Shown: piece by piece, positions 1-64,000 of the stretch
Layout of the letters: each line of letters opens with the position of its first letter
How positions within the stretch are numbered: position 1 is the stretch's first letter
Origin: Callorhinchus milii
Lineage: Eukaryota
Direction: 5' to 3'
Length of the DNA stretch: 64,000 bases
Assembly (NCBI RefSeq): GCF_018977255.1
Contig: NW_024704742.1
Coordinates: 89,530,001-89,594,000 of the forward strand
Translations under genes and position numbers: made by a program
Notes under the pieces: generated by a model
What the model was told of the DNA's origin: nothing
The model's input: the letters and a program-made list of their open reading frames with translations, nothing else
Databases searched by the model: none

Positions 1-309
1 CCCTTCATAGAGAAAAGCATCTCACAGCCCTGTCTGCTCTGTAAAGAATTTAGAGATGTCCTCTCAATGTGAAAGGGACTACGGTATACAAATGCAAAAT
101 GATTATTGTAGTTGTTATTAACCCTAAGATCAGAGGGGCATCCCAATTAAATTAGTGTGATTTCTCTATTTTCAATATCAACCATTCTTGTGGCTTTTTT
201 GAATTGAGGTAAGCAGGTCAGAGCCAGCAAGGCTCAATTGCAGATTACAACAAAAGTGTTGTAAGACAGGACACCACCAGGACCTGAGTACAAACTGTTC
301 AAATCCCAT

Positions 310-708
310 TCATATAGGACTCAGAGGATACAGTTCAAGATCCACTCCTCCCTATACCTTCAAAGCCCTCCACGAGCTTGCTCCTTCCTACCTCTGTAAC
401 CTCTTAACACCCTATCAACCTCCGCTCAGCGGGCTCCGGCCTGCTTCATGTCCCCCGCCTTGCCCGCACCACATTGGCGGACAAGCCTTCAGCCTCTCTG
501 CCCTCACCCTCTGGAATTCCATCCCACAGTCCCTTCGCCTCACCCCCTCACTTCCCTCCTTCAAGACCCATCTCACGACTCTCCTCTTTAAGCGTGCCTT
601 TGGTCACCCTCCTTCCTTTACCCTCCCATCTCCACCCATCCACCACCAGCTCAGGTGCGGATCCCTGACTGTCAACCACCTTGGGATATCCTCCTGACAT
701 GAAAGGCT
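310..708 (+). mobile_element. L2 3' fragment
   Basis: QRIQFKI...TFKALHELAPSYLCNLL and the pyrimidine-rich 3' UTR seen in the other L2 copies. Abuts a minus-strand SINE head at 709-772. Confidence 0.88.
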
Positions 709-927
709 AGGAATCGAACCCACATTTCTGGCTTGTGAGGTGAGTGCTCTAACCACAGAGCTACAGGACTCCACCAGTTAGGTTTGAACTTGGTTCAAAC
801 TATAAGCCAAACATAAAGTAATTATACTGTAATGGGCTTTCAAACTCAACCATTCATCCCTCCTAAACCCTACCAGGAAGAAACCTTTGTTTTATGATTT
901 TAATTAAAAAAAAGCAACCAACTAATA

Positions 928-1740
928 AGAACATAAGAAATGCTAGACGAAAAAAGACCAAGGTCCATCTTCCACCTTCCTGGCGGTCGCATGCACATAT
1001 GTCCCAAACTACCTATGTACTATATCCCATAATGTTATTTCCTAAAAGAAAGCTGTCTAGTCTGTGTTTGAAAGAATCAACAATTCCTGCTTCAACAGTC
1101 TCCCTCGGGAGCCTGTTCCACAGGTTCACTATTCGCTCACTGAAATAGTGTTTGTGTAGATTCATTCTGAATTTTTCATTTTGTCATGATCTATATTTTC
1201 TTGCCCCTTTAGAATCTTAAAGACAGCAAACACCTCTCAATCTTCTCTTTCCCAGCGTGAACATGCCCAATTTACTTAGTCACTCCTCATAGTCCAATCT
1301 TTCCATTCCCTCAATCATTTTGGTTGCCCTCCACTGTATCTTCTCGATTTCTTCAATATCCTTTTTGTACTGCAGTGATCAGAACTGTACACAATACTCA
1401 CTTAAGTATGGTCTCACCAATGATTTATCCAGTGGCAGGATTACCCCATTACTTTGGCTTGCTATTGATCTTTTGATACATCCCAACATCTGGTTTGCTT
1501 TACTCACTGCCACAGAGCATTGTTGTAAGAGCTTCAATTTATTGTCAATCAGGACCCCCAGGTCCTTTCGTTTACCATACATATTCTTTTCCTTTCATTC
1601 AAATTGTAGTCCCTTCCAGGATTTTTTGTCCCTATGTGAAGTACTTTACATTTCTCCACATTGAATTTCATCTGCCACTGATCTGCCCAATTCACAAGGA
1701 TGTTGAAATCCTCCTGTAACCTATCTTGGTCAACCAGTTG
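928..1740 (-). mobile_element. CR1 LINE 3' part with 3' terminus
   Basis: LQEDFNILVNWADQWQMKFNVEKCKVLHIG, DLGVLIDNKL...KANQMLGCIKRSI...LVRPYL-EYCVQF. Ends ...TTTCTTATGTTCTTA at about 928. Confidence 0.93.
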
Positions 1741-1814
1741 CATATCCATTGAAATATATCTCCACTGATTCCTGCTTTCTTTACTTTCAGTACCAGCCTC
1801 TCAAGAGGAACAAT

Positions 1815-2830
1815 ATCAACAACAACAACAAAATTACATTTGTATAGCACCTTTCATGTTGGGAGGACGTCCTGAGGGGGGGATTGGGATTTGGGAGGGT
1901 GGAGGGCAGGGGGGGAAGCAGGATGATCAAAAGCATGGTTGAAAAGGAGGGTCTTGAGATAATAATAATAATCCTTGCATTTGATATAGCGCTTTTCACG
2001 TCTTCTCAATGTCTCAAAGCACTTCACAGAATATGCTGTAAAGTGAATTGACCATATATTTTGGGTGAAACGCGGCAGCCAATTGCGCCAGCAGTGTCGC
2101 ACAAACAGTCGTGGATTGAAAATGATCAATTTATTATTGTTTTGTTTTGGAGGGATTATTATTAGGCGTGTGGAGTAAGGAAGCTTGCCCAAGGTTTTGC
2201 CCTGCCTGGAATTGAACTCAGGTCTCTCACTTGCAAGACAAGTGCTCTAACCACTGAGCTACAGGATTCCAAGATGGGTCTTGAAGGAAGCAAAGGAGGG
2301 GGCGAGGTGGAGGGACTGTGGGATGGAGTTCCAGAGGGTGGTGGCAGAGTGACAGAAGGGCCGCCTGCCAATGGTGGGGTGGGCAAGGTGGGGGACGTGA
2401 AGTAGGCCAGAGCCTTGGGAGCAGAGGGAGCGGGCAGAATGGTAGGGGATTAGGAGGTTGCAGAGGTAAGGGGCAGCTTTGAAGGTAAGAATCAGGATCT
2501 TGAACTGTATTCTCTGTGTGATGGGAAGCCAGTGGAGTCGGGCGAGGATGGGGGTGATAGGGTCATGGAGCCTGGTGCAGGAGAGGACATGGGCTGCAGA
2601 GTTCTGGATGATCTGCAGCCTATGAAGGGAGGAGTTGGGGAGTACCGATAAGCAGGGAGTTTGCGTAGTCAAGCCTCAATGTTAAGAATGCATGTATGAG
2701 GGTTTCAGCGGCCTGCGTTGTGAGACAGTGGCAGAGCTGGGCGATGTTGCAGAGGTGAGGGAAGCAGAGTAGGTCAAGCCACGGATGTAGAGTAGAAAGG
2801 ATAGTTGATCATCAAAAAAGACGCTAAGGT
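1815..2830 (-). mobile_element. L2 3' fragment lying between the CR1 pieces, split by a SINE at 1961-2270
   Basis: RLQIIQNSAAHVL...PITPILARLHWLPITQRIQFKILILTFKA (2270-2830). The L2 resumes at 1960 and ends in the tail plus (TTG)n at about 1815. Confidence 0.92.
1961..2270 (-). mobile_element. Young tRNA-Ala-derived SINE, short form
   Basis: A box TAGCTCAGTGG, B box GAGTTCAATTCC, Deu-like 3' body, stem-loop tail, (TTA)n. AGAT is present on both flanks. Confidence 0.93.
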
Positions 2831-4200
2831 GAAAGGCCTTACTGAAATCCAGATATACAACGTCCACAACCTTACCTTTATCGAGCTCCCTTGTCCCACT
2901 GTCAAAGAAAACCAGTAAATTAGATTGGCAAGACCTCCTCTTCATGAACCCATATTGTCTATCATTTATGACTTTATTTCTGTCCAGATGCTCCATGATT
3001 TTATCCTTAATAAGAGTTTCCTGGGTCACTTTTGTTAACTTTCTTAAAAATAGAAGTAACATCTAGCTTTCTCCAGTCCTCCAGCACCTCTCCAGTATTC
3101 AGTTATTTTTGAAAGATTTGTGCCAGCATTTCTGCGACTTTCTCCCTTAGTTCCTTAAGGATCCTTGAATGCAATTTATCTGACACCTGGGATTTATTTA
3201 CCTTACGTTTACACAGCTGTTTGGCAACCATGCTGGTAGTGATATGAATAGTGTTGCAACTTTTCTCAGCGACATCCATGAGTTCTCTTTCCAGATCAGG
3301 TAAGTTACCCATCTCCTCCTTGGTAAAGACTGATGCAAAAAACTTATTTAGCACTATTGCAGCCTGTGCAGCATTATTTGTCATGTTCTCTCCTGAACCC
3401 ACCTTCAGTGGCCCTATTCCATTGCTTGTTTTTCTTTTACTCTTAATGTAATGTGAAAAACTTTTTGTTATTGTTCTTCACATCTCTTGCCATGTTCAAT
3501 TCAAAGCTTTTCTTTACCATTCTGATGCCTTTTTTGCAGTCCTGGTATGCCTTCTAGTATTGAATCCAACTTAATTATGTGCCATTTTCCTTCATGGTCT
3601 TAAATGCCTTTTATTTTCCTCTTTATAATTTACTTTGTAGCCCCATCCAACCAGGCAGGAATGCCTTTAAGCTTGGTATCTTTGCTTCTCATGGGTACAC
3701 ATTGTTCCATTGCCTTCATAATCACCTCCTTGAAGGAACTCCATAGGTCCTCCACTCCCATTGCCACTCCCTGCCAGGCCCACTCCGACGAGACTTCTCA
3801 ACTGCACAAAGTCAGTCCTCTTGAAATTTGGCAGTTCTGTTTGGGGTTTTTATAACCTCACCAATTCTTGTGATGTCAAATATGACTGCATTGTGATCGC
3901 TGTTGCTTAATGCTTCTGCCACCTTTATGTTGGAGATTTGGTCATCCCTGTGGCTCATTATCAAATCCAAGATGTTATCTCCCCTTGTTGGCTCTTTTAC
4001 AAACTGTGTCATAAAACAGTCTTCCCTTAACTCTAGAAACCTCTTCCCTATCTTACCAGTAGACACATTATTATCCCAATCAATTACGGGTTAGCTAAAA
4101 TCTCCAACTACTATGGTTGATCCCTTACTAGTGGCCTTCCTTATTTCATCCCACAGTTCCAGATCAAGGCTTTCACCCTGGCTTGGGGGTCTAAAGCAAA
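2830..4200 (-). mobile_element. CR1 LINE ORF2 fragment (APE C-half to start of RT)
   Basis: VVGDF...FMTQFVKEPTRGDNILDLIM...SDHNAV, LNKFFASVFTKE, LHSRILKEL, QYGFMKRRSCQSNLL...VDVVYLDFSKAF (ORFs 3812-4066, 3103-3402, 2682-3062). Confidence 0.95.
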
Positions 4201-4329
4201 TTGAAACAGAATAAAGTGTTTACTTTGAGGAGGTTTCCTTGTTCTCATTGTAACAATTGTACTTCATTTCTAAATGAGTCTCTTTAGATCTTGGAGTGCT
4301 GAGGGATATACTTGCAGCTATTTTCTCCA

Positions 4330-4750
4330 GTGTGCTTGTAAACAATCGAAGATATTGTGAATTGGAGTTGTAAGGGATTCGCAAATATTGAAGCCTGCGT
4401 GAAATCGAAAGAAGGTTACACCAGGGTTGGTTGAGCCAGTGGCTAGAGGGCATCAATTGAAGATATATAGCAAATGAGCAAGTGGGGAGATCAGGAGGAA
4501 TGTTTTCACACAAAGAATGGTTAGGATGTGGAATGCCCTGCCAGGAGCAGTGGTTGAGGTAAAATCCATATTAGCTTTCAAAAGGGAACTAGAAAAATGA
4601 GTGACTAAATACATAAAAAGGTGTCAACTACAGTGGTATAGGGAAATGGCAGGTAAATGGAACTGAAAGGTTTGCGCTTAAAAGAACCAGCACAGATATG
4701 ATGGATCAAATGGCCTTCTTCTGCGTTGTAAATATCTATGGTTCTATGGA
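4330..4750 (+). mobile_element. Old CR1 3' end
   Basis: TTTTCACACAAAGAATGGTTAGGATGTGGAATGCCCTGCC...AAATGGCCTTCTTCTGCG...TCTATGGTTCTATG terminal octamer. Confidence 0.8.
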
Positions 4751-6220
4751 CCACAAAATTATTCTCCAATTGAGTTGGAGACGAGTTCTGGCAGGTCAGG
4801 GTGACACACTCCCGGTGGTTCTTGTCTGAAACAAAGGCAATGAATGTTTTCTTTTGTTTCAACCAAAAATTACACATATGCTTAGAATGCTGAGACATGC
4901 TATTTCAGTGAAAACAGTGTTATACCACTAGTTTAAAATTAGGAGCAAAGATCAAAGAAACAACATCAAAGAACTTTCCCTTTCAAGACATAATCAAACC
5001 TGAACTCTTTGTTTATTCTTGATACCGGAGAATAGTAGCAAATAAAATGGATTCAGACACTGTGGGAATGAAATTGTACCCAGTCATAGTCTGTAAGATC
5101 AATTTGTCTGAGAATTTAAGATGACACAGAAATATAGAAACGACTTAAATTTGTCTCTATCTGGAAGCCAGTTCTTTCCAGAAATTTGGAAATATATTTT
5201 GCTTCCACCACCCACCCACCCCCCATCCCCCCACACTCAGACACTTATAAAATCTATCTTTTCAACCGTGCTTTTGGTCACACACACCCTCCCCACCTCC
5301 CTACCCTCCCCCACTTCCTTCTCCAGCTCAAGATCCCAATGTTCTGAGGTGCCATTCCGACATGAAAGGCACTATAAAAATTTAAATTATTGCTGCTGTT
5401 GTGCCTCCATAATTTTCTCTTCTCAATAATACCCGTCAAGTAGTTATATTATATTTAGAATTGATATTTACCTTTGCCTAAATGACATCTCCGTGTTTCA
5501 TACCAATGTGAATAGTTCAGGTTTTGCTCTTCAGAAAATAAACATTTAAAAATAAGTCTGACTGAACTTTGAATCAGTCTCGCTTGCTCCATATTTTAAT
5601 GATAAGGCAATCAGTTCAAGTTAACAACACTGCAGTAAGTAGTATAATAGTTTAATCTGCCCAATCTGTTCCAAACATCATTTTGGGTTATGGGCCAGTT
5701 TGTCATTCTGTTTCTGTGCAAAATATTGGGGGGTACATACTTTCCAACAGTATATGTGACTTTCAATAAAGTGTATTTTGGGCACATAAATTGAGGATGC
5801 CAGTCACATTACTGAGCGTCTGTCTACTTCTTGACCTGTTCAAGGGACATATTCCCTGAAGCAGATGAACAATTCCCCCTTAAATGAAAATGCCCATTAA
5901 CTATGTCTTTAAACCTTTGTGCATCCTAGTTTAATATGGAGCATTATGTTTCACTGGCAGCTGGCGGTAAAAGACAAAATGAATAGATTGCCACCAGACT
6001 CTGATGGTCTTATTTCCTTTAACTTTTTACTCTACGTCAATTGTTTCTTTCCGGTTCAACAGGACAAAGGACACAACCAGTTGCTCCACTCTGCAAGACT
6101 GATTCAGATTGCTGTTGTATCCCGTGTCTGGCCTGGTTTCAGAATATAGAAAAATATGTAAGCAATGAAGACTTTACATCTATCAAGTTCATTCTGACCA
6201 CAGGCCATATACAACATGTT

Positions 6221-6630
6221 AGTGACAGCCTGGCTCAGTTGGTGCACTCTTGGCTCTGAGTCAAAAGGTAGTGTGGGTTGAAGACCATGATGTGACTTTA
6301 AGCTAAATGTCTAGGCTAGTATTCCAGCGCTGGTGAGTTGTCTGGTGCCATTCTTTAAATCCGAGGTCCCCTTGCCTGTTTATCTTAAAGATTCCATGGA
6401 ACTAATTGAAAAGAAAAGGGAGTTTATCCCTGATGTCCTTGGCAACAATCCCTTGATTAATTGATCATTCACCTCATGGCTGTTTGTGGGACATTCAGGG
6501 CACAAATTGGCAACTGTGTTTGCCTACAGAATAAACAGTTACTACACTTGCCAGAAATTCCCTGCAAAGCGCTTTGAAAAGTTTCAACATTTTAGGCACT
6601 ATGATAGTATAATTATTATTTATTGTTGTG
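6221..6630 (+). mobile_element. Old Deu-domain SINE (SacSINE1-like), full length
   Basis: Head GTGACAGCCTGGCTCAGTTGGT...CTCTGAGTCA, body and tail colinear with 18059-18500. Confidence 0.8.
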
Positions 6631-7399
6631 ATCTGTACCCAACCTATTTGATGCCCTGAGGCAAGTGAGTAAAAGAAGACAAGCATGAGACTCTTGTCAT
6701 TTTGGCTGTAGAGATTATTTTGGTTGAAACAGAATCATTTGAGGAAAGAGTTACCCAAGGTTTGAAGGAGATAAGAATATCATGCTAATAAAAGAATCAG
6801 AGGAGGGCTGCGGCTTTGCTAATTCAATACCAGCTGCTTTCTGATCTTGAGATATTGTGAGGGATGGAAGCAGCAGAGAGAGCAAAAAGGGGTCCAAACA
6901 AAAAAAAATCCAATCTTTTTGAAAATGCTAATCAGGAGAAATAACAAAAGTAGTGGGAGTTTATGCAAGAGAACTGGAGACAGCGGAAGAGAGACGGAGA
7001 GGCAGAAAGCAAAGGAAAACAGTATGATTGCAAGTTGTTTTAAAAAAGAATTCCAGCTAAGCACAGCATTGTGTGGTGTTGGATTATTTGGAACCTGTTA
7101 TTTGCTATTTAGAAGTTTGTGCAATCGAGGATTAAAAAACAATGAATTGTTTATATACTTTTGAACAAAAAAAAAGGAATCACCAATTATTATGAAAATG
7201 AAAAGTGGAAAACATTTACAAAATAACTAAAGGGTGGTTGGTCCTTAGTGTGAGAGAAAGACATACAAATAATTATAATAGGGCCTCTGTTTTTCATGAA
7301 CTTCCAACAAAGGTAATTCAAAGACTTTTTTACATTAAATGTACCGATCCAATAAATACACATATTTGATCATCAAGTAAAACATTCCTGGTACTGAAG

Positions 7400-7855
7400 A
7401 ATGAGAGGAATAAGGTGTTTGAGGTTCTGAAAGGACTCAACGTGGTAAATAGAGATACAACTATTTCCTTTAGTTGGGAAAATGGTGACAAGGGGCAAAG
7501 TCTCAGGAATGTTAGCAGACAATTAAGAGGCAAGGATAGGCAGAATATGTTCACTCAGAGCATTGTTTGGATGGATCCGAAACATTGATTTTCCAGTGTC
7601 TTGGGACATCCTCCTGATGTGAAAGCCGCTATACAAATGTAATTTTGTTGTTGTTGTTTGGATGTGGAATTAATTACAAGTCACTTTTGATGGTGGATCA
7701 ATAGAATCATTTGAAAGGAAACTAGATAAATACCTGCAAAGTNAAAAAAGTTAAGGGATCTAGGGAAAACGCGATTAATAAGAAAGGTGATTTCGAACCA
7801 GAAATACAGTGGCACAAATATGATGGGCAGAATGGCCTCTTCCATTCATTTTTTG
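7400..7855 (+). mobile_element. Old CR1 3' fragment with a short L2-type tail inserted near 7595-7657
   Basis: GTGTTTGAGGTTCTGAAAGGACTCAAC...AGGGGCAAAGTCTCAGG...GGGCAGAATGGCCTCTT. Confidence 0.7.
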
Positions 7856-7904
7856 ATCCTTATCTTACCAAGCAGACTTACCTATAGGCTAAAACGTATT
7901 TCAT

Positions 7905-8045
7905 TATTGGTAGTAATATTATTATTAATAGTATTAGGAACAATATTATTATTAACATAACAATATTGTTAATAATAATATTCTGATAATATTAATAATA
8001 TTGTTAATAATAATATTATTGATAATATTAATAGCAATAATAAAA
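7905..8045. repeat. AT-rich low-complexity palindromic repeat
   Basis: Perfect 16 bp inverted repeat 7942-7957 / 7967-7982 and an approximately 35 bp tandem duplication. Confidence 0.85.
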
Positions 8046-8439
8046 TACCCAAAGGAATACAGTAGTTCAGGTGCTGTTGGGACCACAGCAACTAATCAGA
8101 ACTAAGTTATGGGAAAATACATATAGATATTCTGTAAATCTGTCTGCAACTTATGCCTTGATATTAATAGGCAGGTCATAGTCATGGATCATGTCATCTC
8201 CCTCAATGAATGTACACAACCATTCAGATTGGCTCCAAATAAAAGAATCATGAGTTGATCAGTTATTAACCTCTATGCAGAATCCTCAGGTGAATGTTTC
8301 TCATTTGAATGCATCTCAACAAGGCTGTAATTTGTTCTATTCAGGATGTGCAGAACTCCTAAATTGTGTGAAAGGATTGCTTTAGTTACTAGATACTCAG
8401 TGGATTTTGACAAATGCGTATAGTCCACACGAGCAGGTT

Positions 8440-8790
8440 AGGGCTCTTCGGTCTTGTGAGAAGATGACTTAGAGGGAACCCATTTTAAAGGGGATTGAAA
8501 AGTAAACCCAGATGAATACTTTCGGATGCATTACAACATTAGAACAAGACGATCTAGGTTTAGAGTTGAAAAGTGCAAATTGAGGACAGATACCAGGAAG
8601 TTTATATTTACACAGAGGGAAATCAATGACTAGAACAGGTTGCGAGGAACAATGGTAGAGACCAAGACATTGAACTCAATTAAAAAGAAGCTTAATGCAA
8701 TGATGGGGTGATAGAAGGCTGGGTGTTTTGTAGGGATGAGATTGGATAGGCTGACCATCCAGACCAACCTTGTGAGCTTGTGATCTTGTG
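8440..8790 (+). mobile_element. CR1 3' fragment
   Basis: GGGCTCTTCGGTCTTGTGAGAAGATGACTTAGAGGG...AGGACAGATACCAGGAAG...; ends in (CTTGTGAN)3. Confidence 0.75.
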
Positions 8791-11700
8791 AGTGTAGGAC
8801 TGACTGCCAATATAATCAGTCTCAAGATCTTAAAAGGATACATTGAAATTGTGTGTCCAAAGTTGCTTTCACAACTGTTCCAGTGTTTATCAAAGAAACC
8901 AATTCAGCTCTTCAGTTAACTGATGATATATATCAGTGAGTATGTCTCCACTGAGGTGAGAACACGGACACTGCTACTCTGTCAATGCCAAGCAGTTGGG
9001 TTTTGGGCTGTAAATTCTCTGGAAAGAATAATCTCTCCTTCTGCAGACTCTCCTCCTTTCTCTGTCTTCTGCTATAAAGTATCACTGACCACAGTAAGTA
9101 CTCCTCTAACATGATAGATCGCTGAACTGAATAACTTGACTAAAGGAGTGAGTGGGCGTTAGTTCTGTTTCTACTGACTTTAATTTTGACTTATGGCACT
9201 CAGATTACTGAGGGATTTAATGTGGCAAATTGAAGGTTGGCTTGATTTAGTCAGGCTTGTCTCCCATGTGGTGTTTTTGTATTTTTGCTGTTACACATTG
9301 CACTGTGTTTAATTCAATGTGGGGCATGCAGATTAGCTGTATTTATACTGAAAGTATTAATACCACAATAAGAAGTGGACGTGCAGCTACACATTGCACA
9401 GGATGATTGCAACCATAAGACTCTCATACTGAAAGATTGGCAATTTCTCCCGACGTCCTGGTCAACAATCCTCCAGATAAAATCGGTCATTCATTTCATG
9501 GCTGTCTGTGAGACATTGTGGTATGTAAATTGCTGCTACATTCGCCCACAAAATACACACAGTTACCGCAAGGGAGAAGTTTCAAAATTAACACAGAAAG
9601 CAAAAATCAAATAAAATAAACATCTAAGAGAAACAGAATCAAAGAGAAGGAAAAACTTAGAAAGTGAGCGACAATCTACCAAAAAGTTTAAAAATACTTT
9701 ATTTTCCCGGGTATATCTGAACCTTTTGTGGATCAGGTTAAACATAAGAAATGCACTCCAAGAATGCAAGGAAAATTAATGGGTAAAAATTTGTGCTGAC
9801 CTGCAAGGTTTCAGCTTTGAGCTGGGAGATCTCTTTGGAGCTAATGTCTCCTGAGTTAATGCGACATATATGGGGTTCTGAACAAATTTTAGCATCGAAT
9901 CACAATTTACGCTGAGGTTTAGCTGTTCAGATGCTTTTTAAACCCCATTGTGTTGAAACATTACCACCCAGGACTTCCACAGAGCCAGCTGAAGGAACTC
10001 TTGAGGAGACTGTTGTGGTGTCACCTCAATTCTGCTGCTGTTCTGCCTGTGTTGGACGAGTGGAGGATAAACCCCTATTGGAGATTGCTTCCTGCCAATC
10101 TATGTATTCACTCACAAGTGAATACCTCTTTGGTGTTCTTGCCTTCCATAATCAATAAAACAGACTCCATTCCCTAGGCCAAACAGCCATCGCCGTTGAG
10201 AACACTACAATGCTACTGTTTGGATTCATCAAGATGTTTAATAATAATAATAATAATAATCCTTGCATTTGATATAACACCTTATCATGTCTTCAAAACA
10301 TCCCAAAGCGCTTCACAAAATATACTGTAAAGTGAATTGACTGTATATTTTGTGGGTTTCAGTCAAAGAATCATTGTTAGCAGTATGAGAACAACAGATT
10401 TGATGTTAGATTACACAGTGAAGGACGGTAGAAGCTTCTGGCAATTAGATTTTGGAATACAGTAATTCTGAACATGACAATAACAGGAATTTATGTAAAA
10501 TAAATAGATTTTTGGAGCAACCAAGTTACACACAATTGGATGCATTTCCTTATATATTATTGTGATGGTACTAATAAAATGGAATGATAGTGAAGGCTGT
10601 AATTTCTGAAGCGTGTGAATATTGGTTTGCAGAAACAATTCTCACCAGAACCCCTATGTTCCACACAGTAGAAGATTGCAGCTACCTTTTGTTCTGCCCC
10701 TATTACCTCTTTCTTATTTGGCACACTTGTACAACTCTCATTTTTTATGAAAAAGAAAACAATTTTCATTTGATCAAAGCTTCATAGGGTCAAAAAAGTA
10801 TTGTTGGGGATATGAGGACAACACAATATCAAGGAATCATTGTTGGCAATATGACAGGAAAAGTATTAGGTGTAGGAGAAGGAGTTTATCCCAGGGTCCT
10901 GGCCATAATCCCCCCAAATAAAATTGAACACTCATTTCATTGCTGCTTGTGTTTCACTGCTGTGCGCAAATTGGCTGCTGTGTTTGCCCACAAAATATAC
11001 AAAGTTGCACTACTTTAGAGTTATCATGTAAAGGGCTTTGAGATGTTTTCATCACTTGATAACGCACTGTATCAAGCACAAGGATTGTTATAGATTATGC
11101 TGTGAAGGACTGCAGGACAGTTTAACACTAATATTACTGCTTTCTTCTTTGACACAAATGTACATCTCTTGTTTTTAAAAAAAAACAATTTTCACTTGAT
11201 CAAAGTTTCATATGCTATCAACAGGCCTCGGCAGGGGGTTCAAGCTATTTTGTTGCAACCACAATGATGATCCTCAATAGCCCACAGTTTGCTGCTGACT
11301 CTGAGGGGTACATTTCTGTTCTGTAAGCACATGGAAATCAGCACGGAAAATGTAACCCTTCGATTGCCAACACATCCAGAGAATTCTGAATTCCTGTTTG
11401 GTTATTTTTCACGTCAGGTTGAAACAAACACCAATAGTGGATTTGAAATTGTCGTTGAAACACAGAGTTGTAAATTACGACGCTTCCTGATAACCAGGTG
11501 TGCATCACTTTGCCCTGTGGGAGTGCTGCATGGACACAATCTCTGGGGTCACATCAAAGCTAACCTCTGCTTTGCCAGCGCGGTACACCTGGTTAACAGC
11601 AGGAGTTGTTATCTGAGACTCAGCAAGTTGCCTTTTGTGACTCCGTGTTACGAATCAAATACAATTTACATTTACGTCAGGAGGAAGTCTCAAACCGCTG

Positions 11701-12139
11701 CTGTGGGTGGGAGCTGAAGAGGGTGGGGAAAGATGACCAAAAGCGTGGTCAAAGAGGTGGGCCCTGAACGTCTTGAATAGCAGCTTTTCAACAACAACGA
11801 CAACAACTTGCATTTATGCCAAACACCTTTCATGTAGGGTAATGTCTCAAAGTACTTCACAGGCATTACTATAATGTGTAGCTATTGTGTTTTGTAGGCG
11901 AGCATCACTTTTCTCAGCGTTTTGTTCTTTGCACATTGTTTCTTCAAGGTCAGCTAAATGTGACAGTTTGGAATATAAATACAGTGGGCTTACATTTGTG
12001 ATATTCTGTTCTTTAGTCATCGCCGGGGATAATTACTGAACAGAACCCATTTAGAAATAATGTCATTTAGATGTGTTATAACTTTGAAGTTTCCCCATAT
12101 TATTTTCAGTATTGCCTGGAAAATGCAGTCCTGTAGTTC

Positions 12140-12456
12140 AATAACAATAATAATAATAATAATACTTGCATTTGCTATAGCGCTTTTCACATCTTCTAGA
12201 CGTCTCAAAGCACTTCACAGAATACACTGTAAAGTGAATTGACTGTATATTTGTGGGCAAAATGCGGCAGCCAATTGCGCACAGCAGTGTCCCACAAACA
12301 GTCGTGGATTGAAGTGACCAATTTATTATTGTTTTGAGGGATTATTATCAGGCGTGTGGAGTAAGGAAATTTGCCCATGGTTTCACCCTGCCGGGAATCA
12401 AACCCATGTCTCTCGATTGCAAAGCGAGTGCTCTAACCACTGAGCTACGGGACTCC
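12140..12456 (-). mobile_element. Young tRNA-Ala-derived SINE, short form
   Basis: Colinear with 33298-33621. Confidence 0.92.
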
Positions 12457-12458
12457 AC

Positions 12459-13000
12459 TAAGTGGTTAGCACGCTCACCTCACAAGCAAGAGGAACAGGG
12501 CAGGGTGAAACCTTAGGCAAGTTAATAAAAACATAAGAAATGCTCGATGGAAGAAGATCAAGTTTGCCTTCCACCTTCCTGGCGGTTGCATGCACATATG
12601 TCCCCAAACTACCTACGTACTATATTGTATAATGTTATTTCCTAAAAGAAAACTATATAATCTGTGTTTGAAAGAATCAACACTTCCTGCTTCAACCTTC
12701 TCCCTTGGGAGCCTGTTCCCCAGGTTCACTATTTGAGGTTCTTACTCCACACCCTGTTAACCTAGCAGTAAGTAGAAACCCGGTTATTAGTCGATTGGGG
12801 GATCGCTTTCTGGGGGTTTATAATGCCTTCAAAACAAATGGAGTCACTCAATCCACGACTGTTTTGGGATATTGCTTTGCACAATCGGCTGCCACATTCC
12901 GCCCATAAAATACACAGGCAATCCACTTTACAATATATATTCTTTAAAATGATTTGAGAGATCTCAATGATGTGATAAGGCGCAATAGCAAGAATTATTA
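12459..13000 (+). mobile_element. tRNA-Ala SINE, long form, split by a CR1 3' end
   Basis: Head 12459-12522 ends GGCAAGTT and resumes TTCTTACTCCACAC at about 12739 with the long-form segment CCTAGCAGTAAGTAG...GATCGCTTTCTGGGGG. Confidence 0.8.
12528..12735 (-). mobile_element. CR1 3' terminus, same family as 928-1140
   Basis: Shares AACATAAGAAATGCT...CCACCTTCCTGGCGGT.GCATGCACATATGTCCC...TGTGTTTGAAAGAATCAACA with 930-1130. Confidence 0.92.
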
Positions 13001-16000
13001 AAAAATCCATAACATTTAAATAAAAAAAAGCTTGGGCAAGTCTACATTCAGCAGTGAATTTACTGATGGACACAGAATAAGATGTGCTCGATCAACAAGG
13101 GGAGTACACTGATCTTTGGAGAGCCAGTCTCTAGGCTTTCACTAGCTGCAGAAAGGTTACCTTTTCATTCCAATTCAAGACTTGGAAGGTTGCCCCAATT
13201 ACAACGTAGATATAAAGAAGCTATGCTATGTGCAATCATAATTATTTGTCACTGATTTGCAACCGAAATACTATTAGTGAGATTCCTGCTTTAACTGATC
13301 GGCTACCCGGTTACAAGCTGCAAGATAAGTTAATTAGAAATAATAGCCAGACGGTGTCCTTACACACGTCTTTCATTACCGGTTTCAGTACTAAGAACAT
13401 TTTCTGGAAACACACCATTGGTAATGGACACTTCAAAGAGAAGCGAGATATTAATGGTTACACAGCCATGTGAATCAAACATAAGGGATGATGTTTTACT
13501 TTTTCTTTGCACTGTTGCAGTATAAGCAATATGCATTATCTAGCTGGTTTCCTGGGCAATTTATGTACCTCTGCACCATAAATTGTGTTTATTTTTTTAA
13601 AAGCAATTCTATCTCTGCAATTTTAGCATGTGTGTAAAAAAATTATTCAGACACACATCGGGTTGAACAATACTTTGTGCACTCAACTACAGTATCCATC
13701 ACCATAGAAACATTATGGAGACCATTTTGATTGTTCATCTGTTTCGAATTCTAATACAGTCATTATGGCTTTTCAAGGTCAAAGTAGAACCAGGCATCAG
13801 AACACTGAGCACATAGTTAACATTTTATAAGCAAACTTATGGGTTAGCTCTTTTGTGCATAAAATAAGCCCAAGTGAGCATCTGGTATGTTGCGCACAGT
13901 GAATGCTTTCTGAAATTATGTTACTGTGCACCAGGTAAAATAGGAGCCACTTCTGAACACTTGTCAATAATATTAAACCACAGCACGGGTTGTTTTTATT
14001 GTGGCGATATATGAAAAAAGCTTTCTTCCCTGAATGATAATATAATTATTGTAATAATCCTTACATTTGGTATAGTGCCTGTCTTTCACATTGGGAGGAC
14101 GTCTCAAAGCAGTTCACAGGATGATCTTATAAAGTGTTAGGTGGGTGAATGTGAATTGCAAATAGGTAAATTCAATGCAAATATGGTGCTTGGCTGCTCT
14201 CCACATGTGTCTAGCCACTCTCACAGCCTTACTGCTCATGTCATTGACAACAGTGCGACAAGATCAGAGTCCTCCAGATATTTGCGGATATACAGGGATA
14301 AGTGACCCTGACTTTTTCTGCGGTGATCTCTTCTATGACCTTAGTTCCCCCCACCCCTAAACCTCACTTCCTCCAACCCACCACACACCAAGCAACATTT
14401 TTAGCACTCTGCTCATCCTCGGACTGTAAACAGCATCCCTGAATTTCAAAGCAGCCTTGTGCAGTGGAACATATTGCCCTGTCTCAGAGATCTCAGTGAT
14501 CGTGTGTTTCATGAAATCTCCAGCCATTTCCTCTTACAAGGTCAGATACACCTGCCAGCAACGGTCTCCAAACAATCACCGTGACAGGAAGTCATGTGCT
14601 GCTAGAGTTTTTACTTATTTGCCATCAGGTAGGTGGTGGTTAAGGGGATTGAAGCGAGAGAGACGGGACACACATCTTAGTTAAGAAGGAGCCTAATTCA
14701 AGGCTGTTTCCATTGCTTGGCCTGTCTACTTCTGGTTAAATAACTGGAACAATTCAGCTACTTTGATGGTTCTTCATTAAAGTATTCCCAAGGCATACTA
14801 ATCTGCTGTACTGTACACAATTGGCTACCTCATTTCACCCACAAAATATACAGTCAATTCACTTAACAGTATATTCTGTAAGCGCTTTGAGACATCTCAA
14901 AGACATCATAAGGTGTTATATCAAATACAAGGACTATTATTATTATCTGGTCACCAAATCAATTCTCTCTGGAAAGGGTAATTCCATGTTCTTAGCATTT
15001 TATCCCTGGCTTACCATGGAACCAGTGGCTCCGGCCTCCTACTTGTCCCTTGTACCCTCCGTTCCATCAATGGCCATGCTTTCAGCCACTACACTTTGAA
15101 AACTTTGGAACACTCTTCCTCTATCCCATCGCTTTGCCCCCTCCTTCCCAATCTCCAGGTGACACCTGAAGACCTTTCTCTTTGACTGTGCCTGCGGTTA
15201 CCTCCCCGCTCCCCCTGGCTTGGTGTCATGCTCCATCACTGTCAAGCATTCTGGGACACTACCCTGCATGAGTGGCATTATATAAATGCAAGTTGTTGTT
15301 ACCTTTTCGGTAGGGGAGGGCTTGCGTGTAGAAAGACCATTGCTATTCACCGAAACAGTTCTATTGCTAGACAAATATCGACGCAAATGCCTATACCAGA
15401 TTCCTGACTACAATCGGAACCTGTGTGGTGGCTTCATTAATCTGAGTAGATTTTTGTGTGAATCAATATGCCTTTTAAGAAGCCGTGCCCATCTGGACTA
15501 TGTCCTGTGAGTAAATGCTCCTGCCCAATGCATCCGGCTGATTACACTCCATTTCAAGAAAGTCCGCTGTTCACCCGTGGACTGTGAACTTACCATGTGT
15601 CACAAGTTCTGAGAAGATGCTGAGCAAATCTGCGAGTGACTGTGTCAACAAGCCTCCAACCCAAAGGATCCAACAAAGCTTATAAGACCTACATGACCCT
15701 GCTACTGCCTGAAATAGATGACTCCAGAATCTTTGTTGAATGTCCATCTTGAGATCTACCTCTTTGACCATGCATTTGGTGATCTTCACCCTCTTCAATC
15801 TCCTCAGTTTTCACCTCTAGCTCATGTACCCAGCAAGTAGTCCAAGAGATTTGAGATGTCCTCCCAACTTGAAAAGCGCTATATAAATGTAAATTGTATG
15901 GTATTGTCTATTTAAACACTGAGATTGCAGGATCCAAGTTTCACCTGGCAGTTGGGGGCTTGGGGGAGGGGAAGAAATTTGACCTTACAGGGGCAAAATG

Positions 16001-16499
16001 AAAAGCTGTGAGACCTCTTGATGACGTGATTAGGTGCTACATCAAGATGCAAAGATTATTAATACCAGGCAGTCATCGTTCTCAGAAAGGAGAGGAATAC
16101 ATCAATTTTAAACTGCAGTCGATGAGGGTTTAATATGATTAAGGCTGGCAGGCTTTTGCACTTCCTATCACTGCATTGATGATTACATTATATTTAGTCC
16201 TGTCCCCTCAGTTCAGACGTTTCTGAAAAACTAACTTCCCATTCCAGTCTTGTCAAAGAAATATAGAACTTGCTGTGTTCTGACATTTTAGCTGTGTGTA
16301 GTTTGGTGCCACGTTTCACCAACAAAATACACAAACACTCCACAGGATATAATGTGAAGTGCTTTGAGACGTTTCAACGATGTGATAAAGGGCTATATCA
16401 AATGCAAAGATTATTATTAGCTTATTTCATAAATTATTATCAAAGCTCTTCACAAGTTATTACTAAGAAATGTAGTGACTCTTTTTATATGCAAACGTA

Positions 16500-16813
16500 G
16501 CTGTCATTTGAATACTGCACGGTTTTACCATGAAGTGAATGACCAATTAATTTGGGGGAATTTCATCTGGGGCTCTGAGAGAAACTCCTTTCTCTTTCCA
16601 GCATCATTGGAACTTTAATATCCACCTGAATAAGCAGATGGGACCTCGGGTTAAAGACTCATTCAAAAGACATCATTTCTGGCAATGCAGCGATGCCCAG
16701 CACTGAACTGCAGGGTCAGTCCACAGTGTGAGCTCAAGTCCCATCAAGGAGCTTGAACCCACAAACCTTTTAACCCAGAAGTAAGAGTTCTACCAACCGA
16801 GCCAACCTGACAC
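16500..16813 (-). mobile_element. Old Deu-domain SINE
   Basis: Reverse complement of the head and body seen at 18059-18500. Confidence 0.75.
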
Positions 16814-17339
16814 CAGTGAATCTGTCACACATTTTTAATATTTATGGTCTCCTGAGAGAGTGCATCAAGCGCTTTATTTTTGCTGTTGGGATGAGAAAGA
16901 ACCGTTTTTCTATAGTTGATGTGATGGGTCATTAGGAGCCCAGGAGAGGTTTTGTGTTCACAAAAGATGACGTTTGTGAGTTTCACATAAATAACAATAA
17001 TAATCTGAATCAATATTTCCAAATGCAGACCTGATTGTAGAATCCAGCTGCTGGCATTCTTCACACCAGCATCGCTGGGATTTCATCTGAAATTGGTCGT
17101 GCTTAGATTACTTTCACAATGGGCTGGTTTTATTCCCTACTATGGGTTAGTGCAGGTACAGTATTGGCAGATTTGTGTCTAAGCACAGATAAACCCATTT
17201 CAATAGCATCTTGTCGAGGCTGGTGAGATTAAAGCGGGAACATGACAGTGAACTGTACAATATGTGGTGCATGCCTTGATTTAAATGCTCAAGTTAATGA
17301 GTAAGTTACAACTTTTGATACAAATAATAGCCCACTACT

Positions 17340-17562
17340 GGGTTCCAAAATTCTTAGTCTTAGATCATTTTGTCTTAAAATTTAAGAGGGTGTAGAATTT
17401 TGGAAAATTATTCAATTCAGTTTTAATTTAGGGGCTGGTTTAAGAACTTCAGAAGATCATTTTCCAGATTAGCACAATGTAAGTATTTTCCAAAAGTCTG
17501 CACAATATTGAATTTTAAGAGTTGATTGTTAAGGCTAAGACCAAGAAGAATTTCAGTTCCCC
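17340..17562. mobile_element. Palindromic MITE-like element
   Basis: Imperfect 70-80 bp inverted arms at 17340-17410 and 17484-17562. Arm-like sequence recurs elsewhere in the window. Confidence 0.55.
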
Positions 17563-18058
17563 CAAGTGCTGTCGGAGTTAATGTATTCGTATTGGAATGT
17601 ACCATATATCAATCTTGTAGAGTTCATCTCAAAATTTTGCCTTAGAAATTTCATGGAGCTCAATTTTAATTGTAAAAGAACCTTCGCTACCCTTGAAATG
17701 AGTTGATACTGATATGAGGTCCATGTGGATAACCTACCAAGACCTTAGCAAAACCATAGCTGTTGGACTGGATGGAATAATAGATCAAACCCCAAAAAGA
17801 CATTGACAGATAGCTTCCCTGCTTCTTCATCTGCAAGAGTTGAATCATCTATATCAACCCAAGGTTAACTGTGTGGTGCATTACCACTTGTGGTGCCTGA
17901 GATCTATTTCTGATCCTGCACAGCTTCCTTACATTTTTCTTTGCCGTCCCTAAAGGGATCAGAATATCAAATAGCAAATTATATTCATATGGCACCTTTC
18001 ATTATAGGAATGTCTTGACGTGCTTCGCAAAATGGAAATAATTTGAAATAATAATAGT

Positions 18059-18500
18059 GTGTCGGCCTGGCACGGTGGTAGCACTCTTGCCTCTGAATCA
18101 GAAGGTTATGAGTTCAAGTCCCACAATGGGACTTGGAATCACATAGTCTAAACTGACACTCCAATGCAGAGGTAGGGGGAGTGATTCATTGTTGGAGGCG
18201 CCAACCTATGGATGAGACGTTAAACCAAGGTCCGGTCTGCTGGTTCAGATGGAAGTTAAGGATCTCATGACCCTATTTGAAAAGAGAAGGGAGTTTCTCC
18301 TGGTGTCCTGGCCAACAGTCCCCCAAATAAAATTGGTCACTCACTGCATAGCTGTTTGTGAGACATTGCTGTGCACAAACTGGCTGTCGCGATCGTCCAC
18401 AAAATGCATATTCAATCCACTTTACAGTAAATCCTGTGAAGTGCTTTGAGATGTCTCGACAATGTGGTAAGGCGCTATATCAAATGCAAGGATTATTATT
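18059..18500 (+). mobile_element. Old Deu-domain SINE (SacSINE1-like), full length
   Basis: tRNA-like head (GGTAGCACTCTTGCCTCTGAATCAGAAGGTTATGAGTTCAAGTCC), Deu-type body (GGATGAGACGTTAAACCAAGGTCC...GGAGTTTCTCCTGGTGTCCTGGCCAAC...GCTGTTTGTG), L2-type tail and (TTA)n. Confidence 0.85.
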
Positions 18501-19152
18501 AATAAAGAGAACGCTGCGTAGGCGACTGAAACAGGTCAATTGTGCTGGCGGCTTCCCAAAAATAACAGTCAGATAAGTACCTGATGAATTGAAGTGTTCT
18601 GCGGTGAATTTGGATAAGGGAAGATTATTAGCCAGGAGAATATGAAGCAACTGCTTATCCTTCTAATGCTATCAAAACAGAGATAGGCAGTTTCTCCCAT
18701 TGCATGATATATCATGTGATCCATCTGGGAAGGTGGCATTTCAGGAGGATGGAAGTAAAATTTAAATGGTAAATTTAGAGTTGGATTAGATTATTAAATG
18801 GCAAATGGCATGTGTTTTCTTGTTGCCGGGCAATATTGATCTGAAACATTTTCCTTGTAGCACCATCTAAATAAAGAAAAACACTTGCACTTGATATACT
18901 GTAGTGACGTAAACATCTGTGTACTCAATAAATTACTCTGAAATGTTGTAGGTTAACACAGCAGATAATTTGCGAGGAAAATGCCCCCCAAAACTAAATA
19001 AATGAGAAAATGTAATCTGTTGAATCTGAATGAGGGAGATTATTGTGAAGGATACTCAAAGGATTGCCTACTCACCTTCAAAATAATGTCAATAATAGGG
19101 ATCTTTAACGTCCATTTGAACCACCAAAACAGGCAAGGGGCAGACCTTACTA

Positions 19153-19548
19153 ATAATAGTGCTTACATTTGATACTTGATATAATGCCTATCACATCCGG
19201 AGGGTAAACTGTGAAGCGTAGTGATTGTATTTTTTTAAATGTGGCAGCCAATTTGTACACTTTTACACAAAGCTAAAAGATTAGTGATCAATTTAATCAA
19301 GGGGATTGTTGGACAGGACACCAGAAACTCCCTTCTCTTTTCAAATATTGCAATGGGATCTTTAACATCCAACTGACAGACCGATGGGACTTCAGTGTAA
19401 CATCTTATGCCACCTCCAAAAATGAGGTGCAATCCCTACACTACATTGGGATGTCAGCCCAAACTGAATTCAACGTCTCGGTCAGAAGCTTGAACTCACA
19501 TCCTTCTGCCACAAAGACGAGAATACTACCGACTGAGCCAAGCTGACA
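19153..19548 (-). mobile_element. Old Deu-domain SINE
   Basis: Colinear with 18059-18500. Confidence 0.8.
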
Positions 19549-19782
19549 CAATCTGACCTTGGTTTTAACATCTCATTTAATGGACAGATCTGTTCTCAGT
19601 TGTGCAGGAATATGAAATCTATTTTACCTCAGCAACAGACTCCACATGCCGTCATGCTATCTTGACAAAGGTTGTGTTCTTATGCATGAAAGATATGAAA
19701 CCAATTTATAATTTTACCTTTTCCTGATCACCATTTACACCTGCAGAAGACAAGCCACTAAGGGAACAGAGGCCAGACAAAT

Positions 19783-20150
19783 AATAATAATATCCTTGCA
19801 TTTGATATAGCACCTTAAAACATGTTTCAAAGCAAGTCATAAAATATATTGTAAAGTGGATTGACTGTATATCTTGTGGGCGAAATGCAGCAGCCAATTG
19901 TGCACAGCAGTGTTCACAAACAAATTATGACCAAATTATTATTATTTTTTTGAAGGGATTATTACCCCAGAAAAGCGATCTGTGAATCAACTGACAATGT
20001 TCCTACGTCTGCAAAGTAAACAGAGGATACCAGACGATATTTATTGTGGAGTAAGGAAATCTTGCCCAATGTTTCACCTTGCCCGGGAATTGAACCCAAG
20101 TCTTTTCGCTTGCGAAGCGAGTGCTCTAACCACTGAGCTACAGGACCCCA
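19783..20150 (-). mobile_element. tRNA-Ala SINE, long form
   Basis: Head GGGGTCCTGTAGCTCAGTGGTTAGAGCACTCGCTTCGCAAGCG, long-form middle segment, tail with (TTA)n. Confidence 0.9.
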
Positions 20151-20199
20151 CATGGGGATGGGGTGGTGGAATGGGGATGAGGGTGGGGCGGGGCAGTGG

Positions 20200-20990
20200 T
20201 TAGTATTTCCGATAGGGCTTCTGGAAATCTCCGGTGTTGAGCCAGGGTCTAGGCTGGTTGCCGAACATCTCGATGTCATGGGTCACGCACACGGCCAGTG
20301 CTCATATGGTGGCCTTGATCTGGTCCAGATCCGGTGACAGTAACTTCTCCTTGTTGTCGCCATCACCCAGCTTCTTTGACTTGAGATACTTGAAGTCCCA
20401 GGTGGGAATGGAGACGCTTTTCTGGGGGTAATAATCCCTTCAAAAAAAAATAATAATTTAATCACTCAATCCATGGCTGTTTGTCAAACATTGCTGTCCA
20501 CAATTGGCTGCCTCATTTCGCCCACAAGATATACAGTCAATTCACTTTACGGTATATTATATGAATTGGCGTACTGGTGCTATCTGACCTGATTTGACCT
20601 CGCACAGGAAGCTCCTCACTCATACTGCCATCGTCTGCGTTCTCTCCATCCAGGTCAGACATGAAGAAGGGCTCGCAGTCCTGGCTGGTTGATTCCTCAT
20701 CCTCACAAACATAACTGAAGAATCATTCATGCAGCTCCACTCCAGGTTCATTCCCGGTCTCCATCCCGGTCTCCGATCTGGCCTCTATCAGCTTCTGGTC
20801 TGTGGCTGGGAAGCTGCCACTGCCGTAAATGGAAGAGCAGCTCTTAGAGAAGGAATCGTCGCGCAGTTTGGGTGCCTCGTCCATGACTTACTCACAGCCT
20901 CCACTTCGACTGCACATTGTGCCGCACAATCTGCGTCTGAGCAATGAGAAGACTTCATCTGTGTTGGGGTTCTCCTCAGGGCCTCTCTAA
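20200..20990 (-). pseudogene. AKT1S1: Disabled, probably processed copy of AKT1S1 (PRAS40, proline-rich AKT1 substrate 1)
   Basis: Manual minus-strand translation. 20415->20200 gives VSIPTWDFKYLKSKKLGDGDNKEKLLSPDLDQIKATI*ALAVCVTHDIEMFGNQPRPWLNTGDFQKPYRKY*, matching the PRAS40 C-terminus as I recall it (PVSVPVWGFK...SPDLDRIAASMRAL...[21 protein letters not shown]). 20730->20570 gives MFV(fs)DEESTSQDCEPFFMSDLDGENADDGSMSEELP, matching [31 protein letters not shown]. In-frame TGA at 20302-20304, frameshifts near 20702 and 20731, SINE fragment at 20415-20563. The 5' limit is uncertain (ATG at 20884). Confidence 0.93.
20415..20563 (+). mobile_element. Internal SINE fragment (no head, no tail) inside the AKT1S1 copy
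   Basis: CGCTTTTCTGGGGGTAATAATCCCTTC...CCCACAAGATATACAGTCAATTCACTTTAC. Confidence 0.88.
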
Positions 20991-21214
20991 AGTAAACCAT
21001 AGAAGCTAAAAGAGTTGCAATGACAGACTAGGACACACATCAGCCACACAAGACATACTGTTCTAGTACATTCATTCTGCTATCTTGGAGCATCCTGGTG
21101 GAAGAGTATGTGCCAGATGTATCAGGCCATCAACTCTGCAGTCAGGTAACACCCAGACAGGGGCACACTGCACGGTGTTTTACAGTAGAGCTGGACACAG
21201 TTTGCAGAGTTATT

Positions 21215-21555
21215 TGTCCCTCTAGTCAATTTATAAATCTTAATTAGACCACATTTGCAGTACTGTGTGTGGTTTTTGTCATGTAATGTATCATTAGAGA
21301 GAGTGTAGTGTAGATTTACCAGGAAGTTACCAGGAATGAGTGGATAGACATATCAAGAAAAATTGGATAGATTGGAGCTTGTGTCTCTAGAGATGATCTC
21401 TGATTGAGAGGGGACCTGAGAGAGGTGTTTATGAAAGAATTTGATGTGGTGGTTGAAATTAGCTTCAATAAGGTGAACATTAATTAATAGGTTGTTTTTG
21501 ACTTGTCGGTGAACCTAAAGCAAGGCAGTATAAATGTAACATTGCAACTTGTAGA
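21215..21555 (+). mobile_element. Decayed CR1 ORF2 C-terminal fragment
   Basis: LYKSLIRPHLQYCVWF...LERV..RFTRKLPGM...LIERGPERGV-type remnants. Confidence 0.75.
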
Positions 21556-21559
21556 TCCA

Positions 21560-22330
21560 ATACAAATTGCATTTGTATAGTGCCTTCCACGTCAGGATAA
21601 CTTCTCAAAGCGCTGGACAGTCAGAGATTTGGACCAGGGCTTGGGGTCAGGATTAGTGAGGATGGAGGGCAGGGAGGGTAGGAGGGTGGCCGAAAGTTCG
21701 GTCGAAGATAGGGTTTTGAGATGCGCCTTGCAGGTGGTAACGGAGGGAATGACGCAAAGGGAATGTGGGATGGGGTTGCAGAGGGTGGGGGCAGAGAATC
21801 TGAAGGCCCGGTCCCCGATGGTGGAGCAGGTCGGGCTGGGGACATGGAGCAGACCAGAGCGGAGGGAGCGGACAGGTTGATATGGAGTCAGTAGGTCACA
21901 GAGGTAGGGAGGGGCAAGGCTCTGGAGGGCCTTGAAGGTGCGGATGAGAATTTTGAACTCTATCCTCTGGGGGATAAGTAGCCAGTGGAGCCGGGTAAGG
22001 GTGGTGGTGATTGGGTCATGGAGCCTGGTGTGGGAGAGGACATGAGCTGCAGAGTTCTGGATGATCTGCAGCTTGTGAAGGGAAGAGTTGTGGAGGCCGA
22101 CAAGGAGGGCGTTGGCATAGCCGAGCCTGGATGTGATGAATGCGTCGATGAGGGTTTCAGTGGCTGAGCCGGACAATGTTGCGGAGTTGAGGGAAGGCAG
22201 AGCAGATCATGGCACGGATATGGGAGAGAAAAGACAGTTTCAAACAAGACGTCAAAGTTCCGGACTGGCTCAGGTGGTGGTGAAGCTGTCAGTGGCCGAT
22301 CTTAAGGGGAGAACAAAGGACCCTGTCTTC
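21560..22330 (-). mobile_element. L2 3' fragment
   Basis: ORF 21592-22176 ETLIDAFITSRLGYANALLVGL...LQIIQNSAAHVL...LHWLLIPQRIEFKIL, then the tail. Confidence 0.93.
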
Positions 22331-23427
22331 ACAGAGATTTTCTCAAACCAAAGACTCTGAAACACTGGAATAGGAGATGTATTAGCTGCACAGACAAATT
22401 TTGATTTTCAGCATTCATTCTGTCACCTCACCTTTGTTCGCCTGCAAAATACACAGTCACTGCACTTTCCAGTAAATCCTGTGAAGCTTTTGAGATGCCT
22501 TCCCAATGTGAAAGATGCAATATCAAATGCAATTATTATTATTATTGTATTATTATACATGAAGGAAACAATTTTACTGCACAAATAATACAAAAAATCT
22601 CTTACCCGTTAATACGACTAATTTTATTGTTGTTGGTTGCTGATTTTCTTTAATGCTTTAGTGTGGATCATATTCCAGCAATGAACCTAATCACAGTGGC
22701 ACTGCAGTATGTCAATGTATAATCACTTCCACTGCTATCGCGCAGATGAAACAGTCAAAACAGAGTGAATAGCTTGTAAAACTATTTTTAAAAATTGTGA
22801 ATCACAAAGCATTTTTCCAGACGATAAAACATATTGTTAGGAGCAGTGGTACTTTTTCACAACACAAGAAAAAACTATTCAACGGCGCTTCATTATTATT
22901 TTAAAATATTTCCTTTTAGCAGAGAAACAATTTTTATTTTTAGCAAGGAACCTGTGAATAGTACCGAGTTAAAGTTCTGTGTGCTGAGTTTCTCCCTGTT
23001 AAATGGAATGGCAAACTGCTGGGGTTTGGAATTCCATCAGATACTTGCTTGGTTCTTTTGCTAGTTTCAACGCTGTCTCAATGCCACATGTCAGTTTGAT
23101 CTGGAAATAAGAAAATCCAGTCAGCTGAGTAAAGCTGCACTGCTGTTGAGCTCACAAGATCTTTTGCTTCCCTCAGGTTGTGCTAATTCTCAGTTCTGCT
23201 TTCCAAGCTTGGTGCTTCATGCCCAGACCCTATTTTTACTTGTTCCTATTTTTACTTGTTTTGTCAGAACAGATTACAGTAATTGTTGTCTGTTTTAGTA
23301 CTATTAAGTCCACAAGAATTCATCGTAAATGAATCTGCTGCATTCTGCTCAAGGTCATTTATTTTATTACAGTGGAATACTGGGCACATATACTGGTTAT
23401 GTTACAAATACTCCTTTTCCTATTCTT

Positions 23428-23991
23428 AATATAATAATAATCCTTGCTTTTGTTATAACGCCTTATCAAGTCTTTGAGTCGTCTCAAAGCACTTCACAGT
23501 ATATACTGTAAAGTGAATTGACTGTATATTTTGTGGGCGAAAGGCAGCAGCCAATTGTACACAGCAATGTCCCAAAAACAGTCAAGGATTGAGTGACCAA
23601 ATAATTTTTATTTTTGATTTAGTTAATTTTTTTGAAGGGATTTTTACCCCCACCCCCAAAACGTGATTCGCCAGTCGACTAACAACTGGGTCCTACTTAC
23701 TGCTAGGTAAACAGATGAGTATGGAATATAATAATAATAATCGTTGCATTTGATATTGCGCATTATCACATCTTTGAGACATCTCAAAGTGCATCACAGA
23801 GTATACTGTAAATTGAATTGAGTGTATATTTTGTGGGCGAAATGCAGCAGCCAATTGCACACAGCAGTGTCCCACAAACAGTCGTGGATTTGAGTAAGGA
23901 AACATGCCTAACATTTTGCCCTGCCTGGTAATCGAACCACGTCCTCTTGCTTACCAGACAAGTTCTCTAACCACTAAGTTACAGGACTCCA
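23428..23991 (-). mobile_element. tRNA-Ala SINE, long form, with a second SINE 3' half (about 23730-23890) nested inside
   Basis: Two tails and bodies but one head. The long-form segment is continuous across the insert. Confidence 0.85.
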
Positions 23992-24839
23992 CATATTATA
24001 GGTTAACCCTTAGGTTGCATTATCTATAACTGTTGCATTGGTAGACTGGTTGCATATGACTTTAGTTTGTTGGGAAATGGTTAACAATGCTTCCCTCCAT
24101 ACGTGCTCATTGAGCTGCATTTGTTTCACACAGAAAAATTATTCTCAAACCTCCTGGATCTTCATTGAACTTTAAGTTGAAATCACTTTTTTTTACTGTA
24201 AACATGTAACTGAGACGAATATATAAAAAAAATACACTTCCAACCCCTAGCTCTCTGTGTAAATCATGGCAACGATGTATTTGGAAATGGTCTTGGTAGC
24301 AATGTTTTCCTGCACTGGTAGCTTGCATACAGAGCTGAGGGACTCGGCTAATGTGTTCAGTGGTGACCTGATTGATGGCATGTCAGGCAGCGATGGGTAC
24401 TCAGCAATGACTGTGTTTCTGCAGCATTGTTTTGGCATCGCTACTACTTTAGCAGCTGAAGAGAGTAAAGCTGTGATCTAGTGCTTGAATCTTGGAGGTA
24501 CTTTAGCCTTATGAACAGTTTGCAATCAATAAGAGTGCATGGGACAAAATAGTTTGGAGGCTGATTGGGTCAAAGTAAATCTGTCAACAGACAGTAAAAG
24601 TATATCTGAAGCCCAACATTTTTCATGTTCGTCTGGTTAAAGGCATTGGTCTTAAAATTTGAGACCCTGAGAAATTTTGAGCAACAGGCTTAATATCGAA
24701 GATAATTTTCCACAGTACGCCAGAAAATGTTTACCTTTTAAGACAATGGTCTCATATATCAGCAATTTCATGGATCAGATTTTTTATTTAAAGCACTTAT
24801 GACTTAAATTTTACAACTAATGGCAAGAATGATTCATAA

Positions 24840-25237
24840 AATAATCCTTGCATTTGATATAGCACCTTTTTTATGTTATCAAGACATCTCAAAGTGATTC
24901 ACTGGGCAGATGCAGCAATCAATTTACCCACAGCAATGTCCCACAAAAGCCATGAAGTAAATGATCTATTTTATTTTGGGGGATTGTTGGTCAGGACACT
25001 GGGATAAACTCCAGCCCTCTCCTTTCATCCATCTGAACAGACAGGTCTTTAACATCTATCTGACCAAACAAACTTTTAACATCTCATCCGAAGGACAATA
25101 CCTCTGAAAATGCAGCACCTCCAGCACTGCAATGAAGTGTCAGCACAAACTGTGTGGGTTCCAAACCCAATGCGAGGAGTGAATCTACAACTTTCTGACT
25201 TAAAAGCGAGAGTACTACCAACTAAGCCAGGCTGACA
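24840..25237 (-). mobile_element. Old Deu-domain SINE
   Basis: Colinear with 18059-18500. Confidence 0.82.
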
Positions 25238-26589
25238 CATGATTTTTCCCACCAACTGACACCCAGTATTAAGTTCATCATGTCTGTTCCACTGCTACCA
25301 TTTTGTCTAAATCACCTTTTTTTTATCCTGCTTTCTATTTTCCTCCTCATATTCCTTAATATGTTTGCTCTTTGGTTCCCTCTTCAACCTTTCTATTGAT
25401 TCAACCACAAATGTCACTTTTGGCAAAGAATGTAAAACCTTAACAACCCTCTAAGAGAAAATATTCTTTCTAACCTCACCCCTAATTTTTCTGTTAACAA
25501 ACTGAGAATATATCTCTTTGTCACCAATTCCCCAATTACAGGAAGTACTTTTATTCTAAAGGTAATAGCATAAGCTGACTGATTTTATTTGGCTTTGAAA
25601 CTCAGTATGACAAGTCTCTAGCAGATTGTTTTAGAGAGAGAAAGAGAAAGATTAAATTAAGAGATTTCTTTTCACAGGCAGAACTAATTAATTTTTTACC
25701 TCGAAAGTCGAGTTCCCCACACACATCAATGTTCCTCTTTTACAATTAGAAATTATTTCACTTCATCGTGTTTCTCGGAATGAGATAACTTTAGCTTTTT
25801 TTCCCTGTGATAAACCTGACATTGTTCCATGTCAGGTTCAGGAGAAACAGGGGGTAGAAAAACAGTACATCTTGTACAATTGAGAATTGCATGTGCAAGA
25901 AGCCAATGAGCTAATGAAGAATGGGGTAAAAGAAATATAGGCATTGAATGCGGGGGACGGATAAAAGGGAAGCAAATGACATCATGAATAGAAGGCCTGA
26001 GAAATAAAATAAGGTATATAAAAAAAAGTTTTAAAAAAAGCTTATAACAAAAATGCAAATGTGATGGCATCTGGATTGCTTCCAGTATTATTTGGGGACA
26101 TAAAGAAATGAGGATAATTAACTTTAATGAGCAGTTAATGTCGTGCAGTGTTCAGGAGAGAATTAGTTTCAAGAACTTATAAAAGGAGAGGAATCAAAAA
26201 AGACCAGTAGACTTACCAAACCTGCTCCCACCTGTACCAGAATTTCTGTATTCTCAATGTGGCAATCCTTTGTCCCAACTGTACAGAAATAACCAGTTTC
26301 CTGCAGGCTGTTTATTCATATATCAAATGGATGTATGTCTTTTGTTTATCACTGTCTACATTTATAATTTAATTTATAGTGTTCAATCCTGCTTTTGTAT
26401 CAGCTGAAAAGGATGGAACCAGTTACACTAGATGGGGAGTCATCCAAGAACCAATGTATACTGGATCTGAAGTGGGTGAACTTGCTTTCATTCCATCCCC
26501 TGTGAATTGAGTCAAGGGCCCCGCTAATGTGACCCCGTAGAGGTTTGTCACCAACAGTTCAACATGTTCATTGCAAAGTCCATTGAACC

Positions 26590-27075
26590 ACAGACATTTA
26601 CAACAGCAAAGGAAGGACATTTGAACCATCGTGTCTATGTTGCTCTTTTAAAGAACAATCATTTCAGTTCCATTTACCTGCCGTTTGCCCGTACCCCTGT
26701 AGCTGACTCAATTTAAGGTATTTCTCTAGTTCCCTCTTGAAAGGCAGCATGAATCCTGCTTCAACAATCGCTCCCACTAGGGCATTCCATATCCTAACCA
26801 CTCTGTACGTGAAAGAATTATTCTAATCTCTCCATTTGCTCATTTGCTATCTTAAATTGATATCCTCTACTCATTGACTAGAGGAAATAATTCTTCCCTA
26901 CTGACTCAAAACCCCTCATAATTTTAAAGACCTTTATTATGTCACCCCTCAACCTTCTTTGTTCTATCAAGAAAAGTTATTTCAGCCTCTGCTCTTAGGC
27001 CAAACTATTCATCCCTGGTATCATCCTAGTAAATCTTCTCTGCATTCCCTCTTTAGCCTTCATGCATTTCCAGCA
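26590..27075 (-). mobile_element. CR1 3' fragment
   Basis: Reverse complement gives RRFTRMIPGM...RLRGDIIKVFKIMRGF and TTTCACGTACAGAGTGGTTAGGATATGGAATGCC; same family as 4330-4750. Confidence 0.82.
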
Positions 27076-27749
27076 ATGTTAGAGATTTGCTAATCCACTA
27101 ATGCACAAATCCTTAATCCATCTATTGGACATCATGTCATTTCAGCCTGGACAGTAACTATAATTTAGACATGAGGAAACACAATAGACACAGGAGCGGA
27201 AATTAGCTTGAACACTATTCACTGATCCTTATCTTGGCTTAGATCCACCTGCCCAGCATGGTCACCTCATTCTGGATCATCTTGATTTACCTTCAAACAG
27301 TGTTACTTTCACAGCCTTTTGAAACAGGACTTGAAGAGGACTTGACATGTTAACTCAGAGCAGCTTATTTTCCTTTTCATTTAATTGCCTTGTGGGGGAT
27401 GGTGACTGAAAGAGGAAGCGGCTGAGTGGGATGACAGAGGCCTTGGCACCCTTAGGCATGTTAGACACTGCTTCAGTCGTTTTGGATTTGTGACCTTCTC
27501 TACCCTATCATACCAATACTTTTCAACCACCCTCAGAATCTTTGACAGATTCCCAAAATGTGAAGTTGCATTGAGTAACAGATGCCGGAGGCAACAGCTG
27601 TGATGTGGGACAGAAAAAGCATTCTTGCAACTTCTGCAAGTTTAAAGCCAGGACCTGGCATCACATTTAAATATTTTAAAGCTATTACTAAAAGTCAGTT
27701 GAACTGTATCTAAATTTTACCAAAGCCAGTACCCACACAGTCCCAAAAT

Positions 27750-28180
27750 ATGTCAGCTTGGCTACGTTGGTAGCATTCTAGTCTAAGTCAGAAAGCTATG
27801 GGTTCAAACCCAATGTCAGGACTTGGTGCTCATTTAGCTTAAGCTCACACGCCGATGCAGCGCTGCATTGTGGAGGTACCATCCTTCGGATAAGACGTTA
27901 AAAAACTAAAGTTCCATCTACCTGTTCAGGTGGACATTAAAGATCCCAAAGCACTATTTGAAAAGAGAAGGGAGTTTCTCCCAGTGTCCTGGACAACAAT
28001 CCCACAAATAAAATTGATCATTCAGTTCATGGCTATTTGTGGGATATTGCTATGTCGAGTTGGCTGCTGCATTCACCCACAAAAAGTGCAGTCACTTCAT
28101 TTTACAGTATATACAGTGAAGTGCTTTGAGATGTCCTCCCAACATGAAGGCTATACAAAATTTATGGATTATTATCTTTA
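27750..28180 (+). mobile_element. Old Deu-domain SINE, full length
   Basis: Colinear with 18059-18500. Confidence 0.85.
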
Positions 28181-29751
28181 TTAACAATAATAATACAATG
28201 ACACTATACGGAATTGATATGAATGGTTTCAACAGGGTAGGGTGGGGAGAAATGGAGGTGGTTGTGAATTGGCTCTTCAGTCTCAGAAAGATATGTCTCA
28301 GAGGGGACCTTATATAATATTCTCAATGGATCGAGAGAAAATAAACCCAAAACAATGTTTTCCCAAGGCAGCAAAACAAGAAGACACAACTTTAGGGTTG
28401 TAAACAACAATTTCAGGACAGACACCAAGTCAGCATTTCTTACTTGGTGTAGAGGATAAGCGTTCTGAGACACTACCTGCATGGAGGGTGCTGTATAAGT
28501 GCAAGTTGTTGTTATTGTTGTTGATAATAAGCGACTGAATCCCTAAGAACAGTTTAACAGCAAAGAAAGGTGTTTGAGGTCATGACCCTGAACTCATTTG
28601 AGAAATAAACTTGAAGTTGTAATCGAAGGAAGATGGAGAGTTGGGAATTCTGGAAGCATGAGATCGAATGAGCCCAAAAGCTTTCTTCATCAGATCCTCT
28701 CTTGTGATCTTCTGGATGTGGGAATGGCAATTTTATGGAAACACAATCGCAGGGTGAAAAAAAATCTCTTAGACTATGACCATTTTGACTCATTACTTAT
28801 AAATAACATGAATCATACGAAGAAAAATTAGTTCATACCATTTTTAAACTATGGCGGAAATACTCTAAAAAACCTGTTTTGAACAGATGTGGTTAGAGTC
28901 AAAAGCATCGAAGTATTTAAGATAAAATTTGATGCGAACATGAGAGAGAAGAGGTCAGAGGAGAGAATTGGAGGGATAGGGGTTCATGTGGAGATAAACC
29001 TGGCTCCAATGAATTGGGCCGAATGGTCTGTTTCTATGTCTTATCACTCTATGTATCTCTGTGAGTCATTGTTTGTGTGACTGTATTACTGATTAAAAGA
29101 TCCTATTGAGATATACCATGGATTAGACCCAATTGCTTCAGTAGCTCGAACTGAAAATAAGTTTTAAGCACATTTTGTATCATCTTCCCCACAGAGCGTG
29201 AATCAATTCATGTACTGCTCAGAACCAATAGTGTTTTATAAGAAGCAATGCTTTCCTCTTGTGACTGTGGAGGTGGAGAAAATAATTACAGAATGAAGCA
29301 GAGGGTTATCCAAGAGTCTATTCAAAATGCCAAAGTCTGTTATCTCAAGAAAACCTGAACCTTGGGTAGAGTGTTCACTGTTGTTGCGATAAGCTCAGCA
29401 CTGAGACTACAGCTGGTTGATGTCTCAAATTCTGTTTCTTCACATTGTCTGAAGAAGTTACAAAGAGGAACTTAAAAGGCCAAATGTTTGTGAAGTTAAG
29501 ATTAGAGGTAGAATTTGCAAATTTTGCAAGCATGCGGGGCTGAAGTTCTGGTTGGCTTTATATGTAGCATCTTTGGTGATGTCGTCCCCTAATGGATTTT
29601 CCCCATTATAATTGCACATCGCCAATACTAATCGGAATTTCAGCTCATACTTGTGCTGACTTCCGTCAGTGAAAATGATCACCAAGTGGCAGTATCCCTT
29701 CCCTATTTCAGACCCACTTGATAACAACAATAACAACAATAACTTGCATCT

Positions 29752-30052
29752 AATAATCCTTGCATTTGATATAGCGCTTTTCACGTCGGGAGGACGTCCC
29801 AAAGTGCTTCACAGAACACACTGTAAAGTGAATTGACTGTATATTTGTGGGCGAACGCGGCAGCCAATTGCGCACAGCAATGTCCCACAAACAGTCGTAG
29901 ATTGAAAATGACCAATTTATTATTGTTTTTGGAGGGATTATTATTAGGCGTGTGGAGTAAGGAAACTTGCCCAAGATTTCGCCCTGCCTGGAATTGAACT
30001 CAGGTCTCTCGCTTGCAAAGCGAGTGCTCTAACCACTGAGCTACAGGACTCC
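29752..30052 (-). mobile_element. Young tRNA-Ala SINE, short form, inserted into an L2-type tail remnant
   Basis: Near-identical to 30556-30871 and 33298-33621. The flanks rejoin as (AAC)n-AACTTGCAT|TATATAGCGCCCTTCATG. Confidence 0.95.
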
Positions 30053-30555
30053 ACTATATAGCGCCCTTCATGCACCTAGCGTCTTGGAGCACTGAAGTGA
30101 GAGTGATAATTCTGGTTAATTATGACACCCAGAATTGTTTCTAATTTATTTTACTAGCATAATTTTTGTTTTGTAGTGTTGATCTTATGAAGAGAAGGGT
30201 GTGAAATACACACTCTCCCCAGCCAAAAAAGATATGTTTATATTGATTGGGCACGAAGCATTTAAAATTCAAATCACATTTCTTATACATCAGAGGAGGA
30301 GGAAGCCACAATTAAAAAAAGCTAAAACGTCTCGAGATAGATTTTGTTTTCAATGGAACATTAGGACTGGGAGGACAAATGCCACTTGGATATAGATCTG
30401 TTCATGTAGTTTGCAGAATTTGGCAATTTGTTGAATTCAGTTAGAATTTTGAAGGCAGTTTTCTATAGCTCTTAAAAGACGTGGAGCTAAAGTGCAGAAA
30501 GTCTAGACATAGGTGAAATTTCCCCTTAATGGACACTTACTCTGGCTGACCTATA

Positions 30556-30871
30556 TAATAATAATCTTTGCATTTGATATAGCGCTTTTCACGGCGGGAG
30601 GACGTCCCAAAGCGCTTCACAGAACACACTGTAAAGTGAATTGACTGTATATTTGTGGGCGAACGCGGCAGCCAATTGCGCACAGCAATGTCCCACAAAC
30701 AGTCGTAGATTGAAAATGACCAATTTATTATTGTTTTTGGTTTTGGAGGGATTATTATTAGGCTCTGTGTGGAGTAAGGAAACTTGCCAAAGGTTTCGCC
30801 CTCTGCCTGGAATTGAACTCAGGTCTCTCGCTTGCAAAGCGAGTGCTCTAACCACTGAGCTACAGGACTCC
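30556..30871 (-). mobile_element. Young tRNA-Ala SINE, short form
   Basis: Intact A/B boxes, anticodon stem CTCGC-TTTGCAA-GCGAG, stem-loop tail. Confidence 0.95.
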
Positions 30872-31134
30872 ACGGAACCTGTCAGCATTTTTCACCGTTG
30901 TTGTACTTCATCACCGTATATATGTTTCCATTCCAGGAACTCCACTTGCCAAATATGTGGAAAAGCAGAAATTACGTTCAGTCAGACGTAATAATCCTTA
31001 CAATTGGGAGGATGTCTCAAAGTACTTCATAGGATTCACTGTAAAGCAAAGTAACAAAGTGTATGTGTTTTGTGGGTGAACAGGGAACCTGTTGACATTG
31101 AAGAAATTAATTTGAAAATGAAACTAAATTCCAG

Positions 31135-31720
31135 AATGCTCATCTTATAGCCTTCCTATCACAGCATCGAGCTGTTTTAAAAATGAGTTCAGCATCTCAC
31201 CTCAACCATCCTTCCTGGTAAGCTGTTCCAGTAGTTACTTCAGTTCTGGATAAAGACATACTTCCTGGTTTCTGTCCTGAATTGCCCTTTGCAACTCTAA
31301 ACTCTAAACCTGTGTCCACTTTTTATGCTGTCTCTGTGCATCTGAGTTTACTTTCTCAAATTAATGGCTGGAACAGGAGGCCAGAAAGGGTGGTAGAGGC
31401 CAGGATGCTAGACTCATTTAAAGAAACAGCTTGATGCTGCAATGGGAAAACCTAAGGTAGGTATTCTGTAAGGATGAGATCAGATGGGACAAAGGGTTTC
31501 TTCATCCAAACCAATCTAGTGAATCCCATTTCAAATCTAATATAACTCCAGAAGGTCCCCTCTGAGACATCTCTCAAGGCTGAAGACTCCCAGCTTGTCT
31601 AATGGCTGCTCATAGCTCATTCCTCTAATACCAGGGATCAACCTTGCTGTTCTCCTCTGCCTTGGCTTGACTGTTGATGAGAAGTGCTGGAAAATCCAAC
31701 TTGTACTCCAAACCAGATCA
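31135..31720 (-). mobile_element. CR1 3' fragment containing an opposite-orientation CR1 3' end (about 31360-31520)
   Basis: RRTARLIPGIRGMSYEQPLDKLGVFSLERCLRGDLLELY (31537-31725) resumes at about 31350 (EKVNSD) beyond the plus-strand insert. Confidence 0.75.
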
Positions 31721-32771
31721 AACAACTCAACTCCACATTCTCATTGATATTCGAAAATCAGGTCAAGGGCCACGATGTGCTATAAGTATACTGGGCTCAC
31801 AAATTGCATACAGAAAACCAGTGACAGGTCTATTGGTTTTCATTCCTATCCTAATAACTGTGGAAAGGATAATCTCTGCAGATGGACATTAGAGGTGTTC
31901 GGAAAACGAGAATAGAAAAACTAATATATAATCTGAAAACATAAAATGTAATATTTTTAGCTCCATGTTCAAACAGTGAGTTAGTGCACTGAAAATGATA
32001 CATGTTGAACTGAATTCATGTCTTTATTCTGATTTTCTAGCATTGTGCAGAGAAATAACTTGGAAATTCAATTCATACAGTACATGTAAACTTATGTATC
32101 CAGTCACTGATAATACAATATTGACCTATTATCTAGTTAATGATAATACAGTATTTCCCCTATAAATGCACAATATAATACTTATTGCAGCATATCTTGC
32201 ATAATATATTTCTTTCAATTTATGTCTGCTGGCTAATGACACACAGTGCTGTAGGTTAACACATTGTTAGCTTGTGATTCAAGAACAGAAGCTGATCAAG
32301 AAGAGAAGGCAGCGATTGAACATCCTGAAACGTGCACTTTGTACATCAGTGATATCAGCCGGGCAAGAACCACAGCAATAAGTCCTGTTTGTTCTTGTTA
32401 TGTAACTTCTCAAAAGTCTGCAAATAATCTCTATTAGATACAAAACAATTCCAAAAACACAAGACTCTGGTTTTTAATAGTCTTTCAGCACTAGACCTAA
32501 AGCATATTCTAATGATCAGGGGCCATTCGGTAGAGTTCTATTATTAGGAGGGAGCAATTCATTATCATCGTGTGAATATTGGAGAGGCAGAGATCACTGC
32601 ATGTCACAGAGCATTAGGTCACCTGCTGCCACACTTAATCCACCACCAGCCAGGAGGCTGAGATTTTCTGCTGGCATCTTTTTCATGGCTGCCGTTAACT
32701 CTGTACTATAATTCTTTAGCTTTTCCTGCCTTCTTCCCACCCTTTCCGGCAAGTTGGAGCATCATAAGATG

Positions 32772-32812
32772 AAACAATAAACAAACAAACAAACAAACAA
32801 ACAACCAAACAA
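32772..32812 (+). repeat. (AAAC)n microsatellite
   Basis: Directly visible. Confidence 0.9.
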
Positions 32813-32921
32813 CCAGCCTGATTGTAATTGGGGAAGCCAGCCATAATCACAGGGGTTGAACTCTGGCCTCTTAATTCGGAGGTCGCTGTTCAAACGATGG
32901 GAGTTATATAATACTATATAT

Positions 32922-33743
32922 AACAATCCTTTCATTTGATATAGCACCTCATCATGTCATCGAGACACTTCAAAGTACTTCACAGAATACATTGTAAAAT
33001 TAATTAACTCTATTTTGTGGGTGAAACGCGGCAGCCAATTGCGCACAGCAGTGTCTGGCAAACAGTCGCGGGACAAATTATAATTATTATTTGGCGAGGG
33101 ATTAGTACCCCCGGAAAGCCATCCGCAATTCAACTAACAACCATGTGTCCTACTTTCTCCCACAAAATGTCAGTCAATTCACTTTACAATAAAGCACAAT
33201 AAAGATGTCTCAAAAGGACTGTGAAGTGCTTTTGAGACATCTCAAAGACGTGATAAGGCTCTATATCAAACGCAAGGATTATTATTTTTATTATTTCGAG
33301 AGTCCTGTAGCTCAGTGGTTAGAGCACTCGCTTTGCAAGCGAGAGACCTGAATTCAATTCCAGGCAGGGCGAAACCTTGGGCAAGTTTCCTTACTCCACA
33401 CGCCTAATAATAATCCCTCCAAAAAACCAAAAACAATAATAAATTGGTCATTTTCAATCTACGACTGTTTGTGGGACATTGCTGTGCGCAATTGGCTGCT
33501 GCGTTCACCCACAAACATACAGTCAATTCACTTTACAGTATGTTCTGTGAAGCGCTTTGGGATGTCCTCCCGACGTGAAAAGCGCTATATCAAATGCAAG
33601 GATTATTATTATTATTATTATTGCTAGGGAAACAGAGGCGTGTGGAGGAAGAAAACTTGCCTGAGGTTTCGTCCTGCCCGGGAATCGAACCCGAGTCCTC
33701 TCGCTTGCGAGGCGAGTGCTCTAATCAATACACTACAGGACTC
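32922..33743 (-). mobile_element. tRNA-Ala SINE, long form, split by two plus-strand SINE inserts
   Basis: Body 32922-33152 ends ...TCCTACT and continues TGCTAGGGAAACAGAGGCGTGTGGAG at about 33622 to the head at 33743. Confidence 0.82.
33298..33621 (+). mobile_element. Young tRNA-Ala SINE, short form, full length
   Basis: GAGTCCTGTAGCTCAGTGGTTAGAGCACTCGCTTTGCAAGCGAG...GCGCTTTGGGATGTCCTCCCGACGTGAAAAGCGC...(TTA)n. Confidence 0.95.
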
Positions 33744-35719
33744 CAAATCATATTGAGATGCTGCGCGTTTATCCTTTTTTTCAGTTCCCCTGCTTTAGCA
33801 GAAAGCAGAGGCTTGGATATCAGCATTCTGGTGGCATGGAGGAGTTCCCGGATGTCAAGGACACTTTTTCAGGCTGCTCAGCCACTGTCTTTTCAATCAG
33901 CACAGCTCTGTTAAGCTTTTATTCTGCAGACTCCTATCTGAAATGCATCCATGCAAATCGAGTTGTACACCACTGCAGAAAAACGCAGGGAAATGAAGCT
34001 TCGATATGGTGACGGAGATAGCATTTCTTAGTCAACTCGCTCAATTAACAGGGCCAGCTGATCTGTACAAAGGAATAATTAATCTTTTATAGGAGATTCC
34101 TGTAATGCTATTAAAATACCGCAGCGTAATTCTAAGGACCGCCTATTCTAAACATGTGTGGGACTCAAATTAATCTGTGTAACTTCATCAGGCTGCTAAT
34201 CCTGTTTTACACTGTTTTAATCCTGAAAATCCCATATAGTATTCACGTAGCACAGTGGACTCACCAAAGCAGCTAATACATGTGCAGCTAACAAAATCCC
34301 CTGTTATTGAACTACACAGCTCAATGCTATTCAATGCTGCTGTAATGTAATTTGGTAGCATCGCGTATTTAATTTATAACATAACTTTGCTTCTTCTGAT
34401 GAAAGAGAGAATATCAGGATGACGGTGATAGCATCACCAGGTTGCAGCAGGAATATACTTAAATCATGAATCATTTGGTGAGATGAATAGTGTCAAATTT
34501 TGCATACGTTTTGGGCACTCCTATCATTGCTAATGCTGCTGGCAGAGAAACCTTCAATTTCATTACTGCTGCAGTACAATCCAGCATGTTCTGCCCTCGG
34601 TGACAGCAGTTCCGAGACGTGTTTGGCATGAAGGGAGCTATATAAATGCAAGTTGTTGTTGTACAGTTACACTACAATTAGGCTTATGGTTGCTATCTTA
34701 TAGAGAGAAAAGAAAATATAAAAGTTTTGTTTCAGAAGCTCAGTATCCTTATGTTTCTTAACTATAAAATTGTCATCTTAAAATTTAAGGTGGTGTAAAA
34801 TTTTGTAAAACAGTCTGGTCGCTTTTCTCTCAGGCACCTTCCTCATCTCCCCCAACCTCCAGCCAACTCGGTGAAGTGTTTTGAGACATCGTCCCGATGA
34901 GAATGGCGCAATATAAATGTAAAGTGATTGTTGATTTGAAAGTTGATTCTCCGCAGTTTGTTTTCTTTGTGTTCAGTTCAGTGAGAGGATGTCACACATG
35001 AGCTGAATGGAACTTTCCTGACTGTTGCTGTAATGGAGTGGTGTCCAACCTCTTTGGTTTGCCAACAAAATAAATGTTTCTTGATTGAATATTACTTGAT
35101 TTTTTTCATCAGGAAGTTGATGATATTGATGTAGTTATTTTGTTGGCCAACTGAAACCCCCGGGGACGGTAAGCTAACCTTGCACAGTGAATGCACTTGG
35201 TGTCATGAGACTAGTCTTCACAGCAAGTTGGAGTGATGAGCAGAGGCTTATGTCACAAAGAAGTTATTTTCTTCCTGGCATGAGGAACCGATAATGCAGT
35301 GGTTCTTCCCTTTAAGTGTCTTTTCAACACCATGGATTTCATGCTTGCAATTTGTCATACTTCGTTTGAAATTCTGGTGGGCGTTACATACAGGGGTTTT
35401 GGCAATACCGGTCACATATGTGTTTTCCCTTTTACAATCGCACATCGCCAAAGTGTGTCAGTGACCAGGATTTCAGCACAACTGTGCCTTGCAAATCTCA
35501 GCCATGCGGTGGGGCAGATGACAACTGTGAGCTCAAATGCGTGTCCACATGAAACAAAAACGGAGAGGGAAGACGTTGGCTGCCTTATCTCAACATCGAG
35601 TAGCTTATTCATGATTGCTATCAAAAGAGATCACTGGAGACAGCTCACCCCTTTCAAGTTAATAATAATAATAATCCTTGTATTTGATGTAGTATCTTAT
35701 CACATCATCAAGGTAATTT

Positions 35720-36495
35720 ATACCTCGGGCACTGACAGCCTCTCCCTCCATCTCACGGAGCCAATACGGAACCCTGTTGTCCTGTTCGTCCCTCAACTGT
35801 CCTTCATACTCCACATCAGTGCTCAGACTTCCCCCACTTCAGCAACACCGCCTGGCTCCGCCACTGTCTCACACCGCAGGCAGCCGAGACCCTCATACAT
35901 GCATTCATAACATCCAGGTTCAACTACACAAACTCCCTACTGATTAACCTCCCCAACTCCTCCCTCCATAGGCTGTAGATCATCCAGAACTCTGCAGCCC
36001 GTGTCCTCTACCGCACCAAGCTCCATGACCGTATCACCCCCATCCTTGCTGAGCTCCACTGGCTTCCCATCACACAGAGGATACAGTTCAAGATCCTGGT
36101 CCTCACTTTCAAAGCCCTCCATAGCCTTGCTCCCCCCTACATCTACGACCTTCTAACCCCCTACCAACTTGCCTGCTCCCTCTGCTCAGCAGAGACCGGC
36201 CTGCTTCACGTCCCCCGGCTCACTCATTCGACCATTGGCGGGCGGGCCTTCAGCGACTCTGCCCCCACCCTCTGGAACTCCATCCCGAGTCCCTCTGCCT
36301 CGCCCCCTTCCTTGCCTCCATCAAGACCCGTCTTAAGATTCTCCTCTTCGACCATGCCTTCGGTCACCCTCTGTCCTCCAACCTCCCCCGATCCTGACCC
36401 CCAGCTTGTGTTCGAAACACTGATTGTCTAGAGCCTTGGGATGTGCTCCTGATGTGAAAGGCGCTACACAAATGTTTTTTTTGTTTGTTTGTTGA
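35720..36495 (+). mobile_element. L2 3' fragment
   Basis: AETLIHAFITSR...IIQNSAARVLYRT...ITPILAELHWLPITQRIQFKILVLTFKALHSLAPPY, then the tail. Confidence 0.93.
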
Positions 36496-37084
36496 TTTCA
36501 ACCTTGCTGCCTGTCAAAATACTCACTTCCCTCCTCAATAATGGCAGCCCCTTGTCACTTCATGCTTAATTGCTCCACAAATCCCTTTTACATCTACTAA
36601 TTATGATGGGCCTTCAGGTTAGTTGAATCCCTGCAGTGTGTCATGGCGAAGGGCTAGATAGCAACCTCCCTGTTACCCTGTACTGCAGGCACAGGTTCAG
36701 CACTACAGAAGGAACCACCCAAAATAAATATTACACTGTGTCTGTGGCAAAGCAACACCTTAGTATCCTGATGTGTCATGTCATGGAGTTTTCATCTCAG
36801 CAGGGGCCATTCGGACAGAGATAAATTAGAGGCAAACTACCTGCCCCGAGGGAATGATAGAGAATAAGAGGATGTGTCAGCTGACACTGCTCTTGTATAC
36901 TTCCAAGTAGACAGCTCGGAGCAGTATTGGCAGAGGTTCAAGATAAGGTTGGCTGTCTCTCCTGGTCAGACAATGTGAGAGCTGCGTGGGAGAAATGACA
37001 CTTGTTCAACTAGTAGACAATGAACTTGCTCAGCAATAGTAGACTATTCAACCATAAACACAACTCAACTTATGCAGCAATATC

Positions 37085-37490
37085 TCTTGCTTCTGGGTCA
37101 GAAGGTTGTAAGTTCAAGCCCTAAGTTGGAACATTGAGCTTACAGACTAGGATGACACTTCATTGCAGTACTGGGCCATTGGTGCATTGTTAGAGGTTCC
37201 CTCTTTCAGGTGAGATGTTAAACCAAGGTCCTGTCTGCCTGTTCTTCTTGCGTGGTGGTGGTAGGGGAGAGAGGGGATTAAGATCCTTCATATTATTCAT
37301 AAAGAGAAATGAGTTTTTCTCTCAGTATTCTAATCGATCGTTCACTTTATGGCTGTATGTAAGACTTGCTGTTTGCAAAATGTCTGTTGCATTTGTCTAC
37401 AAAATCATTAGCTACACATGAAAGTAATTATCTATAAAGTGCTTTGAGGCATTTCAAAATTTTAGGTGCTATAAAAATGCAAGATCTTTC
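37085..37490 (+). mobile_element. Old Deu-domain SINE
   Basis: CTCTTGCTTCTGGGTCAGAAGGTTGTAAGTTCAAGCCC...GAGATGTTAAACCAAGGTCCTGTCTGCCTGTTC...tail. Confidence 0.75.
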
Positions 37491-40294
37491 AAACTTCAGA
37501 ACTGACTCCTGAGGGATGACATTTCTCAGTTAATAATGATTTTATGGTATGAAGCTGGAATCCAGGTTAATTCTGGAAGGTTGCTGCAAATAGACACTTT
37601 AATGCTTCATGATGTTGAAATTAACATAGAAACCGCTTCCTGGCATTTGCGAGAAGTTCCATCTGGGTCTCCATTTACTCTTATTTACGTTGCATTTCAG
37701 AGTGTTCAAAATTCAGCAAATTGTTAAATTCAGTATTAACTTTCAAAAATATCAACTCATTATCAACCCATAATATAGGGCCTTTCATGCCAGAAGGACA
37801 TGATCTCAAAGCTTCACAGGATTTACTGTAAAGTGCACTGACTGTATTTTGTAAGTGGAAACAGCAGTTAGTTTGTGCAAAGCATTGTCCCCAAAACATC
37901 CATGAAGAGAATGATCATTTTTATTTGGGGGATTGTTGGTTTGTCTTTAAGAAAGGCGTGTCAGGGACTGAACATTAATTCTCTCTTTGTCAGGCTGTGT
38001 CTCTTATCATCCTCCATGTAGACAGAAATAACAATTTAGGGAGCACCTACTGCTGATTGTATTCAGAAAAGTTGTTTGATCTGGCAGGTGATGGTAAATC
38101 ACTTCTGACTTTGCCATTGTTCTGCCAGTAGTCTGAGGTGCTAAGATTTTAATGAGCAACTAAAAACTATAAGAACAGAACAAATGTATGTCTGGGTTCC
38201 TATGATAAGAAAGTTGTACATAACCCCTGTGTCCCAGTCCTTGGTTCTCCAACAGTTTATAGTCCGCTCACGGTGGGAAAGTACCGAACACCAGCACAAA
38301 TTATGAAGGCTGCAGGAAACAAGGATTTAAAATAAAACTAAAACAGGATTTTTATCATTGGATCCCAAGGCCACTATCAGACGTTTACTCTGAGATGCAT
38401 AACCTCAGCAAATTCGTGAAATACTGACTATAATGAGCCACACAGTATTCCGGTTATTTTTTTCAAAATGGCAAATGTGTGCCTGGAGTGTGTGGGAAGA
38501 GACCTTACACGATGCTTTTGACATGATTTGGGAATTTGATGAGAACCATACTTTATAAGATCTGAGGGAACAAGCCTATTAACAGTTTAAAATGTGGTCT
38601 CCTGTGAAGATAGGTTAAAATAAAGGACGTGTGCTCCGAGCAATATTCACAGGATCACATGAGATGAGGAAGGCTCTTTAGCCCTTTAGATCCCATTATT
38701 CCAGAATACCATTCTCCCATAAATAATAATAACCCTTGCATTTGATATAGTGCCTCATCCCATCATCATCGGGTCTTAAAGTGCTTCACAGGTTGTATTG
38801 TAAAGTGGTGTGACTGTGTGTTTGGTGGGTGATTACATCATCATGTCCATGACAGCATTTCTTAAATGAGTCTACCATCCTGGTATCAACCATTTTTCCT
38901 GCTAATCTGTTCCAGTTGTTAACTATCCTCTGTATAAAGTAACGCTGATGAATTAGAGGGACTGAACCTAAGTGTACAAACCTTGATGCCTGAACTGAAG
39001 ATGTACTTTGCCAGAAGGGTCAGAGCAAGATGTGATTAATTTTCAAGTGACTCAAATGCATTTATAAACAAGGCAAACAATTGGTAATCTGAACGCTGAA
39101 CATTTTGTCTGATTACAGGGTGACACTGTGAACGACAGATCTCTGGGCCCTGTGACAATTCCTAACTGTCTTACAGTACCAGTGACCTACAGATTACACA
39201 AGGAGGAGACTTCTTACCACAAAAAGGGTATGTTTCAAAAGACGTATCACGACAAGCACGCAGTGAAGCAGAGATCATCTGAATGTGAAAATCGTGCTGA
39301 AAATGATTGTATATCAATCCAGCATTCTATATTTGGTGCAATGAGCGAGTTGATGCCCGATTTATCTGTGTACTGTGCTTGTAGGTTTGGCTGTATAAAG
39401 AGCCTGCTTGAAAGGAATATCAGTGTTGGTGAATCTGCCAGTTCATTTGTGATACACTCCCATATTTCACAACTGCATCTTTTTGACTTGCTGACCTGTA
39501 CCCAGCAAAATCTTACCCACAACAAGTAACTCATTAGAAGCCTGGAATGGAATAAGGGATGTGATGCTGCTTATTGGACTTTGCATTTTGCTTCCTGATA
39601 CAATACGGCGGAAGAAAATTGTATCCGCTATTCCGAGTCCAAAGATAATTCCTTTCATGCCTTCAGGGTTAATGCTCATGAATGCCGTGTGATAGAACAA
39701 TATTGAGTATTCAGAGAAACGCATGAATAATGCTGTCAATTTTATATAAATTCAAATCATGCCTCCCTCAAATGCCTTTAAGTAGGCTTTTAAAAGCTCT
39801 ATAGCAAGTAATAAAGCCAATGCTTTTTCTTTGCAATGTAATCCATATAACGCTACATATTTATTCCACGTAACTTTGCTATGAAAGGAATATTACGTTG
39901 ATCAATATACCTGAAGTTGCTGCCTGTTCATTCAGTACTGTATCCACACAATAATTCCATTTCACATGCATAATTTTGTGGTGTTTGTGTAATGATATAT
40001 TTTTGTTTAATTATAAACATTACCCCGATTCCTGACCATTACTGAACTACTTTGATGTAACATTAATAAGATTTCTCTAATCTTCTCCATAGACTGGTTG
40101 CAAGGTAGTGTGCACTATTGCTACCACTAACTCCTTGTTGAGACACTTAATGCTAAAACCTCATTCTTTGTCTCATTCTTTGCCAAATGGATTTTACAGC
40201 ACTGTGCCTTAAGGTCTGTCGGCACAGAAAATTCATACAATCCACTGAGTAAGTTATTAAGGACCTTAACAAAATGCAGTGTGAATACTTGTTG

Positions 40295-40773
40295 TAGCGC
40301 TGTGGTTGGGATCCATAAAATGCTATAATGAAACTAGTTTCACAGTGCACGTCTGCAACCAACTGGCTCGCTCCCTTAGCACTGGTCAGTTCCCCACACT
40401 AAATCAAAAGACTGGGGCATCAGGTTCCTGGCTATCACTCATAGATGCAGAGCAGAAAGTGATGTTGGCAGTAACTGATGACCTGGAGTTGGCCATCATT
40501 AATACGTGGGAAGCTAAAATGGCTGACTTCAGGGTCATCGGATCCTAATGATATCACTTCCTGCACTGCATGTTTGTAGCATGCAGCAAATGACATCCTT
40601 GGTGACCTAATGACCTAGCAGTTGGCCGGTTTAGCACATGAGCAGGCTGGCTACATGCATGTGCAGTGAATGGAATCTACACTGTAATCATATTAGAACC
40701 AAACCACTATTAAAAAATGCGCTATAACTGGTCAGCACTGTAGCATTTTACGCATGGACTAAGGGCAACCTAG
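40295..40773. mobile_element. Candidate non-autonomous DNA transposon (subterminal inverted repeats plus central palindrome)
   Basis: 40316-40350 is approximately the reverse complement of 40718-40750. Imperfect palindrome at 40513-40635. Confidence 0.5.
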
Positions 40774-41279
40774 TAATTTCACCATTCTGGTTTCATACTT
40801 GTAGCCTTTTCAATCGTTCATCCAATCAGCACATTTTACAACAGATCACCCATTATCACATAGGCTTGACATACATAATCCAGGTGGAAATGACAGGCAC
40901 TCTTCATTTAAAACACGTGGTGTGTGCAGTGCAAATGTAAGCAAATGGCTAAGGGAATTGACAAGGCCCACAATAAAATGGATTCAGAAACTAAAAAGCA
41001 CATATTGATCAGTACAGTCAACACATTAGAGGTGATCTAATTGCAAATATCCTGGGGGAATTTAATCATCAGAGATGCTGATTCCTTGAACACATTATAT
41101 ATCTGTATTTGGTAAAATTTTTGAGGTTGATATACATCAGTCATCACCCACTGTGCACATCCCACCCTCTACTTCTCCAGATATGAAATCAACAAAGAAC
41201 CAACAGTATTTTCCTGCAGATGTAATGCAAAATTTTAACCTACTTGTGGGGAATAATTTGCAAATACCAATCTTATGTG

Positions 41280-41625
41280 AGGATAAAGAAAATAGAACAA
41301 AGAAGGTTGAGAAGAGACATAATAGAGGTGTTGAACATTTTGGAGGTTTTATTAAGATAAATAGGGGCAGTTCTTTCCCACTGCTTAGGAGGTCAGTAAT
41401 TGGAGAGCATATATTGAGATCATCTCCAAAAAAAAGGAAAATATTTATTTTACACACAGAAGGTGATTACGAGATGGGGTACCCCTCCCAAAAATAGTGA
41501 CTAAAACGAAATACGTAATAGCTTTTAAAAGGGAATTGGAGAAATATTTGAAAAAAAGAAAAATGTAAAGGACCATAGGTAAAGAGCAGGGAGTGCGATT
41601 AACTGGAACAAGTAGAGGTCCGTTG
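41280..41625 (+). mobile_element. Decayed CR1 3' fragment
   Basis: RRLRRDIIEVLNILEVLL-type remnant, TTTACACACAGAAGGTG, GCTTTTAAAAGGGAATTGGAGAAATATTTG. Confidence 0.7.
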
Positions 41626-43044
41626 TAACACAATGGTTGGTATTGGCAAAATCCCAACCAGCTCCATGGTGGGGAGCACCGCTGCTATAATGGGGAGTGC
41701 ACGCAGATAGACAAACATCAGCAGGACACAGAAAGTAACATCAGCAGCAACTTTATGACCTGGAAGTTGTCTATTTTGGCTTTCCCCATCCCGGCACTGA
41801 AGATGTACTTCTTCGACTGTGTTTTGGTCATCTTTCCCCTCCCTACTCCATCTCGGCTCCCACCCCAATTCGGTGCCCAGCCAACAATGTTGTGCTTTCA
41901 GATGACCTCCCGATGTGAAAGGCGCGGTATAAATGTAAACTGTATTGTATTTCAGACGACAATGTTGTGGGCTCGCTCATTTCAGATTTTTTTGTTGAGT
42001 AAATGTTGGGGTTGTAAATCAACCCACAGTCTAATAAAGTGCTTTCTTACAGGATGCCATTGCAGTTCCTTCATTGTGTCTGCAGAGTCATGAAGGGCTG
42101 AATAGCCTCCTTCTATTTCACAGTAAAATTCCATGAGTCTATCCTAAAGAAGTAAAGATCACACGGTTTAGTAGACATTCCTAACACCAAATAAATCACC
42201 CAGTTTGCACACGGTGTGAGACTGTCTGCACCAAAGAGGTTTGGACTGAGTTTCTCCAAGCATGTGAAGCAGTGTTGCAATATGCCTTTTCTTCAAGGTA
42301 TGAGGTATCTATTAACATCTCAAAAGAGACAACTCACGTCAATTATGATATTTGTCCTCCTGACCATATACAGATGTGACCTTGATGGAACCAATCTAGT
42401 TTAAACACTACCGAATTGTAATGAGAAGAGATTCCGACAGAAGCTACACTTGCCCAAGAGCCCTTTAAAAGCAGAGCAGGGGAATTAGTTTCCAACTAGT
42501 TTGTCCTCAAGACATGTAAATGCATGATATCATTTATCCTGAGGTGGATTTACTTGTCAAAAGAAATAAAGTAAAATGTTATAAGGTAGAGGCTTGAAAT
42601 ATGGATTTCATCAGCTACTGCTCTGGTGTAAATCATTCAGCACGATTTAAATTCATAAATCAAGACAATTTTCAGGTTCATTATTCAACAAGGCTATGCA
42701 CTACGGTTATTAAAAAATATTTTAATTTTGGTTGTTGTTCAGGAATCCACAGTGGCAGGATAGAATTTTGTGATTGAATAGCTGATTTTGCCTTACTGTT
42801 ATACAGGTGAACTTTATAACTAGACTGCTTTAAATGAATGTTCAATGATTATGCAGCAGTCGTGGAATCAAAAGAAATCTATTTCCTTAAAGTAATATTA
42901 AGTGATTGCAGCAAAAAAATCTTTAAGACTTGCACTGTGTGAGATGGTTCTTAGAGACGCTATGTAATTACAAGATAACAAGTCTTAGAAATAGTAACAA
43001 TCCTTGCATTTGATATAGCGCCTTATCACATTGTAAAGACGTAG

Positions 43045-44010
43045 CAACAACAACAAATTGCATATATATAGCAAACTTTTATGTCAGGCAGATGATCCAA
43101 GGCGGTCAAGGGTTTGCAACCGAGCTGGGGGTTGGATTTGGGAGGGGTGGGGTCCAAGGAGGGTGGGGATGGGCAAGGGGGAAGATGACCAACCATGGTC
43201 AAAGAGGAAAATCTTGAGACAAATCTTGAAGGTTTCAAAGTGAAGTGATTCAGGGATGGAGTTACAGATAGTGGGGCAGAAAGATTGAAAGCTCAACCGC
43301 CAAGGGTGGGGCCTGCAAGGTAGGGGACGTGAAGCAGGCCTGTGCCTGCTGAGTAGAGGGAGCAGGCGGGTTGGTAGGGTTTAAGAAGTTCACAGAGGTA
43401 GTGGGGGCAAGACCATGAAGAGATATAATTTTTATATATTATTATTATATAAAAGTGTGGCCAACGATCTTGAACTCAATCCTCTGGGTGATGAAGAGTC
43501 AGTGAAGCCGATCAAGGATGGGGTTTATAGGCTCGCGGTATGGGAAATGGGAACAAGCTGCAGAGTTCTGGATGATATGCAGCTTGTGGAGGGAAGAGTT
43601 GGCATCAAGTCCATTGAGCTGAGAGTTGGCAAAGTCAAGCCTGGATATCATGAATGCATGGATAAGGATCTAAGAGATGCAAGCGGAGAAGTAGTGGCAG
43701 AGATGGGGAATGTTGCGGAGGTGGGGGAAAGCTGGGTCAGGGCACAAATTTGGAGTTTAAAGAACAGTTGAGAGTTGAAAAAGAAAGCGGGATTCTGCAC
43801 TGGCTCTATAAGGTGGAGAGTGCCTCAATGTAGATTGATGCTGTCAGCACCTGTAGTGATAAGGAGCTGACGGGAGCCAAGCTGGAGAGCCTCTATCTTG
43901 TCGACATTTAATTGGAGAAAGTTAGCTTTCATCCAGGATTTTATGTCTGACAGACAATCAGTCAGAACAGCAGTGGTTCTGAAATCGGGAATGGAGTCAG
44001 AGAGATAATC
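43045..44010 (-). mobile_element. L2 3' fragment (about 1 kb)
   Basis: Reverse complement gives VLTDCLSDIKSWMKANFLQLNVDKIEALQLGSRQLL...LQLVPISH region, 3' UTR and a (TTG)n tail. Confidence 0.9.
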
Positions 44011-44292
44011 TCAACAAACCTCACAGGATTGAGTGTGAAATGTAGTGACTGTATAGTTGTAGGCAAATGTATCATTCATACACCAAACTGTTCTGGCAGT
44101 CACAGCTGTACTCACTCTCAGTTCAAGACCTTACTCTTGGAGATTCCTTCAGCAGTTTGAACCTGGTTACCTGGATTTGCTTCAAGTTTAAATTTTTATG
44201 TGAGACATTACTGCGTGGAAATTGGCTGCCTTATTCGCTTACAATATACAGGTCATTACACTTTGCAGTATATCCTGTGAAGTGATTTGAGA

Positions 44293-44540
44293 CAACAACA
44301 ACAAGATTCCATTTATTGAGCGCCTTTCACGTCAGGAGGACGTCCCAAGGCGCTGTACAGTTGGGTCAGGACCCGAGCCGGGGGGAAATGGTCAGGGTGA
44401 GGGGAGGGAAGGGAGGGAGCGAGGTAGAGAGTCCAGAGGGGAGCTGAAGGCACGGTCAAAGAGAAAGGTCTTGAGACCGGCCTTGAAGGAGGAAAGGGAG
44501 GAAGCAAGGCGAAGGCACTGGGGGATAGAGCTCCCCCAGG
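44293..44540 (-). mobile_element. L2 3' UTR and tail
   Basis: GCGCCTTGGGACGTCCTCCTGACGTGAAAGGCGC plus (TTG)n on the minus strand. Confidence 0.88.
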
Positions 44541-45369
44541 GGTTAGACATCTGGATGCGAAAGGCGCTGCATCAGATGTAAGGATCATTATATTATTACC
44601 TCCCTCCCGAGCACACTTGATCCTGCCTCCATTTTTCAGAACTCTATGCCCATTTTTGGACTTTCAAGCCAGCAAGTTATCCTTCCCTCCAGTCAGTTTT
44701 ACTTTAAACTCCACTCTATCAGCTATTGCATTACATCAAACACCCTGCTATAGTGCATGGATTTGCATTCAGAAGTAATTTTCTATTTGTTTTATCTGAC
44801 AATCACCACCAGGTTATTCATCTGACTGAACGTGAACTCACAATGCTATCATAAATGTCGATTCTAGTCCTAACAATTTCAGTCCAGCAGAATCTTGTGT
44901 GACATTGATCTCAAAAACAAATTTGACCTTTCATGAAACTGCACACAATAATCTCGAGCAACTCAAAGGGACTGACACACAGTAGATTTTCCATTACCGT
45001 TTCTATAAGGTGTGGCTCACATCTCAAACTTTTATAGGGGCATGTTTGAGGTTCTAAGGTGTTTGAGATTACACTGACATTTGCCAACAAAAATCATTAG
45101 TTACGAATTTACAGTAAATCCCGTGAAATGCTTTGAGATGTCTTCTTGGCACGAAAGGCACTATATCAAGTGCAAGGATTATTATTTATTATTAAAGTAT
45201 TACCAACAACTTGTGGAGTGTAAACAAGTGAAAAAGATAAGACTCATATTTTAGCATGCAGGGTAGACATTCCACATAGACCTAGATTTCCTCTATGTGA
45301 GGTGAATTAATTTACTCTATTTGAGGTCTTTGAATCTCTCAGCCTGGACTCACTGGGACTATAAGAGTG

Positions 45370-48250
45370 TCCCCTCTCCCCACGATGACCCACGCCAGCG
45401 GCTAACCACATCTCGCTGACCACCAACCCCCCCACCCCTGACGTTCGCTCTTAGTCTCGGCGTGCGCATTTTGGCTGCCGCCATCGACCCGAGCTGCTTC
45501 TCTATGCTGCCCCCACCCCTGGCCTCTACCCTCCATTACTCCTGCTTGGTCCTCCTCTTGCACCGCCCTCCCCAACTCCTAACCCTGTTCGACCATCCCT
45601 CTGCTCCAGCCTGCAAATCCTCCATCAGGCCCACCATGGCAGACGTCACTGGCTGTCCAACAGCAGTCATTCTGACTGCCCTTTCCCCCATTCTCGCCTG
45701 ACCCTAGGGGGGCAACATCTCCTCCTTCATCCACATCCCCACCTTTCCTTTCAGTCCTCCCCTTCATCCCCTCAACCCCCACATTCTGCCACCAATTGTC
45801 CCCTCTGCATTGGCCTACAAAATGTCCGCTCCCTCTCCAACAAAACACTCACCGTTCAAGACATCATTGTCAACAAAAACATTGACATTCTCGCCCTCAC
45901 TGAAATCTCGGCCTATCCCCTTACTCCTCAGGAACTTTCCCCTCCTTTGAACACCTTACCCTTTATTACCCCTCCAACCTTTCCATCAAAATTCTCCTTA
46001 TCTATTGCCCGCCCCAAGCCCTCCCCCATCTTCATCCCCGACATCTCCACCCTCCTATATTCCCTTTCCCTCTGCTCCGAGCGCTTCCTCATCCTAGCCC
46101 ACTTCAACCGTCACTTCATCCCCTCTTGCTCGACCTCCTGACTTCTCCTCCCTCAACCTCACCCTCCACATCCACTCCGCCACCCACATTCGCAGTCACC
46201 TTTCTCAATTTGGTGATCACTCGGAGTCTCACCGTCTCGCACCAACATCGATAAAGTGATCTTGGACCATCACTTCATCTCCCTTAACTCCTCAATCCCT
46301 CTCCCACCACCTCCCAAACCACCTCCGTTTCCCACCACCCCTGGAAAAAAGTCTCCCTCCAACCCCTCCCTCTCAGCTGCCTTGGAGTCATCTGAACTCC
46401 TTGCCCTCTGGGCTTCCTCCCACTATTCTCCTTGGTCACTCTTCTCCACAGCTCCCTCTCCTCCACTCTCGATTCCCTCGCTCCCCTCTCTACCCAAACC
46501 ATCTCCTATTTACATAAGTCACCATGGCATATCAGCCATCTTCGCTCAGATATGTGCTGCTGAATGAACCTAGCTTAAATTGAACTTAATGGTCCATCAG
46601 CAGATTTGGCTGGATCTTATCAAATCCTACCACTGCGCCCTCGCCTCCTCTAAATTGTCGTTCTACTCCAAGACAATCTTGGAAGCCTAGGACAACCCCA
46701 GGCTCCCCTTCTCCATCACAAACCAGCTCCGCCGCCCACCCTCTCATGCCACCCCCATCCTCACCTCCAATGTCAACTGCAAGGCGATTCTGGACTTCCT
46801 CAAATCCAAAGTTAAGGGATCCTCTCAGCTGCCTCTGCCATTCCGTCTACTACACCCTCCCCATCTTCCCCATCCATCCCGACCCCTACCCATGCCTCCT
46901 TGCATACCTTTGAACCTGTCTCGCTCTTCTCTCTCACCACCACTATAACCTGCATGAAACCGACCACCTGCTCCCTCGACCTCATCCCTACCCCTTTCAT
47001 TACCTCCCAGCTCCACCTTCTTGTCTCTTCTCTCACAGACATCATAAACCTCTCCCTGTCCACTAGTACTGTTCCCACCCTATTAAAAATGGCCGTCATC
47101 ACTCCTATGCTCATAAAACCCTCCGTGGAACCATCTGTGCTCTCAAACTACAGCCTCATCTCCAACCTCCCTTTTCTCTCCAAGTTCCTGGAATGAGTTG
47201 TTGCTTCCCAGCTTTGCTCCTTCCTCTCCCGCCACTCCCTTTACAAACCCTCCAATCGGGTTTCCATGCTTCCCACAGCACAGAAACAGCCCTGGTCAAA
47301 GTAACAAATGACATTCTGTCCATCTGGGACCAGGGGTCCCTCTGCCTCCTCATCCTCCTTGACCTCTCTGCTGCCTTCGACACCATTGACAACTGTATCC
47401 TCATACCTTTCCTCTCACCTCAACCTTCATAGCTCTGTCCTTGACCTCACAAGTCCTACCTCACACACCGCCAGCAGTACATCTGCACAAACGGCTTCTC
47501 CTCCCACTCTCACCCAGTCACTTGCGGAGTACCCCAAGGATCCATCCTTGGTCCCCTCCTCTTTCTGATCTACATGCTCCCTCTTGGGGATGTCATCCGT
47601 AGACATGGAGTACATTTCCACATGTATGCAGATAACACCCAACTCTATTTTTCCACCTCTCTTTGCGACCCCCAGTCCCTTGATGTTCTGTCAGCCTGCC
47701 TGTCAGATCTCAGGGGCTGGATGAACTTCCTTCAGCTGAACTTTGGCTCTCATCAACGTCTAAAATCTCACAGCTCTCACCTCCTCCACCTAGCTGACCT
47801 CCTCCTAAAACTCTCCGAACCCGTATGCAACCTAGGCATCAGGTTCGACCCCCAATTATCCTTCCTCCCCCACATCTGGTCCCTCACCAGCACCGCTTTC
47901 TTCCACCTCCGATGAATCACCCGTCTCCGCCAATGCCTCTCCCCAAAACCCGCTGAAACCCTGGTCCATGCCTTTGTCACCTCTCGGCTGGACTACTCCA
48001 ATACCCTTCTCGCTGGTCTCCATCCTGCAGTCTCTCTGCCTCACTCCCTCCCTTGTCTCCTTCAAGACCCATGTCAAGACCCTCCTATTCGACCGTGCTT
48101 TCGATCACCCAGCTTTCCCCCCTGCCCTCCACCATCCCCAATCCCGACTCCCAGCTCGGGTCCGAAACTCTGACGGTCCAGCACCTTGAGACATCCTCCC
48201 GACATGAAAGGCACAATACAAATATCATTTTGTTGTTATTGTTGTTGTAT
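45370..48250 (+). mobile_element. Long decayed L2-clade LINE (APE endonuclease + RT + 3' tail)
   Basis: APE motifs LQNVRSLSNK...DILALTE (about 45810-45905), LILAHFN and DHHFI. RT motifs QSGFHASHSTETALVKVTNDIL, LILLDLSAAFDTID, GVPQGSILGPLLFLIYM and MYADNTQLY. Ends in a stem-loop tail plus (TTG)n. Many stops, frameshifts and internal deletions. Confidence 0.95.
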
Positions 48251-48364
48251 TTTCTTCGCATTTTAAATCTCCAGAATTTGGCAAATTCTTGAACACAATC
48301 TTAATTTTTCTATAGGTTCTTTTAAGAACCTTTCAAGTTCTTTTAAATAAAAGAAAAATTAATC

Positions 48365-49160
48365 ATAGACAGACTGGTAAAATGGGCAGACACATGGCAG
48401 ATGAAGTTTAATGTGGAGAAATGCAAAGTGATTCATTTTGGGAGGATGAATAAGGAGAGGCAATATAGTTAGCTGCTACAGAGAGACCCGGGGGTTCATA
48501 TAAGTAAATCTTTGAAGGTGGCAGGACTGATAGACAAAGCTGTTAAAAAATTTACAGGATACTAAGCTTTATAAATATGGGCACAGAATCCAAAAGTCAG
48601 GAAGTTGTGATGGACCTTTATAAAACACTGGTTAGTCCTCAGCTAGAGTACTGTGTTTAGTTCTGGGCACTACACTTTAGGAATGATGTCAAGGCATTGG
48701 AGAGGGTGCAAAGGAGATTTACCAGGATGGTACCAGGAATGAGGGACTTCAGTTATCAGGAGAGGCTAGAGAAGCCAGGATTATTCTCCTTGGAGCAGAA
48801 AAGATTAAGAGGAGACTTAATAGAAGTTTTCAAAATTATGAGGGAATTCGATCGGGTGAACAAGGAGAAACTACTTCCACTGGCGGGTGGGTAGGTAACC
48901 CGAGGACACTGATTCAAAATAGTTGTTAAAAGAAATTTTTACACAGCGAGTTGTTCGGATTTTGTTTGGAATGCATTGCCTGAAAGGATGGTGGAAGCCG
49001 ATTCGATAACAGCTTTTAAGAGAGAAGTAGATAATTATTTGGGGAGGACAAGTTTGCAGGACTATGGGGAGAGAACAGGGGAGTTCGATTGATTTTGGAC
49101 AGCTTTTTTAAAAGAGCCAAATGGCCTCCTTCTGTGCTGTATAATTCTATGATTCTATGA
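48365..49160 (+). mobile_element. CR1 LINE 3' portion with intact terminus
   Basis: LVKWADTWQMKFNVEKCKVIHFG, LERVQRRFTRMVPGMRDFSYQERLEKPGLFSLEQKRLRGDLIEVFKIM, terminal ATTCTATGATTCTATGA octamer repeats. Confidence 0.95.
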
Positions 49161-50462
49161 ATCCACAATTGTTTTTGGGACACTGCTATGCATAATTGGC
49201 TGCTGCATTTCGCCCACAAAATATACAGTCAATTCATTTTGCAGAATATTCTGTAAAGCGCTTTGAGATGTTTTGAAGATGATATGGTGCTATATCAAAT
49301 GCAAGGATTATTACTATTATTATAACTATGGAAAACCAGCTTCAAAGTTGTTGAAGTTCAACAATTTGCAAATTCTGGCACTGTAAAATGTTACATAAAT
49401 AGAGTAAACTATTTAAATAGAGTATCATCAACCTAATTTCTATCCTCAAGATTGAAACAAGTCACAAAAGGGTCATAAGTTACTAGAGATAGGCTTTACA
49501 GCTTCACTGTTATGGTGGCCAGGCTACTTCTCATTCAGGATACATATCATCAATGGATCCACCTCCAGACTATTGGATCCATGCAACTGCATTGGATGAA
49601 ATAGATCAAAGCAGCAAATAAACAGTTGGTGCATATCTCTCTGCCACTTGGCCTGTACCCAGGCAGCATTTAGTTGTTATCTTAAAAATATCAAACAGAT
49701 GTTTGAAACAGGTCCTAGAGAAAATGTAAAGGAAATCAAAGGGGATAATCCCTGGTGTTAGAAGATTGGACTATGACTTTCAGATGTCAAGCAGCAAAGC
49801 AAGGCAGGATATGTTCAGGGAATAAAGGCAAATTTCAGGACAGATACCAGAAAGTATCTCTTTACCCAGAGGAGACTGGGGCAGATTACCAGTGAGGGAG
49901 GATAAGTCAGAATTCTAGCCTTGTTTAAGAAACAGCTTGATGCTCTAATGGGAAGATGGTTGGGTGGAAATTCTGGAAGACTGATATCAACCCTAGTTTA
50001 AAGAAAAATGTGCTGCAGCAATCGTCCAAGACATGGAAATACTTGAGAGCTAAACGTTGTATATAAGTGACAAGACCTCAGACAAAATGACCATACTGTA
50101 AGCTTGAAAGTGGTAACAGCTCAAACAACAGTTTCAGTTTCAAACAACATGATTCTCAGGCAAGCTTTAAGAACTGATGAAAGGTGGTCAAATGTGCTTC
50201 TAATATCAGCCTCAATCCACCATCTAACCTTTTGGAAACAATGAGAGTCATACAGCTTTCCTCTGCAGATAAGGTGAGGTAATTCAGTATTATAATTGTG
50301 AAAAGGTCATCTGAAATTCTAGGTGAGATCCCAAAACTATCAAAATGCAGGAGCCATTCAGTCAAAACAAAATCACACTGAATATGTTAGAAATATCCTT
50401 CAAAAGCTTGTTTCCAGGCCTTGCTGGCGTACGTATTCAGTTTCTATCTGAGGAACAGGGTC

Positions 50463-50662
50463 TCAGTCTGGCTCAGTTGGTAGCACTCTCTCCCCTGAGA
50501 CAGAAGGTTGTAGGTTCAAACCCCACATCGGATTTTGAGCTCACAGTCCGGCTGTTGTTCCAGTGAAGTACTGGGGGAATGCTGCATTGTTGGAAGTGCT
50601 ATCTTGTAATTAAGACATTAAACCAAGGACCTGTCTGCTAGTCCAGGTAGACATTAAAGATT
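50463..50662 (+). mobile_element. Old Deu-domain SINE, 5' half
   Basis: TGGCTCAGTTGGTAGCACTCTCTCCCCTGAGACAGAAGGTTGTAGGTTCAAACCC...TTAAACCAAGGACCTGTCTGC. Confidence 0.8.
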
Positions 50663-50762
50663 TTGCCAGACCAAAATCTCGACCACTGACTATGTTGATG
50701 CTCATGGAAATGTGATGGTTACACAATCTCAAATGATATCTGGATGACAAGTCATTTTGGCC

Positions 50763-50880
50763 TCATAGGAACATACAAACATAGGAACAGGAGTAGGCCA
50801 TTCAGTTCCTTGAGGCTGTTCCACCATTCTATAAGATCTTGGGTGATCTGTACCTCAACTCCAAATTACCCACCATAACA
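50763..50880 (-). mobile_element. CR1 3' terminus of a further family
   Basis: Plus strand CATAGGAACATACAAACATAGGAACAGGAGTAGGCCATTCAG is the reverse complement of ...GAATGGCCTACTCCTGTTCCTATG repeats. Confidence 0.75.
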
Positions 50881-51016
50881 GCTAACAGCCAATTTGCATT
50901 TTCAATTTCAATTTTCATAGATGGAATGATTCTCTGGATGGTCCACACAATCATAGCAGTAGGTCACATTATACCTTGAATATTTGGTATAGATGGCATA
51001 TTGATCTCATCCAGAA

Positions 51017-51035
51017 GGTGCCCTCTTGTGGTGCA
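51017..51035 (-). promoter_or_regulatory. Candidate CTCF core motif
   Basis: Minus strand TGCACCACAAGAGGGCACC versus consensus CCASYAGRKGGCRS (one mismatch). Motif match only. Confidence 0.3.
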
Positions 51036-52149
51036 CGTTGTGAGGTTGCTATCAAACACCATGGAACAAGCAACGACTATCATGATAATTGAACACTCAT
51101 TTTTTAAAGGCAGCAACAGACAGAGTTGGACAGTTGCTCTGTCATCGTCAATGCTGTGAAGACTAGATCAATAACTCTATTGAGACAGGCTGCCACTAAT
51201 ACCGCCCATTTATCTTTGTTCTTGGAGGTCGCAAGGACTCTTCATTAAAAGTCCTTTAGCACCTTTACTTGGTTAATGCATGCAGTCCATCATGGGGCAA
51301 ACAGGTGGTGAAGATGGCAGTAAAAGAGGAGGGAGCAGCTAGGATTTGCCTCAGAGAAAAATGTGGAAATTTTTTAGAAAGTTGCATGAACACAAAGGGC
51401 CAAATGATCCCCTTCATTCTATGCAGAATTGTATTCGTTTGTATGTGAAATTGAAATCAACCACATTGAGGAATCAAACATCATTGCAAACCCACTGCCC
51501 ACTGTCACCAGGAGTTACTTGGCCAGTAATATAAACAATCAACATTCAATAAACATAGGGATTTGTGTTTTTTGTCAGCAATTTTTTCTACCCTGCTTTC
51601 CTGGAGGCATTTGATTCCTTTTTATCTCTATGTTTGTATGTGAAACACAGGCACCAGTTACCCTGCAGTCACTCACCCAAGTGTACATTATTCAGGAGTG
51701 TTTGCAGACTATTTAACTGCATGAAGGGTATCACAACTGAGCCCATTTCATCAAATGGCACCCACACACATGCACAAACATTCTATTAAAGATTGCATCT
51801 TTAACAACTTTCTGGTTCTATACAGCCTAGTGTCTACACTGGATGGTACTTTATCTATTATATCATTGATGGGGCCAACATTTGAAATGCAGTAACTATT
51901 CAAACCAAACCTTGGAACCAAGGTAATTTGCCAGGTGGGAAATGTAGATAACGTTTTGCCTTTGATCTCAATTCAAAGCATTCTTTTTTGTTGCCAATGA
52001 TTATTCCATCACTAGACCAGCAGAAATCAGATACATACCTTTCCATGGCTGTGATGTTCTTTCTCTAATGTGAGTCCAATGCCAAAACTAATCAGTCTGG
52101 AGCCTTCTTCACAAATCATCTGCAGGACATGATTTTGCAGTACTATCAT

Positions 52150-52558
52150 TAATAATAATAATCCTTGCATTTGATCACAATGTTATCACATTGTAGAAAA
52201 TTGCAAAGTGCTTCATAGGATTTTTTGTGAAGTATAGCTACTGTGTATTTGTAGACAAATGCAGCAGCCAAATTGTTTACACCAATATCCCACAAACAGC
52301 CAAAAAGTTATTGATCCATTTTTAGCTGGGGAATTGTTGGTGAGGACAGAACTTCCTTCTCTTTTTAGTTAGGGCAATGAATCTTTAACTAACACTGGAA
52401 TTGGAAAACGAGACCTCAGTTTAATGTCTAATCCAAAGGCACCTCTAACAATGCAGCCCAACCCCAGCACTGCATTGGATTGACAGCTTGGACGGTGAGC
52501 TAAAATTTGCAACATCGGGCTTGAAACGACTGAGAAATGAAAGCCAGGTTGACACTCT
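52150..52558 (-). mobile_element. Old Deu-domain SINE
   Basis: Colinear with 18059-18500, head partly deleted. Confidence 0.78.
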
Positions 52559-54007
52559 AAATCCCAGACACTAGAGATCTGTGTATAAATGGAACAGGTT
52601 ACCAGGAAGGGTGGTTGAGGCCAGGGCACTGGACTCATTAAAAAACAGCTTGATGCAGATGTCTCCCCATTCTCTGGCGAACGTGATTTTGGAGAAGGAA
52701 GCATGGAGGTCTGCTGCTCCACATGGCTTTACTGTTGGAAACCAGAGTGAATTGCATCCAGCAGCAACATGTAGGGCAGAATTGTTTTGTTTTTGTTCCC
52801 TCACTCAGACTTTGTACTTAATTAACTTTAATGCAAGTTTCATTATTCAACTGTGACACACAAAAAAAACACCTGTGCACATGAGAATTGCTTCTATGTC
52901 ACACGTGGAGCTCAAATTGAAGTGATTTGTTATGTGACCCAGACTTAATCTATTGAAACTGCTGATAATCCTGTGAGTTAACTAATAGAACCATCAAGAA
53001 AAAATACCTCCGTGAAAATTCACAATGTTATGTGACCACCAGAGAGCAAATAATGACAGATGGCAATTGAATCTGGAAGCAGTTCCATAGTTCAGGGTAC
53101 ATTCCTCAATGGCACTGCTCTCATAAATTCTCAAGGTCCACCTGAAAGCACTACAAATATTCATTGGTCTGGTGGCTTTAGGCTACCATTCTCTCAAACA
53201 GACTCGTGAAACCTTGATCGTTCAGGCAGAGAAACAATAATCCTGTTAATGTCTAGAGAAGGATGATGAAGGCAGGAGAAAGATAGCAGTGGAGTAGGAG
53301 GGGTGTGAGAGGGCAATGAAGAGGTGAGGAATCCAACAAAGTAATTTAGAGTTATGTAATATAATACCTTGTGCTAACAAAACAATACAGTAAGACTCCT
53401 CATTGTTTTAACATTTTAGCCTGAAAATAATTGTTTGATTTAAAAAAAAGTATCATCCTTTCCTGTTCTAGATCTAGGTTGAAGGCTGAGAAGCGAAATA
53501 GGGTATATATATTGCTCAAGAATCTTTATCCTACTGGGTCTCAGTATACGTGGAGAGGAGGGTATAACTTGATCCACTGATTGATAGCACTGTGAACAAG
53601 ACATCCACAAGGACCACTAAAGCTCAGTGACTGATGTTCTGTCCAATCAAAGAAACCTTCTTTACCTCCACATAGGTCGACCCATTGTCCTTCAGTTAGA
53701 ATTGCTTTACAGTGTAAAGGGGCAGCCCTCCAGACATTTGCTGGGCAAGAAAGAAGTTTATATACAATTTAGTTGTGAATAACAGACCACCAGTTATCCC
53801 TCCCATTGATTTTCTCCTCCTTTCTCCTGAATGTAATTTACTCCTACTTTCTGCTAATTCCAATGATATATTCAAAATAATTTGGGAAAATCCCAAACAA
53901 ATTATTCCTTTTTTGCATGGCTGAGAATTTTTAAGTTTTCATCCACCCAATGAACTCATGCCATTGCTACAAGTACAGTTGGTCACTGTTATACACATAA
54001 TAATATA

Positions 54008-54309
54008 ATAATAATAATCCTTGCATTTGATATAGCGCTTTTCACATCTTCTAGACGTCCCAAAGCGCTTCACAGAATATATTGTAAAGTGAATTGACTG
54101 TATATTTGTGGGCGAACGCGGCAGCCAATTGCGCACAGCAATGTCCCACAAACAGTCGTGGATTGAAAATGACCAATTTATTATTATTTTGGTTTTGGAG
54201 GGATTATTATTAGGCGTGTGGAGTAATGAAACTTGCCCAAGGTTTCGCCCTGCCTGGAATTGAACTCAGGTCTCTCACTTGCAAAGCGAGTGCTCTAACC
54301 ACTGAGCTA
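54008..54309 (-). mobile_element. Young tRNA-Ala SINE, short form
   Basis: Near-identical to 30556-30871; the first few nucleotides are missing. Confidence 0.95.
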
Positions 54310-54419
54310 AAGCCAACTTGAGCTGATAGCACAATTTGACATTGGTTTTTGCCAGTGCCACAGAATAACTCTTTCTAGTCAAGAGAGACCAGCAGAATAA
54401 TAATAATCCTTATATTTCA

Positions 54420-54725
54420 AATAATATTAATCCTTACGTTTAATATATTGTCTTATCACGTCGCCGCGACGTCTCAAAGTAATTCACAGAATATACTGTA
54501 AAGTGGAGTGACTGTATTTTGTGGGTAAAAGGTGGCAGCAGACTGCACACAGCAAAGTCCTACAAACAGCCATGAACTGAGCGACCATTTTTAAAATAGT
54601 TGAGTGGGGGGATTGTTGGCCATGACACTAAGAAAAACTCCATCCTTTTTTTGAATAGTGCCATGAGCTCTTAAATATCTACCTGAACAGGCAGATGGGA
54701 CCTTGGTTTAACATCTCATCCGAAA
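54420..54725 (-). mobile_element. Old Deu-domain SINE, 3' two thirds
   Basis: Reverse complement GGATGAGATGTTAAACCAAGGTCCCATCTGCCTGTTCAGG...tail. Confidence 0.8.
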
Positions 54726-57700
54726 TGTCTCTAAGCGCTTCTGTGTGTACAAAAACTGTGTGTTTGCAGGCAAACATGATGAACACAACAGTTCTGATAT
54801 TTCAAGATCATCAGCACATGCTTGTGACTGAAAGTCATGAATACATTAAGTTTATATATAAATGCACCACAAATGGCATATAACTGGATATCAAAGAATG
54901 CCACAGTATGGACACAGAACATATGGTCCATCAAGTCTGTCTGTCCTGGTGGTTTGTCCACATTAGTCACCTAACCTAACCCCGCTCTCCATCTTGATCC
55001 CTATACCCTTTAATATTCCTCTTTTTCACACATCCATCTAATTTCCTATTTAAATAAAAAAATCTATGCACTCTGAGTATGAATTCAATCTCAGTGCTAA
55101 ATGGCTGCAGTTAATCTTTCAGAGAAATGAAAGGTGAAAATAGGTGAAAGTTCTACCTGGCAATGTGAGGGGGTTGTGCTGTAAATGTTGAGCAATAGCT
55201 GTTATAGGAGTACTCAATGCCCATCTCCTGTAATGCCTACCTTTCAGACACTGTAATAATTTGAAAGTTATTTCAATAACATGTTATAGCAAGCGTTTGT
55301 AATTTAGGGGCTTAGCCATAATTAATGTGTTACATTTCAGAGTATATTACAGTGAGAGGATACTGTATAAAAGCATTTTTAGTATCTGAGCCTATTGTGG
55401 AATCTAAATTGGTGTCAAAATCAACATCTTGTTAGTTTAAAATGAGCCGGATGTAAAACATACTCTCTTCTGAATGGGATTAATTTAGTCTCGCTGCTTA
55501 CTTAAATTTTCTCTCATTTCTTACAAAGAACAGATTTCCATAAAGTAATTCCCTTGACATGGGAGAAAACTAAGATGTCTTTATTAATAAAACAGATGAT
55601 AATACTGATAATCGTGGAAAATGCTTTAATTGCATTCAGATTAAGTATTTTCAAAGAAGATTTATGGTTTTGAGCTTCTGCTTATCCACACAGAAAAGAA
55701 AAGCTCCAAATTTTATTAACAAATGCCTTCATCCCTCAATTCAATTCCAAACAACTTTGTGGCCAAAGATTGAAATAGCACAAGAGGAATTAATTGCAGG
55801 TTTGAGATAACAGCAAGCAATAGTTCCACACATGACCACTGGGACCAGAATAAAATAACCAGGCAAATGAAGCTTTACAAAATTTAAGGTTCCGCCAGTA
55901 AAATCCCACGTACTGTTAAGCGTTTAGTAATGCTTTAAGCAAGCAATCGAGTCACTGAATAACAGAGATAGGAAAGTTGCTATGTGAATTACAATAATCC
56001 TTGTTCCGCCAATTTTGGCCTGCTCCACGTTACAAGCCTGGCTTCCTCCACACTCTGCCTGAAGAGACAAGGAGACAAATAGGGCCGTACATTCCTCCAC
56101 GAATGTCCAATACACCCTGTTCATATTTCATAAAAGGCTGGACAATTTGTTAGAATGTCTCAGTGTCTTCATATTATGACACTGAAGAAATCACATTATC
56201 TTTGTTGGACAGGTTCAACTGTAGATAAATAAGCTGAGCACCTTTTCTACCATTCCAATGGTATATTGGGCAAAATTAACTTTGTGAGTCTCATGGTTAC
56301 ACAAAGAATCTGAATATTTTTATGCTTAAGACCATCGTCTTAAAATAGGGGGGTGTTCAAAGAGCTAGGTTTTTAATACGGCTTTGAGGCATGGAGAGAA
56401 GGTGCAGGTGCATCGTGGCTACAGTCTCAATAGCTGAGGAGTGGGAGAAGTGTGGAATGACAGTACAGTGAAGACCATTGTCCAAAGTAAAGAACAGCTT
56501 TATCTATTCTGAGGTCTAGGATCCTCGCGATGTAAAGGTACTGTATTGTATTGTGAGGGCTGATGTGCTTTGTTATTCATATGCTCAATAAGTCTATTTT
56601 CTTTTCATCTAAAGCTGGTGAGCCAAGTTTGTAAGGGGACCCACAATTCAATCATGAGAATGGCTGGTTCTCTTTTCAGGGTCTGGATCACTAAGATTGG
56701 TGCCTGCTGCTATTTCAGGAGTGGCACAGAGCTTGGGATCCCATTTCCTCCCATCAAAGAAAACAAACGTAATCTATTGATGACAAGTAGGCTATTGACA
56801 TAGGATATTGACATCAGTATTTATGTAACATACTGTGCACATGTACTCCATGCGCAGGAAGCACCACTATGTCAATTCCTGCATGCTGTCCATGTGTGCT
56901 ATGCACAGGAAGTGCCGCTGACGTGATTTAGCAAAGGAAGCCCCATGCATGGAGAAGAATACAAACACAGATTGCTCAAGGCTGAAATCATGAGACTTGT
57001 TGCTCAACTCCAATATGAGTGACTTAAAGATATGCATGACCTGTTCAGCACTTCAAAAAGCAACAGCACCATGGGCTGCCAAGCTACGCTAACATGAGAA
57101 CAAAACTAAGATTGGCCTGGAAGAGTAAAAGGGAGGTTATATATTGTGCAGGTGAAGAATAATGTGGCACTTGCAATTTGAAGACTGGAAGTTAAATTTA
57201 AAAGCACAGGCATAGGCAGTACAGTGATAAGCCCCTCTGTGTAGACAAGAACTGGAATGCAGGAGAAAGAAAGCAATGAGACAAAGATAATTTAAAATAG
57301 TGTTAACCTATTTTAGTTCATATTAAATGACTGAACTCACCTCCACTAGGGATTCACTTTGATATCATCAATAGACATGTCTTACAAAAAAACCCTCCGA
57401 TGGAGTAAATGAGTGATCCTATCCAGAGGCATTATTGAAAAAACAATATTAATCTGATGAGTTATAAAGTAACAGATTTCCAATGAACAAAAATACGTTC
57501 TCAGCATCTTACCATTTAATAGCAATAGTGTTTATAGTATTATATAAATATTTAGGAAGAGGAATCTGTAGTTAAGATAGAAACTGAAGAGAGTTCCACA
57601 TTTCAGGAGATCTAACCAAGTTTTAAGAAACATTCGGAAGGTTTCGACAGGACAGATAGTGAAGATAATTCCCTTTGATTGCTAAATCAGTAACAATGGA

Positions 57701-59309
57701 GCATAAACACAGGATTGTCACTGGAAATATTAGGAGCAGATTAGATGAAGCATTTACACACAGAGGTTCATCAGAACATGGAACGCTTTGTCACAATTAC
57801 CTACGGGGAGAGAATTTCCACATAAATCTATGTTTATTTTATTTATTTCAAACCGGGCAGAATAGGGCCATTTCTTAAATAATCTTAATTTTTCTGTAGT
57901 TCTTAAAAGAATTTAAGGCTGTGTTGGTTGCCATATTCTGGATGCTCTGAAATGCTATATGAATACAGTAAGTTTGGGATCCGAGGAGAATATTTACCCC
58001 CAGTGTAAGAACCCAGCAGTATGTTAAATGAACACTTTTCATCAACTATCTTTAATTAGTGTCCTACATGCTTATGTGATACAGCAAATATTATTTAATC
58101 TGACAAATTAACATAAAATTTAAACCTACAAATCTTTTATCTCATGGTAATATTTTCCACCTTCTGATGGGTGATCTTACAAAGGACTACATTGGATCCA
58201 CTTGAAAAGTGATTTGTTAAACCGAGGGCAAGGAGGCCTAAGATACACAGTCACTAAGCTTTACAGCAAATACCACTTTGGGGTATTTTGAAACCATTGT
58301 AAGGTGCCATCAAATGCCAGGATTATTATTATTATATCATCCACTGTAACAGGTAAAACGAAAAGAAGCTATTTCCACATGGTAGTAGAAATGGTGTGCA
58401 GATGGGAACACTTGTTTAACCCATATAACTGTATATAATCTGGTGTTTGTGGCAGTCTGCACATTCCTGCCAAGGGTTAATAAAGTGCTAATGTGTTATG
58501 GCCAGTGTATTNAAAAAGCAGCTGAGCCAATTATTGGCGGTAGATCCAATTAATTCAAGAAACGTACCCTGAATTCTAAACTGCCATATGCCACCAGCCA
58601 TATAAGTCACATTCAGACCAGCCTTCAAAGAGATGGAATTTATGATATAGTATAAAAGGATTTTGCATATCCCAGTCAAGCTGTGTACAGGAATCAGACT
58701 TGTGCTGTTTACACTCTCACAGACCATTGTGTGCTACAAAACAAACTGCTGTATTAGCCAACCTGCAAATCAGTGCAGTATTCTGAATGGGCACGTTGGA
58801 AATTGATGCAACTTTTGCAGGGAGTGGGGGAGGTGGAATCATCTGTCGAACCAAACCACCCTCCTCATGAATATATTAAGAATTACAAGACTGGCAAGAT
58901 AAAATATGTGTGACTGAACATTCCAGTAAAGTGAAACAGCTGCACTCGGGAGAGTGAAAAGAGGGAGTGTGTTGACGTTTAAAATTTACATATGTAATGG
59001 GTTTGGAAATTTGCCATGAATAGGCAGGCGTTAGTGCTATTCGAGACAGAAACAAGCACAAATATGCATCTTTTATTTCAAAAACAAGGTAAATATTACA
59101 AGTAAAGTAACTGTTCTCTTGTAGCATCACATGATACACTTAACATTAAAATGACTTTTGCTGTCGGCCTTTTCTACTTTTTAAAAATAAATAAATACTC
59201 TCTGGGTTGATACTCCAGAGCAGCAATAATAATAATATTCATAATCCTTGCGTTTCATATAACGCTTTTCACAACAGGAGACCATTTCAATACGCTTCAC
59301 AGGATTTGT

Positions 59310-59627
59310 GGAGTCCTGTAGCTCAGTGGTTAGAGCACTCGCTTTGAAAGTGAGAAACCTGAGTTCAATTCCAGGCAGAGGGCGAAACCTTGGGCAAGTT
59401 TACTTACTCCACACACCTAATAATAATCCCTCCAAAACCAAAAACAATAATTAAATTGGTCATTTTCAATCTACGACTGTTTGTGGGACATTGCTGTGCA
59501 CAATTGGCTGCCGAGTTCGCCCACAAATATACAGTCAATTCACTTTACAGTGTGTTCTGTGAAGCGCTTTGGGACGTCCTCCCGATGTGAAAAGCGCTAT
59601 ATCAAATGCAAGGATTATTATTATTAT
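59310..59627 (+). mobile_element. Young tRNA-Ala SINE, short form, flanked by minus-strand SINE 3' pieces
   Basis: Full head, body, tail and (TTA)n. Minus-strand pieces at about 59225-59305 and 59640-59820. Confidence 0.95.
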
Positions 59628-60879
59628 TTACTGTAGTAATAATAATAAAAATAATAATAGTGACAATCCTTGCATTTGATATAGTGTGTCATGTCGTTGA
59701 GATATCTTAAAGTGCTTCCCAGAATATACTGCAAAGTGAAATGACTGTATTTTGTGAGCAAAATACGATAGATAATTGTTCACAGCAGTGTCCCACAAGC
59801 AGTCGTGGATTGAATGACCAAAGTTCCACAGAGGAAGACAAAACAAATAAAGGATTTTTGACTCCTGGAATTCATAACCTATTGCTTCAATTGCAGTAGT
59901 TACTTTAGACTAAACATACAGTCAATGGGAGAACAAAACTGCAGATGCTGGAAAGACTAATATATTTCTTAATATATAAATAAAAATAGTAAATATTTAT
60001 TAAAAACACAACTTAAAGCATGTCAAAGATTTTCTGCAAAGTGTAGTGGCTATGTATTTGTAGGCAAATGCAGCAGTCAAGTTATGCCTAGCAATGCCCC
60101 AGAAGCAGACATGAAGTGATAAACAGTTTTATCTGGAGAAATGTTGGCCAGGATACTGGGAGTTACTCCCTTCTCTCTTTAAGAAGTACCATGGAATCTT
60201 TAACATCCATCTGAACAGGCAGATATTATGTTACAGTATATTCTGTGAAGCGCTTTGAGATGTCTTAGATGTGATAAGATCAATATCAAATGCAAGGATT
60301 ATTTTTATTATTATTATAAAAATGTTGATTTATAATCAAAACTAAAACATCTTTAGGAATTGGGAATCTATGGCATGATACAATTTTCGATTTAATTTGG
60401 GCATTTATATAAGCTTTCAATCATGAAAAACTGTTTTAAACCATTTATATGAGGCAATACGAAAGAATATAAAAATGATTTTTCCATGACAAGAATCACA
60501 ATGCCCAAGTCACATCACAAATTAAACTTGACTATCCATTAAAATCCCTCTTTTTTAGATGAAAAATATTATAAATAAGATACATCATCATAATAATCTT
60601 CATGTTTGATATAGTGCCTATTACATTAAGAGCATTTCACAGAGTTTCACAAAGTTGCTGTAAAGCATGTTTAAAAAGTTATTAAGGCACCAATCAATGC
60701 TGTCAGAATGAGCCAAGTTTTATTATTAAAGCAAAGTTGGTGATAGCTTGGTTGGTAGCCCTCTCTCCTCTGAGACAGAAGGTTGTGGGTTCAAGCCCCA
60801 TGTCAGGACTTGGAACCCATATAGTCTTTGCTGAGTGATGACAACATCACAAGCTTGAAAATGTTCAGTACACCTCTTT

Positions 60880-61125
60880 TTAGCTTTGGAGCTCTTCAGC
60901 TACTGTGTGTTGCTCCAAATCTTCTCCTTGTTTGGCAGTTAAATGCCTTCAGTCTTCTTAAACTGGGTTGAATCTATTGTTGGCTTCTTACCAACTCTTA
61001 TTGGTGCTGAGGGCTGAGTTCTTCTGTGGGGATTTGCTCCAGTTGCAAAAAACTAAGCTCTTCATGGCTAACCATCAAGGTCCATCTCCCTCTCAGTGAA
61101 TGTCATTTCTTCCGTCTCCATCTAC
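60880..61125 (-). pseudogene. Possible decayed Myb/SANT-like (Harbinger/MSANTD-type) domain
   Basis: Frameshifted translation gives MTFTEREMDL / MKSLVFCNWSKSPQKNSALSTNKSW*EANNRFNPV*ED*RHLTAKQ / KIWSN, resembling the F-T-x-x-E...W-x-E...F-N...T-x-x-Q...W-x-N pattern. Confidence 0.4.
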
Positions 61126-62049
61126 GTATTAGCTTTTGTACATCAACAGTCATTGGGAGTCAGACGTTTCATTTTTGAAACACTTAGTTCCTTTGCTATG
61201 ATTATTACTGAGGTTTGATGGGAAGGTAAATTAACAGGGAAAGTGTTGGAATATTTTGCATCTGCAGGTTAGTAATAACCGCAGCAAAAACCTTTTTGAA
61301 AATGCAAGTGTGAACATAGAACCCAAAGAGTTAAAAAAAAATTGAGTTTTGTTTTAGTTTTGTTTGCACTGCTGGGCACGGAGGGAAGAAAGTAAAATCA
61401 AAGCTTTGCATCTATAGGCAGCTTGTCTCTAGCTGAATGTGACTCACAGACTTTGTACGGGGAGGTTCTGACACGTTCCACAATACAATGGCACAACATT
61501 GCCCTTTCTGGATTCACCAGACAATTGCAATTACATTTCAGAATTACAAAATTTTAAATGTGAATTCATTACTGCCTCCTCCACCCGTTTCATAATTAAT
61601 GGCCAGAAGCTATACTTTATTATCATTCTTTTTTAATATCTGCCATTATGATTTGACATCATCAGCCAATAATATGCTGGTTTTTAATAATTAAGCTTCA
61701 TTTGCAACTGCAGCAAAAAGTTCAAGATGGTTTAGGTGGAGAACGGTCTGCTCTATCTGTTATTAAAGTGCGGAGTTGTCTGAACGTTCCAGCACAGAGC
61801 TTGTAGCTCCGCCACTGACATTAAACTGTGAGAATGGCTCTGATTAAGATCGGGACCTGGATATCCAAGTGAAGATGAGCAGTAGGTATCTGCCCAATAG
61901 CTGGTCCCCAGCGCAAACCCCAAGACTATCTCGCGAGCTCTAACTTTCAGAAGTTGAGTAACTTTTTCAAAAGAACACAGTTTGTACACAAACCTGAAAG
62001 GAATAAAGGAAAACTTTAAAATTCAGGCATTTGGTTCACAAACTAAATA

Positions 62050-62406
62050 TATATAATAAAAATAATCCTTGCATTTGATATAGCACATTATTGCAACATT
62101 GAGAGGTCTCTAAGCACTTTACATATTTAGATGCAACATATTTTGTAGAATGTATTGTAGTGGATTGACTGTATTTTGTGGGTGAAACACGGCAGTCAAT
62201 TTCGCACAGCAGTGTTCCACAAACAGTTGTGGATTGAGTGACCACATTTTTTTTTGAGGCGGGTATATTACCCCCAGAAAGCGATCTGGGTTCCTACTCA
62301 CTGCTGGGTAAGCAGAGGCATGGGGAATAAAAAAAAATTGCCTAAGGATTCCCCTTGCCCAGCAATCGAAACCCAGTTCTCTTGCTTGTGAGGCGAGTGC
62401 TCTAAC
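62050..62406 (-). mobile_element. tRNA-Ala SINE, long form, head cut by an L2-type tail at about 62404-62472
   Basis: CCCCCAGAAAGCGATC...CCTACTCACTGCTGGGTAAGCAGAGGC long-form segment and a partial head. Confidence 0.85.
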
Positions 62407-63289
62407 AACAACAACAACAACTTGGATTTATATAGCGCCCTCCACGCTGGACAGCGTCTCAGAGCGTTTCAAACACTATTTAGAGTAACCACTACGTTAC
62501 AGGACTTCATATTCAGCTACAAAAGGAATGTCTTTTCTTTCCCTCTTTCTACCTTCACTCCCTCCTCTCCATTCCTGAAAAAAATGAAGCAGGCTGGAGG
62601 GTGGTTTCAAAGGTGGTGGCCACCCAAGGGTCTGCTCTTCCAGGTCTAATTTGTGGTATAATTTAACTGGATTCTTTAGTAGGAATTCCCATGATATTTT
62701 CCATTGTGCCAAAGGTGTCAAGACCTATCTTTGTCTTTGTCCCATGCTTTTGGTCATTGTTCCCTTACCCTGCTCCCAATTGGCTCTATCCCAGTTCGGG
62801 TGCCGAGCCAGTATTGTTAAGTGCTTTGTAACGCACTTCCGACATGAAAGGCGCAATGTACTGTAAATGCAAATTTATAAGAATTCTGCTCTGGAAGTTA
62901 TTTTTGGTTCCTACTTCCATGGCTCAGACTGTTCATTAAGAAATCCTACAAAGAAATATAATAAAGTGAACCCCTTTATGTGTGGACCTACACACTGTGT
63001 ATTCCCATTTCTTTCTACTTGAATGCCTTTTGGGGAACATGAGGTGTTTTATACTGAGCTTTCCCCCGAGACAGAGTAAATCAAAGTGCTCGAAAGGAAA
63101 GGTTTGGGGAATGTTTGATGGGCCAAATGGCCCTAGTTAATCTAGTTCCATCAAAAGATCATAAGAGGTTTGGATAAGGAAGACCCATTTGATTTTATCC
63201 TTTCTGAATACCCACTCTATCATCCTCCCATCTCAGCATCAGACTGTTTTTTAAAGAGGCTGAGGAAAGTGACAGAAATAAAATATAAT

Positions 63290-63635
63290 AATTGTTGCAT
63301 TTCGTATAGTGCCATATCATATTGGAAGGATATCTCAAAATGCTTCACAGGAATTACTGTGAAATGGAGTGGTTGTGTAATTATAGGCAAACAAGGCAGC
63401 ATAATTGTGCATAACAATGTCCCTCAAACATAACAAAACAAATTGCCAATTTGATTTGCGGGATTGTTCCACAGGGCACCAGGAGAAACTCCACTCTCTT
63501 CTCCATTAGTGCCATGGGATTTTTGACATCTAACTGAACACCTCATCCAAAGGACGGCACATCCCCAGGACTGCATTGTCGTGGTAGCTTTAGGCTAGGT
63601 GAGCTGAAGTCTCAACATGGGACTTGCATCCACTT
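63290..63635 (-). mobile_element. Old Deu-domain SINE
   Basis: CACCAGGAGAAACTCC...GTGCCATGGGAT...CTCATCCAAAGGACGGCAC on the plus strand. Confidence 0.75.
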
Positions 63636-64000
63636 AAGAGCACCAACAACAACAACTTGCAATTATATAGTCATTGACACAGAATAAAGTCTCATAAACA
63701 GCAGGAGGTAGTGACTATCAGTCAGGTGCACCTACCAGTTCGGAACTGGACCTTCTCACAATCTCTCACAATGGAGCCCTGAATAGTTAATCAAAGCAAA
63801 GTACTAACAATGGCAGACACTTACTGCCAGAGATGCACAGCTTTCTTTAACTACATGACTTGATGCCAAAAATTCCAAAAGACAAATGTAAATTAAATGC
63901 CAGAGTTTCAAACCATGCTGTCAGCAGAAATTCAGTGCTTGCCAAGTTTTTTTTCAGTTTATATTTTTGTATTTCACAAGGGGGCCTGTAATTTCCGAGA

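Follow-up and report, generated by a model that had tools for sequence, protein, structure and literature searches.

A 64,000-nucleotide stretch of the Callorhinchus milii genome (the window; this genome is species A below) carries on its minus strand a decayed copy of AKT1S1, the growth-signalling gene for PRAS40, which is interrupted by an antisense SINE fragment and followed by a complete SINE (Table 1). Two frames of the copy match the Pfam family PRAS (PF15798), at 20415-20203 (E 2.5e-17) and 20701-20561 (E 4.7e-10), with 64.2 and 40.6 bits against a curated cut-off of 27, and human PRAS40 (PDB 6sb0_T) is matched at residues 186-256 and 132-162. Among 151 comparison proteins, gathered with a HMMER search and a lungfish query, the best fit is cartilaginous-fish AKT1S1; for the N-terminal part the elephant-shark model P0086 is closest (E 6.6e-29), with sharks at 5e-22 or weaker, and 129 of 177 aligned codons are identical to the full-length elephant-shark form (P0152). 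The accessions of elephant-shark AKT1S1 protein are XP_042201018.1 and V9L8H3. A word-based protein search with a 71-residue piece of the copy recovered 0 of 10 candidates.

Frameshift-aware alignment places the start of homology at about 20902, in codon 86. The block of codons 86-138 (20731..20902, minus strand) scores 137.5, as opposed to a maximum of 34 in 100 shuffles. Codons 1-85 find no match upstream of 20902, where 24-92 of 100 shuffles scored as well as the real sequence, nor in the window as a whole (best i-E 3.3), and the copy is therefore 5'-truncated inside the first coding region. The extent to 20990 given in the preliminary description is for the same reason rejected. By eye, a possible decayed extension can be followed to about 20955.

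Table 1. Features of the AKT1S1 copy and its surroundings, in the order of the copy's strand.
Feature	Position	Strand	Remark
AKT1S1-derived processed pseudogene	20200..20902	-	frameshift-aware alignment to P0086/P0044, ~codons 86-293 of elephant-shark protein
In-frame TAA	20890-20888	-	
12-nt tandem-like gain	near 20752-20785	-	no counterpart in species B
Frameshifting deletion of ~68 nt	20730..20731	-	parent codons 139-161
TOS motif FVMDE	20698..20709	-	one base lost in the Met codon at 20703/20702
Exon junction crossed without intron	20631..20632	-	Asp195 codon, phase 1
7-nt deletion and TAG for Tyr214	20580..20592	-	deletion behind 20590, common to species B; TAG at 20582-20580
149-nt internal SINE fragment	20417..20565	+	antisense to the copy, replaces 9 nt of KSLP; absent in species B
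Exon junction crossed without intron	20343..20344	-	Arg246/Leu247, phase 0
Premature TGA for Arg260	20302..20304	-	present in X1 contig 20125-20444
Akt site, RPWLNT	20233..20250	-	Arg at -3 changed to Trp; Thr kept
Stop codon of the AKT1S1 copy	20202-20200	-	
C-rich stretch, presumed start of 3' UTR	20153..20199	-	47 nt, 66% C
Full-length tRNA-headed SINE, CmiSINE-like	19780..20151	-	(TAT)n tail; same strand as the copy

With codons 1-85 absent, three stops, three frameshifts and one SINE-fragment insert, the copy cannot be a functional AKT1S1. The TOS motif, KSLP and the Akt site serve Raptor binding and phosphorylation by mTORC1 and Akt. For the TOS motif and Thr246 PMC6325617 agrees with the roles stated in the preliminary description. 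That description had listed the one-base loss in TOS near 20702, the SINE fragment in place of KSLP, the RPWLNT reading of the Akt site and the TGA where Arg is expected (elephant-shark AKT1S1 indeed has Arg260). All four lesions are real, but five further ones had been overlooked, and the reading frame is lost before any of the three motifs is reached. Around the ~68-nt deletion species B, represented by run X7, is 43 letters longer than the window (contig letters 636-711 against 20729-20697), while across the 7-nt deletion the two correspond letter for letter (132 against 132, no gap).

Contigs of run X1 reproduce the lesions: one covers 20125-20444 with a single differing letter (at 20341) and another, which spans the site of the lost TOS base, covers 20531-21300 with none and without gaps. 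The lesions are therefore not assembly errors, on the evidence of contigs rather than raw reads and of a run that is possibly the assembly's own source. At 20341 the X1 contig has the parent letter, and the window and species B share the other, a synonymous difference that is either a polymorphism or an error.

An intact parent, distinct from the copy, is seen in runs X5 and X9, both presumed to be RNA. Each has one deep contig, which differs from the copy at 24-25 of 136 letters over 20281-20416 and at 14 of 137, plus the 7-nt gap, over 20566-20702 (10-18% overall). These contigs skip the SINE fragment and have in its place 9 letters that keep KSLP in frame; they stop about 58 nt before the stop codon. 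Since the differing letters agree with P0152 at the codons listed, the deep contigs represent the parent of the copy.

The exon structure of the parent can be read indirectly from contigs and protein models. A parent-like piece in X1 (depth 13.1) spans about 20702-20632 and ends there, whereas X5 and X9 have parent contigs that run on, and the match of a genomic read-through protein (P0009) begins at the same point. This end, which is a reading of one DNA piece from its depth and distance columns, suggests a parental intron inside the Asp195 codon. P0009 also has an intron-like read-through at the point homologous to 20344/20343, where 6 of 21 protein matches begin (at query residue 26), and the elephant-shark models P0086 and P0152 diverge after residue 246. 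From one gene model (P0019) and the lengths of mammalian exons, a third junction presumably lies at about 20715. Nothing interrupts the copy at any of the three points, so that at least two parental intron positions (20632 and 20344) appear to be crossed intron-free. Together with the distinct intact parent transcript, this bears out the earlier suggestion of a hidden AKT1S1/PRAS40 retrocopy whose reading runs through intron regions.

A duplicate made at the DNA level, or a true AKT1S1 gene disfigured by assembly errors with the SINE fragment as an intron, would explain the locus differently. Read on the copy's strand, the fragment does show a GT close to the 5' end and, close to the 3' end, a T-run with AG behind it. 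However, species B lacks it and it takes the place of coding bases, and its identification as an intron is rejected on these grounds. Also, the transcript that is deep in X5 and X9 is a different, intact one, the X1 contigs carry the lesions, and the parental intron positions are crossed. We therefore regard this explanation as very improbable.

The same locus exists in species B, where one 1408-nt contig of X7 is collinear with 21300-20195. Where the window has the SINE fragment, the aligned pieces of this contig are 24 letters apart, which fits 15 plus 9 letters. The two species differ at 67 of 458 letters in the copy (14.6%) and at 107 of 749 in the flanks (14.3%; p 0.87; the lengths of gapped pieces are approximate). 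The copy is therefore old and neutral, as it is found at the same place in species B and has diverged like its surroundings. At the 23 differences listed inside the copy, from a table with 141 further rows, B agrees with the parent in 8 cases and with the window in 15. Of the amino-acid-changing differences, counted by hand in the rows listed, four predate the split of A and B and seven are found in A alone, from which the age of the copy is estimated at about 1.1 to 3.2 times that of the split. A second, short X7 piece (depth ~28) at about 20336-20358 has window letters, including one otherwise specific to A; it is either a chance match or another copy.

Decay of the copy did not single out its regulatory motifs, as the preliminary description had implied. 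Changed residues make up 21 of 88 positions that are invariant across 10 vertebrate proteins and 27 of 89 variable ones (Fisher p 0.40), and 2 of 11 residues of the TOS and Akt motifs as compared to 48 of 177 overall (p 0.74). In simulation the copy's own branch comes to ~12% per site, with an interval of ~7.5-17%. One CpG transition is shown in the copy, at Pro248 (20339). With residue damage even and divergence from species B neutral, motif-targeted decay is rejected: the damage to the motifs is a by-product of random decay. Disablement and neutral evolution of this kind are as expected of a processed pseudogene. Synonymous differences among the 23 rows listed are shared with species B about 9 times and confined to species A about once, an excess behind which a brief phase of selection, soon after the copy arose, could lie hidden.

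It might still be proposed that selection disabled the Raptor, mTORC1 and Akt motifs of a once-functional retrogene or variant, leaving a dominant-negative protein or a regulatory RNA. All three motifs are indeed damaged, and a low-depth contig of X5, a presumed RNA run, is identical to the copy over 20658-20988 (depth 5.6). Such a product, however, would lack a start region, and its frame would be both stopped and shifted before the first motif is reached; the damage is uniform, copy and flanks are equally diverged from species B, and species B does not have the KSLP lesion. We find this proposal hardly credible, even less so than a DNA-level duplicate. We do not accept the low-depth X5 contig as transcription of the copy; it could stem from carried-over DNA or from the intronic RNA of a host gene not seen here.

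The copy lacks a start and a promoter part, its decay since insertion has been neutral, and it therefore encodes nothing. With a probability of roughly 90%, we conclude that 20902-20200 is a dead, 5'-truncated processed pseudogene of AKT1S1, with a shared ortholog in species B and a history of neutral decay. Among the titles and abstract openings of the mainly open-access literature listed, no AKT1S1 pseudogene is reported in fishes.

The SINE fragment that stands in place of KSLP is a later event. Since species B has the copy but not the fragment, its insertion is younger than the shared copy. We found no SINE head, tail or target-site duplication in or around its 149 nt. Among 25 matches in the window, its closest long match is the neighbouring SINE in inverted orientation (13 differences in 140 letters, the next best having 18 in 135), and the two share six non-majority letters, two of which are seen in none of the other copies compared (0 of 24 and 0 of 14). 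Judging from these likenesses, the fragment was probably templated locally, in inverted orientation, from the neighbouring SINE during break repair. Alternatively, both could belong to a subfamily that is rare in this window. The fragment resembles templated or endonuclease-independent break-repair insertions in being devoid of head, tail and target-site duplication, in removing 9 target bases and in having 2 letters in common with the target at one end; local templating is suggested by the low number of differences and the shared non-majority letters. The inverted pair (20417-20565 and 19837-19977) is separated by about 440 nt and differs by 9.3%.

As to its origin, the copy would derive from a spliced AKT1S1 mRNA that a reverse transcriptase, most likely that of a LINE, copied into DNA, as we infer from truncation and intron loss. 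Reverse transcription would have stopped early, near codon 86, and insertion would have happened in an ancestral chimaera, ahead of the split of A and B, to be followed by neutral decay and, in A, by the lineage-specific SINE-fragment insert. In intron loss, 5' truncation and the absence of a promoter part, as well as in stops, frameshifts and neutral decay, the copy is like LINE-made processed pseudogenes as characterised in PMC5470649. It differs from them in having no recognisable poly(A) or target-site duplication. The preliminary description had seen neither, and there is indeed no run of at least six A on the copy's strand in 19790-19400, while the duplication search yielded nothing convincing, only 6-7-nt matches away from the ends; ~12% decay could, however, erase both hallmarks. 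Inspection by eye shows no clear duplication at most of the window's 11 other SINE heads either. The repeats seen in the window are not L1 but L2/CR1-like LINEs and tRNA SINEs, and stringent LINEs require their own 3' tail (PMC3747384, PMC5470649 and PMC4176376). The preliminary description was fair in seeing a puzzle in the combination of stringent CR1 and L2 elements with a missing poly(A), but it saw in the downstream SINE no more than an obstacle, while this SINE may be the answer. The priming site of the copy is what we infer from here on.

The SINE, whose head at about 20151 confirms the reported distance of some 50 nt from the stop, agrees in layout with the description in PMC5499810 (tRNA-Ala head, CORE body, L2-2_CM tail), and from that description its family would be CmiSINE (SINE2-1_CM or SINE2B-1_CM). 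It predates the split of A and B, since a second X7 contig (19400-19865) runs from unique flank into the tail end of the SINE at the same place in B. From the consensus of the window's SINEs it differs by 8.8% outside CpG sites (23/262; interval 5.9-12.8%), which is an upper bound.

One possibility is that L2-type proteins primed on the tail of a sense SINE that was part of the parent's 3' UTR. The insertion would then extend from about 20902 to 19780 and poly(A) would never have been present. A complete same-strand SINE within 100 nt of the stop is expected by chance in 0.9-1.4% of cases, as calculated from the window's 11 other heads, and this SINE is, like the copy, older than the split of A and B. 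Poly(A) is missing after it, and composition shifts from 66% C before the SINE to 39% GC over the 220 nt after it. Elephant-shark SINEs with the L2-2_CM tail have 104 and 34 matches in mRNA 3' UTRs (PMC5499810), and L2 proteins bind the stem-loop of their own tail (PMC4176376). On the other hand, the point estimates (8.8% for the SINE, ~12% for the copy) make the SINE younger, although the intervals overlap, and its family was active at the time, with the copy taking a second SINE insertion later. Furthermore, X1 contains no second AKT1S1 copy at 80% likeness, and the tail of the SINE aligns with the four decayed L2 ends in the window no better than shuffles do (0 of 4 above the shuffle maximum). 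We therefore hold priming on the SINE tail to be a tentative explanation, with the odds somewhat against it.

The other possibility, to which we give about an even chance and hence more weight, is that priming took place further 3', on poly(A) by a relaxed enzyme of L1 or Tx1 type or by template switching, and that the SINE landed later in the copied UTR. In that case the true 3' end would lie beyond 19780, in decayed form. SINEs are dense here, with 26 tail-region matches in 64 kb, the distance of the SINE from its consensus is slightly below the decay of the copy, and the copy's strand has an ATTAAA at 19581. According to PMC4641402, non-mammalian chordates also have retrocopies in numbers that follow L1 and not L2. 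However, a coincidence of position and strand of about 1% is then required, and ATTAAA is followed by no A-run within 19790-19400. No parent contig covers 19592-19719 either, but such a hole proves nothing, and the same holds for the one at 20168-20280.

Close parallels exist for parts of the SINE-tail route. PMC5499810, on CmiSINEs and SacSINE1-CM with L2-2_CM, and PMC4176376, on tail binding by ZfL2, describe mobilisation by stringent L2 elements, and at our locus, too, a complete sense SINE with an intact (TAT)n tail stands at the end. The difference is that here the cargo would be a protein-coding mRNA, of which the SINE would have been a part. In the platypus retroposon made of a snoRNA and an RTE tail (PMC5499810 and PMC3747384), a cellular RNA likewise became mobile via a LINE-type tail, but that RNA is small and reached up to 40,000 copies, whereas AKT1S1 is an mRNA with one copy. 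Among the titles and abstract openings listed, we found no mRNA retrocopies primed on a SINE tail. Retrocopies as such are not rare outside mammals, 472 being given for the coelacanth in PMC5470649.

The dead retrocopy itself is of little weight: two chimaera-type genomes have it in common as an unannotated neutral marker, into which one lineage-specific insertion has gone. Were the SINE-tail route true, it would help to explain how mRNA retrocopies arise in L2/CR1-dominated genomes with tail-requiring enzymes, and SINE insertion into UTRs would be a general route for mRNA retroposition by stringent LINEs in chimaeras. The event seen here would be older than the split of the two chimaera lineages, and the parents of such retrocopies would be enriched for genes with sense SINEs in their 3' UTRs.

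In the rest of the window a Pfam search of 150 of the 179 repeat-free ORFs of at least 58 aa, a search which short exons would escape, identified no host gene. Five ORFs had a match, three to LINE domains and two weakly, below the cut-off, to Toxin_27 (6023-6256, plus strand, E 0.0045) and UVSSA_N (51559-51786, plus strand, E 0.0084), both of which are probably chance matches among 150 frames. Three mostly repeat-free open frames of 135-154 aa on the plus strand (39113-39529, 41090-41497 and 41629-42093) have no Pfam match. A long decayed LINE at 45455-48290 (plus strand; RVT_1, E 4e-10) and a LINE fragment with an endonuclease domain at 2682-4090 (minus strand; E 2e-4) are, by their motifs, what we take to be L2-like and CR1-like, respectively. 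At about 1960-2290 on the minus strand a SINE lies within an L2 fragment and has a 9-nt direct repeat near both of its ends, which makes it one of the few here with a visible duplication.
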